Shown here piece after piece: positions 1 to 60,787 of a stretch of DNA of 60,787 nucleotides. The notes under the pieces were generated by a model. It searched no databases, was not told where the DNA came from, and saw nothing but the letters and a program-made list of their open reading frames with translations. Where the stretch lies: assembly GCF_040938485.1 (NCBI RefSeq), contig NW_027271795.1, forward strand, positions 1,674,001 through 1,734,787, written 5' to 3'. Position numbers and translations under genes: made by a program. Position 1 is the first letter of the stretch. Each line of letters begins with the position of its first letter. The DNA is from Diadema antillarum. Its lineage: Eukaryota.

Positions 1-17
1 AGAATTGGAAACTCCCC

Positions 18-64
18 CAAAACAAACAAACAAACAAACAAACAAACAAGCAACAACAGCAACA
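18..64. repeat. (AAAC)n/(AAC)n microsatellite
   Basis: caaaacaaacaaacaaacaaacaaacaaacaagcaacaacagcaacaac. Confidence 0.9.
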
Positions 65-397
65 ACACTTGACATATTGCACTTCAAGTTTCTTTATTCA
101 CAAAAGGAAAGTCGATATGAAAAACAAATACATACATCAACATTAGAATACAATTACAAACATATCAATTAAGCAGTGTAAAAAGGAATGATACGGTAGG
201 CAGCAGCCAGAAAGAGAATGTCCCTTATATTCGGCTGACCTAAAAATATTCATTAAATTTCTGTTACGAATGTGTTCGAAGCAAGCAAAACATAAGAACA
301 GGACAAGACAAAGACAAAACAATCAAAACATACAATGGCAAATAACAGAATACATGATGTCTCATAACATAAGGGATAAGAAATGATACTCTTGACT

Positions 398-1170
398 TCA
401 ATGAGTTTGGGTGTAATTATTGAATGTTTTTATATAACCAGATTTGAATATATTCGAATATTTGAACATATTGCACAGGGGAGAGAATTCTACAGAGTAG
501 GACCACTGTAAAATGATAGATCGTTGATAAGAAAAAGTACGAGATAAAGGTAGGTGAAAATCACTCGCGGATCGCGCATTATGAATTTGATTATTGTATG
601 TGAAGAAATCTAAGAGACTATTTGGTAATAAAAGATTCTTACATAAAAACATAAACATTCCCACTTGATATTTATACATATCATTCAATCGCAATATTTT
701 CAGGGATGAAAAAAAGTGGTGGGGTACGGGTAAGATAAGAGGCACGTTGTTGAAGTGTACTTAATGTCTAAATATGATATTCATGAGCATTACCCCAAAC
801 AGTTATTCCATAATACAAATAAGGTAAATTTATAGCATTATGAATTAATTTCAAACCAGACTTCGGGAGAAAACCAAGCTTTTACAATTACACCAATATT
901 TTTTGATGATTTATTACAAAAAAAAATATGATTTGACCAATTCAATTTATTGTCTACAAAAACTTCCAGAAATTTCAGTGAAATATTCTGCGTGATTTGA
1001 GAACCACACATGTTGATAGACACAGTGTCAATGCTACATTTTTTCTTTGTAAATATCATAAAATTAGTTTTTGATATATTAATCAATAATTCATTCATTC
1101 GTAGCCAACTCAGTTGTGACATATTGCAATTCCTTATTAAAAACCTCTTGTAAAGAATCAATATCATCAT
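398..1170 (-). mobile_element. Degenerate CR1/L2-clade LINE, 3' part of RT ORF
   Basis: Broken ORFs give WLRMNELLINISKTNFMIF, LKFLEVFVDNKLNWSNHI and FFTYNNQIHN-ARS-FHLP. These parallel the C-terminal part of the intact LINE ORF at 55673-57721 (NKVTINLKKTNYTII, IDSHLTWKSHI, IHHSYSTR). Confidence 0.8.
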
Positions 1171-1649
1171 GAGACAAAAATATGCTTATGTCATGGGCAA
1201 ATAAAGTGCATTGTTAAATATTAGAAACATTTGGTAAATCGTTTGTATACAAAAGAAATTACAATAGGCCCGAAAAGCGTTTTCTCTTCTTTTTTTCTTT
1301 ATAAAAGGGATATCATTTGTAATAAGAGGATAGGTACATAGGTTCATTGGTAGATTATGTAGATTGATTACAAGAGAAATAATATGAACGGAAAGTAAAA
1401 CATACTCGTGTGCTCGTGTGTCTTGCGGAGTATAATGTGCGCGAGACAATAAGTGTTAAAGAAACACGGAATGATTTGAAAAAAGGCAATCTCTCACTTG
1501 CTAAGAATGATAGTCAATTACAAGTGTTGTTGTGCGCAGTGCCCTTCTTGCGATGTGGACGTATTAAATGTTCCCACCACATTGTAAGCTGAAACATCAT
1601 GTTCGGCGTCTATTGCAACTAATCTATTTGCAACTTGAAATAAGTTAAG

Positions 1650-2480
1650 GCGATTGTTATGCCTCCACTCTTTCGCACTTTTCTCACAAGAGGTCTTCAG
1701 AATATCTTGGCAACGTGAGACAATGGTTTCAGGATTAGCAAATGATAACTATCTGCATGTATTCACCAATTTTCATGAAAATATTTTGAACAATTTTTCG
1801 AAATATAGACAAAGGCAGTGAACTTGCAGCATTTTCTCTTAACGTTTGATCACATGGCTCAAATGTTTCCTTACATAATCATTATTCAGAATATGCAAGT
1901 TTAATAGTGTACACATTGAATAATTTCTAAGGTACACCTCTGTACGGAGAAAATAGTGTTACTTTACCTTACATGCCTTACGAAGTATATTTTTCGCATT
2001 TTCACCTAACCTTTATTGACCATTGACCTTATGACCCAATACATCCCATGAGAATCATTGTCTGGAAGCTCATGTATATGTATGAAGTTTTATCTGGAGC
2101 AATTTCTGAAATGAGGAAAAAATATGAAATCTTAGCATTTTCACTTGACATTATGTCTTTGACCTCATGGTCTCAAACTTTATCCACAGAATATTTTACA
2201 TAGCAATACATTCATACACCAAAGTTTAATGAAAATATTTTCCGGTGTCGTACGTAGAGATATTGGGGAAAATATGAAATTGCACTATTTGATCTTGACT
2301 TACATGACCTTTGACCTTCAGCGTGTGCGCTCAAAAAGTTCAAAGGCCCAGCTTCGTGTCAAGTTTCATGTCGATACCTTTATAGCTCAAATCGATTATG
2401 GACGGATCGACAGAAGGACGGATGGACGGACAACCCGAAAACATAATGCCTCCTGCGATACTTCTTGGCGGAGACATGAA
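1650..2480 (+). mobile_element. Helentron/DINE-like non-autonomous element (degenerate)
   Basis: tgacct(t)tgacc core repeats, a gacgga microsatellite at 2400-2431, then aaaacataat and an 8-bp hairpin atgcctcc (2446-2453) / ggagacat (2470-2477). The family assignment rests on resemblance only. Confidence 0.45.
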
Positions 2481-2509
2481 CAAAAAAAAAAAGAAGAAAA
2501 AGCAAAGAC

Positions 2510-2900
2510 ATGAGAGAATCGCCAAACTATGCAAACTCACGTAAGTGGGGAGAAATGTGGAGGTTCTTGGAAGGGCAACCATGCCACAAAACTGCATTCT
2601 TTTGCCCTTTCTGTGTCAGGGATTTGGGACAGTGTTTACAACGCCGTGAACCGCTGTTTTCTATACCAATCGACACTCAGAGCACAAAAAGCTAAAAGAA
2701 AAATTGTGTATAAGAATCATGATCCCAGTCGCTAAACACGCAAAAGAAAAGTCACAATGTCGGGTTCCTTTTGTCACATTCCCAGGGCGAACCTATATTG
2801 TTAATATTTCATCAAAATCCTCTCGTAATATTCGAGCGATACTGCTATAAACAAACATGCAAGCCAATAAACACGACCCCAAGGAGGTGGCAAAATAAAA
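2510..2900 (+). mobile_element. Second, more decayed Helentron/DINE-like element
   Basis: Ends tttcatcaaaatcc...aaacaaac...ccaaggaggtggcaaaataaa, the same 3' architecture as the preceding element. Confidence 0.3.
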
Positions 2901-3229
2901 GGACGGAATCGTGAATAGAAGCCTTCTTTATTTCCGCTGTGTTGGTATTATTGATCGTTGGTGTCCTATTCGTTAATCACCGAAGGATGAAATTTGCGTA
3001 CATTTGAGAAGATTGACCACCGGGAAAGAAACCCAAATATATTATTCAAAGTAAACCGTGTCGTTGCAACTTTGCCTGTAATCATTGTTAGATTCGTCCG
3101 TGGGTCAGAGGATAATGGTGAAGACGTGTCAAAGAAATAAGACCCGAGACAGAGTATGTCAAATACAATCTCGTCCTGTGTTTGGAGTTGTCCCATTGCA
3201 TTCATGGGGGAAGGTAAATGCATGGGTAG

Positions 3230-3520
3230 TGTGATTTAGCCTGTTACGTAATGACAAACGACTTTCCTTTGTTGTAATGTCTGCGGGGAATAAGGATTCA
3301 CTCATGCCGTAAGTATTCTCTGGTCTCATTCCACGGGGTATTATACCAACCTGGCCAATGACAAAGACCCTCCGCACAACTGCGCATTTGTGCCCGTGTC
3401 GTTTATAGGGCGCTCTTGTCTTATTTTTAGCACGATCATGCGTAGTATTTCTTCTGGGTGTTCCTTCAAGAGTTAAAAAGCCCCATGATACGGACATTTT
3501 TCCTTTTCAAATTCTTTCTT
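3230..3520 (-). mobile_element. Possible decayed LINE ORF1 (RRM-type) fragment
   Basis: The minus strand reads KNLKRKNVRIMGL, resembling the RRNN[LV]RI.G motif of L1/CR1 ORF1. Frameshifts and stops follow. Confidence 0.25.
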
Positions 3521-4034
3521 GTTTCCTTCAAGACTTTGCACAGGTGAACGCTGATATGTAAGGACATAATACCGGCATTTTTCGTGACAAATTTTTAGTG
3601 CTAGTCGGAGCGGACGGAGGTACGAAGAGAGGAGCGTTATCCAGGGCATTCTTTTATAAGTCGTCCCTTTCTAGGAGCAAGGTTACAAGACTGCCACACA
3701 GACAACTATGCTCTGCTCTTAGAGCCGCAGCGACTGCAGCTCTGCAAGAAGTCCACATTTCATGTTATCGGCGTGATCTATCTGGTAAGTGACTGAAAAG
3801 ATTCAACATGATCCACATGAATGTATCCCGCGTCTTCATCTTCATGTTTAAGTGGCGATGATAAAAGTGGCTTCTTATACCATGTGGGAATGTGCACTGG
3901 GAAGACGTGTTACGGCGAGTAGGCGAGTGAGGAGAACGAGCATACGCTTCGAAGATGATGATATATGATATATTTAGAGAGAGAAAAAGAGACTGTCAAA
4001 TAATGATATCGACCACCACCAGAGAAATCATGTT

Positions 4035-4036
<2 letters not shown>

Positions 4037-4069
<33 letters not shown>
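4037..4069. repeat. (TA)n microsatellite
   Basis: Direct reading of the sequence. Confidence 0.95.
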
Positions 4070-4072
<3 letters not shown>

Positions 4073-4499
4073 CATGCATATATGGATATATATGGATATA
4101 AACACGCTAATACAATGTATACATGTATATATGTGTATGTAGGTGTGTGTAGGTGTGTGTTACACACATTGATCTTTTCTGTGGTACATGTATTTCTATT
4201 ACATATATACAAGTGTATTATGATTGAACTACAAAGCGTAGGTATAGTTGCTGAATAGATTGTTTTACGAGAATCTTGAATCTTGAAGATAATAATCCGA
4301 TAGCAGCTTGTCCATGAAGCCAAACTGGGATGGGTGTGAGCCAGTATAGGTGACAGTGTTAGAAGTATAGAGTATAGGCCACAGTGAAAAAGTTGTATGT
4401 ATACATTTAAAAAAAATGAATGCGCAAGCAAAATCCACTTCTGGGTTTAGAGCAGCCTGGGGCACACAAGAGGGTGCATCCCTTGATGACAGGAAGGGT

Positions 4500-4790
4500 G
4501 GCCTCCTGGAAAGCAGCAACTGATGATGGTGCTGTGACTGCAAAGAGAGGTACATTAGTAGGGGTTCCAGGTCCTGATTGTGCGGGGGTAGAAAGAATAG
4601 TAATTTCTTAGCGTCAATGGGTGCGGCAGGAAATTCGTACTTTAGTAGGTGATCGTCTCTGCTGAAATATTTAACTGGAGTTATATACACTGGAAGTGGG
4701 ATATTGACGTGATGGTGGTGAATCTTGAAGAACATGGTGCATCGTGCTAGAAGTCTGCGAGTGTGTAAAGTGTAAAGAAAAACTTCATGT
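4500..4790 (-). mobile_element. 3' end fragment of a CR1-superfamily LINE
   Basis: RCTMFFKIHHHHVNIPLP...SRDDHLLKY, then after a frameshift YPRTIRTWNPL (4561-4590). This matches the typical RT C-terminal FFPRTIRDWNxLP motif. Confidence 0.75.
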
Positions 4791-6520
4791 CACGAGATTT
4801 TAGCGGGGTACATATGGAACTCTTGCCTATCACAGCATTCGTTCCGATATCATAATCATTCATACCGGTGAAATAAAGTCTCACATTTTGCAAACACCCA
4901 TGGGTTTATGTATAGTGTATCTATATACAATGCACTGTATATATTTACGTATAATATATACACATACTACATTGTATATATCTACGTATACATGCGTATA
5001 TATAATTGTATATACATACACTCAGCAAAGAAAAAAAAGAGAAAGTGAACACTTTTTAACTCTCATATTTCGCATAGAGTCTTTGGCTAGAAATTAAAGT
5101 ATAACAAATACCATTCTAAAGGTAATTCAATTGACTATCAGCCTGGTGGGTCAATAAAAAGGGAAACTTTACACATTGGTAAACACATTCGTTTTTCTCT
5201 TCCGAGGCACAAAGGACAAGATTGCAATAACGAACAAGTTGACATTCATGAGTAAGTGCTCTACAACATATGAATGAGAACAAAAGACAAATTTAGCACT
5301 ATAAGAAATACTTATTATTTTGAAAATAAACCTGTGATCTCTATACATAACGTTTTTGTAGACATGATGATAACGAAAGACTAACAAAAATGGAGTAAAA
5401 TCATTAATCTTCTGTCAAATCCCAATTCAAATGGCATTAGAGAGGAAGTGATACTTACAAAAATGTTAGAAATTTGACATTTTATTACATGTATGTAATA
5501 GGAACTATAAAAAAATATTTGGCTCTTGATTATTGTCTCATGAATTCCTAAATTTGTGAATTAAAAGAATGAGATAATGAATTTTTTCATATCAATCACC
5601 TTTGTGGCCAAACTCCCTACAATTTTGTATATCCTTTGAAGTTGATGTTGACAGAAAGTTCTTATGCCCCCTCTGGTTTCCCACTTTGGTCTTCTAGTTT
5701 TAGTTTGAGGCTATGAAAAGGTACAAGAGAACAAAAACATATTTTTGCTATTTCATTCATGTCTCTCATTGTTTTAAATTGGTCTTTTGTCATTGTTTCT
5801 TGAAGGACATTTGTACATGAATAACAACATGTCAATATTTGCAACTTTCGCTTTTTACTTTGGAGGACAAAAATGAATGTGCTCAATCATGCATACCTTT
5901 CCCCTTTGTATTGACCTCTGGGCTGATTTACAGTGTAGGTAATAAAGTAGCTTTAAAAGATATATACATGTAATATATTGATTTTTATCAAAATCTTCTA
6001 CAGTGTATGAAAAATATTAACTGCAAGAAGTGGTAACCTTTTTTTTTTTTTTTGCCGAGTGTATAATTGTACATGTAGTTGTGTAAACACGAAACATGAT
6101 CATTAAGTTGTATTTGATGGAAATTGAATGTCCGAAATTAATAAGTAATGCTTCCCCCTCAACTCCTTCAATTTATTTTCTCAAATCCACTTATGATTTA
6201 CAGATTAAAGGTTGTCAAGTGTGTTTGCTGTGTCGTCACAATCATGACTGTTTATTCTATCTTTAAAAATAATGCCAAGTTAAATCCACAGTGCCTTGAC
6301 AGGAGATGAAAACGCGATGGATTTTTGGCGAAATAATGATTAATGAGGAAAGTAGCGTGATATTCGAAATACATTATTTCAGCTAGGAAAAGCTTTAACT
6401 TATTCATGCGGTTGCAGTAGAATTTCCAATACAATTTCTGAGAAGAAAACAAATGAAACAGACGCATCAAAGCTTACAACTTGTATGCCAACTTCTCTTT
6501 ATTTTTCAGGTCCTTGCAAG

Positions 6521-7996
6521 ATGTCGATGATAGCTCGATCCAATCTCGTGCGCATATCATGGCTCTTCCTTCTCGTACCCCTTGCCATCTATGGGCTACT
6601 CTACCTCCACTGCAGTTCGAACGCCGAATACTCCCGCGAGCTCCATCGACGTCGACTCGTCCTTTGGAGTATAACCAATCGCGAGTTGTCGGCCAATAAG
6701 ACGATACGGACGTTTGCCCGGCTCGGGCTCCTGCCCGACAGCGCTGTCGTGGGCAGACTCAACGACACCTTGATGTTGCTGATGGACGCGGACAACGATA
6801 TCGTGAACGTTCCCATCAGCACAATGGCCAGCGGTCTGGATGATAGGGCTTTGATAAACCTTTCGCGTGGAAATGATAACCATGAGGCGACGAACCTCCG
6901 TGAAATGGGAAAAGGACGTTTGAGGGAAGATAATGTGCCCGAGACAAAGATGGAGAATGAAATCATTAAAAAGATCAAGTCTGATGATGGCGACCTGATG
7001 AACGATGATGACGAGGAAAGCGAGGCAGAGGATGACGAGGCTGTCCAGAAGGAAAACGAGAATGCGGCAAACCAGCGAGCAGTTCCGGAAATTAAAGTGA
7101 AACGGTACGTCGACGAGCGCGTCGACGAACACAACTACCGTTATGTTCATCTACCTAAGCATCGCTGCACTCTGTCCACTGGGAAAGTCAAGCCCGTCTT
7201 CGTCATATTCATGGTGGTCACCGCGCCAGGGAATTTCAAGCGTCGGTTGGTGGTTCGTGAAACCTACGGCAATGAAAAGGAATGGCCCGCCATCAAACGC
7301 GGTTCGTTCACCTCGGTCTTCCTGCTCGGAACTCCGAAAAACGCTACTCTCCAAAAGCTGATCGACGAAGAGGCCGCAAAATATGGAGACATTGTGCAGG
7401 AGGACTTCGTCGACAGCTACGCGAATCTGACTCTGAAGACGGTGATGGGGTTGAAATGGATGACGCTTCATTGTCGACACGCCAGTTTCATGATGAAGAT
7501 CGACGACGACTCAATGCTGAATCAGGGTCGGTTCCTCTGGATCTTTAAGAACTCCACCATTTCCAACTGGACGGCTGCAGAGGCCCTGATAGGAGCAAAG
7601 GTCTTCCGAAATACTTCCAGCAAGTATTACATATCTGAAGAATACTACCCATCTCCTACTTATCCGCCTTACCTCAACGGGCCTGGCTACATCATGTCAA
7701 CGGATCTGGGAGCAGCGGCTTACAAGGCGGCCCTCACCACACCCCTGTTTCCCTGGGAGGACGTCTTTCTCGGCACCTGTCTCAAGAAGCTCAATGTAGA
7801 TCCCGTCGTTCACAGACATTTCCTCTGGATATCGGACGAAACCCTACTGTCCATCAAAAGCGAAAAGTCTCTAGTAAGAAGACTGCGGGCCTATGTGGTC
7901 GTATCAAATCTCTATCCGGAATATATGCGAATAATGTGGACTACCTGTAAAATCAAGATATACGAGCATAGATCGCGCATTCCGCGACATCATTAA
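6521..7996 (+). CDS. Beta-1,3-galactosyltransferase-like (GT31) type II membrane protein, paralog 1, 491 aa, single coding exon
   Basis: N-terminal TM (ISWLFLLVPLAIYGLLYL) and GT31 motifs RRLVVRETYG, YGDIVQEDFVDSYANLTLKT, KIDDD, YPPYLNGPGY and EDVFLG. Splice acceptor tttttcag at 6502-6509 lies 11 nt before the ATG at 6521. Confidence 0.93.
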   Translation: MSMIARSNLVRISWLFLLVPLAIYGLLYLHCSSNAEYSRELHRRRLVLWSITNRELSANKTIRTFARLGLLPDSAVVGRLNDTLMLLMDADNDIVNVPISTMASGLDDRALINLSRGNDNHEATNLREMGKGRLREDNVPETKMENEIIKKIKSDDGDLMNDDDEESEAEDDEAVQKENENAANQRAVPEIKVKRYVDERVDEHNYRYVHLPKHRCTLSTGKVKPVFVIFMVVTAPGNFKRRLVVRETYGNEKEWPAIKRGSFTSVFLLGTPKNATLQKLIDEEAAKYGDIVQEDFVDSYANLTLKTVMGLKWMTLHCRHASFMMKIDDDSMLNQGRFLWIFKNSTISNWTAAEALIGAKVFRNTSSKYYISEEYYPSPTYPPYLNGPGYIMSTDLGAAAYKAALTTPLFPWEDVFLGTCLKKLNVDPVVHRHFLWISDETLLSIKSEKSLVRRLRAYVVVSNLYPEYMRIMWTTCKIKIYEHRSRIPRHH

Positions 7997-8329
7997 AACT
8001 GACTCATGGAATGAAGCTACAGTTATAGTTTGATTATCACGTTCAAGTGATTAACAAAAAAGATAATTAGTGAATTTAGCAAAGACAGTGTGTGCAATGA
8101 TGTTGTAAACTGTACGCGCTTGATCTATATTTGCATTTTTTGTTGAATTATGTACAAAGAGTTTGCAATTATGAGTATGAAAGCGAACTAAACAAGGAAT
8201 GATGATTTGTAATATCAACATTAGATGAAGGGGCACTTTCGGACCAATTGATTATCAATCTGGAAGGAAATGCATTATGTATTGATTCTTTTTACATTTT
8301 TTAGCACTAAGGTGAAATTGATTAAAATC

Positions 8330-8938
8330 GGAATGGAAATAAAAGTAGTTATGAAATGACGAAATTATTCTAATATCTTACCAAACAGTTCTTGAACAGT
8401 TGACACGAATATACAAATAATTAAGCTGATGATGTCATCATCTCACAATTTTTCACTGTTTGTGTACAAACAAGACTAACAAAATAATTGTTTTTTTCTG
8501 TCAAAAAAGTGTAAAACATGTTAATTTCCTCTGAATAACTTCAAAATCATGATCAGTCAAAATAATAATTAATCACTCATTCATTACGATTTGAAACTGG
8601 GACATAATGGCGTTTGAACAAGCAAGCAAACAAACAAACAAGCAAACAGAAAACCCGATGAAATCTTAAGATTTTGTGCACATGAAAACCACGTGGCACG
8701 CTATGAAGCGATGGTATCATCAACTCACTCATTTTCATATTCATTTTGACTGTTCAAGAACTGTTTTATAATATTTCGGAAAACTTCAAAATTTCATAAC
8801 TTTCCTAATTCTTATCATTTTTAAGAATAAAATACTGTCATTCTTATCAAATTTTACTTTTCCTTTTCAGAGTAACTTTACACTGTTCCGAAATTGTCTC
8901 TAAGAATACGTTTTGTTGTGAAACTTCTACCTTTAAGT
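8330..8938. mobile_element. Kolobok-like non-autonomous DNA element (degenerate)
   Basis: 18-bp perfect inverted repeat aaacagttcttgaacagt (8383-8400) / actgttcaagaactgttt (8749-8766). Ends ...acttctacctttaa. A related copy lies at about 40830-41398. Confidence 0.45.
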
Positions 8939-11900
8939 AGGATCTAAGAGAATGAGAGGAAATGTTTTCACTGAAAAAAAAAACACGAATGAAAATGCTA
9001 CTCAAAACGCCTTTCATCAATTCTGTTTCAATGCCTCAATCAAATTTAGCCTATCAATTTTGCGAGTGATATTGAGGTATGGAATAGATTTGCTTCAATA
9101 CGAAAAAAAAAAAACCTACTTGTTCTCTTTGGTTTCTGAAACATTTGCGTACTTGAGGTTAAAGGGCACCTTTTTAAAGTGCAGCATCGTCTGGTCCAGT
9201 GCATATCAGTGTACGTGCACAATGAACTGGTGCGTGCATGACTCATCATAATGTCTTGGTCTTAAATAGACATACATCGGATTACAAATTTGTCGATTCA
9301 AGAATAGGTTGAGAAAGAAAGAAATATCTTGAGCAACTCCCACTTACATACATAAAATATGGTACTCAGTGTGGCATCTATATCATACAATGACATGTAT
9401 TTTGTATAGGTTGTACCATGATTACGGGTTGACATCGTGTATGACAAAAGTCTAATTCTGCTCTTTCCTCGTGTATCTGTGTGTGCTTGCGTGTATGTGT
9501 GCAAATTATTAGCATCTGCGTGCTTGCGTAAGGCTCTTGTTATTAAGCTGAATCAACTTGTCACTGCACGCCTGGCAGTACAAGACACAGAAGACACACT
9601 ATTTGAACACCGAAGATTTGCTCTATTGTGACAACAGGCCAGTGGATGTAGGCTGTAACCAGGAGGGGGTTTCTTTTGTGTAACGCTCACAGCGCGGTAA
9701 TGAGAGAGGCTTGAGTGATTCTCAGTTTGCATGGAAGCCAGACAAAGGCCCTATTATGCTGCACAGGTTGTAAATGTTAAAAAGGCGCCGTAAGTGATTT
9801 CACCTTTCGCAGGATTTGTGATGACGTCACAATCACTGCCAGCGGTAGTTCATTACAACATTGTATGAATACTTTATCACCACGAGATAAATCCTTGATT
9901 GCATGTCTGAGGGATGGGTTTTTGTGTATTTTTAAATCTTTGTGTATATTCGTCCATCAGGTCGATGATGTAAGGAAGTTTTATATAGTTAATATCTTTC
10001 ATTTGGATATGCTTCGTGTTGATGGCGAACGAAAGCACGTGATTTACGAGTTACGTCTTCTGGAGCGGGGAATGATCTTATTAATGATGCACAAAGTAGA
10101 TTTCCCTATTTAGAATATTCCATAAGCAGACGTTATATACGAAATAGGTCTACATTGTTTGTGCTTATGTTGCTTGATTCATGGAAACAGGGAGGAGTTA
10201 TCTGACGATGATTTCGAGTCAGTCTGTAATGTTTTGAATTTTTGTCAGGGCAAATACTTCGAAATTCTATTAACGAGTCATAAGGTACGCTTTCCGATAG
10301 CAAGAAGGCAATTTTACGACATGTAATCTTTTTGTTTAATGAGCATAAACTCCTTCTTTGTATCCTCTCTCTTTTAAATGACAATCCCAGCTATAAGGTA
10401 AGAAGTCCCTTCTTTATGTCCATTGTTGTCCAAAGTGTGTTCGTAGATCCAGAATTACTATGGTTTTAACGTTCTGAAAAAAAAGTAAAATCAACTGCTG
10501 CGACAATGTAATGCTAATAAGTTTCTTTGTTTATTTTTAGATCCTCAAGCATATTAACAAAAATCATATGCAGTTTGGTACAAGATATTAAAATCAATTC
10601 AAAATAATGCTGTGGGATTCGATGAGAACTGTCTTCTGCCGCTCGCTAATTGTAAGAAGTTTTGAAAATGCTACATGTATTCATTGTCTAATAGGCTTCT
10701 TAATAAATTTCGAGGGAAATTGTATCTTAGGAACCTAAGTGCGTGATGAGCTTAAAAATAAAATAATGTTTTATCGGAGACACGCAAGTAATCAGTATTT
10801 CACTTAAATTGCGGGTTTATGGTGTGTAGTGATTATCATACATTGAGCAGTATAAGAGAAGTTAAGATATATATAGTTTCTCTAAAGGCAGTTCTTTTCG
10901 TGATGGTGAACTGTGAAAAAATCCTCCGTAAATATTTCGTATAGTGAATTCTTGTAGATAATTGTGTACTGGTAGAGATGAAATATATTACTGTGATGAT
11001 CAATAATTCAACTCAAGGCGTGAAATTGCACTTTACAAGAATGTTCGAACAAAAAAGAAGGGTAAGAAAGCGAAAAGAAACAGCTGTTTTGACTGTCAGC
11101 TGTACGTGAAATATGAAATTGATGAGAAAGTCGTATTACTCTGATATCCTTGACTTCAGTATAATGACTGATGTGATACATTCTATAAAACTTAGTTGGC
11201 ATGCTCGTGTAAAAAAACAACAACACATCTTCATTTTCTTTAAATGACAAATTGGAATGTTCCTATACAGTGCACATGTGTGTGTGGTATTAGAGTGTGC
11301 AAAATATAGATTTTACTCTATGGCATATCTTGATCATCCTTATGACCATGATAACCTTGACGTAAGATGTTTCCATCCAGTCTATATGTATACAAGCAAT
11401 GGTATTGTTCGATAGGCGCTGGAGTCTTTCTCCATAACCTCTCCGTGTCTCTATGTAACAGTTGCAACAAGAATTAATTACGACACTTTTATTTACAGAC
11501 ATTTAATAATTGTTGTTGTTGTTGTTGTTGGCAGTTTGAGAACCCGGATTGACGCCATTTTACACATACTGGCATGCAAAAAAAAAAAAAGTTTTCATGT
11601 TTCCAATTTTAGTCATGCCGTTTTCAAATTTTACTCATACAACCTTTTAATGCGGACGCATGTATGTGTATCAATTTCTTTTACTTGTCTCATTTTCTAA
11701 AGTAATTATGTGAAAATATAGGATGTCGTGAATAATAGCGTAATTTCACGGTGATATGACATTCTGCAAGCTTGATCACCTTTCCAAATACACGACGATG
11801 CAATTGCCAGTACGAATAAACAACTTTGATAAGGTCTGAAATAGTCTACTGTTTCGCTTCATTGGCGTTTAATTGCGCCCATTTTTTTTGTACATAATAA

Positions 11901-12559
11901 TCACTTGTTCATGTTATGTCTTTTTTCAACTTCGCCATGAATCAGTAATGAAGTGCTAGTAAAGATGAGCTTTCGCCAGCAGGTATGGTACCGTTTCTGT
12001 CTCTCCGCGACAAAAATGGTAATCCTGAACAATCATTTATGTGGTGATTTTCAACGTATTTCATATGTTTTTACAGTCTTTATGGTGATCCTGTCAAACT
12101 TTTGGAATATTTTAGCATTACTTAATGATATAAAGAATGTTCAATTTTATTTTTCATGTTCTCGTTAGATATTTTCGTCGGATATCTCCGTTATATGGGT
12201 TTAATTAAAACAGTTATTTTATCAGAAGTATTTGATTGTGTGCTCTTTTCACGTTTATTACAGCGTAACATCTTCTCTTTCGCTCATAGATGTAGATTTG
12301 GCATTCATTCTTTTATCCACGCATTCAGGGTATGTTGTTCTTGTATTTGCTTTGTTTCTATACTGTATTATATAGCACAATATTAGTGCTATAGTACAAA
12401 TAAGAAATAAGCGGAAAGACCATTACGTACAGAAGGGTATCAACAAAAAGAGAATGTGATGTGTGTTGAATACATATCAACTAATGTATATCACTAATAC
12501 ATAGTAACAGCCTTTTGGGTTCTACTATTTAACTCCTTATAGATTAAACAACCGTGTTG

Positions 12560-12782
12560 GTGGCAGGTTTTGTACATGGTGCCTATTTGCGGCAGGGGCC
12601 CTTTCATTCATTGCTGAAAGCGCCCAATCCCGTGTAACTTCCCACATAACACTTGCGAATAACTCCTGCTTGTGTTCTAAAGTGGGAATACATAATTTTT
12701 GTAAGCACGCAAAATGTTTATTAGCTGTTTTATTAATGAATGAAACTGCCCTGCCACAAATAGGCACCCTGCCACATACAGG
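12560..12782. mobile_element. MITE with 20-bp inverted repeats
   Basis: ggtgcctatttgcggcaggg (12578-12597) vs ccctgccacaaataggcacc (12749-12768), 19/20 match. Confidence 0.65.
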
Positions 12783-15762
12783 AGTAGGAGACCTTTCCAT
12801 ATTTTCAATAGATCAGTTTACAAACGGAGTCGAATTTCTCGGACACCTTTCAAACAAATGAGTTTCTTTGAGAAGGATTTCCAGTGTGTTGCGCGACAGA
12901 GCAATAGTCGATTAATGCAAATTGGATTCCCGTGTAACTTATTTTGATATTTTACATCATCGTGTACGCATAGGGCCTATGTTTCAGATATGACAAAAGG
13001 CGTTCTTTCAATGTAGAAAGTTTGCCGAGACCTTGCCCGACATAGGAATGGCAAATGCATGCCTATTGCATTCCAAATATCAAGATGCAATTAGTATGTA
13101 CAGGTGGACCGGATATCTTGTTTCTTAGGTCCTATCAGGACAAAATAGTAACGAATTAGCCACGTTGGTAAAGTGCCCTATGAAAACGTTTTCAGCAGGA
13201 ACATTAGTTAGTTACAAAACTCTGCACCTAGCATGCTTAGTCCTCGTGATATCTGTGGAATATCTATATGAACTTGAATACATTTGTAAATTAACGAGTT
13301 CGATGAAAGAGATAGATATATGAGCGATAGGAATTAAGAACCGGTCAATCTAGGTCTACCTCAGAGCTCTACCAACGTACTTTTACACCCAAGTACCTGA
13401 GTGGTGACGTCACAAAGTAGCAAGTTCAGCAAACTCGAGGTGAGGGTACGGTCACACATCAGTTCCTTTTTTGACCTCACGTATCGTTTGAGTCAGATTG
13501 TATTGATTAAATCCTATCGATCACCTCCTCCCTCGCATTGTACTTTATTAAAGCCCTCAAAAAATGTACCCAATGTTTCTTAAAATACCGATGGAATTTA
13601 AGGGAGAGAGGTCCCAGAACGGTCAAGCGGATACTTTCTTTCATTTTGAAGTCAGATGCATTACTCTCGAATAGTTGCGTTGATAAAAAATGTCTGTTGC
13701 TCTGAAAGACGAAAGGAGTCGACTGATGAACTTGGTTACCTGAATGTTAAAGTGGTTGTTCCCGCGAAGGACAATACATTCTTATACCTTCCTGCGACAC
13801 CCTGCAAAGCCGTTGTCCACATAATCGATTTAAAGGATGCGAAAGAGCGAAAATAACAACGACTCACAGGTGGTGGAACAATGGCCGGGTGAACATAACA
13901 CATCTACGGGAGGGATTTTTTTTCGGCAGTTGTATTGTTTGGAAGAGAGTAAGTGCTGAAGAAATTCTTTTGGTGGAAACTCATTCATAATCAACTGTAC
14001 GCAGCTCTTTGCACAAGTAAACAACTCTCAAACGATGGCTCGTGGTCTGAATGTGCGTTCACCCTACTAGAGCTGACCAAACTTGATCTACGGAATCACG
14101 AACCACTGACTTGATATGACCATGGCGACGAATAGGTGTAAATTGTCATGAGGGTGAATGAATGAACGAAGAGCTCACGGAGGAGGCAGTCGTGTGCATC
14201 GGCGACTTCATAGACATCGATGAATGCAGACCGTCACGTGAGTTATGAGAGTCGCTGTTATAATACTATGCCGTGTCACTTGGCTACATCCAGACTGACC
14301 CGTTGCTGTAATGTTGAAACAGTCCGGGGGCGACGACACTAAATATTGCTTGATGTACTGCGTCCCAGTATTCCCTCCGGTTATTGGCTATATTTTTTTA
14401 TGTTTTTCATTTTCCTTGTTGATATCAAATTTCGTGTCCTCATGACATTACAGTGGAAGGTAGATCAATTGATTTACGCCCACAACTCATAAATGCATTT
14501 GATATTTGCGCATTGCTACTATTATTCCTATCCAAGACAATTTGATAAAAACGTGAACGTACAGTGCAGGCTTTCACTGATTGTGTTACGAATGTACATT
14601 ATACAGGCATATTATGTATGTATAGAAGAGTAATCTGCTATTTGTGAATCTGTCTCGTTTGGGAACTTGCAGTGGGAAAATCACCAGAATTGCCAAAATT
14701 GTAGAATAACTGCATCTTTGGAGTTAAAAAAGATGTGCATTGTACAAACATTGTTGTGTTCCTCTAGGCAAGTCCAAATAAAGCAACAGAAACGATATAA
14801 TATAGCCTGCACTGTTTATTGGTTGAAGAAACGGGGTTGCAAACAATGACGCATTATTGATTACAGACATTGGCCCCAAGGCTTATACTTCTACAGAAAA
14901 TAGACATTAGGCAGTAAGTGTGGGTTGGAGGTGCAGGGGTGCTTAGAATTATGGTTGTGGATAACGGTTAACCGCATAAGCGACCCCGACACGTTCGTGT
15001 AACTGGTTACAGCGTCCCGGGGGCGTTAGGTTGTGGATAGCATTGGATGAAGACATGGGCTTGGGTCAACGTGAATAGGTGTATCACACGTATATACCTA
15101 TGAAACTCTTTTCAAGGCCATAGATGGATTTCTTAAATATTCAGCCATGATATGGACCATTGTTTCCCTCCATATCAATCAGGGGTTTGCGTATGATACA
15201 CTGTAACATAGTCTAATCGAATACATGTGGCCGGTTTTTGTTACCTATTAAAGATCTAGACGTAGGCCTACCTTTTGATCAAAGGTTGTTCTTGACAACC
15301 TGAAAGTTTGTCCGAGGCTTGTTCTGCTTCCTTGAGCACCCAATCATGCATTCTTATGTGAAGCTGCTTTATCACCACCCTTGTTCATTGTGATTTGTTA
15401 TGAATTTTGAAAACATTCATATTCCCTATCCCAATCACTTTAAATTCTGTAACTCTGTACCCAGTATAACTAATTTATAGATGTTCCCATGCAAAAATCT
15501 AAGAATTATCCGGAGCTTCCCTTTAAAACGTTCGCTGCAGCAGTGTCTAATTCAAAGTAAAAGTATGACTTTGAAATTATGAAATAAATGATAGTCGTTG
15601 CTCGTTATTTGTAATGGAATTTCTGTGAGAAATGAATGTGAATGTTAATTTAAAGTGTTATACTGCATCAAAGATTTATTTTAGCATTCGTTTAATCGAC
15701 ATGGAAATGAATGGCCCTTTGCTAATGTGGTTTGTTTGTTTGTTTGCTTGTTTTTTTTCAGC

Positions 15763-16935
15763 ATGAACGTACGAACCTTGCCAGCCCGCCTTGCCTGCTT
15801 GCTGTTATTCGGGCAGATCGCCTTCTACTGTTTCGTGCACCTGAGGAGTCGGTCGACCAGACGAAAATATCCAAAACATATTCAGTTTCCCGGGATGTTC
15901 CAAGCCGTATCCAATCACAGATTAATACAGGGTAGTAGACTACATCGTTCCGATGAAGATTCACTCCTTGTTCATCATTCAGTGCAACCCTCGACTCTAA
16001 ACAAAACTGCGCAAATCAAAGATGGCGGAACTATACAAGAAAAGCCAAAGAAATCTTATCTGGAAAGACATGCCGACGAGCACAACTACGCCTATCTGCA
16101 CAACCCGGCAAACATCTGCATGACAGCAGGCAACACCAAAGAAAAAGTATTCGTGATTTTCGTCGTAGTTACAGCGCCGAAAAATTCCTGGAGGCGCCGG
16201 GTGGTTCGCGAAACCTATGGTAGTCCAAGCGCGTGGCCCCTGCATGCTCGGGGCAGCTATAAACGGATCTTTCTGCTTGGCTCGACTAGCAACGCAACCA
16301 TACAACGATTCATCAACAAGGAGGCAGAAAAATATGGCGATATCGTGCAGGAGAGTTTCGTCGACGTCTACGAAAACCTAACGCTAAAGACCACCATGGC
16401 TCTGAAGTGGGTGACGAACTTCTGCCGCCATGCGCAGCTGATGATGAAAATCGACGACGACTCGATGATCAGCCAGACCCGTCTTTTGAGCATCCTCGAC
16501 AAATCGTCGCCGACCAACTGGACTGCCGGCAAGGTGATGGTGCAATCTCCAGTGTTTCGTAATCCAGATGCCAAGTTCTTCCTTTCCGAGGACTTTTACC
16601 CTCTTCCTACTTACCCTCCATACCTCAACGGACCTGGCTACATCCTCTCCACAGACTTGGTAGAAGCCAGCTACCAAACGGCTCTGACCACGCCCATTTT
16701 TCCGTGGGAAGATGTCTTTGTCGGCTTTTGCCTCGCGAAGCTCAACGTAAAAATGGATAACACCACGTATCATCGATTTCTCTGGATTCCTTCTTTCGAC
16801 AGCGTGGACGAGAGGCGGAAGTACCTCATGGTCGTGCGGAGGATGAGGTCATACGTGGTCGTGACGAACTTGGATTACAGATTCATGCGCATTATGTGGG
16901 CTGTCGGGAAGCTAAAGAGTCCTGGTACCAAATGA
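15763..16935 (+). CDS. Beta-1,3-galactosyltransferase-like (GT31) protein, paralog 2, 390 aa, single coding exon
   Basis: TM LACLLLFGQIAFYCFV and motifs RRRVVRETYG, YGDIVQESFVDVYENLTLKT, KIDDD, YPPYLNGPGY and EDVFVG. Acceptor ttttttttcag ends at 15761 and the ATG is at 15763. Confidence 0.93.
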   Translation: MNVRTLPARLACLLLFGQIAFYCFVHLRSRSTRRKYPKHIQFPGMFQAVSNHRLIQGSRLHRSDEDSLLVHHSVQPSTLNKTAQIKDGGTIQEKPKKSYLERHADEHNYAYLHNPANICMTAGNTKEKVFVIFVVVTAPKNSWRRRVVRETYGSPSAWPLHARGSYKRIFLLGSTSNATIQRFINKEAEKYGDIVQESFVDVYENLTLKTTMALKWVTNFCRHAQLMMKIDDDSMISQTRLLSILDKSSPTNWTAGKVMVQSPVFRNPDAKFFLSEDFYPLPTYPPYLNGPGYILSTDLVEASYQTALTTPIFPWEDVFVGFCLAKLNVKMDNTTYHRFLWIPSFDSVDERRKYLMVVRRMRSYVVVTNLDYRFMRIMWAVGKLKSPGTK

Positions 16936-16997
16936 ATGCGTCAACTCGTTGCGTACTCATTGTCATATTAATTGTCGTAGTCTACCATAGGTCATTC

Positions 16998-17273
16998 CAC
17001 GAGACCAACACCCGCGAGTCAAACAGCCCTAGAGTTTGGCATTGAAAAAAGTCCATGAGTCATACAGCCCATGAGTTCGACACGAAGTAGATACAGCCCG
17101 CGAGTTCGACATTACAACATGGGGCTTAGTGTGTCGGTCTCGTAGGCCCTTTTTGCTTAGTGTCAAACTTATGAGTTGTAGACCTATGACTCGTGGGCTG
17201 TATAACTCATGGGCTGTATGACTCATGGCTGTATGACTCGTTGGGTGTATGATTCGCGGATGTCAAACTCGTG
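16998..17273. mobile_element. Foldback-like element with arms built of about 16-bp subrepeats
   Basis: gagtcatacagcccatgagt (17057-17076) is the exact reverse complement of 17205-17224. The outer arms cacgag.../...ctcgtg also align. Confidence 0.7.
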
Positions 17274-18625
17274 ACATGGACCCGTATCGCATTCAAACTA
17301 TCATGCTTTTATTCGGAAATTTGCAGTACGGTCTCAATATTTAGACTTACACACAGAACACAATCGAAAATCACATGAGTTAGCTTGATTACCTACAACA
17401 GGACTCGACATTAGTCGTGGTGACCCGGGGCCCCTAAAATCTAATGTTGGTCCACCAAACTGCCCGAAAAGTTATCTTTTGGCGGCCCGATCGGGCAACT
17501 AGGTTTCAAGATGGATTGTTATGCTTTTATTTCGGGCAATAAAAATGTCGAATTAAAAGATTCGATCCCTGTCTTAAAAATATGATCATTTTGGTATTTT
17601 TTTTTGACCATGACTGTATTCATCCATTTCAATAAGGTAATTATAAATACGAATGTTAGTCAGTACTTCCATTTTAGAATTTTGTTTCAGAAAACAAGCA
17701 TTGTATGACCAAGGGGGTACGAGAGAACACGTATACCTCCTTGGTATGACTCACAACTTGGAAAATCTTGACTCACAGAATACCTATAGAGTATTTTACC
17801 ATTGTTGCTTATATGTTTCCAAGACAAGGCAAGCCGCAAGTCATATAGCGTCAGATTTTTTCTGCTGCCTTGAAAACTGTGGGAGACCTTTAACACAATG
17901 GTCGTTCAAACTCACTGTAATACCTTCTTTCATGTGTAGCCTCGCTATCCGACTAAAATTTGACAACAATTCAAAACTCGGGCTGTATTGGAAATGCTAC
18001 CGACGTTGGATGAGGCAGGAACTTAAACAGAGTCATCTCAATAATCGGTGAAGATAAAAAAACAGGTATTTTGAGAAGACTCAAGTCTGCATAGTCAACA
18101 GAGAATTTTGAAGTTGTGTGTGACTATTGGTCCCTATATAGTGGTAAGGAGAATTGCTTGTTAAAAATTTTCTGCTACCATTACCCGTATAAAATGCCCC
18201 TCGTCGTCATTGACAGAATACAGTGCAGCTCTGTACTGACATTCTTCTGCCGTGGATCAGAAATTGGTGAAAACAGTTCTACCTGATTTCAAAATGTGAG
18301 CCTCAAGGCGGTCAATATGATTTATATGTGCATCGCACTGCGGACACATCAGATTTGAAGTCTTTAAAGCTATTCATACAAAAAAATTTGGTCAAGTCCG
18401 TTGGAGACAAGAGGTTGTATCTCAAGGTGTATTTGACTCTTTCCGCTCTATAGTATACATGCATATTTAGGATGAATTTGAATCAGATGTGACTGGTTTC
18501 ACATTTCCTATAACATATTTTTAGTTTATCACTCAAAGCTGGTTTAACTCTCAAACAAACAACAAACCAGTGAACAAAACTGGATCATGTGGTGCTATGT
18601 TCGTCATGAATTCGACTATCAGCAA

Positions 18626-18752
18626 AGTGCCCTGTTTTATGAAGAGTTAAAATTGATTATAAAGTTGATTTCTATTATAAGTCTATGGCAGCCTGTGTGT
18701 TAAGGAAATTTAAAATCGATTATACATGTTTCGTTTGATAAAACAGGGCACT
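18626..18752. mobile_element. Small MITE with 15-bp perfect TIR
   Basis: agtgccctgttttat (18626-18640) / ataaaacagggcact (18738-18752). Confidence 0.6.
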
Positions 18753-19173
18753 GGACTACTACACTACAGTAAGAGTGTAATTATGTAATTATGTTATTGA
18801 GTAGACACTCTGTACCATGTCCATCTGTTTGATTATTTTTTAACCGATGTTGGGCCAAATGTTTCAAACTTGATACACAATGCAATAAAAGCTGATAAAC
18901 CGATGACTGCCTTCATTGGCTTTTACAAGGTATATTGTATTACAGTATAGTACCATTCAGCGTTGTCTGTGATCTGACCGAGTTCTCTTGTATGGTGCAA
19001 ACATCTTCCGTGTAGATGTGATAAGATGTTTGCGTTGTTAATATCATTTAATCATTCGTCCATGCACTCGTCTGCTGAATCACCACACACAAGTGTTTCG
19101 TCTTCGAATTCGCATGCAGACTGTCGTATTCATGTGGCAAGGCAACGTCGCTTATCTTGAAGTATAACGTGAA

Positions 19174-19308
19174 CAGGGGCGGATCCAGGAATTCCGTAAA
19201 GAGAGGGCGCCTTTCCAAAATTAAATTTTTATTTTTATTTCTTTTGTTTTAACAAAGAAAAAAAGGGGGCGTCCAGTGCGCCCCCCCCCCCCCTTGGATC
19301 CGCCACTG
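19174..19308. mobile_element. PIF/Harbinger-type MITE
   Basis: Ends caggggcggatcca (19174-19187) / tggatccgccactg (19295-19308). A solo end of the same type, cagtggcggatcca, is at 34524-34537. Confidence 0.75.
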
Positions 19309-19979
19309 TTGAAGGATGCCTTTTCACGTCAGAGGAAGAGAGAGAGAGAGAGGGGGGGGGGAATTAAAAGCGTACGATTAAATTTGCAAAGCTTTTGCGG
19401 ATGCTGATATCGATTTAACAAGAGTTATTCCGATATGTATAGAAATGGATCAGGCAGCTATACATTGACCTTGTTTGTTTTGAGTTAAATAGTAGGCTAC
19501 ATATACCAGCCCGAAAGTCATTTTCAAATGATTCGATCAAAGATAGATAAACTTGTATACTAGTCGAATCTCGAACTCATATAGACCAATTCGGTTTAGG
19601 TACTGTTTTTATGGTAATTTCTAACTGGGGGCTTCAAGTATGGCTAACAAAAGGTAATTTATGCACTGACATAGCAACGAACCTGGCTCATTCCTTGCAT
19701 AACCCATTGAAAGTGCTTTTGTTTTTCTTTGCAGGCCTCAAGTTATGGCCGCTATAATTTACCATGCTCTGAAGTCGGATTCATCTATATAGGTACATGT
19801 ATCACATGATTGATGATATCATAATGAATTACATTAATAACGTAAACCGAAATGTGCTGGTCGTTTTCATGATTTTATGTCGTCTCTGAGATGACATTTT
19901 TTTCGTCACCAATACACAAAGTAAGATTTGACACCGACATAATTCTAGCAACAATTCGAATCGATTCCCTCTGTCCGTG

Positions 19980-20127
19980 NNNNNNNNNNNNNNNNNNNNN
20001 NNNNNNNNNNNNNNNNNNNNNNNNNNNNNNNNNNNNNNNNNNNNNNNNNNNNNNNNNNNNNNNNNNNNNNNNNNNNNNNNNNNNNNNNNNNNNNNNNNNN
20101 NNNNNNNNNNNNNNNNNNNNNNNNNNN
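19980..20127. other. Assembly gap (148 N)
   Basis: Run of n. Confidence 1.
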
Positions 20128-20243
20128 GTGTGTGCATTTGGCTATACATGTATGTGATTAGCATAAAAACAGCACATACTAAAATTGATAACAACCATGT
20201 AGACACAGATTAGTAAGGTTGTTCAGGCCCTATTCACGGAAAC

Positions 20244-20245
<2 letters not shown>

Positions 20246-20286
<41 letters not shown>
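20246..20286. repeat. (GT)n microsatellite
   Basis: Direct reading. A second, imperfect (GT)n lies at 20545-20610. Confidence 0.95.
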
Positions 20287-20290
<4 letters not shown>

Positions 20291-20874
20291 AAATCTTGCT
20301 TGTAACTGCTGCATTTTGGAACAATGCAATTAAGCAAAGGCATAATGTGCTTGTCATTGTTTTGGCTAATACAAGACTAGTGGCTACAGCAAGTGACTAC
20401 CACATTACACTCAGACGGATCATATACTATCTCACGTCCCTTAATGACCACACACTCGCAATACGTATCGTTCTTTTCCACTTTATTATTCTTGCAAATA
20501 GTTGGACGAATTAGTGATATAGCATGCCGTATTACATGTATAATGTGTGTGTGTGTGTGTGTGTAGTGTGTGTGTATGTGTGTGTGTGTGTGTGCGTGTG
20601 TGTGTGTGTGTATGTTTAGTAATTCGTAGTCCTCGTGTTGGTCTAATGATGTTATCAATAACAGAGCAGAATTCCAGAACTGTATCATGCTGTCAATTCC
20701 AGCAGTTTTTTGAAAAAACACAAATTTTCGGTATTCTGCCCTTTGTCAGTATCAAAATAAGTTGACAAAGGGCAGGGTGCTCGAAAAAATTGTGTCCTCT
20801 TTAAATAAACAGTTGGTATTTACAGCATAATACATTTCTGGAATTCTGTTTTATTTTTGATGATAGGATATATA

Positions 20875-20952
20875 CAGTGAAGCCTCGTTATATAACGAGG
20901 TCCATGGGACCGCTGATATCACCTCGTTATAATTGGTACCTCGTTATAACCG
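20875..20952 (+). mobile_element. Tc1/mariner (pogo/Tigger-like) terminal fragment
   Basis: TA|cagtgaagcctcgttata..., with three cctcgttata subrepeats. The other end was not found. Confidence 0.55.
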
Positions 20953-21149
20953 TATACCTAAAAACAAAGAAAAAAACATAAGCATCGAGTCACATACCAG
21001 TCAATCAAAAAACATATAATTATGAGCAGTCTTTTCGTTGTAATTACACAAGTATATGGATCATCATAATAGAGAAAAAATAAAAAGGAATCATTTGTGA
21101 GTTGATACGAAAAGGAAGAGAGAGAAAAAAAGAAGGGGTTCAGACCGTA

Positions 21150-21870
21150 TTCTTCATTTTTCTTCCGAAAATCTGTCGTATATGCGTTCTTGAAAAGTGC
21201 AAGGCAGTGTCAACTTCGTGATCCTTTCTATACCTATGCTCTTCCTCGTGTACTGAACCATTCTGAGAGAATGAACATTTCCGTTGGTGAAATACAATAT
21301 TAAATCTTAATGAACAAAATCCGGTTTTTTTATATTGGCAAAGCAAATAATAAAATGCATTGTTCAACTTATTTTATGCTGATGGCGCCAGGCGGGATCA
21401 TGATGATTTCATCAATTATTTCGGCTGTTAATCTTTTACTATTTCGTGGGTATTTCACGCTGTTGATACCCAGCGGGACTGCAATGATTTTGTGAATTAT
21501 TGGGGCTATAAACTCTCATGATGTTGCGCCAGAAGAGATAAAAAATGCGTTATTTCTTTTTTTTTCACAAAATCTCATCGCATTTTGTACATGCGTTCTA
21601 GAAAGGTACACGACAGGGGTGAATCCCTGATCCTTTTTACACCTATATCTTTCTCATAGTATTGTACCATTACTGTCATTTGTAACCTATACAGATTTAA
21701 TGATAATGAACAAAATGAGATCGTATCACACACTTGTATTCGTTACTTTTTCTAGACATCGGCACACTAAGTAGAATATTATGCATTATATTCAACTTAT
21801 TTTATACGCTGTTGGCGTCCAGCGGGATCGCAATGGTTTCATTAATGATTTGGGGAGTAATCTTACTTAG
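21150..21870. repeat. Old diverged tandem duplication, unit about 410 bp
   Basis: tgcgttct.gaaa, gatccttt..acacctat, aatgaacaaaat and ttcaacttattttat...gcgggatc each occur twice, about 410 bp apart. Confidence 0.65.
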
Positions 21871-22247
21871 CGCTTGTAGGCCTACACTCCAATGTTTACT
21901 AGCCAGCAAAACAACTAGAAGTCTGAACTAAAATGGAAAGGATGTGATGAGCTGCACATGCATACCAACAACATATTCTTCCATGTTCTGCCACAAGTTC
22001 GTTTCATCAGATGAAGAAAGTGTTTGATTTTTTTTTTCATGTTACGACTGGTTTGAGCTAAGTATAACGACCTTGTTAAGGCGGTGGAAGCGCTGTCGGG
22101 CAATTCTGTTTCAAGTTTTGAGATTACTAATGTACTCAATGAAATACTCTTATGGCAGTCTGGAGCCAAAATGTCAAAAACATTCTTAACTGCAGCGAGA
22201 TGATGTTCACTTAATTTCAGTTCCGGGTATCTCATACATTTAAGATT

Positions 22248-23453
22248 TCACCGTCCAGCTTGACTGTCAGTCTGTGATTTATGTATGTTTTCTCGGTGAT
22301 GTACCCGCTTGCAGCCACCCTCGTCACAATGGTAAGTACTGAGGTGTATAGTGGGCACTGCCTCGCCACAGCGGGAAGGAGGCCTCTTCGGGCGAATGGG
22401 ACGTATGACAGATATCCGGCCTTGTGCTTGGGGAGTAAGGTTTTCGTTCCGCGCCGGAGTGCACGGAGGTCGACAAAGTGGCGGTGACATGACCTTCCCC
22501 AACACCTTGCCAAGGAGGCGTCCACAGCTTTTCCGAAACTGTGACTTCGTGAACCAATACAGGGCGGGGTTGATGGCACTGTTGAGATATATTAAGGCAG
22601 TAAAACAGAGGCGGACTATGGGCTTCAACCTGAAACTTGGGTTGTACGTTTCTATGAGAATGCCGATCATTATTGGTAACGTACAGACCATAAACACAGC
22701 TTGAATACTCACAAGCTTTATCACAACTCTTAGCTCGTGAGATGACCGTGCTGTGGCGAGTGCGAAGCCCGGCCTGCCAGGTCCGTCTGCCTGGACGTCA
22801 ACTCTCCGAATGCGTCTCATAAGGATGTAAATCACTCGTGCGTAGAACAATATAGTAAAAAATAATGGTACGCACTCGTGCACGTACAGTACCAAGTTTA
22901 TGTATAATTTGTCGAAAAGTGCTGTAAAATCCATACATGATCGACCGTCTCCGTATCGAAACGTTGACCGGTACGATGTCACAATCATAGGTACGATAGC
23001 GGTGATCGTGGCGCATATCCAGATGGATACGATTAAAACGCGTGCATAGAACTCAGTGATGCGCCATCTTAATCTACCAGCGATGTGGAGGTAGCGATCC
23101 AGCGCCACCCCGACTAGGCTCCAGATACTGGCGACACACTGTCCTATCAGGATGCAATAGACCAGCAGACAGGACCAGTAAGGTGGAGACGAGTGGCTGA
23201 TGACGATGCCGAGGATCATAGAGAGCCCGAGCAGGAAATCGGCCACGGCGAGGCTGATCAGGAAGGCAGTCGTGACGCTACGCAGCCTGTGGGATCCGCA
23301 CACCGTCGCAAGTACAAGACCATTGGCAACGATGGTCCACGTGCACACAAGGACCTGCAGGATCAAGCTCACTATGAAAGATCTCGGATTACCATCGCTT
23401 CCATGCCTCACTCCTGCTGTGTCGTTCTCAAGTTCACTAACCAATGGATCCAT
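22248..23453 (-). CDS. Rhodopsin-family (class A) orphan GPCR, 401 aa, intronless CDS
   Basis: Seven hydrophobic segments with motifs IVANGLV (TM1 N), LAVAD (TM2), DRY (TM3), IW (TM4), CTLP (TM6), NSAINPALY (TM7) and helix 8 FRKS. N-glycan sequon NDT near the N-terminus. First in-frame ATG at 23453 (the ORF-track start is TTG). Confidence 0.93.
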   Translation of the reverse strand: MDPLVSELENDTAGVRHGSDGNPRSFIVSLILQVLVCTWTIVANGLVLATVCGSHRLRSVTTAFLISLAVADFLLGLSMILGIVISHSSPPYWSCLLVYCILIGQCVASIWSLVGVALDRYLHIAGRLRWRITEFYARVLIVSIWICATITAIVPMIVTSYRSTFRYGDGRSCMDFTALFDKLYINLVLYVHECVPLFFTILFYARVIYILMRRIRRVDVQADGPGRPGFALATARSSHELRVVIKLVSIQAVFMVCTLPIMIGILIETYNPSFRLKPIVRLCFTALIYLNSAINPALYWFTKSQFRKSCGRLLGKVLGKVMSPPLCRPPCTPARNENLTPQAQGRISVIRPIRPKRPPSRCGEAVPTIHLSTYHCDEGGCKRVHHRENIHKSQTDSQAGR

Positions 23454-24800
23454 TTTGTCTGTCCTGTCACTTCCAACTTTCCCCACACTTATACACGATG
23501 ACTCACAGATTTCTATGGCGTGATAGTTGTTAGCACACCACAAGGAGAATCAAACTCACATGCATCCTCTGAGCCGCTCGAATGGAAGGAATGCTTTAGA
23601 ATGTTGTGAACCTCGCAGCATTATTATTGTCTTTAAACTTCGTCGAGACAATGATTTTGATGTTTCCGATCTTGAAAAATGTAGCCGTTGACGCTACACA
23701 ATGTTTCTGCTTGAGATGCTTCGAGATAATTGTGTTAGGTGCACGCGATACGTCTTCACGCCAGCCAATTCGCCACACCAACTGTTTCATGAAACTATGG
23801 GTTCTTTTATGGTTGCTAAAGGTAACTGACTCAAGAGATGCCCATGCGAAGTGTTCTAGATATACACTGGTTCCTTGTTCTACTTTGCGACGAGAGAAAA
23901 ATCACGCATGCGCGCGCAGGTACTCCGCTCACGCAGGCAAAAAACAACAAAAGTTTCTCTCTGCTTTCCTGGAAATCTGCGTTGACCAGTCTAATTTTGT
24001 GTTGCCAGTACTCATATAAATCAAGTTGTGACCAAGCGCTGTCATGTATGACTCCAAAATCCACACTCCACACTTCTCTTGAGCAACACAGTAATCTACC
24101 GTTACATTATCATAATATTATTTTGTGTCGTCTGCGCATTTTTCTTTTCACTAATAGGGCACACGTGCGATTAATGCACCTGGATGTATCTAGTGCTTGT
24201 GAGTTCATCGTCACGGGGCATCGTCTATTTTCGTCACGGGTATAGACAGTGCAAGAGACGATATTCGGCTTGTTCAAAATGATCTAACATCTCGGGAGGA
24301 TTGATGACGTCTTTAATGGAAGGATGAAGATGTTTCCAAAGACCACTGTGAGAAAGAGAGAAAGAGAAAGAGAGTGCAGTCATTATCAACCAAGATAATT
24401 GGAGGCTTTTCCCAGGGTAATTTGTATAATGACAGCGAAGGCGAAGTAATGATGCCGATTGGTCAAATTGTCGGTAGTATACCTGCGTAGTATTTCGGCA
24501 ACTACACCTAATGAGGGTGCTAAGATTACCTCAAAATCTGAATCCTGAAACAAAACTAGTTGTCATTAAGTAGTTAGATAAACTGAAAAGAATATCCTTG
24601 CTATCTATTACAAAAAGTGCGAGATACAGAAGCTTTTTACTTCAAGCCAAAAGACTCTTTACAAGATGATTATGATATACATTTATTATGGTGTACACAA
24701 CGCACAAGGGCGATGTGATTAAGATCTGTAGATAACTTTTACTGACGTTCAGCAATCAACGGATACTTTTACTAACTTTGTAACATTATCTTAAAATATT

Positions 24801-25047
24801 AGCAGCGTCGTTGTCAACAACAATATTATGGTTACGAACAATATGTGGGGTTTCTTAGTTCGTTCTTCATGTAGTAGCATAGAAACAACATCGTTGTCGA
24901 CAATAATTATGATTACCAAAAAAAAAAAAAAAAAAAAAAACCCATGTATGGAGTTTCTTCGTTCGTTCTTCATGTAGTGGCATAGAAGCAGCGTCGTTGT
25001 AAACAACAATTATAATCACAAAATATATGGGGTTTCTTCGTTCTTTC
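24801..25047. repeat. Minisatellite, about 3 units of 83-103 bp
   Basis: Units begin agcagcgtcgttgt-like at 24801, about 24884 and 24987. Unit 2 carries a poly(A) expansion. Confidence 0.8.
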
Positions 25048-26283
25048 CTTCGTTGCTCGTAGGTTAAAAGTGGTTGTAAATGGAAAAGAAGGGAGGGGTC
25101 TCGAAGGTTAAACTTTTCGCCTTCAAAGTCTTATAACCAAGCATCTGAGATGAAGCCACATCGCCGTAAAATGATGACGTTGGTCCAGTACCCACGCCTC
25201 GCCACTCTTTCTTCCTCCCTGGTTTCTTTTGAATGGTTCATTAGTATCAAAGAAGACATACTGTATAAAGAAGACATATAAAGGGGAATATATAGTATTC
25301 TCTAATTTATTTTCGCATGCAGCGAGTGTGCAATTGTAGAACCGACAGGTTCAGATCCCGGGCTATTATAGTTCCTTATACTTTTATATCAATGTATTTT
25401 AATGCATCAAATAATAAAGGTTACGATCAAAAGTCGATACTGTCAATAAAATTATCGGCGTTATTATTATTTTGATTATTACTATCTTAACAATTATCAT
25501 TACTATCATTTTGTCATTGCTGGTTATTATTAGTGTCTCTACTATATACTATAGTATTACTATTATTATCATTACTACTGCACTTAATTTGTCTTCATAG
25601 TGTGTAAAGATAACGTTAAGAGCGGTGGCATATCATTCATAGCAGTATCATTGCCGCTTGACATTTTGTTCCTCTTTTAGAAATAACGGAAGATATGGGA
25701 TCAATTTGGTTTCGACAAATGACAGTAGCCCTAATTATCGGTAAGCACCTCAAGTTTGTATCATCTTGAAGTAATTAGCCATGACTGATGAGACAATCTT
25801 ACGACGATTTCATCTGAAATGTTGCAAACGACGGTGATCTTTCGTTGTGGCTACCATCAACAAACATAGCTGTTATAGGTAACAGTCAGTTAGGGGTCAG
25901 AAAATAGGTTTTTGCCATCGAATCAACGATATATTTATACTAAAATCAGACTTAATGAACATTCACAAATACTAAGAACACCTTCTGTATCGTGAGAAAA
26001 GACTGCTTATCGAACATCTAAGTGGTACTAATCATATCGTCCCTTTCTATGTGATATTCGTGCCATCGTTTCGATATGGCAGCGCAATTAAGGTTCATTA
26101 AGTTCGCTTCCAAGACGGCCAGTCGAGGTGATGCAAAATCTGCAGTCATGACACATCGTGCGGTTTCTGTACACTCCCCCCCCCCCAAAAAAAAAAAAGA
26201 AAAAAACGCCATCAAAACAATTATATAGGAATGATATATAGTTGTACGTGAACCTACGAAGAGGATGAAAAGGAGGAAAATGT

Positions 26284-26343
26284 GGAGGAGGTGGTGGTGG
26301 AGGAGGAGGAGGAAGAGGAGGAGGAGGAGGAGGAGGAGGAGGA
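26284..26343. repeat. (GGA)n/(GGT)n purine-rich trinucleotide repeat
   Basis: Direct reading. It explains the poly-Pro and poly-Leu pseudo-ORFs. Confidence 0.95.
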
Positions 26344-26926
26344 AAAGAACGCGCACTCTCGTTAGTATCACGTCGCCTTCTTGACAAACCTCTACGTCTA
26401 GAAGTGTAGTTTCTCCTACAGACAACCCTTATCATGATTGATTATCCCATTGGAGAATTGCGTCGCTATGACAACGAGCGGGAGAAACTCTATGATGTAC
26501 GTGCTTGCGACCTCCCACACTTCATTTCTCCGACTGTGACAATGGTCTGAAAACAAAAACAAAAAAAAAAAATCGAACAACAAACACTAAATAAATTTCA
26601 TTAGTTCCCGCATCCAGCCAAATTAGAAGTTTCCGTGAAAGAAATTTCTTGTCAACATCACAATTATAAATGATATTTTCCTTCCTGCGAACGAAACACA
26701 TATACAGAACAATACGATTGCTTGAAATTACGTTATGACTCCACGAACAGGCATTTCTACTGCGTCGTAAGAAGTTGGCCTTTTTCCTTATCTGTTGTGG
26801 AGAAAACATTCCATGACATGCAGTGTCTTTACTACTGACTTCACAGTGTTTCATTCACAACTCTATACCTCTACAAATAGATTACTCTATTATGACTGCT
26901 TCCTTTTTTTCACTGCGAATCAACAG

Positions 26927-27074
26927 NNNNNNNNNNNNNNNNNNNNNNNNNNNNNNNNNNNNNNNNNNNNNNNNNNNNNNNNNNNNNNNNNNNNNNNNNN
27001 NNNNNNNNNNNNNNNNNNNNNNNNNNNNNNNNNNNNNNNNNNNNNNNNNNNNNNNNNNNNNNNNNNNNNNNNNN
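26927..27074. other. Assembly gap (148 N)
   Basis: Run of n. Confidence 1.
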
Positions 27075-29057
27075 GAGAGTAGCAAATGGTCGTATTATGA
27101 TGACAGCATGATTCAAGGGGAGCCGAACGTTTTAACCAAGGTGTGTGTCTGTATGTGTGTGTGTGTGTGGGGGGGGGGGGGTTAGTGCTCGTGGTCACGG
27201 GTCAATGCTCCCACTTCCCCAACCCCTCCCCCTTCAGTTCGATGAGAAAAATGCCTGGGGACAACCCTCAATAATGAGAAATTCATGCATGGGGTTTGAG
27301 CTTTTGTGTATTACCTCATCATTTTCCCTTTTTTAATAGCCCAAATAACGTGTGTGTGTGTGTGGGGGGGGGGGGGGTTGCAGCTAGCCCCCTTTCGCTG
27401 CTGATGTGATCTATAGTGCTTAAATTGTGTGCGTGTGTGTGTGTGTGTGTTTGTGTGTGAGGGGAAATTAAGCTTTGATATTGCTCCGCAAAGGCATCAT
27501 CCTCACTATAAAATGGAAAATTAAACCTGCACGGGAAAGAGAAAGCTGTGCTTTCGCTTTATACCAAAGAAAAAAAAAGCTTTTAGTGAATAGAGGACGA
27601 CGTCTTCTCGGGAAACAATGCAAGCCGGATAATTGGCAACGCTGATAGGCTCGGTGGCTGGATACTTCAATAACAATTACCGCCTCCCGATTTGACGTTG
27701 GTCGGTATAAAACCCAACAAGGCTACCCCCATTTTGTTTACCAGCACATTAACGTTAATCATGGTTTGATGCACACGCATACCGAGTAAGGATTGCCGTC
27801 TTCATTCCTTTATTAATTCATGAAGCTGATGTTGTTGCTTCTGCCAGAATTGTTTCTTGTGAAAAAAATAAGACACATACGACCTACACAAATATACAGG
27901 TTAGGTCTTCATGATCTGTAAATCCAAACAAGATAAAGAGAAAAATCAAGTACAGGTGTAATCAATTTGTGGAACATTACATAGAAAGTACTGATCTCCA
28001 TGCTTCTTGCATAGATCTCAAGCGTCTCAAGAAAATTAAGCTGCACTGTGATAGTGATGTTTTTAGGCTTATATCTCGTGGGAACAAAAAAAAAAGAAAC
28101 TAATGAAAGACTTGAAGTGAGACTACTGAGGATGCAATCTGTACGAAAGTTACTATAGAACCGAACAGAAATCCCACACGATGGAATTTCACCAGCTGCC
28201 TAAAGATATCGATTAATAGGGACTCCACGATCCTAGTGTTACATCGTTCCAGTTCGAAAAGCAGCACAACTTGTACGGGGAGAGCAATGGGGAAATTAAA
28301 ACAAGATGACCCTTACGAATGAAAAAGAGAAGAAACTCTAAACTTCCGTGGAAGATAATTGCGCAGCCACGGTAATTTACCTCAAACGGCAACGAATGGA
28401 ATCGGATGCTGATGTTGTGTACACTAGTATATTGGATGGCACGCTGCGAAAAAAAAAGACACTCAGTACAAAAGAAATAAGAAAGACACTTCATTTTAAG
28501 ACTCACAGTAGTCATGTTCAACGAAAAGGGTGCTATCGGTCCATCACGATAATGTGCGAATGGAAAAGTGGTTAGTGACACTATTGCATCCCACGTCTCC
28601 CCTTTGTTTTCACTTGAATCTCCAATCAATGTCTTGTGATCGAAACAACTTTAAACAGAACGAGTATAATGTACTAATTGTCATCAAATCAGTCGTTACG
28701 ATACAGAGCTGCTATAGTAATGGCTATCTTAAAAGGGGTTGCTACTTTTCACATTGCAAAATGTTCTTTTTGCTTCAATATAAACCTAGACGTGAAAATG
28801 TACCACTCAACACTGCTCAATGAGAAACCGAAATTCAAAGATTTTATAGCACTTGTCATGTTCTGTTGCTTCTGTTTTTGTTTTGGATTCGTTTATTATT
28901 CTCATCAAAGTAAGTCTTATCATAGAGCGGGGCTATTTCGCTTTAAGTTTGCCATGCGCTTTTGGACTGAAAATATAAACTCAGTTAACTTTCGGCAGTA
29001 GTTGTTTTCTTGTTTTCCCAGCTGGCCTCAAAACGCTTCGTCACAGTATGTGATCTT

Positions 29058-29256
29058 NNNNNNNNNNNNNNNNNNNNNNNNNNNNNNNNNNNNNNNNNNN
29101 NNNNNNNNNNNNNNNNNNNNNNNNNNNNNNNNNNNNNNNNNNNNNNNNNNNNNNNNNNNNNNNNNNNNNNNNNNNNNNNNNNNNNNNNNNNNNNNNNNNN
29201 NNNNNNNNNNNNNNNNNNNNNNNNNNNNNNNNNNNNNNNNNNNNNNNNNNNNNNNN
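29058..29256. other. Assembly gap (199 N)
   Basis: Run of n. Confidence 1.
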
Positions 29257-32200
29257 ATCAGCATGCTGAAAAGCTGCAGGACATTCTAATTACCATCTCT
29301 CTCTCTTTCTGTTTTTCTCTCTATCTGTCTTGAGCACGGGAAAATGTTGCCTCAGTATGAAGGGTGATATTTATGACATTATTACCATCGTGACTCGTGA
29401 CTTGAGAAACTATGATGACGGGCTAATATTTCATGAGCGAGAAACATCATTACACAGGTGCAGATGGGCGAAACACGCGCTGCCTTCGGCAAGGCTATAA
29501 CATCCATGTCGCAACGATGGGTCTTCAGGAAATTACAAGACAGGTGCATATACTGCACGAGCTAGAACAGTCATTTCAAGAGTTATAGACCTGCGGAAAA
29601 CGTACTTTCTTTATCAGCAATCAAAGGGCAACACCGGTTGATTTTTTGATAAGACGAAGTCTCATAATCTGTATGACGCATATGATTTCTATCACGACGT
29701 TGCGTCCAACAGTGAATATAGGAGGTCTTTTTTTTTTTGGCATTATCACCACACGTAACATGAGAATGGGACGGCATGTTCAACCCGATTGATAAGTGAT
29801 AATGAATAATTGTATACAACCGAATCAAATGCATTGACAGAAAAAGAAGAAAATAAATGGAATTAAATTGTTATGAATTCAGTCCGTCGGTCGATAGGCA
29901 AGTCAAATGACAAATGGCATGGAACTCACAAAAATTACAGGGAAGCACTCTTCAAAATAATTGGAAAACTGCCTCCAAGTTTCTGTAAAATGGCCGATGT
30001 TAGAGAGTAAACACGACACGTGAATGTTATCACTGATAATTTTCTTGTCCGTGCGGAAAAAAATAAAGCAGTAAATGTATTTTCACAATGCACAAACGTG
30101 AACTTACTTTGTATATGCCATGTCTCCGCAGAATAATGAACGATGATATGATCAACTGTATAGAATACGGATGTTTGTCGCATAACCACTAAAATGGGAA
30201 AAGATCATTTTCGGGTGTCTCTCGAAGCCATTCTGTACAGCAGAGACTCGCAGATATCAGGATGTACTGTATTCTGAATGAGCAGAAGGGGATTTGACGA
30301 TTTCTCTTTCTCAGCCCAGTTATCTTATATCTACACATATAGCACGCGATTAGATTTGCGTAAGGAGCTAAGTAACTTACCATTTCTGGGAATCGGCGGA
30401 GACTATGCGAATTTCAGAATGCCAGTACAACGAAGGTATACCAACGAGGCATTCACATCTAACCTAGATGTGCTCATCCTGTCGAGTTGAAACCACTGCC
30501 AAGTTATGGGCTGAAACGCAGGGCGTCGCCATCCTATATGAGGGAAGCCGAGGAATTATAGCATACACCACTTGTTTCTCCTACACTGATTGTCTTCCTG
30601 ACAAACTACAGGCCATGTTCTCCCTCTCCTCTCGCACGATTGCTGACAGGATTTAATTTTCACTATACCGCGCTAGGTAATCCTCAGAAAGAGCATAAAG
30701 CCCGCCAACTTTTCGTGCTTAGTCGTCGACAACTTGAAAACCACCAATGGATTTCGTCAGCTGCGCAGAAGACACTGATCTTGTCGCAAAACAACGGAGA
30801 CTGGAAAGAGAGAAAGTCGAATGTGAGAGGACAGAATACGAAGGGGGGGGGGGAGATAGAAGGCGGATGAGGAGAGAGAGAAAAGGATGATATATATACA
30901 TAGGGCGGGGGACGCGGTGTTGTCACATACCACGAGGTAAAGAAGTGGCTCTCTTTTCCACGACTTGTCTGCCTTCGAGAAAAGGGATGATTGATGAAGA
31001 GTCGTTCTTGCCATTTCCCCTTGCCGTCAATGAGAAGGCACTGGGGGGTCAATGATTGTGATGGCGGGATAGTGACGGGTAAATGCTCTCCCATTCATTT
31101 TGTTCTGCGCTACACAATATCAACATCTACAGCTTTACAACATATTTCCTTCTCACATCAAAACGTTATCATGATTTCTCATACAACACAATAACGCACA
31201 CTTACCCCTGGCTAAAAGTTCAGAGTAGGGTTTGGGTTAGATTTGGGATTAGAATTTGGGTTTGGGCTAGGGGAAAGGTCTCGGGTAATTGTCCGCGGTA
31301 ATTAATATAGAATCGTACATATAGATGTACATGTACTGCATATTCATGTATATAACTTTCAAAATATAGTGTCATTGACGGTTTTGTATATTGTATCTGT
31401 GCTTGATAAGAATATTCATCTGTATTGCACTTGTCATCTTCATTAGGAAAAGAGACAAAATAAAATAAAAAGACATATATACTGTGCAATACCATGGCCA
31501 TATACTTACGCATACACACACACGCAAAGAACTTTGCATAACGTATATAGCATTAAACATTACTCATTGCATAAAAGGCTTTACGATGTACTGCATAGGT
31601 TGTTGTCGTTTTTTTTTTTTCAAATTAAGAAACTCCTTCACTCAACCACAATCACGAGCTCCAGACAAGTGTAATTCTAAACCACCACGATCTTATCACT
31701 CTTTCATGCGAAGGTTTAGGCAAAATCTGAACAACTTATCCTTGGTGGAGGAAGAAGTGACGTGTCGTAAAAGGAGAAACATTAAAGAGTCCTCATTCAG
31801 GAAAACTGAGGATAAGATGGCAGTAATTATGGCACAACCATTCCGCCCTAAGTCATCAATAAAGATCACACTCAGATTTCCTGTTGGAGTTTATACAAAG
31901 ACAAGATGTTGACGGGAATATAGTAGCTCAATTATTTATCTCGTGCAGTCGTTATTGAATGATTATGATATTATAGTTTATAGCATGCTACAGTGCACCA
32001 GGCCTTTGCGAAAGTTATCTGTAACTAGCTTCTAATAGTAACATAGAGAAAGGAAACACAAATGTATGAAAATGAGGATGTAGAACGCATCGACTTCTAA
32101 AACATGTGGCGGGAATGCTAACGTAACACACGATCAACTACCTGGCCCAGCAGTATCCACTTAGCATGCTCAGTGCTATACGTGACCGCTGCATTATAAT

Positions 32201-33218
32201 AATTATGGTGGACTCGATTACAAATCATGGTCTTTTCTCCATGGGCATGATAAAAAAAATCAATGCATTAAGAACAAAAAATAAAACAGAACAAAAGTGA
32301 ATCAAAGATGACAAGATAAGAATAGATTGTTAGCTAGAAGACTGAAGAAAGAGGACGGGGATAATAGGACAGTAAACGGACAAGGACACGGACAGGGAAG
32401 GAATAATATATTGATGATTACGGTATAAAGAAAATAATGACGAGGATGACGATTATAATGATGATGGTATAATAATTACTATCATCATTATTATCACTAT
32501 AACAATCACAGTTAGGAGAAGAGAAATGTTTTGAAGAAAGAATGGTGAACAATGCAACACACATTGATACGTTGGTGAGGAAAACAAAACGCAAAAAACA
32601 TTCCAAAGAAATCCTTATATAGGCAGCAAGCTTTTTACCTGAATTTATGTGTCGAATTTTGCATGATTTTTTTTTTTTTACGATTGAGAAATACAAAATT
32701 CATTAAAAACAAAAAACAAAAAGGCAGCGGGCAAACTCACTTTAATGCAATCTGCGTTTGTATTCTAATTTGTCAATTTCATGATGTTTACATTTTTTAC
32801 CAATGACAAATCAGCGGGACAAAAGTCAGCTTGAAGAAGACAAAAAAAAAAAAAAAGGAATACGCATGGGTCTGAACTAAATTAGGAGTCAGTGAGGTGA
32901 CGACTGGCCCCTACAGACCTCATTATTCATATTCTTTTCTTTGAAGCGAAGATGTTATTAAGCCGTCAGTGCATAATTATGGTCACACTGTTCCCGTGTT
33001 ACCACACGTGCCTTCCGTGAAACTTATTATCTTCAGGACACATCGGATATTCACTATTGTCATTGGTCTATACATTTCATTTGGATTCGAGATTTAACTT
33101 TTTAATGATTACTTATCTGTTTCTTCTTTTTTTTTGTCTTTTCAAGATAGTCTTCCTTTTTTTCTGATCAATCCGAGAAAAATTTGGCGTCCGTGAGGAT
33201 ACACACAAACACACACAC

Positions 33219-33254
<36 letters not shown>

Positions 33255-33339
33255 GCTCCACGTATTGGCAGTACTAGAAATAGCAATAATAGTGTCACAA
33301 CAGTGGAATGCATTAAATGCCAATCTTGATTTTGATGGA

Positions 33340-33381
33340 TAATCCGAATTTTCGAGGATCCTTCCTCTTCATCAGGGATGA
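33340..33381 (-). ncRNA. Mirror-image identical hammerhead ribozyme motif on the minus strand
   Basis: Exact reverse complement of 33440-33481. Confidence 0.65.
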
Positions 33382-33439
33382 CAGTGCGAATTTTCACAGT
33401 GATATCACTGTGAAAATATCACTGTGAAAATTCGCACTG

Positions 33440-33481
33440 TCATCCCTGATGAAGAGGAAGGATCCTCGAAAATTCGGATTA
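33440..33481 (+). ncRNA. Candidate minimal type I hammerhead ribozyme (Penelope-type)
   Basis: tcatcc-CTGATGA-a-gagga-agga-tcctc-GAAA-at-TC-ggatta. This gives the catalytic core, a 5-bp helix II, a palindromic AATT helix III and helix I tcatcc/ggatta. Confidence 0.65.
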
Positions 33482-33537
33482 TTCATTAAATTCAAGATTG
33501 GCATTTAATGCATTCCACTGTTGTGACATTATTATTG

Positions 33538-33593
<56 letters not shown>

Positions 33594-33910
33594 CATACAT
33601 ATATCTCAGAAAAAACAAAAACAGTCATTATTACAGGTTGAGATATGCCACAAGCAGGCAACCATTTCCGATATATGAGATATAGCCTTGTTCATGTATC
33701 TCCGTTTCCTTCCAGACTGTTATTGAAATATATTATTCACGATTTATGTAAGCTGGCAAGGACAATACTTTGGAAAGACTTCTTCTCTTCCGCCTCACCC
33801 CTCCTCCTTTTTCTTGTTCTAGTCATTGTCATTAATATCACTAGTATGATTATCATCGTCATCATCATTCTTATCGTCATTACTTGTATGTTTTTATTAC
33901 TTTCTATTGA

Positions 33911-34190
33911 ATTATCATTTTAAACTTGTTGTGGGTTAACCAGTAAATCATCAATTCAAATTCGTAAAAAATGGAAAGGGAAATTAAAAGACAAGGTGTT
34001 ACAGACCTCCCTGGTACGCAATATTCATCATGATTTATTTTGTTCCATCACAAAGATTATCAATTTAAACGTGCTGTGGGTTCAGAAATCTTCAATTCAT
34101 GTTGGACAGGAACAGAAAAGGGAATTAAAATGACAAGGGATTGCAGACTTTCTTCAAAATTCATCATATTTGTTTCATCACAAAATCTTT
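33911..34190. repeat. Diverged tandem duplication, unit about 145 bp
   Basis: attatca.tttaaac.tg.tgtgggtt at 33911 and 34056. The downstream aaagggaa.ttaaaa.gacaagg and ttcatca...catcacaaa are also duplicated. Confidence 0.75.
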
Positions 34191-35401
34191 GCTAGGCAAT
34201 TTCACGATTATCATGGGACTTACCCAGCATTGCAATAACGAATGAGGACGGAACAAATTTCAGTCTTCGGGGGAAATTGGATGGTGGAATGAGTAAACGA
34301 TTTTGAAATTAGTGAATCACTTCATGATTACTGAATGCAAACAGTCACTATATAGTTACAATTTGTTTGCAATCACTGCTGGTGCCTTGGGGTTGGTGCT
34401 ACTGACACTATCATCGATATTATCACTACCATCGTTATAGTTACCATCCACCTTACTGGTATACAAAACTCGTGGGAATGGAAAAGGGCCAGCGTCGTGC
34501 CGCCCATACGACGTTTTATATACCAGTGGCGGATCCACATATTTTGTTGACTATTTCATTCTTTAAAAATATTTCCTGCATCAATTGGTATGCCTAGGAT
34601 GTGAATTTGTTTTCAAACGATTAATGGTTGTACTGAAAGTGTCAATTGCTTATTTTTAATATGCACATTCAAGTGAATGTTTATGATTGGTACAATAGTT
34701 ATGTGTTGAACGAAATGAAAAAAAAAAAGACCATTGAAAAAAAAATACATGTACCCGTTTTCACATCAGAACAACCTATTTTGATGTATTTGCCATATGA
34801 ACTTTGCAAAGAAACACAATTTCAAACTGGTACATGTATGAAGTTTGCAAATAAGCCAAGTCTGCTGTAGGTATACTCTACAAACATTATTATTGGCTTG
34901 TCAGTTCAAAAAGGTATACATAGGCGAATATCTATAGAACAATAAAGGGCACCTGTTCTAAGTATTTCAGGTAGTAGGAGTGTATTTCAATGAGGTATGA
35001 ACTGGAAGTCATTGTTGGGCTTGCAGTTGTCCCAAACAAACTTAGGAAAATCTGGAAGCACAATATTACTATCTGCCCACGGCATGTGACTTCTTCGGCA
35101 AAACGTAAATCAAAAGCAACAGATTTACCGAGCGTTCAAGGTCGACAAGACGCACAGCGATTGCGGTAAACTCTCGCCAAACACGCAGGCTCGTACGTCG
35201 TGCGTGAGTCCAGTCGACAAGCACCTGTGATTGCGGAGAAATCGGCGCCCACAAAATGCCTTGTTGACCTTTTCCGAAGAAACAGCAGCGAGCAGGTATT
35301 TTCGATCGTGCAGGGCGTCTCAAATATCAAAACAGCGCGGTATCCCCGGGGGCAATTACTTCGTGTCTGTCTTCATTTGGCAACTTGTCTTCTCCGGTCT
35401 C

Positions 35402-35773
35402 CGTCGAAGGAAGGCAATAATAACAAAATTTCCTCCATTTCATTTGCAACCAGACACCGAAACCCCATGATAAAAGCAGGTCTTCTTCAGTATTGATGGT
35501 ACACCGTTATAAGCGAGCTGACAAGCATATCATATCATTCCATAATCAAGTGCATAATTATGTGCATAAGGAACATCTCACAAAAGTCGTCGAAGGAAGG
35601 CAATAATAACAAAATTTCCTCCATTTCATTTGCAACCAGACACCGAAACCCCATGATAAAAGCAGGTCTTCTTCAGTATTGATGGTACACCGTTATAAGC
35701 GAGCTGACAAGCATATCATATCATTCCATAATCAAGTGCATAATTATGTGCATAAGGAACATCTCACACAAGT
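35402..35773. repeat. Recent 186-bp tandem duplication
   Basis: 35402-35587 and 35588-35773 appear identical except for one base near the unit end (cacaaaagt vs cacacaagt). Confidence 0.95.
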
Positions 35774-36892
35774 CATTTTTGAGTCTCGATATGTATATTT
35801 AAAGGTGAGCTACTGTACAAAGAGCTAATGTTAGATATTAAACACACTGGTTGGACTCAATAGGAAAACATTTTAGTTGATTTCAAAATATCAGGGCAGT
35901 GTCAGTAGTACGTGTTGTGCAATCTGTTGACAAAAAAAAAAACAATTAAAAATGGAAGCAGTTAAATAACATGTTATAATTTCACTAACGTTAGTATTAT
36001 CAGACCCCCCCCCCCCCCCCAAAAAAAAAAAAGTGATTTTGGGCACAATCAATACTGAGACTGAATGAGGTGGTGTCACAATAATACATGTTCCTAACGA
36101 CTTGTGCTTACCTTTTGATAATCTTAAACCCCTCGTCCTTGACTAATGACAAATCTGTGAAGAATACAGCTCTAGGATAAATGCAAAAATTGGTGTGATG
36201 GATACCATAACTTTTTTAAATTTTCAAATGAAATCAAAGAAAATTCATGTGAAGGTAAATTGAAGATGTGATGGAATGACATCATCACCTAATCTCCTTA
36301 TCTCATTTATGTGAATCCAACAGAGTATTAGTCGCTGAGCAGAAATAAAGTTAATTAACCCAGAAGTACCAATCACTTTCAGCAATATTTCTAATGAATT
36401 TTCACAATTCATCTGTTTATTTTGCAATATCAATTTAGTCGACATCATTCAAAAATATTCACAATTCATTAATGTACAAATATGTTTGAAATAAATTATA
36501 CATAATAAAGCTTTAATCAATACCAATGATATTACATTGTAATAAGGCATATGTATATACAATGTATCAGAAAGGCAAAAAGGGTCATTCTATATGGCCC
36601 ACATTCATTCAAAGTTTATTCCATGGACTGTCACCAGTGTAAAATAAGTGAATCTTTAACAAGCTTTCACATTTGGATGTCTTTTTGCATATGTGATATA
36701 TCATGCACATTTTGCAGTCCAATTTGCATAATCCACAGACTAAATTACACCATCACGTACCATCAAGAATTCCAACCTATGATTCTCAAATGTAACATTG
36801 TTCTGTAATGATTCTAAATACAAGTATGTATGTAAAGTTCATGACTTGTTTATCCTGTTTGGATAAAAAAAAAATAGTTCTCATGTTCAGCA

Positions 36893-37340
36893 TCCCCCCC
36901 CAAAAAAAAAAAAAAAAAAATTAATAAAAAATAAATAAAAAAATAAAAAATGAATGCTAAACTAGCTAAAAACATTGAAATACAAGCTTTGCTAAAAATA
37001 TTACTAGAGATGACATAATTCAATCACCATTGGCCCATGGAATTGTCTTAGAAGAGTAATAAGGCCTTTCCCACAGAAAACATGCTTTCATCACTCACTC
37101 CCCCCCCCCAAAAAAAAAAATAATAATAATAATGATTAAAAAAAAATGAATGGCATACTTGCTAAAAGCATTGAATACAAGCTTTGCTAAAAATATCAAT
37201 AGAGATGACATAATTAAATCACCATTGGCCCATGGAATTGTCTTAGAAGAGTAATAAGGCCTTTCACACAGAAAACATGCTCACCACTCATCCCCCCCCC
37301 AAAAAAAAAAAAAAAAATCAAATAGAATAAAAGTAAGAAT
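36893..37340. repeat. Tandem repeat, about 2.3 units of about 196 bp, each headed by a C(n)A(n) tract
   Basis: caccattggcccatggaattgtcttagaagagtaataaggcctttc occurs twice, about 195 bp apart. Confidence 0.9.
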
Positions 37341-38453
37341 GTCAATACAGAGCTAAACATGTCTTCAAGTTTCAAATGGAAAAGTTAATCCAGTTGATGC
37401 ACGTTCTGTTACACCATATTTTAAGTCAAATCTTGAGTCCAGAACAAAATTAAAGCTCAGCCCTGCTCTCAGTCAAGAAAGGACATATTTCACCAGATGA
37501 ATTATTTTAATCGGTGGCATTTCACTGTGAAAACCAGGTAATCACAATGCTGCATGTGCATGACTCACATGTGATACTTAAAGAGATCATATCTCCCTAC
37601 ACATCAGAAATCATGGCAAGATTAGCCAATCACACCTTTGAGTTGTGGCAAAGATTAAAAGCTGAGTAAAAAGAAGGTACACATATTACTCAGTGTCAGA
37701 GATTTATAAAAAAAACACTATTCAAAATACCACTTGAAGGATATTTATCATGATAGAGATATGCTATTATCATAGTACTCACTTCATCTTTGAGTGAAAT
37801 TCATTCAGGGAGTAAATTGTGAGGTAGATTCATTATACATCAGAGTCATCAAAGTCTGTAAACAAAATTCCTATTCTGTTAAAGTCACTTTGTAGACATA
37901 AAAATCAATTTGATACACACAAAACGCTGAGACAGTGTAAGAACAAACTTACATATCAATCAGCATAGTTTAAAAAGAGCTCGTAAGAAAATTCTGTTGA
38001 TGCCATCTTCTGCAAAGAACTGGGATGTTTCTGACAGATGATGACAATGTGTCCATTTTCTTTTTTTTTTCAGGAGAGGAAAGAACTCACAAGATAAGAT
38101 CACAGAGAGAACTGGTGATGGTAAAATCTGACTTGTACAGTGAAGCTATAAACATCTGCTAACTAGCACCTTCATTTCTAACCACGCAACATGTGCAACA
38201 AAACAACAATCAATGTTCACAAATACTTTGCACGAAAGTCATGTGTACTTCTCGATCCCCGCAGCGACACTTGTGACTAATTCTTAATTAATCTCATGCA
38301 TGATTTTAATTGTTATGCAGGATGAAAAAAAATTTGAATGAAGTACAGCAGGTGAACCATGCTCTGACAACATAATCGCGGTATACATATACCAAGAATA
38401 TTCATGTTATAATGAAATCTCAATAACATAGTCGCCAGTAGGTTGCCTCTTAA

Positions 38454-38538
38454 CCCATTGAGGATGGGCTGATTTTCCTACAACATGCATTTCCCACAGA
38501 CACCTGCCCGAGTATACTCGGGACTTGTCTTCAGTGGG
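38454..38538 (+). mobile_element. 85-bp piggyBac-type MITE, copy A
   Basis: TTAA|cccattgagg...cttcagtggg|TTAA, with internal palindrome ccgagtatactcgg. Confidence 0.8.
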
Positions 38539-39403
38539 TTAAAAGTACATATATGTAGAACTGCAGATGGTCAAGACACATTAAGCCATGCTTGTGTTGA
38601 ATACAAAGTACAATGCTAAATTCATAAACAAGTGGGCATGTGTATTCGTAATCAACCAATAAAATCACCAGATTACACAGAATGATTGTTTACTTAATTT
38701 TTGTGGGTCGGTATGAGCAAAAATCCTGCATAGAGTGAGAAGGGGGGAGGAAATAATTAACTTGCTTTCAGTGACAAGATTTCTGTCTCTTACTACCTTC
38801 CATATGAAAGTGGAAGCATCTGTAGATCATAGTAAAAAAAACAAAAAACAGTCACATCCTCATACCACATACTGTATTGTGTAAATTCCTTCATACATGA
38901 CACTTACATACACTGCATAGTGAGTGTTACCTATCGGCTTCATGTGTGATGAGGCGCAACCTACACCATGTGTTTGTGCAAGTGTGATAAATATAACATT
39001 TATACCTGGTTGTAAATCCTTTAAAACCATATATTGGGAAGTCCAGAGTCAACCCCTCCCTGTTCCCCCTCCCCCTTCCCCCTCCTCACCCCTCCTCTCA
39101 TTCAATCTTGTGGAGAGCAGAGCAAGAAAGGGAATAACTACAGTTTCTGGTTTCATTACATGGCTGTATACATTCATTATCAAGAGGCTGGCTTACTGCT
39201 TCCGGAGTGACAAGACTGACAAATGGCATCTTTAAAATATCAATCTCATGATAATACTTGCTGTACAAATTATACAAATTTCAAAGAATTGACGTATATA
39301 ATTTAGTATGAAAAGTGGCTCAGCCAAGGAATGATTAAAGATATTTTGTCGAAATCTAATTTCTATCACACTTCATCTCAGCAAAGATGATAATGCAATA
39401 AAT

Positions 39404-39976
<573 letters not shown>

Positions 39977-40064
39977 TTAAAGAACAGTAATATACAAGTC
40001 TTAGTTGGAGATCATGAAAAATTGCAAAGGCGAGCTAATACAATGTAGTACAATGTTACCATAA

Positions 40065-42034
40065 GGCCCAATGCCCACTGTATGACCTGAGCTTGCGAGC
40101 TGGTGCAAGCTGGAGCAAGCTCCTGCATGCTGCGGTGAGGTCGCACAGTGGCGATCAAAGCTGGCACCAGCTAGCTTGAGCACGCAAGGTTTTGGACAGA
40201 AAATCTTGTGACCTGCGGTTAGCTCGCACCAACTCGCAAGCAAGTCGAACAGTGGACAACCCAAGCTCACAGCAGCTCGCAGCACCTCCCAAGCTGGGCA
40301 AGCTCGCAAGCATTCAAAAATATCTGCTCGTCCTTCCAAAAGGATACAAATCTCAAGAGAATTCATGGGAAAGTTAAGTTTTAAAGACAAATTCAAGTTC
40401 AGTTATCTAAGTTAGTTTCATAACAAAGACTAAAATCTTACAAGTATGCCTATATAAAAGTGAAAATTTGATAAAAATAAAAAGAACAGTGAAATCATGA
40501 CATTGTGAAGTGTCACTAATTTCTGCAGAACTGTTCTCGTACAGTTGATATCTATATGCAAATGAGTTGATGATGTCATCACTTCTCAATTTTTCATTGC
40601 TAGAGTACAAAAGTAATGACAAACATTCAATGTTTCTGTTATCAAAGAGTAAAATATGACGTTATCCTGGTTAGATAACTTGAATAATGATCAGATAGAC
40701 ATGTTATCAGGATTTGAGACCCAGGCAAAATTGTGCTTCAATTATAAGCTGGAAATGTAAAAAATCTATGTGCAACGTATATGGCAAATTGTAAAAAAAC
40801 AAAAGAAATGCAATCAAGACTTCACTATTTGGTTTTTTGTATTAATTGTTCAAGAACTGTTTCTAGAAAAAATTAATGAAGCTTCAAAATGCCATAACTT
40901 CTTTATTTTCATCTAATCTTTTTCCAATTTTAATAGTTTTTGCTAGAAAAATATTCCTTCCTTTCTGATTAAAAGCATAATTTACCATTTGCAGTTGAAA
41001 CAAAAATCCAGCAATAGTGCTTCAAAATAGTTTTAAAAAATAGAAATATTCAGATTTTTTTTTTTCATTTCGAAAAATTCAAAATAGTTCTAAAAAAAAA
41101 ATAGGGATAGAAACAACCAATGTAGAAATTTGAATCAATACAATTAATGTTAAGTATTGTTTAATACCGGTATACAAAATGTGAACAATAATTACAATGA
41201 AAATGTTTCTAGACTAAACCGTCTACAGTTATGGTTTAGTGAGAAAAATAGTGATACCTCCTTATATTTTAGGCTTTATTGCAAAATTCTTACAAGGTAG
41301 GATGTTTTATGATACAACTGATCTACACATATGCATCAAATGTGATATCTCGAACACTTTTTAAATCACTGCTCCCAATGGTAAACTGTACCTTTAACTC
41401 TCAGCTGCACTGTAATTCCCCTTTAAAAGTAACATATTCTAACATAAGATGACACTGTGCATTCCATTTAAAGCCCCATTCAGGCCAGATCCTGAGCAAG
41501 AAGAACTAATCGAGCAGTGATACAGGGACCAATTAAAGACTTACTCTACAATGTGGTGGCATTCAGATACCACAATAAGCCCAGTAAGGAGAAGTGGGCC
41601 GAAGGGTCCTCCAAGCTGGACCTGCATGGTAGGACCACTAATTATTGGTTGACCTGCAGTGCTGAAACCCTCAAAAAAAAGAAAAAAAAATGCTGATGAT
41701 AAATGTTACACAAACAAGCAAACAAATGAAATAAAGCATGCCTGACCATTTCCTCTATGCACATCCACACAAGTATGCCTACTGCGCCCCTCCTTGGACA
41801 CAAGCTCGGCGTGCGAAAGAATATGAAATTTGCTTATTCCTCATCCGTGCATGCATGCGTGGGGATGGATCAAAAGGCTTTTACTAGGGAGCTTGCAAAG
41901 ATGTCGCACAGTGGGCATTGAAGAGGTCGCGTCTGCAATGAGATCGCAGCAGCTTGCTGGAGAGCTGGTGTGAGCTCAAGTTCACTTTCAACTCGTACCA
42001 GCTCGCAGGATCAGGTCGCAGTGTGCATTGGGCC
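40065..42034. mobile_element. Old non-autonomous Harbinger-like element with nested insertions
   Basis: About 40-bp imperfect TIRs: taa|ggcccaatgcccactg...gcgagctgg and ccagctcgc...cagtgtgcattgggcc. Internal (a/g)gctcgca subrepeats near both ends. Confidence 0.65.
40830..41398. mobile_element. Kolobok-like fragment nested in the Harbinger relic
   Basis: ttgttcaagaactgtttt...cttcaaaatgccataactt is shared with 8749-8800. Ends aaactgtacctttaa. Confidence 0.45.
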
Positions 42035-42336
42035 ATACAGAATATTTCAGACACTATGAGGACTAAAAGGACCCCTACCCTCCCCTAAATGACTGCCATA
42101 AATAACAACAGCGGAAAGCTGGAGGTCACTAACTCCTTGTTCTGCAACAATGCCAACATCATTTCACAGCTTTTGGTTCTACCATGACAAAAACTACATG
42201 ATAATCTCTTTATGCTGCTAAGCAGAGCATCAACACAGAGGTGCTTCCTTTGTAGTTTGCTATAATGTACACATAGTATGAGGATTCATGACATCAATGT
42301 AACTATCCTTTCCGTCTTTCCAGTGGAGACTGTTAA

Positions 42337-42763
42337 AGGTTTTACGACATACAAATGCTACCATCAACATTACTTTTGCAGTGAAACGAATATCTAGAAA
42401 CAATCCATATATTTTTAAATGCACCCTCCCCGAGACCGAGCATAACTTGCATGTTCCCTCACCATGTCTTGTGTTAGTTACATTAATATCACAGAAACAT
42501 GCAAGTTATGCTGAGTTGAGGGGAAGGTGCATTCCAGTGTCTTTCGTTAAACATATCAGTACTTTAGCAATGATTGACAGATCGCAACCAGAATCTTGGT
42601 TTGGAAGATTTTTTTGTGGATGTATCCAAGTAATCTGAAGAAAAATACAAGAAAAATTATTGTAATATATGGAAAGTTTCTAGATATTCATTTCACCACA
42701 AAATGATGTTGAGGGTATCATGAATCGACATAAATCAATGTGCATTTGTATGTCATAAAACCT
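42337..42763. mobile_element. Kolobok-like MITE, 427 bp
   Basis: TTAA|aggttttacgacatacaaatgc ... gcatttgtatgtcataaaacct|TGAA, a 21/22 TIR match with a degenerate TTAA TSD. Confidence 0.7.
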
Positions 42764-42812
42764 TGAAATGGATATTACTGTACAGAGACAAAAATACATT
42801 TACATGTACCTA

Positions 42813-43052
<240 letters not shown>

Positions 43053-43694
43053 TCAGCAAATCAACACACGATACTGTGCTATCTCGAATACTGTATGAGG
43101 CAAGAAGTTTGTGGATGTTTTGCAATTAATAAATCGTCGCTGGGGTGATAAGACCTTGTATCTGCAATTCTGGTGAAAATGAGTTTTTTGGATTAATGGT
43201 CAAATAATGGGTTAAGTGATGTCCTGTCCAAATCCCAACTGTCTTACTCCAAAAATGAAGCCACCACGGCATGTCGAAGGAAAGGCTATCCCATTCGCCA
43301 CAGTGCTTTGGCCGCCATGTTTTTTGGCTCTCCTGAACATTTGACATTTTGTAGATACGAGGTCTTATCGCCCCAGCGACGAAATAGATGATTGAGTTCA
43401 GCACCAATACAATTCACTTCTGCAGGGCTTGTTTTCTTCTTTTTTTTACTTTAAAGTTTCAGGCATGGAAGTGAAAGAATTCAAAATTTTCAGCATCTGA
43501 TAATCTAAACATGATGCAAATTCATTGGCCATTCACTACTTTAAACATTCTTGAATAAATTCTTAAATCCATTTACATTCTTTGGTAATTCAAATATGTC
43601 TTATGTATATCTCTCTATCAGTTAATATTCTTCAATTACAGATCACCTCAATGCATGTCTATTCAAAATAGCATTAATATGAATAATAGTTCAC

Positions 43695-44383
43695 CCTCTA
43701 TGGTGCATATCCTCTTGTATCCTGCATCTGCCATCGTTGTCTTGGCTCCGCATGTTGGGCAGAACTTGTAACGGTCGTGCCAGGCCAGCATGGACCTCCC
43801 CTGAGCGATGATACCAGCATCTTCCTCTCTTAACGTCATGAGCGCCAATCTGTTCCTCCTAGATAAGGCCTCAGCCTCTGGCTTCACTTCCTGCATCTTC
43901 TCATCCGGTATACTCGTCACATCCAGGGCAAACCACGCTCCTTCCTGAAGGCGCTCTCCTCCATTTTGCTCCTGCTTTGGAGAGGCCTTCAGACTCTGGT
44001 GCACTGGTCCCACACCTAAAAAGACAGTGGAAGATTCCGCCTCATTCAAAGCGAAGGAGATCTCCCCATATGTGTATGCAGCAAGGGCATACTGGAACGA
44101 TCCATCACTGCTCTCTGAAGGGGTGACGTAAGGGTTCAGGTCTCGGTAGAGCACATAGGTGGTGGTGGGATCTCTCATGGCGTCGTCCAGCCACTGTCGG
44201 TCAGTACGTCGGTGGCTCTGCCGATCCAGAGGATTGACACCAAAGAAGTTGACCACATCCTTCTCAGCAGCCTTCTTGGCCTGTGGATCACTCCGCAAGA
44301 GACTGACCACTGAAGAGTGGTCCCAGAACTCAGCAATGTCCAGAGAGTTTTGCCCTGATTTGTTGCGGAGAAGTGGATCGCAC
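43695..44383 (-). CDS. NUDT12: NUDT12 coding exon 2 (end of ankyrin region, NudC-like domain, zinc ribbon)
   Basis: CDPLLRNKSGQNSLDIAEFW, FFGVNPLDRQSHRRTD, GRSMLAWHDRYKFCPTCG...KRICTIEG. Acceptor tgcag, donor gtgaac. Confidence 0.95.
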
Positions 44384-44770
44384 CTGCATACATTAAGAAA
44401 TTCATGCACACAAATGATGCAAACACATCAAAATGGAGCAACATAATACTTGGCTGGAGAGATTACAGCATATGATCATTTGAGATCAGGGATGTGATGT
44501 CAAAAGGGCAGATGCTAAAACCATTTCCTATACCAAAAATAATTTCAATCTTATGAGTGTATATAAAATTTACACAGTAGTCAAATTCTCATTTGCATTG
44601 ATTCCATTTGCTCTCCAAAAGTCCTTTGGCTGTACCGGTATGTCCTTTATAGTATGAAAAAACTTCACTGTGGTCAGTGCGCAGCAAGATAAATGAACAA
44701 AACAAACAAACAAACAAAAATAGAAAAAGATACCACCTTTCCCGTTTGCACCACCTGACCATTCACTCAC

Positions 44771-44985
44771 CCACAGTCTAACAGGAGCTTGACCACCTCG
44801 GCATGGCCATTGCGGGATGCGAGCATCATGGCCGTCCAGCCCTGCTCGTTGCGCTCATCGAGACCAGTCTTCAAAGCCTTGAGCATGCGGGCGACCTTGG
44901 CACTGTCGCCCTGAGCAGCACCACTCTGGAGCTGGCTGAGGATTTGCTCTCTGGGAGACGTGGCGTCCCTGACCGTGGGATCCAT
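44771..44985 (-). CDS. NUDT12: NUDT12 coding exon 1 (ankyrin repeats); the exon extends through 5'UTR to an acceptor at 45043
   Basis: MDPTV...AAQGD...GWTAMMLASRNGHAEVVKLLLDCG. Donor gg|gtgagt, acceptor tttccag at 45044-45050. The spliced product totals 462 aa. Confidence 0.92.
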
Positions 44986-46739
44986 CTTGGTTTGGTCCTG
45001 TAGCTGAATTTATTGAAGGCTCTCTAATCTGATCTTGATCCACCTGGAAACCAGAGTGTTATGAATGAGACACAGATCATCATCATTCTTCTAAATTTGG
45101 ACTATGAGCTGCCACTGTGTGAAAGAACAAAGTCATGATTTCCCTTTGATCTATAACTGTGCATTCGATAAAAATTATGAGGAGCAAATATTTGTAGAGT
45201 GCTGCTACAGAAATGTATAAATGAGTTGATGGCATACATTTTTCTCTAAAAACATAAGTCTATAGATTTAGTATGGGGTGTGTGTCATGGCACTATCATG
45301 TAAATGGATGGGGTATATTCCACTGTGGTTCCTTTTCCTACTAATACTATTTCTGGACAGAACTGACTTTTGTTTTATATCATCATCATGAATAAACATG
45401 CAAAACTGACTTTATATTAGTGTTTAAATGAATGTTTTAAGATTGCTCAGAAAGATGGCAGCATCAAACATCAACATCACAGCCAAGAAGGCACAACACC
45501 ATTAACATATAGACCACATCTAGGTCTACACAGAATTCTTTTGTGCATCCTTTGAAAAACTGACAAGTGCTTGAATAATTTCAGCCGATAAAATGAGATC
45601 AGCAGTGACACATAACAAGTACAAAACAGTGCAAACTACAAAAACAAAATCCTCGCATTGTCTTTGCTCGGGGCTATTAACCATAACATTTCTTAAAATG
45701 CAATAGCTGGGCTTACCAAGAAATGTCTTTTGTTTAATTACAATTAGTAACACTACTAAAACTTGTTCGCTAGTTGTCAGGCACGCTTACAATATCTCTC
45801 TACATTCAATGCGGCACAACACTCACAGTTCGCTGTGCAGTGGGCGCCTAGCGTTAGCTCTAGCTCACCGACTGTGCTGCAAATCCACAGCTGATTTTAT
45901 GGTCAATATTTATTTTGTAAATTGTGCAAAATCATGCCATGATCACGGCGATGACAATCATAAATACGTCATATAGGCGGACGACAACAGAAGCTTACCT
46001 ATTAATCAGTAGTAATTGGGGATCGCGTTCATTAGTGATATGTAATATCACAGATTGGAGGGCTTACCTTCAATATTTTGTCTATCTCCCATTCCCCAAC
46101 CTTGATCACACATTCAATTGACGAGGGTTTACAACAACCTACCTACATGTACTGTATTGCGTAAGAGTTGCAACGCCGAGACTGATAGACTTAGCAGAAG
46201 GGTGATATTATTTCCCTATGGAGGTGGTAACATTACGGCTGGTATACCTCATTGATTCTTTCGAAAAACAACTAAAAAGAGTCTAGCAAACACGTAAATC
46301 TTGCACCACTGGCACTGCATTTCGGCAATTCGGTGCATTTTGTATGCGCACCGGTAAGTGTAGCCCGTACGTAACACATGCACGGATGGAAGGAAAAAGA
46401 CGCATCTGAGTTCCGTCCTGTCAAGAAGCCAAGGTGTTTGTTCTGGGAAACGTAAGTTTACGCCGATATGATAGTAATGTCAGGTTAACTTGAGGCATTT
46501 CATATTCAATGTCATATTTCTCTGGCAGCTACTACGAACCGAACCGCTTGCACTGACTAACGTTAGTGTGCAGCTAATCACCAGCTGTCTACACTGACAT
46601 TTAAATCATGATAGTCCCAGAAATGTAATATAATGTTGGATGCATATGCATGTAGTTATTGTAGGTTATAAAATTTACTAGACGTCTATGGTTCACTTTT
46701 AAAATACACAATAACCGATATAGACACTATGGAAAAATA

Positions 46740-47790
46740 GGGTAAATTACAGAATACCGGCAGCCAATCACGGAGAGCGCAAATCGCTCTGAAAAGAGCG
46801 TAATTACGCTTGCCGATAGCAACTATCTGAAATATTAATCCGATCTGCGATACGGTTCGTGATTCGGCTGTCGACGATTGCATTTGTTTACGTGTGTTTT
46901 CTTTGATCTGTGCGGTGAGAAGTGTGGTATCTTACGTTGTTCTCGGGGGTTTCGGGGGTGTCCCCCGAATAATGTAGTTCTAGATCCTGACGATGCTAGT
47001 CTAGACTAGCCGTTAAAATTTACCCGAATTTACGATGTATACTCACGTTTTCAGGAGTCGAGGATAGTCCATATCTTAGAAATCGATAGCAATTTAGGTG
47101 AGACTAGAAAACAATCACTTATCTAATTGCTGGTGCTAGCTTACAGTAGAGCTTACGCACTGTGTGGGTGCTCTTGACAGCCCACCATGTTGACTCTATG
47201 CAGTCGTACAACAACAGTACCTACACACAACAGCTTATGATGCGTACGTGTGCAGTGGTAGCGCGTATTGAGTCTGCAGAACGCGCGCATGTTTACTAGT
47301 ACAGTGTACAATACGTATAGCAATTGAGTGCGCACATGTCTCTTGACAATACGCGTATACGTGCTGCCTTGCCAAACTAGTGTCTATAGAGCGATTGATC
47401 GTGAATGACTTGTGTCGAAAAGAGAATGATGAAGGAAGGAGGATGTCAGCTGTGATGACGTCATCAAGTTTAAAGTAGTTCCGTCAAAATCGGCTCGATT
47501 TTCTTTATCGACGATTTACTCGAGTTATCTTGATTTAGAGCAGTTTTCCTCTGAAACCACTCAATTTTCATAAAAATTGTGTGGTCAACCTACTTTTTGA
47601 CGGCCGTTCCGTTCCCGGGCTTTTTGGGGGCCCCAGACGACGGGAAAGATGAATTTCAGCCCTTCGGGCTGAAATTCATCTCTAAGGGAGAGCCGCCGGA
47701 GGCGGGGCCGGAGGCCCCGCCTCCGGCGGCTCTTATACGCACCAATATGCTAATTTATATGGCGCAAAACCGGTATTCTGTAATTTCCCC
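46740..47790 (+). mobile_element. 1051-bp non-autonomous TIR DNA transposon, copy 1 (8-bp TSD)
   Basis: 21-bp TIRs gggtaaattacagaataccgg / ccggtattctgtaatttcccc (20/21). TSD gaaaaata at 46732-46739 and 47791-47798. Confidence 0.95.
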
Positions 47791-50556
47791 GAAAAATAAA
47801 TTCACTATGCACTATAAGGCAATTGTGCACTTTACGGTTGCTCTAATTCTAACGCCCTTCCTACTCCTAGCCCCAGAGACCGCGCCTTGCGGCGCGGTCC
47901 TGGCGGCTACCTCGCAGCTGCGCAGCTGAGCGGGAGCAAAAATCACGAATAACTCCATTGCATTGCCACATTCACGGCGACTTCACAAATAAAGCACGGC
48001 TAAATTTCTATCATAAACACTGTGACAATAAAAAATGAAATATACGTTACCTTTTCGACTTGGTTCTTCTCACCCATTTATCTAGGTTCTGCAAAATTTC
48101 CACATTTTTTAGGAGTAATAAGCGGCCTGCCCTAGTGCAACAGTGGAGAGACTTGCTGCTATATCCATTAGTACATATCTACGCATGCGTAAACAATGAT
48201 GTCAACGTTATGGACACTCAAGGATATGAATGATGCACCATCGCACGGTGCTTACAAGGTGAAATGAATATGCATCATGTAGCCAGCAATACAGCTGTCA
48301 ATGCACTGCACTGCATGCATGCTGTGCGCATGTGCAAGTGATTGTGAGTTTTAGTGAGCATCGGTGAGCTGAAGATATTCGCCTTTAAGACAACATTTTC
48401 TGCATCATAAGCAATGAAATGCATCAAACAGTCACCGAAATTAATCATTTAGGATTAATCGACCCATGTAAGTATTCCTAGTAGTTTTTGTTGAAAAACT
48501 AAGGAAATATAGCGCCGAAACGGCACCGTTTTGTACAACTCCTCGATCTGAATGCGAAAACGGCGTAGCCCCAACGCTGCACGTTGGGGCTGGTCGCAGT
48601 TAATGCCCTTCCCTGCTCTGTGCTATGTATGACTGAGGCGCAAGCGTGATTGAGAATAACTAGTCTATACACAGCCCAGTCGCTGTAAAATAGTGATAGG
48701 GCTGTACCGGCACGACCCACAACACAAAGAGAGCTCAGCGATGGCTTTGCGATGGCTTTGAGTTTTGATACTTGAGATCATTTTTTGTCACCTCAAGCGC
48801 TCAAACGTAACTCATTGATCATCTAATGAGTAATGTAGATCTTCATTAGTGAGACTGTCATATCTATGCTATCAATATTGACATACCAGGTACACATTTC
48901 ACAACTTACCGAAAATGAAGAGTATATGCAGCATTTGACCGAATGATCGGTCTGTATCTGGTCGTCGGGGAAATGTTCCGCGGAGACTGCATCTGGCTTC
49001 ATGGATCCCCTCCGTATACAGACCGAAGTCAATGATCCTGGCTCCTGTGTGGATGCGCTGCCAGCGGTCGCGCACAGATCAAACGTTACGATAAACCAAA
49101 TTTCAGACAGCTTTTTTACATTCAAACCAAGTTTGACAGGACATGACACATTATGCAGCAATATTTGGGGTAAATTTCTCACATTGTGCAATTGAAATAC
49201 TCACAGTAACTAGGTTATAACGCAGAAATTTTATCCATATCGCAACATCGCCGTTCGCTAGCCGTAAGTCGCCATTTTGAATCTGTTAGCCAATCACATG
49301 AGAGGTACATGTTTTAATTAAAAAAACACGTAGAAACTACCTCGCATGCGATTGGCTAAGGGATTCATATGTTGCTGCAGTTTGAACGTGACGACGCGAC
49401 GGGCTGGTTGATCGGTGTTTTACGTTGAAAATTCTACCAAAATGTTGGATTATTCATTAATCTGGTGAGTGTAGCGCATTTTTGAAATGTTGATTTTGAT
49501 ATACAAGCTTAAATTTGCCGACCTAGGGCCGTGAATTAGACGCAATCGAGAAGGGTGAGGTACCTCACCCAATTTTCCATAGAGACAGTGGTTAAGACCA
49601 TCCACACAGCGATGTGTACTATCAACTTCCGTCTGTCTACGGAGGAGAGCGATAATGTTAAAAAAATAAACGACTCCTCCGGACAGACGGATCTTTCTGT
49701 CTAATGCAGCATGTGCGAACGGTACATCTGATGATCGGGAGTTCTCGCGATCTGAATGCACTTTTAAAGTTCACGCTGTCGACCGTGCTGCTACCAAAGA
49801 GCGCACGCACGCAGTAGATCACTGCACTTCCCGCCACGCATGCATAATTTGCATTTGCTGAGTGGTCAACACGCCATTTTGAATTCTGCAACGATGAAGC
49901 CCGATGGTCGGGGATTGCGCTAGAAAGTGCCATTTTTTTGTTAAATGGACTTATCGTGAGGGCTTTCTATGATGGGCTTATGTACCTTCAATGATATAAG
50001 CATGCACTTTACGTGAGTAACGTACAAATGTCTGTACATGTAAGTAATGTATAAATTGTTGTAAGTTTTGTAGTTGTGTTGTGGTTCCCCACTTTGATGG
50101 CGAGGCCCGGTCTGTCTGACGCTGTGCTTCGCACAGCATCTGGTCGGGCTAGATTGAGAAGAGACAAACAGTAGGGTGCTGTGCATTGGCACACAACGCA
50201 CGGAATGCAACCAGTGGTAAACTTTCGTCCTTCATTCATGATTTTAAATGGATGGACGCTGCATTATTATCTCAAGCAGATTAATAATTAACCTATCGCA
50301 GAGGATATTATGTCCGCTGATTGTCAGTGATACCTAGCTTTATGTAGTATGTGAATTCATTGACACTGTGATCCTATCTAGTATCAAGTAAACTTGATAC
50401 TAGATAAACTTGCAGAAGAATGCATCTTATAGTTAGTGAAATGAGATTCGTTATGTGCTTTGTCTCTGACCATATGACCCAGGTTCCTTATGAGGTCCGG
50501 ACCTCCCCTATAATATACACACACCACTCACTGGCTGCTGAAGGAATACACCAACC

Positions 50557-50647
50557 ATGAGAACTGTTCCTGTTCAAAAGTTGGCTGAATTGCAGAAGAA
50601 TGCAGATAGAATCAGGAACATCTGCATATTGGCTCATGTTGACCATG
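50557..50647 (+). CDS. EFL1: EFL1 coding exon 1
   Basis: MRTVPVQKLAELQKNADRIRNICILAHVDHG (G1 P-loop). Donor g|gtaaga. Likely 5'UTR acceptor at 50481-50482. Not in the ORF track. Confidence 0.93.
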
Positions 50648-51505
50648 GTAAGAAAGCATGTTTTTCAAATATGTATGGTCAGAAATTTCTTATTTGAATT
50701 ACAGTCTTTATAGCTCTTATTCCTGTAGAAGTTTCATTTTCACAGATGTTCTATGATGTCTGTACATTGATTTAAAAATATATATATATATCAAATAGTG
50801 TTTGTGCAACCTCACAAAATCCAAGCAAAGTTTTCATCTTTTCTTGAAAGACAACCGGAGAGCATTTTCTACCTCTGAAGTATATGCAGCTATGTTTATG
50901 TTTTCTCAGACAATATTTAACAATGCTTCTTTAAATGTAAAGTTTTGACGTCAGCAATTTATTCCTTGTTTGCACAGAGTGAAAATTCTAGTATGCTACT
51001 TGTCAGAACATTTATCCAAAAAAGTATACTTTATTTATTACTTGTTATTTCAAGATAGGGGGATTACAGTGATCAAGATTGAAGCCAATAGGACGTGCAA
51101 ACTTTACCAGGGATCTCAACAACTCTACAGTAACTGAACAATACTCTATTACAGTTCTCATTTCATAGTTCTGAATGTCAACTGAAACCTTGCGAATGGA
51201 ATGGTGTTCACTTATAAATCAATGACAGGCAATGAACCATGACTACAATTCACTAGATGTGATAACAATGATATCACAAGTGTGATATGCTCAAGGGTTA
51301 TGAGGGATTGTTGGGAACCTTTTAGGGCCACCCCTGTCATATAGCTTTGCTTGGGGCTCATGCAAGTAATGACTGATTCAACACGACATTATGACTATAA
51401 CATGTCAATACCAATTTGGGCCTTCTCATAGGTAAGAGAAAACCAGAGAGATTTTAAATAGTAGAGAGTCTTTTTCATCTCTGTCATTGTTCACCTTCCA
51501 TCCAG

Positions 51506-51664
51506 GCAAGACTACGCTGGCTGATGCACTTGTCTCCAGCAATGGCATCATCTCCTCCAGAATGGCGGGCAAACTCCGCTACATGGACAGCAGGGAGGAT
51601 GAACAGCTGCGGGGCATCACAATGAAGTCTAGCGCCATCTCTCTCCTTTACAGCCACAGAGAGG
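51506..51664 (+). CDS. EFL1: EFL1 coding exon 2
   Basis: [46 protein letters not shown], the EFL1/Ria1 signature. Phase 1 to 1. Confidence 0.96.
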
Positions 51665-52816
51665 GTAATTCTACGATACATGTTCTTATGTCATTTAAAG
51701 AAGGCGTTTTTTTTTTCTTTCTTTTTTAAAAGCTAATATTTGTAAGGAAAGTAAACAACACAATGGTGATCAAAAAGTAGTGAATTATAGCGATTTATTT
51801 ATTTGTTTTTTATTTATCAAGTCTTCTTTAAAAGCAGGGTAATCCAATTCAGTGCCACAAAGGCCTGCTTTACAAGACAGCCCTGCATTGATATACATTA
51901 CATGTGCACACAATAAAAAACAAGAACAAAGCCAACATAAATATGGTACAGCTAAAAAACAATTGGTTTGTAAGAGCATAAAACACATAACAAAGAACAT
52001 AAATTGAGTGGAGAGAATAGATATCTGAATAATGCATAGCTAGTGCAAAGGGTTCACATCAAATGAGAGACTGCTGTTGGCGTACAGGATTCTTAAATAA
52101 TACTGACCATGTAAACAAGATGTGATGAAATGATTTTTCAGTGTACCACTTGCCATTTGCTGATGTATGTAGTAATTAGGAATGCTTCCTAGGAACACTT
52201 TGTAAGAGTTGAAATATATGCATCAGAAATGGGGTTATGAAAGGATCACACCACCACAGTGACAACATTTTTTGCATCATGATGATTATCATCCACAATA
52301 TCAGTGATTTAGCAAAACTGGCCATAATTCAATATTACTTGAAAATTCTGTCCACCGTACATACACAGGAACACTCATTCCCCAGTACTTTTTCTTCTCT
52401 TGTATCTTTTCCATACACACTCTAAGGCAGGTGTGATGGAGCTTTTAAAAATGTAGTGTAGCATTTTCCATAATGCAGCTGTCTGTGAGGGAATGTGAAT
52501 ATTATTGAATATTAAAATTTTGATGTGAACTGATTGCTATATCTTCATATTCCTTGTGGTGATGTGTTTGCATTGTGTTTGCTAAAATAGAGCCAATGTG
52601 GTTAATGAAGTACAGTGGGTCATTGCTGGCATTTGACTGCTGATATAAAAAATGAGGTCACCCTGAAGGGATGGAAATTTTCTTAAATTGTATTGTGCAT
52701 TTGACCTCATGTCTGTCTCCAACGTGTTACCTTAAGGGCCATAGAAGTTCACAAAGATCATTGTTGTGACAGAAAGGAGAGAGATCACTTTAATTTCTGT
52801 CTGTTACAATATTCAG

Positions 52817-52947
52817 GCGAGGACTATCTAGTTAACGTCATCGACTCACCTGGCCATGTGGACTTCTCCAGCGAAGTGTCCACAGCTGTAAGACTCTGTG
52901 AGGGCGCTCTTGTGGTTGTAGATGTTGTCGAAGGAGTTTCTCCTCAG
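52817..52947 (+). CDS. EFL1: EFL1 coding exon 3
   Basis: [43 protein letters not shown] (G3). Donor cag|gtaaga. Confidence 0.96.
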
Positions 52948-53351
52948 GTAAGAATATATGTTGGGTATATTGTGTGGCTGTGAAGGTGACAGGGCTTCTT
53001 GGAATGTATCTCCTTTTATTGCATTTGTCTGTGGAACTGCTCTGTGACACTTTAAAATTCTGAAGGTGTGCAGGTCATGCTTATGTTTGCACATATTGAT
53101 TTGTGCTAGAGAAACCCTTTATTCAAACAAGGATTCATGAGTATGTTAATGACTGAAATAATTTAAATTAAAAATTTGTTTTACATTGCGTTCAGTTTCA
53201 AAATATGCCTTTCATGTTATATAATTTGGAAATTTCCCACTGACAGTAACTGTGATTACTTGCAAATATGTGCCACTGTATAAATATATGAAAATCAAGT
53301 CCACATGAAGCTTTATCTACGACTTACTTCTCTGGATCATAACACTGTCAG

Positions 53352-53546
53352 ACCCATGTAGTCTTGCGTCAAGCCTGGCTGGAGCATATCAAACCCTGCC
53401 TGGTGCTGAACAAGATTGACCGCCTCATCACCGAGCTGAAGTACACACCCATGGAGGCCCACCTACACCTCCAGCAGGTCTTGGAACAAGTCAATGCTGT
53501 GGTGGGAAACCTCTACGCCACTGAAGTCCTTGAGAAAACCTCTGCA
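53352..53546 (+). CDS. EFL1: EFL1 coding exon 4
   Basis: [29 protein letters not shown] (G4 NKID). Donor gca|gtaagt. Confidence 0.96.
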
Positions 53547-53877
53547 GTAAGTGTATTTAGTATTTATTTCCTCCCTTTGTATAGTACTCCCACAGTTTTA
53601 GCCTACCCAATGCCGAGGCCTAGTCAAATTACTGCATTTGCTCATTGTTTGACATTGTGGGTAATGTCATCGCTTCTGTAGAAGTAGATTTTTATCAATG
53701 CAGGGATTGAATCGTCTCTTGGCAATGGGAATCTTAACTAAACCATGGCCTGAGTGTCAATAAAAGAGAAAGAGAGAGAGAGAAAAAGAAAAGCAGGAGT
53801 AGCACAAATACAAATTTCTCCTTTAAAAGCTCCAGTAGTAAGAGAGCTTATTTTCTGTTGCATGAAGGTGCCATAGA

Positions 53878-54018
53878 ACATCGCTTCTCAGCCGGTGGGC
53901 TCGGATGTTGGCCAAAAATAAGATAAAATAAGATTTGTATTCAGTCTAACTTGGTCTCAAAATGCTGATTTGTAGGAGCCCAAGTGGGTCTCGGGTTAAA
54001 AAAGGTTGAGAAGCACAA
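53878..54018. mobile_element. Degenerate hAT-like MITE
   Basis: gcttctcagcc (53883-53893) / ggttgagaagc (54004-54014). Confidence 0.4.
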
Positions 54019-54482
54019 CCGTGTAAGATGGAGAATATATTGTTTCAACTAGTTTGGTCTAAGGTCACCATTTTTTATCTATGAAAATGGAAAGGTGCTT
54101 CACAAGTAATTGAGTTTTAAGAAGGGAATGGACAGGTCCAAATGATGAGAGGAATTGGTGCAAAGAAAGAAATTCTGTAGCAGGAAGGAAACTGCTGCAG
54201 GTGTTTTCATGAAAGATCAAAAACATGTTGGAGGAAGACATGCAAGGTAATAATACAAGTGAGATACAGACACATACACAATCACTTTCACAGACACTTG
54301 CACAACTTTGATATAGTTATACACAAACACAGACACAATGCAAACACTAAAATGAACACTAACACAAACATAAACACAGATAGATGCAAACAAGAAGGTG
54401 AGACAAACACTGACACAAGCACTCGAGATACAAACATATGCACACTCACTAATTACTGTCTTGTGTGTTATCTGATGCACAG

Positions 54483-54679
54483 AAAGCGAATGACAACGCA
54501 ACAAGTGAAGATGGACAGAAAGAAGCCCAAACAGGAGGAGGAGGAAGAGAAGGAGGAGAAGGAGAACAGGTGTATGACTGGAGTGATGGACTGGAAGACA
54601 CCGATGACTCCCACATCTACTTCTCACCAGACCAGGACAACGTCATCTTCGCCAGCGCCTATGATGGATGGGGATTCAG
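54483..54679 (+). CDS. EFL1: EFL1 coding exon 5
   Basis: KAND...[38 protein letters not shown]. Acceptor gcacag, donor ag|gtacct. Confidence 0.93.
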
Positions 54680-55058
54680 GTACCTTATACACAGGATTAT
54701 TTGGAAACATGCGATGCACCAGCATCTCTCAACTCGATGTATATTTTGCTGATGGTGTTTATGCCGAGAAAACATGCATAATGTATATATACATGCAGAC
54801 ATGCATGCATATTTTAAATGATCAACACATGTTTTGATGTGATGTGATGTGATACAGTGTATAGCTAGTATAATGTTACATAAAGAATCTGATATTCAAT
54901 TTGATGTGTCATTAGATAATGCTTTAATATGATAAAAGCTTAGAGGTGACTAATGATATCTGAACAGATAGAAAGGAAAATGAGAACTGTATTTGATATT
55001 TGGAATCAATGAAATATTATGCAGGAGTGCAGCACAGCATAGAGGAAAGCACTATTTA

Positions 55059-55143
55059 CCCGTTGAGGACGAGTCCCGAGTATACTCGTGCAGGTGTCTA
55101 TGGGAAATGCGTGTTGTAGCAAAATCAAACCGTCCTCAACGGG
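55059..55143 (-). mobile_element. 85-bp piggyBac-type MITE, copy C (EFL1 intron)
   Basis: TTTA|cccgttgaggacg...cgtcctcaacggg|TTAA, with a 13-bp perfect TIR. Reverse orientation to copies A and B. Confidence 0.82.
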
Positions 55144-55269
55144 TTAAATCGAATTGATTGGTATCAGACAGAGTAACATAATGCATTGCTTGTAGTCATG
55201 TGCCAATTTAGCTTCATGTGTTGGCAGTGCTCTGATTTATTTTTTTCCTCTCACTTTCCTATGCCACAG

Positions 55270-55393
55270 CATCAACCACTTTGCTGAGCTCTATGCCAGT
55301 AAGTTAGGAGTGAGGGCAGACATTCTTCGCAAGACGCTGTGGGGGGATTTCTACCTCCACACCAAATCAAAAAGGATAATGAAGGGAGCTCAG
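55270..55393 (+). CDS. EFL1: EFL1 coding exon 6
   Basis: SINHFAELYASKLGVRADILRKTLWGDFYLHTKSKRIMKGAQ. Donor cag|gtatgc. Confidence 0.95.
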
Positions 55394-55649
55394 GTATGCT
55401 CGTATTTACATTTTGATCTTCATTTTTGTTGTTTATTTGTAATGCCGTTCATGGCTAATTCTTCAGTATGAAATAATTTCCAAACAGAGAACTTGAAGAC
55501 ATTTAATTTGCGCCACTGTTAAGGAGCATACAGACAAAGAATGTTATATTCATTTTTTAATCAGTGTTTCTTCAAATGTGATATACATGTATATGCAATA
55601 TAATGCATTGCAGAAGAGCACTTAAAACATTAAAAAGAAAAGAAAATGG

Positions 55650-58073
55650 GACAAAATATTAGTTAGGTCAATATGATATGTGACAAGCATGCGCTGATTC
55701 AAAATGTTTTTATAGGCAAAAAGAGAAACTTCCTTAGAAAACCATGGGTGACTTCAGCAATCTTGAAATCTATCAACAAAAAATCTAAGTTCTATAAGGC
55801 ATGCAAGGCACTAAACTTTGAAGGAATTCATACAGCAAAGTATAAAAGATACAGAAATACTCTTGGAACTGTTTTGAAAAATGCAAAGAGAATGTATTAC
55901 AGTAATTTATTTCATGAGCATAAGAATGATACTAGCAAAACCTGGAAAACCGTCAATGAATTACTAAATGGCGGAAATAGAGGTAAAAAGAATACTGAAG
56001 TGGATAAATTGGTAACAAATACTGATGGAGTAGAAAGGATTATCACAACAGAAAAAGATATAGCTGAGATCTTCAATGACTTTTTCGTGAACATTGGCCC
56101 AAAGTTAGCAGAAGTGATTCCAGCAGAGAGTGGAAATCATATGGAATATCTCTCATTGAGAAATGAAAAATCATTATTTTGGGCACCAGTTACACCTGGG
56201 GAAATCTACAATTACTTCCAGGCATTGGATAAAAGGAAAGCACATGGTTTTGACAATATACCAATACGTTTGCTAAAGGACTCAGCGCATCTAATTTCTG
56301 AGCCACTGGCTTATATCTTCAATTTGTCACTCGAAAATGGAGTTTTCCCAGATGCTCTGAAAATAGCAAAAGTTACTCCAATTTACAAGAAAGGTTCTAG
56401 GGAAGACCCGGGCAATTACAGACCAATTTCAGTATTGCCAGTAATTGCTAAGATTTTTGAAAAAATTGTCAACAAGCGGTTGGTGGATTTTTTACACACA
56501 CACAGTATTTTATACAAACATCAATACGGTTTCCGTAAAAAATACAGTACTAAGCTCTCTGTAATCAACCTTGTGAATTCACTTCTAACGTCTATCGATA
56601 AAGGTAAACACACTATTGGTGTATTTATTGATTTCCAAAAGGCCTTCGACACAATAAACCACAAGATCCTCTTAAGCAAGTTGAGTTTTTATGGCATTTG
56701 CGGCAAACCTTTACAATGGTTTCAGAGTTATCTTGCTAATCGATCACAAGTAATATGTTACAAGGAAACAGTCAGTAGTCCGAATACCTTAAAGTGTGGT
56801 GTACCACAAGGATCAGTTCTCGGGCCAACGCTCTTCTTAATATATATAAACGACCTACCAAATTCAACTTCATTTTTTAATTTTAGACTATTTGCTGACG
56901 ATTCAAATATATTTCATACATTCAATGTTGGCCAGAGGGAAGTTGACATGGGGATTATCAATCTGCATTTAGGGAAAATTCAAGACTGGTTCAATTCTAA
57001 TAAAGTGACAATTAATTTGAAAAAGACAAATTATACGATTATAAAAAGTAAAAAATGGGAAGTTACAGTAAAAGGAACAATGAAACTATCAGATAATGTC
57101 ATTAGTAGAGTGAATGAGGCATCTTTTGTTGGAATATGCATTGATAGTCATTTGACTTGGAAAAGTCACATACAAGCTGTAAATAAATGTGTAAGACGGA
57201 AGGTTGGTATTCTGTTTAAATTACGACACTGTGTCCCCCAACATACACTTATTCTACTTTACAAATCCTTTATCCAATCCAACATAACATATGGAATTGA
57301 AGTGTGGGGGAGTACATGCAAATCTTATCTAAACTGCCTTCATCTTAGTCAGAAAATGGCCATGCGAGCTATCACTTTCAGTCCACTCAGAACACCTTCT
57401 GATCCCCTATTTCAAAAACTGGGAGTAATGGATGTATTTGAACTGCATAGACTTTACATCTGTACATTTATATTTGATTTATCAAAGGGAAATATGCCAC
57501 ATGATCTAGTAGAATATTGTCAAAACATCCACCATTCTTATTCAACAAGGGGTAAAAAAGAAGGCTTGCTTTATCTACCAAAATGCAAAACTATGTATGG
57601 CCAACTCTCACTTTCTTATATAGGAGTGAAATTTTGGAATGCTTTGCCAAAAAAATTAAGGAGTATTAATACCAGGAAATATTTCCAAAGTAATTTAGCA
57701 AAACACATTAAATCTGTATAGACAATGGTACTACAAATTAATAATGTTATAACAGTATTTTTAAATGTATTTCAATAGTTCATTATGTAATACGTGTTTA
57801 AAAGGACCAACACCTACTAGCACCTGTGCTACCTCTTGGTTCTTTTAGCAACCTCATTGTGTACAACATTGCCATATTGTAGCTCTTTTTTTAGATTAAT
57901 AGTTTCAGATTACATAATCATTTATAATTTTATATTATAGATTATATTCAATATGTTTTGTTTAGATCGTTTAGACTGTTACATGTAGTATGTATTAATA
58001 TTGATGTATAAACATGTATTCAAACTTTCCTGTACATATGTTGTTGTTATAAATAAACTCAAACTCAAACTCA
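55650..58073 (+). mobile_element. 5'-truncated CR1/L2-clade LINE in EFL1 intron, sense to host
   Basis: RT ORF, about 330 bp of 3'UTR, then aataaa followed by a (ctcaaa)n tail at 58052-58073. The 5' boundary is approximate. Confidence 0.88.
55673..57721 (+). CDS. Reverse transcriptase ORF (682 aa, 5'-truncated ORF2) of a CR1/L2-clade LINE
   Basis: KAHGFDNI, KIAKVTPIYKKG, NYRPISVLP, QYGFR, DFQKAFDTINH, GVPQGSVLGP and LFADD. No endonuclease domain present. Confidence 0.95.
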   Translation: MICDKHALIQNVFIGKKRNFLRKPWVTSAILKSINKKSKFYKACKALNFEGIHTAKYKRYRNTLGTVLKNAKRMYYSNLFHEHKNDTSKTWKTVNELLNGGNRGKKNTEVDKLVTNTDGVERIITTEKDIAEIFNDFFVNIGPKLAEVIPAESGNHMEYLSLRNEKSLFWAPVTPGEIYNYFQALDKRKAHGFDNIPIRLLKDSAHLISEPLAYIFNLSLENGVFPDALKIAKVTPIYKKGSREDPGNYRPISVLPVIAKIFEKIVNKRLVDFLHTHSILYKHQYGFRKKYSTKLSVINLVNSLLTSIDKGKHTIGVFIDFQKAFDTINHKILLSKLSFYGICGKPLQWFQSYLANRSQVICYKETVSSPNTLKCGVPQGSVLGPTLFLIYINDLPNSTSFFNFRLFADDSNIFHTFNVGQREVDMGIINLHLGKIQDWFNSNKVTINLKKTNYTIIKSKKWEVTVKGTMKLSDNVISRVNEASFVGICIDSHLTWKSHIQAVNKCVRRKVGILFKLRHCVPQHTLILLYKSFIQSNITYGIEVWGSTCKSYLNCLHLSQKMAMRAITFSPLRTPSDPLFQKLGVMDVFELHRLYICTFIFDLSKGNMPHDLVEYCQNIHHSYSTRGKKEGLLYLPKCKTMYGQLSLSYIGVKFWNALPKKLRSINTRKYFQSNLAKHIKSV

Positions 58074-58117
58074 GCTTAAGACAGGGATGATTAATATCGG
58101 AGAAAATTATATGATTT

Positions 58118-59168
58118 GGGGAAATTACAGAATACCGGTTTTGCGTCATATAAATTAGCATATTGGTGCATATAAGAGCCGCCGGAGGCGGGGCCTTCGG
58201 CCCCGCCTCCGGCGGCTCTCCCTTAGAGATGAATTTCAGCCCGAAGGGCTGAAATTCGTCTTTCCCGTCGTCTGGGGCCCCCAAAAAGCCCGGGAACGGA
58301 ACGGCCGTCAAAAAGTAGGTTGACCACACAATTTTTATGAAAATTGAGTGGTTTCAGAGGAAAACTGCTCTAAATCAAGATAACTCGAGTAAATCGTCGA
58401 TAAAGAAAATCGAGCCGATTTTGGCGGAACTACTTTAAACTTGATGATGTCATCACAGCTGACATCCTCCTTCCTTCATCTCTTTTCGACAAGTCATTCA
58501 CGATCAATCACACTACACACTAGTTTGGCAAGGCAGCGCGTATACGCGTATTGTCAAGAGACATGTGCGCACTCAACTGCTACACGTATTGTACACTGTA
58601 CTAGTAAACATGCGCGCGTTCTGCAGACTCAGTACGCGCTACCACTGCACACGTACGCATCATAAGCTGTTGTGTGTAGGTACCGTACCGGTATTGTTGT
58701 ACGACTGCATAGAGTCAACATGGTGGGCTGTCAAGAGCACCCACACAGTGCGTAAGCTCTACTGTAAGCTAGCACCAGCAATTAGATAAGTGATTGTTTT
58801 CTAGTCTCACCTAAATTGCTGTCGATTTCTAGGATACAGACTATCCTCAACTCCTAAAAACGTGAGTATTCATCGTAAATTCGGGTAAATTTTAACGGCT
58901 AGACTAGACTAGCATCGTCAGGATCTAGAACTACATTATTCGGGGGACACCCCCGAAACCCCCGAGAACAACGTAAGATACCACACTTCTCACTGCACAG
59001 ATCAAAGAAAACACACGTAAACAAATGTAATCGTCGACAGCCGAATCACGGACCGTATCGCAGATCGGATTAATATTTCAGATGGTTGCTATCGGCAAGC
59101 GTAATTACGCTCTTTTCAGAGCGATTTGCGCTCTCCGTGATTGGCTGCCGGTATTCTGTAATTTACCC
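58118..59168 (-). mobile_element. 1051-bp non-autonomous TIR DNA transposon, copy 2 (inverted relative to copy 1)
   Basis: TIRs at 58118-58138 and 59148-59168. TSD tatgattt at 58110-58117 and 59169-59176. The interior is the reverse complement of 46740-47790 with scattered substitutions and small indels. Confidence 0.95.
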
Positions 59169-59685
59169 TATGATTTTTCTGCTTAAGCATATTGGTCAAC
59201 ATCTCGATGTCAGCATTACCCAGTAGATTTCTGTTTTTTTCTGTGCTGCATAATGTAGTCTGTATCCACCATAATCACAACATTTGCCTATTTGTCAATT
59301 TCTTTGTTTTTATGGTGCTGTATTAAGTTTTAATGGATGTGTGGCCTGCAAAGTAAAAGGCTATATACGCACTCATAACTTGGTGATCACAGTTTCCACA
59401 GATGATGATAAGTTTATGGGCTTTTCAGTCTCGAGTGTCTTGATGAAGCCTATCCTTTGTGAACCACCATGTCATAACAGTTCCCTATGTTGATAAACCA
59501 CTTTGGTTTTTCTAGTGGTGTTTAAGTGTTTTTGAATTATTGTTTGTACCAGGAAAATGAAAAGATGAAAATACTCCCATAAACCTAAGTCTAAAGTTGC
59601 TAGTCTTTTCATTTGCAAACTTGTTCTGCATGGAAATTATTCTGTGTTGTTTACGGATGGATTTATTTTTCCTTTTTTTTTTCAG

Positions 59686-59765
59686 GCGAAGGCCAAGAAG
59701 CCTCTATTTGTACAATTTGTTTTGGAGAACATCTGGTCCCTGTACGACACAGTTTTCGTCAGAAA
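59686..59765 (+). CDS. EFL1: EFL1 coding exon 7
   Basis: [27 protein letters not shown]. Acceptor ttttcag, donor aa|gtgagt. Confidence 0.95.
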
Positions 59766-60336
59766 GTGAGTTTTTTTTTTACTACTATCATTATTATTAC
59801 ACGCTTTTGGTTTAGGTATCCACATTTTTAACCGTTTTTATTTCAAGATGTCTCATTTGAGGGCAAGACAGACATCTGAAGTGGCACAAGTTCACAGACA
59901 TTGTGATGTATTGTTGTAAGATTTTTATTTCTTTTTTGATGTTACACATGATTGAAAGCATAGAGAATGCCTTTGCTTACTGTTGATTGCTTGATGCTCA
60001 CAACATGTACTCAAAGCTCACCTGCTGTTTGTCTAGAGATCTGGGCCCTTTTGTATAAGAAGATGCAATTAAACATATGTCAGGTATCAGCCAATCAGAA
60101 TTGAGTTTTCAGAGACTTGTGTTTGATTTTCTGACTCATGTTTGATCTCAACTTTATGCAACAAGGCCCAGATGCCATTCTCAGAGGAAGTTTGATCCAA
60201 TGCAGGAGGGCTAATAGAATTACTAATTGCAGTAACCTGAATAAATTGTGGAATTATTTTTTTTTAAACATGCTAGACTGCAGTGGTTCATTCAGTTAAC
60301 TTTCTCATCTCCCCCCCCCCCCCCCATTTCATCCAG

Positions 60337-60473
60337 AGACAAAGAGAAGATGGAGAAGATCGTGAAGTCATTGGGGTTAAAGGTCGCCAGCCGTGACCTC
60401 CGACACAATGACCCCAAGATCCACCTGCAGGCCATCTGCCACCAGTGGCTGCCCGTCTCCAGTGCTGTCCTCT
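60337..60473 (+). CDS. EFL1: EFL1 coding exon 8 (gene continues beyond the window)
   Basis: KDKEKMEKIVKSLGLKVASRDLRHNDPKIHLQAICHQWLPVSSAVL, followed by GTATCCT, a U12-type donor. Confidence 0.92.
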
Positions 60474-60787
60474 GTATCCTCTTCAATTCATCCTCTTTCT
60501 GGAGTGGGCAGAAACATCAGTCTCATTTCTCATTTTCTAAAACCCTTTTAGTCTCAGGGATTTTGACAGTGTGTATAGAGTTTTCTATATCAGTTGGCAT
60601 GCAGAGCACACAAGGGATTAAATGCAGCAACCCACAAAATAGTGATAAATGTGCTATGCATGTGCAAATTAGCCAAATACAAATCCTCGCCCTTTTTCAA
60701 GTTGACTTGTCAATATCGATTTAGCTACTGGCTCAGATGGCAAAGCCTACATATTTTCTCTTTATTTTTGAATTGACAATGTGAAGA

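What the first reader, a model, noticed from the sequence alone, without database searches (positions are those of the whole stretch)
33340..33481. Back-to-back pair of minimal hammerhead ribozyme motifs, one on each strand
Seen: 33440-33481 reads tcatcc CTGATGA a gagga agga tcctc GAAA at TC ggatta, and 33340-33381 is its exact reverse complement. As RNA this gives the CUGANGA/GAAA/UH core, a 5-bp helix II with a tetraloop, and helix I of 4 contiguous pairs plus one. Helix III is reduced to the palindrome AAUU, and cleavage is predicted after UUC (33475/33476). Established: Penelope-like retroelements carry minimal type I hammerheads with short palindromic helix III, proposed to cleave as dimers, and often insert as inverted repeats. 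An extra nucleotide after A9 is known in a natural viroid hammerhead (CChMVd). Inference: this is a Penelope terminal relic, so a transcript crossing it in either direction would carry a candidate self-cleavage site. It lies in the intergenic region between the 3' end of NUDT12 and the 5' region of the GPCR. A read-through transcript could instead fold into a 125-bp dsRNA hairpin that sequesters both motifs.
Basis: partly seen in the sequence, partly recalled or inferred. Interest (0 to 1): 0.78.

Follow-up and report, generated by a model that had tools for sequence, protein, structure and literature searches.

The report
Penelope retrotransposon stubs with hammerhead motifs
The two mirror-image "self-cutting RNA" motifs are real. 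They sit in a dead, head-to-head pair of truncated tail ends of a Penelope-like jumping gene inserted in a TA repeat, an arrangement already described for these elements, so the find is genuine but ordinary.

Summary
Window 33440-33481 (+) and its exact reverse complement 33340-33381 (-) carry a complete minimal hammerhead: the CUGAUGA, GAAA and UC core, one unpaired A after A9, a 5-bp helix II, a 4-bp helix I and AAUU in place of helix III.

The motifs lie in a palindrome with 131-nt arms, flanked by (TA)n.

I found parent-type elements whose 3' end is 85-87% identical to the arm. They encode a reverse transcriptase with a C-terminal GIY-YIG-like endonuclease. They also show a 30-nt tail at only one end, an adjacent inverted 5'-truncated copy and a (TA)n target. 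All of these are published Penelope-like element (PLE) traits.

Across three subfamilies the catalytic core varies only at N7, the position allowed to vary. Helix II has two compensatory pairs.

Every feature that Cervera & de la Peña (2014) list for PLE minimal hammerheads is met. Rfam's canonical hammerhead models do not hit.

At this locus the motif is probably inert. A transcript holds one sense copy plus its antisense and folds into a hairpin of -224 kcal/mol. Published single minimal hammerheads did not cleave in vitro.

This scan has already reported the same kind of structure elsewhere in this genome.

The parts
33199..33251 (.). Left flank: (CA)n/(TA)n microsatellite, the insertion target
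   Evidence: Other copies of the family are also flanked by (TA)n.
33252..33281 (-). 30-nt terminal 'tail' of the element, present only at the left end of the insertion
   Evidence: It aligns with the 3' terminal tail of the RT-encoding copies L064 and L065 and of L017 and L003. The right arm lacks it and runs straight into (TA)n. Craig et al. 2021 describe a 30-40-bp tail that is often present at only one end.
33282..33405 (-). Left arm: a 5'-truncated 3'-terminal fragment of a Penelope-like element, sense on the minus strand
   Evidence: It is 85-87% identical to the 3' ends of the RT-encoding elements.
33340..33381 (-). Minimal type I hammerhead motif on the minus strand
   Evidence: It is the exact reverse complement of 33440-33481 and a descriptor hit.
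33406..33539 (+). Right arm: a second 5'-truncated 3'-terminal fragment, sense on the plus strand. It reaches about 10 nt further upstream than the left arm and has no tail.
33440..33481 (+). Minimal type I hammerhead motif: helix I 33440-33445 with 33476-33481; core CUGAUGA 33446-33452; unpaired A 33453; helix II 33454-33458 with 33463-33467; GAA 33468-33470; AAUU 33471-33474; C17 at 33475; predicted cleavage between 33475 and 33476
33540..33600 (.). Right flank: (TA)n microsatellite

Best explanation
Window 33252-33539 is one old insertion of a Penelope-like retroelement (PLE) into a (TA)n microsatellite. It consists of two severely 5'-truncated copies of the element's 3' end (about 125-135 nt each), joined head to head, so both outer ends are element 3' termini. 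Each stub carries the family's minimal type I hammerhead, which is why the motif appears once on each strand. In full elements the motif is conserved. Published work proposes that it helps process tandem PLE transcripts by acting as a dimer. At this locus it is a passenger: no coding capacity remains, only one sense motif can occur per transcript, and any read-through RNA should fold into a hairpin of about 130 bp that hides both motifs. Shown here: the motif, the palindrome, the repeat family, the parent-type elements and the helix II covariation. Inferred: the integration mechanism and the lack of activity at this locus.
For: 1. The arm is a dispersed repeat: 1,178 first-look candidates, 66 matches among the 40 candidates scored, at 84-100% identity.
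2. The outer ends are fixed next to (TA)n, but the inner ends differ between loci (solo arms in L004, L012 and L022; different centres in L003, L017 and L022). This is the pattern expected of 5' truncation.
3. In L063, L064 and L065 the arm homologue (85-87% identity) is the last ~130 nt of an element with an ORF of 559-754 aa. The ORF matches RVT_1 at E 1e-15 to 1e-14.
4. The ORF's C-terminus reads as a GIY-YIG motif with a CX5CxxC linker and gives a weak Pfam GIY-YIG hit (E 0.012).
5. The nearest Atlas clusters carry HTH_animal, DUF8422, GIY-YIG and RVT_1 (score 0.98).
6. These loci also hold an inverted 5'-truncated copy next to the longer one.
7. The 30-nt tail is present at only one end.
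8. Between the three subfamily majority sequences the core differs only at N7 (U, A or C), and helix II changes GAGGA/UCCUC to GGGGG/CCCCC. That gives two pairs with both sides changed, in 13 cells against 3.2 in shuffles, and 92.8% of cells paired against at most 56% when the partner is slid.
9. All four non-descriptor features listed for PLE minimal hammerheads are met, and pairs on opposite strands 100-700 bp apart are described in the same paper (PMC4209133).
10. The published PLE structural traits all match (PMC8557442).
11. The whole insertion folds at -224.1 kcal/mol (z = -30), with helix II probability 0 in that context.
Against: - No Rfam hammerhead model matches. This is expected for a motif without a helix III stem-loop, but it means no independent curated model endorses the motif.
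- The covariation amounts to two pairs in one subfamily, so it may be a single evolutionary event. Helix I shows none.
- The isolated 63-mer does not prefer the hammerhead fold. Helix I pairing probability is about 0.04, and the 50-mer's z-score is 0.33.
- The RT-encoding copies I found belong to a sister subfamily (N7 = A). The exact master of the window's subfamily (N7 = U) was not found.
- GIY-YIG scores below Pfam's cutoff.
- No cleavage or expression data exist.
Confidence: 0.9

Rival explanations
1. The motifs are working ribozymes at this locus. They cleave read-through transcripts from the NUDT12-like gene or upstream transcripts of the GPCR, so they have been co-opted for RNA processing.
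For: All catalytic-core positions are intact in both arms. The insertion is also present in a second copy of the locus, about 95% identical over 1.4 kb, on contig C921 (L002/L011).
Against: - Individual copies of the family decay freely in the core. Examples are G5 to C in L012, GACA in L003 and GAUA in L040. The C921 copy has a helix II mismatch in one arm.
- The two arms of the window copy have themselves drifted by about 4-5%.
- A single S. mansoni minimal hammerhead had no detectable cleavage in vitro.
- The hairpin fold dominates.
- Nothing marks this copy out from more than 1,000 others.
Confidence: 0.04
2. It is a MITE or foldback DNA transposon with terminal inverted repeats and a TA target-site duplication, and the hammerhead-like string is incidental.
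For: It is a near-perfect palindrome flanked by TA, is high in copy number and has no ORF.
Against: - The arms are homologous to the 3' untranslated end of RT-encoding elements.
- The inner ends vary between copies, and solo arms exist.
- A one-sided 30-nt tail is present.
- The flanks are long (TA)n tracts, not a 2-bp duplication.
- The core varies between subfamilies only at the permitted N7 position, and helix II shows compensatory changes.
Confidence: 0.03
3. The palindrome acts as a hairpin-RNA gene, a source of endo-siRNA or miRNA-like small RNAs. This would be a by-product compatible with the main explanation.
For: The hairpin is very stable (-224 kcal/mol). The central part gives Rfam hits to mir-35, bantam and mir-36 with E 2e-7 to 3e-6.
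Against: All those hits are below the families' gathering scores (46.7 against 70.2, 42.8 against 61, 39.1 against 48). Any perfect hairpin would be expected to produce them. There is no evidence of transcription, and the centre differs between copies.
Confidence: 0.1
4. The core strings came together by chance, and there is no hammerhead.
For: CUGANGA and GAAA are short. Rfam models are silent.
Against: The descriptor gave 0 hits in 300 simulated windows. The motif sits at a conserved position in a PLE 3' end. The core is invariant between subfamilies apart from N7, with a compensated helix II. All the extra published features are met.
Confidence: 0.01

Closest known systems
Minimal hammerhead ribozymes (min-HHR) of metazoan Penelope-like elements (Cervera & de la Peña 2014, PMC4209133)
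   Same: Type I topology. CUGANGA/GAAA/UH core. One unpaired nucleotide between A9 and G10.1. A G10.1-C11.1 pair. No helix III stem-loop, only a palindromic 15.2-16.2 (AAUU). A short 4-5-bp helix I. Location in the terminal repeat region of a PLE. Most copies dispersed on truncated elements. Pairs on opposite strands 100-700 bp apart.
   Different: Helix II is 5 bp here, against 7-8 bp in the S. mansoni families. Here the two motifs are only 58 nt apart. The paper does not mention sea urchins or echinoderms. Activity is untested.
EN+ Penelope-like elements with a Zn-finger-like linker between RT and endonuclease (Neptune/Nematis type; Craig et al. 2021, PMC8557442)
   Same: RT followed by a C-terminal GIY-YIG-like domain. 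A CX5CxxC linker. Heavy 5' truncation. An adjacent inverted 5'-truncated copy. A 30-40-bp tail at one end. A (TA)n insertion bias. A hammerhead near the 3' end.
   Different: I did not place the protein in a phylogeny, so the clade assignment rests on the linker motif alone. A classical direct pseudo-LTR was not demonstrated. The 3' UTR of the copies seen carries two 226-bp internal tandem repeats.
Canonical type I hammerheads (Rfam hammerhead families; satellite and retrozyme hammerheads of newts, schistosomes, etc.)
   Same: The same catalytic core and order of helices. Both are proposed to act as dimers because helix III is short.
   Different: There is no helix III stem-loop and no loop-loop tertiary contacts. 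No Rfam hit at E<=10. The motifs are not in tandem arrays.
CChMVd (+) hammerhead with an extra A after A9 (De la Peña & Flores 2001, cited in PMC4209133)
   Same: An additional unpaired nucleotide between A9 and G10.1.
   Different: It is a viroid type III ribozyme with full helices. It is only an analogy for one position.

Membership tests
PLE minimal hammerhead (min-HHR) | Catalytic core C3-U4-G5-A6-N7-G8-A9, G12-A13-A14, A15.1-U16.1, H17 | tested here: met
   Read directly at 33446-33475. Between subfamily majority sequences the core varies only at N7.
PLE minimal hammerhead (min-HHR) | [quoted passage not shown] | tested here: met
   The A at 33453 is kept in all three subfamily majority sequences and in 28 of 29 aligned copies; L008 has G. 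The feature is listed in PMC4209133.
PLE minimal hammerhead (min-HHR) | G10.1-C11.1 closing pair of helix II | tested here: met
   G-C in 26 of 29 copies.
PLE minimal hammerhead (min-HHR) | Palindromic 15.2-16.2 and no helix III loop, which allows a dimeric helix III | tested here: met
   AAUU at 33471-33474. Both pairs are A-U in 28 of 29 copies.
PLE minimal hammerhead (min-HHR) | Families with covariation or compensatory changes in the helices | tested here: met
   Two helix II pairs switch from A-U to G-C on both sides (13 cells; 0 of 500 shuffles reach this). Helix I shows none. All the changes are in one subfamily, so the number of events is small.
PLE minimal hammerhead (min-HHR) | Resides in the terminal region of an element encoding RT and GIY-YIG | tested here: met
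   L064: ORF 3095-5359, arm homologue 6070-6201. The same layout is seen in L063 and L065.
PLE minimal hammerhead (min-HHR) | Self-cleavage (weak, as a dimer) | not testable with these tools
   This needs in vitro transcription. Published min-HHRs were inactive as monomers.
Canonical hammerhead, type I (Rfam models) | Match to the curated covariance model | tested here: not met
   No hammerhead family is listed at E<=10 in 3 kb or in a 71-nt slice.
Penelope-like element (EN+) | Reverse transcriptase domain | tested here: met
   RVT_1 at E 1.2e-15 to 1.1e-14, above the cutoff, in three loci.
Penelope-like element (EN+) | C-terminal GIY-YIG endonuclease | tested here: inconclusive
   Pfam GIY-YIG gives E 0.012 and 16.4 bits, against a cutoff of 22.6. 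The motif is visible in the translation. The nearest Atlas clusters carry GIY-YIG. There is no PDB relative.
Penelope-like element (EN+) | 5' truncation, adjacent inverted copy, one-sided 30-40-bp tail, microsatellite target | tested here: met
   The criteria come from PMC8557442.
Penelope-like element (EN+) | Direct pseudo-LTR formed by a partial tandem copy | tested here: inconclusive
   Only 226-bp internal tandem repeats were seen upstream of the arm. No upstream direct copy of the arm was seen in L063-L065.
MITE / foldback DNA transposon | Fixed terminal inverted repeats with a defined target-site duplication and a uniform internal structure | tested here: not met
   Variable inner ends, solo arms and homology to a retroelement 3' end.
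miRNA precursor (mir-35 / bantam / mir-36) | Score at or above the Rfam gathering threshold | tested here: not met
   46.7 against 70.2, 42.8 against 61 and 39.1 against 48.

The most novel reading that the evidence does not exclude
The short palindromes may record a single integration event in which the PLE reverse transcriptase, after stalling, turns back and copies its own cDNA (snap-back). The alternative is two independent priming events. In 11 distinct short palindromes from 10 independent loci the truncation point varies (17-38 nt upstream of the motif). The two arms nevertheless differ by only 1-12 nt in 8 of them, which come from 7 independent loci. If that is right, these stubs are a natural read-out of the still unknown PLE integration mechanism. 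When transcribed, they would also make long dsRNA aimed at the family's own 3' end.
Probability: 0.25. Interest if true: 0.4.

Novelty: new member of a known kind. Interest (0 to 1): 0.15.

Why it matters
It matters little beyond annotation. It also shows that palindromes with a 'ribozyme on each strand' in this genome are the expected footprint of head-to-head truncated PLE insertions in (TA)n. Other such hits from this genome can therefore be triaged quickly. The family offers clean material for two open questions. The material is three subfamilies with a compensated helix II, and RT-encoding copies 97-100% identical at protein level, some with uninterrupted frames. The questions are whether minimal hammerheads cleave in vivo, and how PLEs generate inverted structures.

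Tried and rejected
- Rfam scans with permissive thresholds, on 3 kb and on 71 nt, gave no hammerhead hit. They gave only sub-threshold miRNA-like hits caused by the hairpin.
- A PDB sequence search with the ORF found nothing.
- Walking upstream from the solo arm L012 found only a few longer copies of the C-type subfamily. Walking from L040 found nothing further. Walking from L038 led to the RT-encoding copies.
- The exact master of the window's own subfamily (N7 = U) was not found.
- I wanted the 3' ends of the more distant PLE lineages of this genome (58% and 45% protein identity), to test helix I and II covariation across families. I did not try to obtain them another way.
- A gapless symmetry measure failed on the long (about 1.4 kb) inverted pairs because of indels, so it does not support any claim about long copies.
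- A literature search for sea-urchin PLE hammerheads found nothing specific.
- Nothing in the window looked human, and no runs of N were touched.

Full report
**What is there.**
Window 33440-33481 reads, in order:
- helix I 5' strand UCAUCC
- CUGAUGA
- an unpaired A
- GAGGA, AGGA, UCCUC (helix II with a tetraloop)
- GAAA, AU, UC
- GGAUUA (helix I 3' strand)

Window 33340-33381 is its exact reverse complement. The two motifs lie inside a larger inverted repeat. Its arms are 33275-33405 and 33416-33546, 131 nt each and 95% complementary, with 10 nt between them and (TA)n on both sides.

I wrote a descriptor from the published minimal-hammerhead features. It finds only these two sites in the window and none in 300 Markov simulations. 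I defined it after seeing the motif. No Rfam hammerhead model matches at E<=10, either in 3 kb or on a 71-nt slice. The only Rfam hits are sub-threshold miRNA-precursor matches driven by the perfect hairpin.

**It is a repeat, and the repeat is a retroelement tail.**
The 131-nt arm has 1,178 first-look candidates there. The 40 candidates scored gave 66 matches, 84-100% identical.

One locus, C921 (L002/L011), is a second copy of the whole window region: 94.8% identical over 1.46 kb, palindrome included. It is an alternative haplotype or a duplication. The other loci share only the element and its (TA)n flanks.

The outer ends are constant, but the inner ends are not. L004, L012 and L022 are solo arms or arms cut at other points. 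L003, L017 and L022 have different centres. That is the pattern of 5' truncation, not of a fixed foldback transposon.

**The parent-type element.**
Walking upstream from longer copies led to loci where the arm is the last ~130 nt of a coding element. In L064 the layout is:
- an ORF at 3095-5359, matching RVT_1 at E 8.9e-15
- a C-terminus that reads as a GIY-YIG motif with embedded cysteines, preceded by a CX5CxxC linker, with Pfam GIY-YIG at E 0.012, below the cutoff
- a 3' untranslated region with two 226-bp tandem repeats
- the arm homologue at 6070-6201 (86% identical to the window arm), with the hammerhead
- a 30-nt tail, then (TA)n

The nearest ESM Atlas clusters (score 0.98) carry HTH_animal, DUF8422, GIY-YIG and RVT_1. 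An inverted, 5'-truncated copy abuts the element on its 5' side. L063 and L065 repeat this layout.

A genome search with the C-terminal 286 aa gave 1,021 candidates. Among the 136 scored there are lineages at 97-100%, about 58% and about 45% identity. Many lie in minus/plus pairs a few kb apart, that is, head to head.

**The window copy re-read.**
- The insertion unit is 33252-33539.
- The left arm (sense on the minus strand) ends in the 30-nt tail at 33252-33281.
- The right arm lacks the tail and joins (TA)n directly after ...TTGCT.
- The right arm reaches about 10 nt further upstream than the left, which accounts for the 10-nt 'spacer'.
- The arms differ at about 4-5% of positions, similar to the divergence from the C921 copy. 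The insertion is therefore not recent.

**Is the hammerhead a real family feature?**
Fifty-two distinct arms from the loci fall into three subfamilies:

| Subfamily | N7 | Helix II |
|---|---|---|
| A (the window) | U | GAGGA/UCCUC |
| B (the RT-encoding copies) | A | GAGGA/UCCUC |
| C | C | GGGGG/CCCCC |

- Between the majority sequences of the subfamilies, the only core position that differs is N7, the one position allowed to vary.
- Helix II differs at four positions, which form two fully compensated pairs.
- The AAUU, C17 and the unpaired A do not differ.
- Outside the motif, 15 of 80 aligned positions plus 12 indel columns differ.
- On 29 sequences the stated structure pairs in 92.8% of cells, against at most 56% when the partners are slid. 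Thirteen cells have changes on both sides, against 3.2 in shuffles (0 of 500 shuffles reach this).
- Caveats: both compensated pairs belong to one subfamily, helix I shows no covariation, and the 15 nt upstream of the motif are equally conserved.
- Individual dead copies carry core mutations, for example in L012, L003, L040 and L029. This is expected once a copy is no longer under selection.

**Comparison with what is known.**
Cervera & de la Peña (2014) defined minimal hammerheads in PLE terminal repeats. They list four features that were not imposed by their search:
1. consensus families with compensatory changes
3. a conserved G10.1-C11.1 pair
4. palindromic 15.2-16.2 positions

All four are met here. 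The same paper notes pairs of motifs 100-700 bp apart on opposite strands, and that most motifs sit on truncated PLEs. A single S. mansoni motif showed no detectable cleavage in vitro, and dimers and trimers cleaved weakly.

Craig et al. (2021) describe for PLEs heavy 5' truncation, an adjacent inverted truncated copy, a 30-40-bp tail often at only one end, and (TA)n as a preferred target. They note a Zn-finger-like linker between RT and EN in the Neptune and Nematis clades, and a CX2-5CxxC EN linker in Neptune. The locus matches on every point.

Sea urchins are not mentioned in the 2014 paper. This is therefore a new member of a known kind, not a new kind. Earlier notes of this scan report the same architecture at other places in this genome, and two follow-ups reached the same verdict.

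**How it most likely works here.**
In an active element the motif is presumably selected. The published proposal is that it processes multimeric PLE RNA as a dimer. That is inference.

At this locus nothing suggests function:
- No ORF remains.
- A transcript in either direction contains one sense motif and one antisense motif, so a cis dimer is impossible.
- The full insertion folds into one hairpin of -224.1 kcal/mol (z = -30), in which helix II has pairing probability 0.
- Even the isolated 63-mer prefers another fold. The hammerhead-compatible structure is -9.8 kcal/mol against an optimum of -12.4, and helix I probability is about 0.04.

The most a read-through transcript would yield is long dsRNA.

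**Context.**
Both neighbouring genes are on the minus strand. NUDT12-like exons lie at 43663-44409 and 39404-39928, and a single-exon rhodopsin-type GPCR ORF lies at 22248-23543. The insertion is about 6 kb downstream of the last NUDIX exon I detected and about 9.8 kb upstream of the GPCR start.

**Limits.**
- The master of subfamily A was not found.
- The clade assignment rests on a linker motif.
- GIY-YIG is below Pfam's cutoff.
I did not seek them another way.
I used only per-subfamily majority letters of the ~130-nt non-coding arm, inside a script, to count differences.

Noticed in passing
L064:5584-6041 (also L063 and L065, and many places): The 3' untranslated region of the RT-encoding element holds two tandem copies of a unit of about 226 bp, just upstream of the hammerhead-bearing terminal arm. 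The unit is itself a high-copy repeat (125 candidates).
   Followed up: partly
G000 places listed: At least three PLE protein lineages (97-100%, about 58% and about 45% identity to the query) are present, with more than 1,000 candidates. Many lie as minus/plus pairs 2-7 kb apart, so head-to-head insertion is the rule in this genome. Some 97-100% identical copies have uninterrupted frames.
   Followed up: partly
L049/L050, L058, L061/L062: Several loci hold inverted pairs of the B-type arm with the two hammerheads 1,340-1,417 nt apart. Such similar spacing suggests a recurrent truncation point near the ORF stop, or a propagating non-autonomous palindromic unit of about 1.7 kb.
   Followed up: no
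window 33378-33448, both strands: The centre of the palindrome gives sub-threshold Rfam matches to mir-35, bantam and mir-36 precursors (E 2e-7 to 3e-6, all below gathering scores). They are most likely an artefact of a perfect hairpin.
   Followed up: partly
L002/L011 (G000:C921:1016286-1019550): This is a second copy of the window's locus, on the opposite strand of another contig, 94.8% identical over 1.46 kb. Many other loci also come as identical twins on two contigs (L004/L005, L009/L010, L012/L013, L017/L018). The assembly seems to keep both haplotypes or large duplications.
   Followed up: no
window 6485-7996 (+) and 15727-16935 (+): Two long single-exon ORFs (503 and 402 aa) both match Pfam Galactosyl_T (E 3e-44 and 1e-45). 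They form a tandem pair of beta-1,3-galactosyltransferase-like genes upstream of the GPCR.
   Followed up: no
window 33199-33219: A short (CA)n-like tract precedes the left (TA)n. The (TA)n tracts on the two sides differ in length (about 32 and 50 nt).
   Followed up: no
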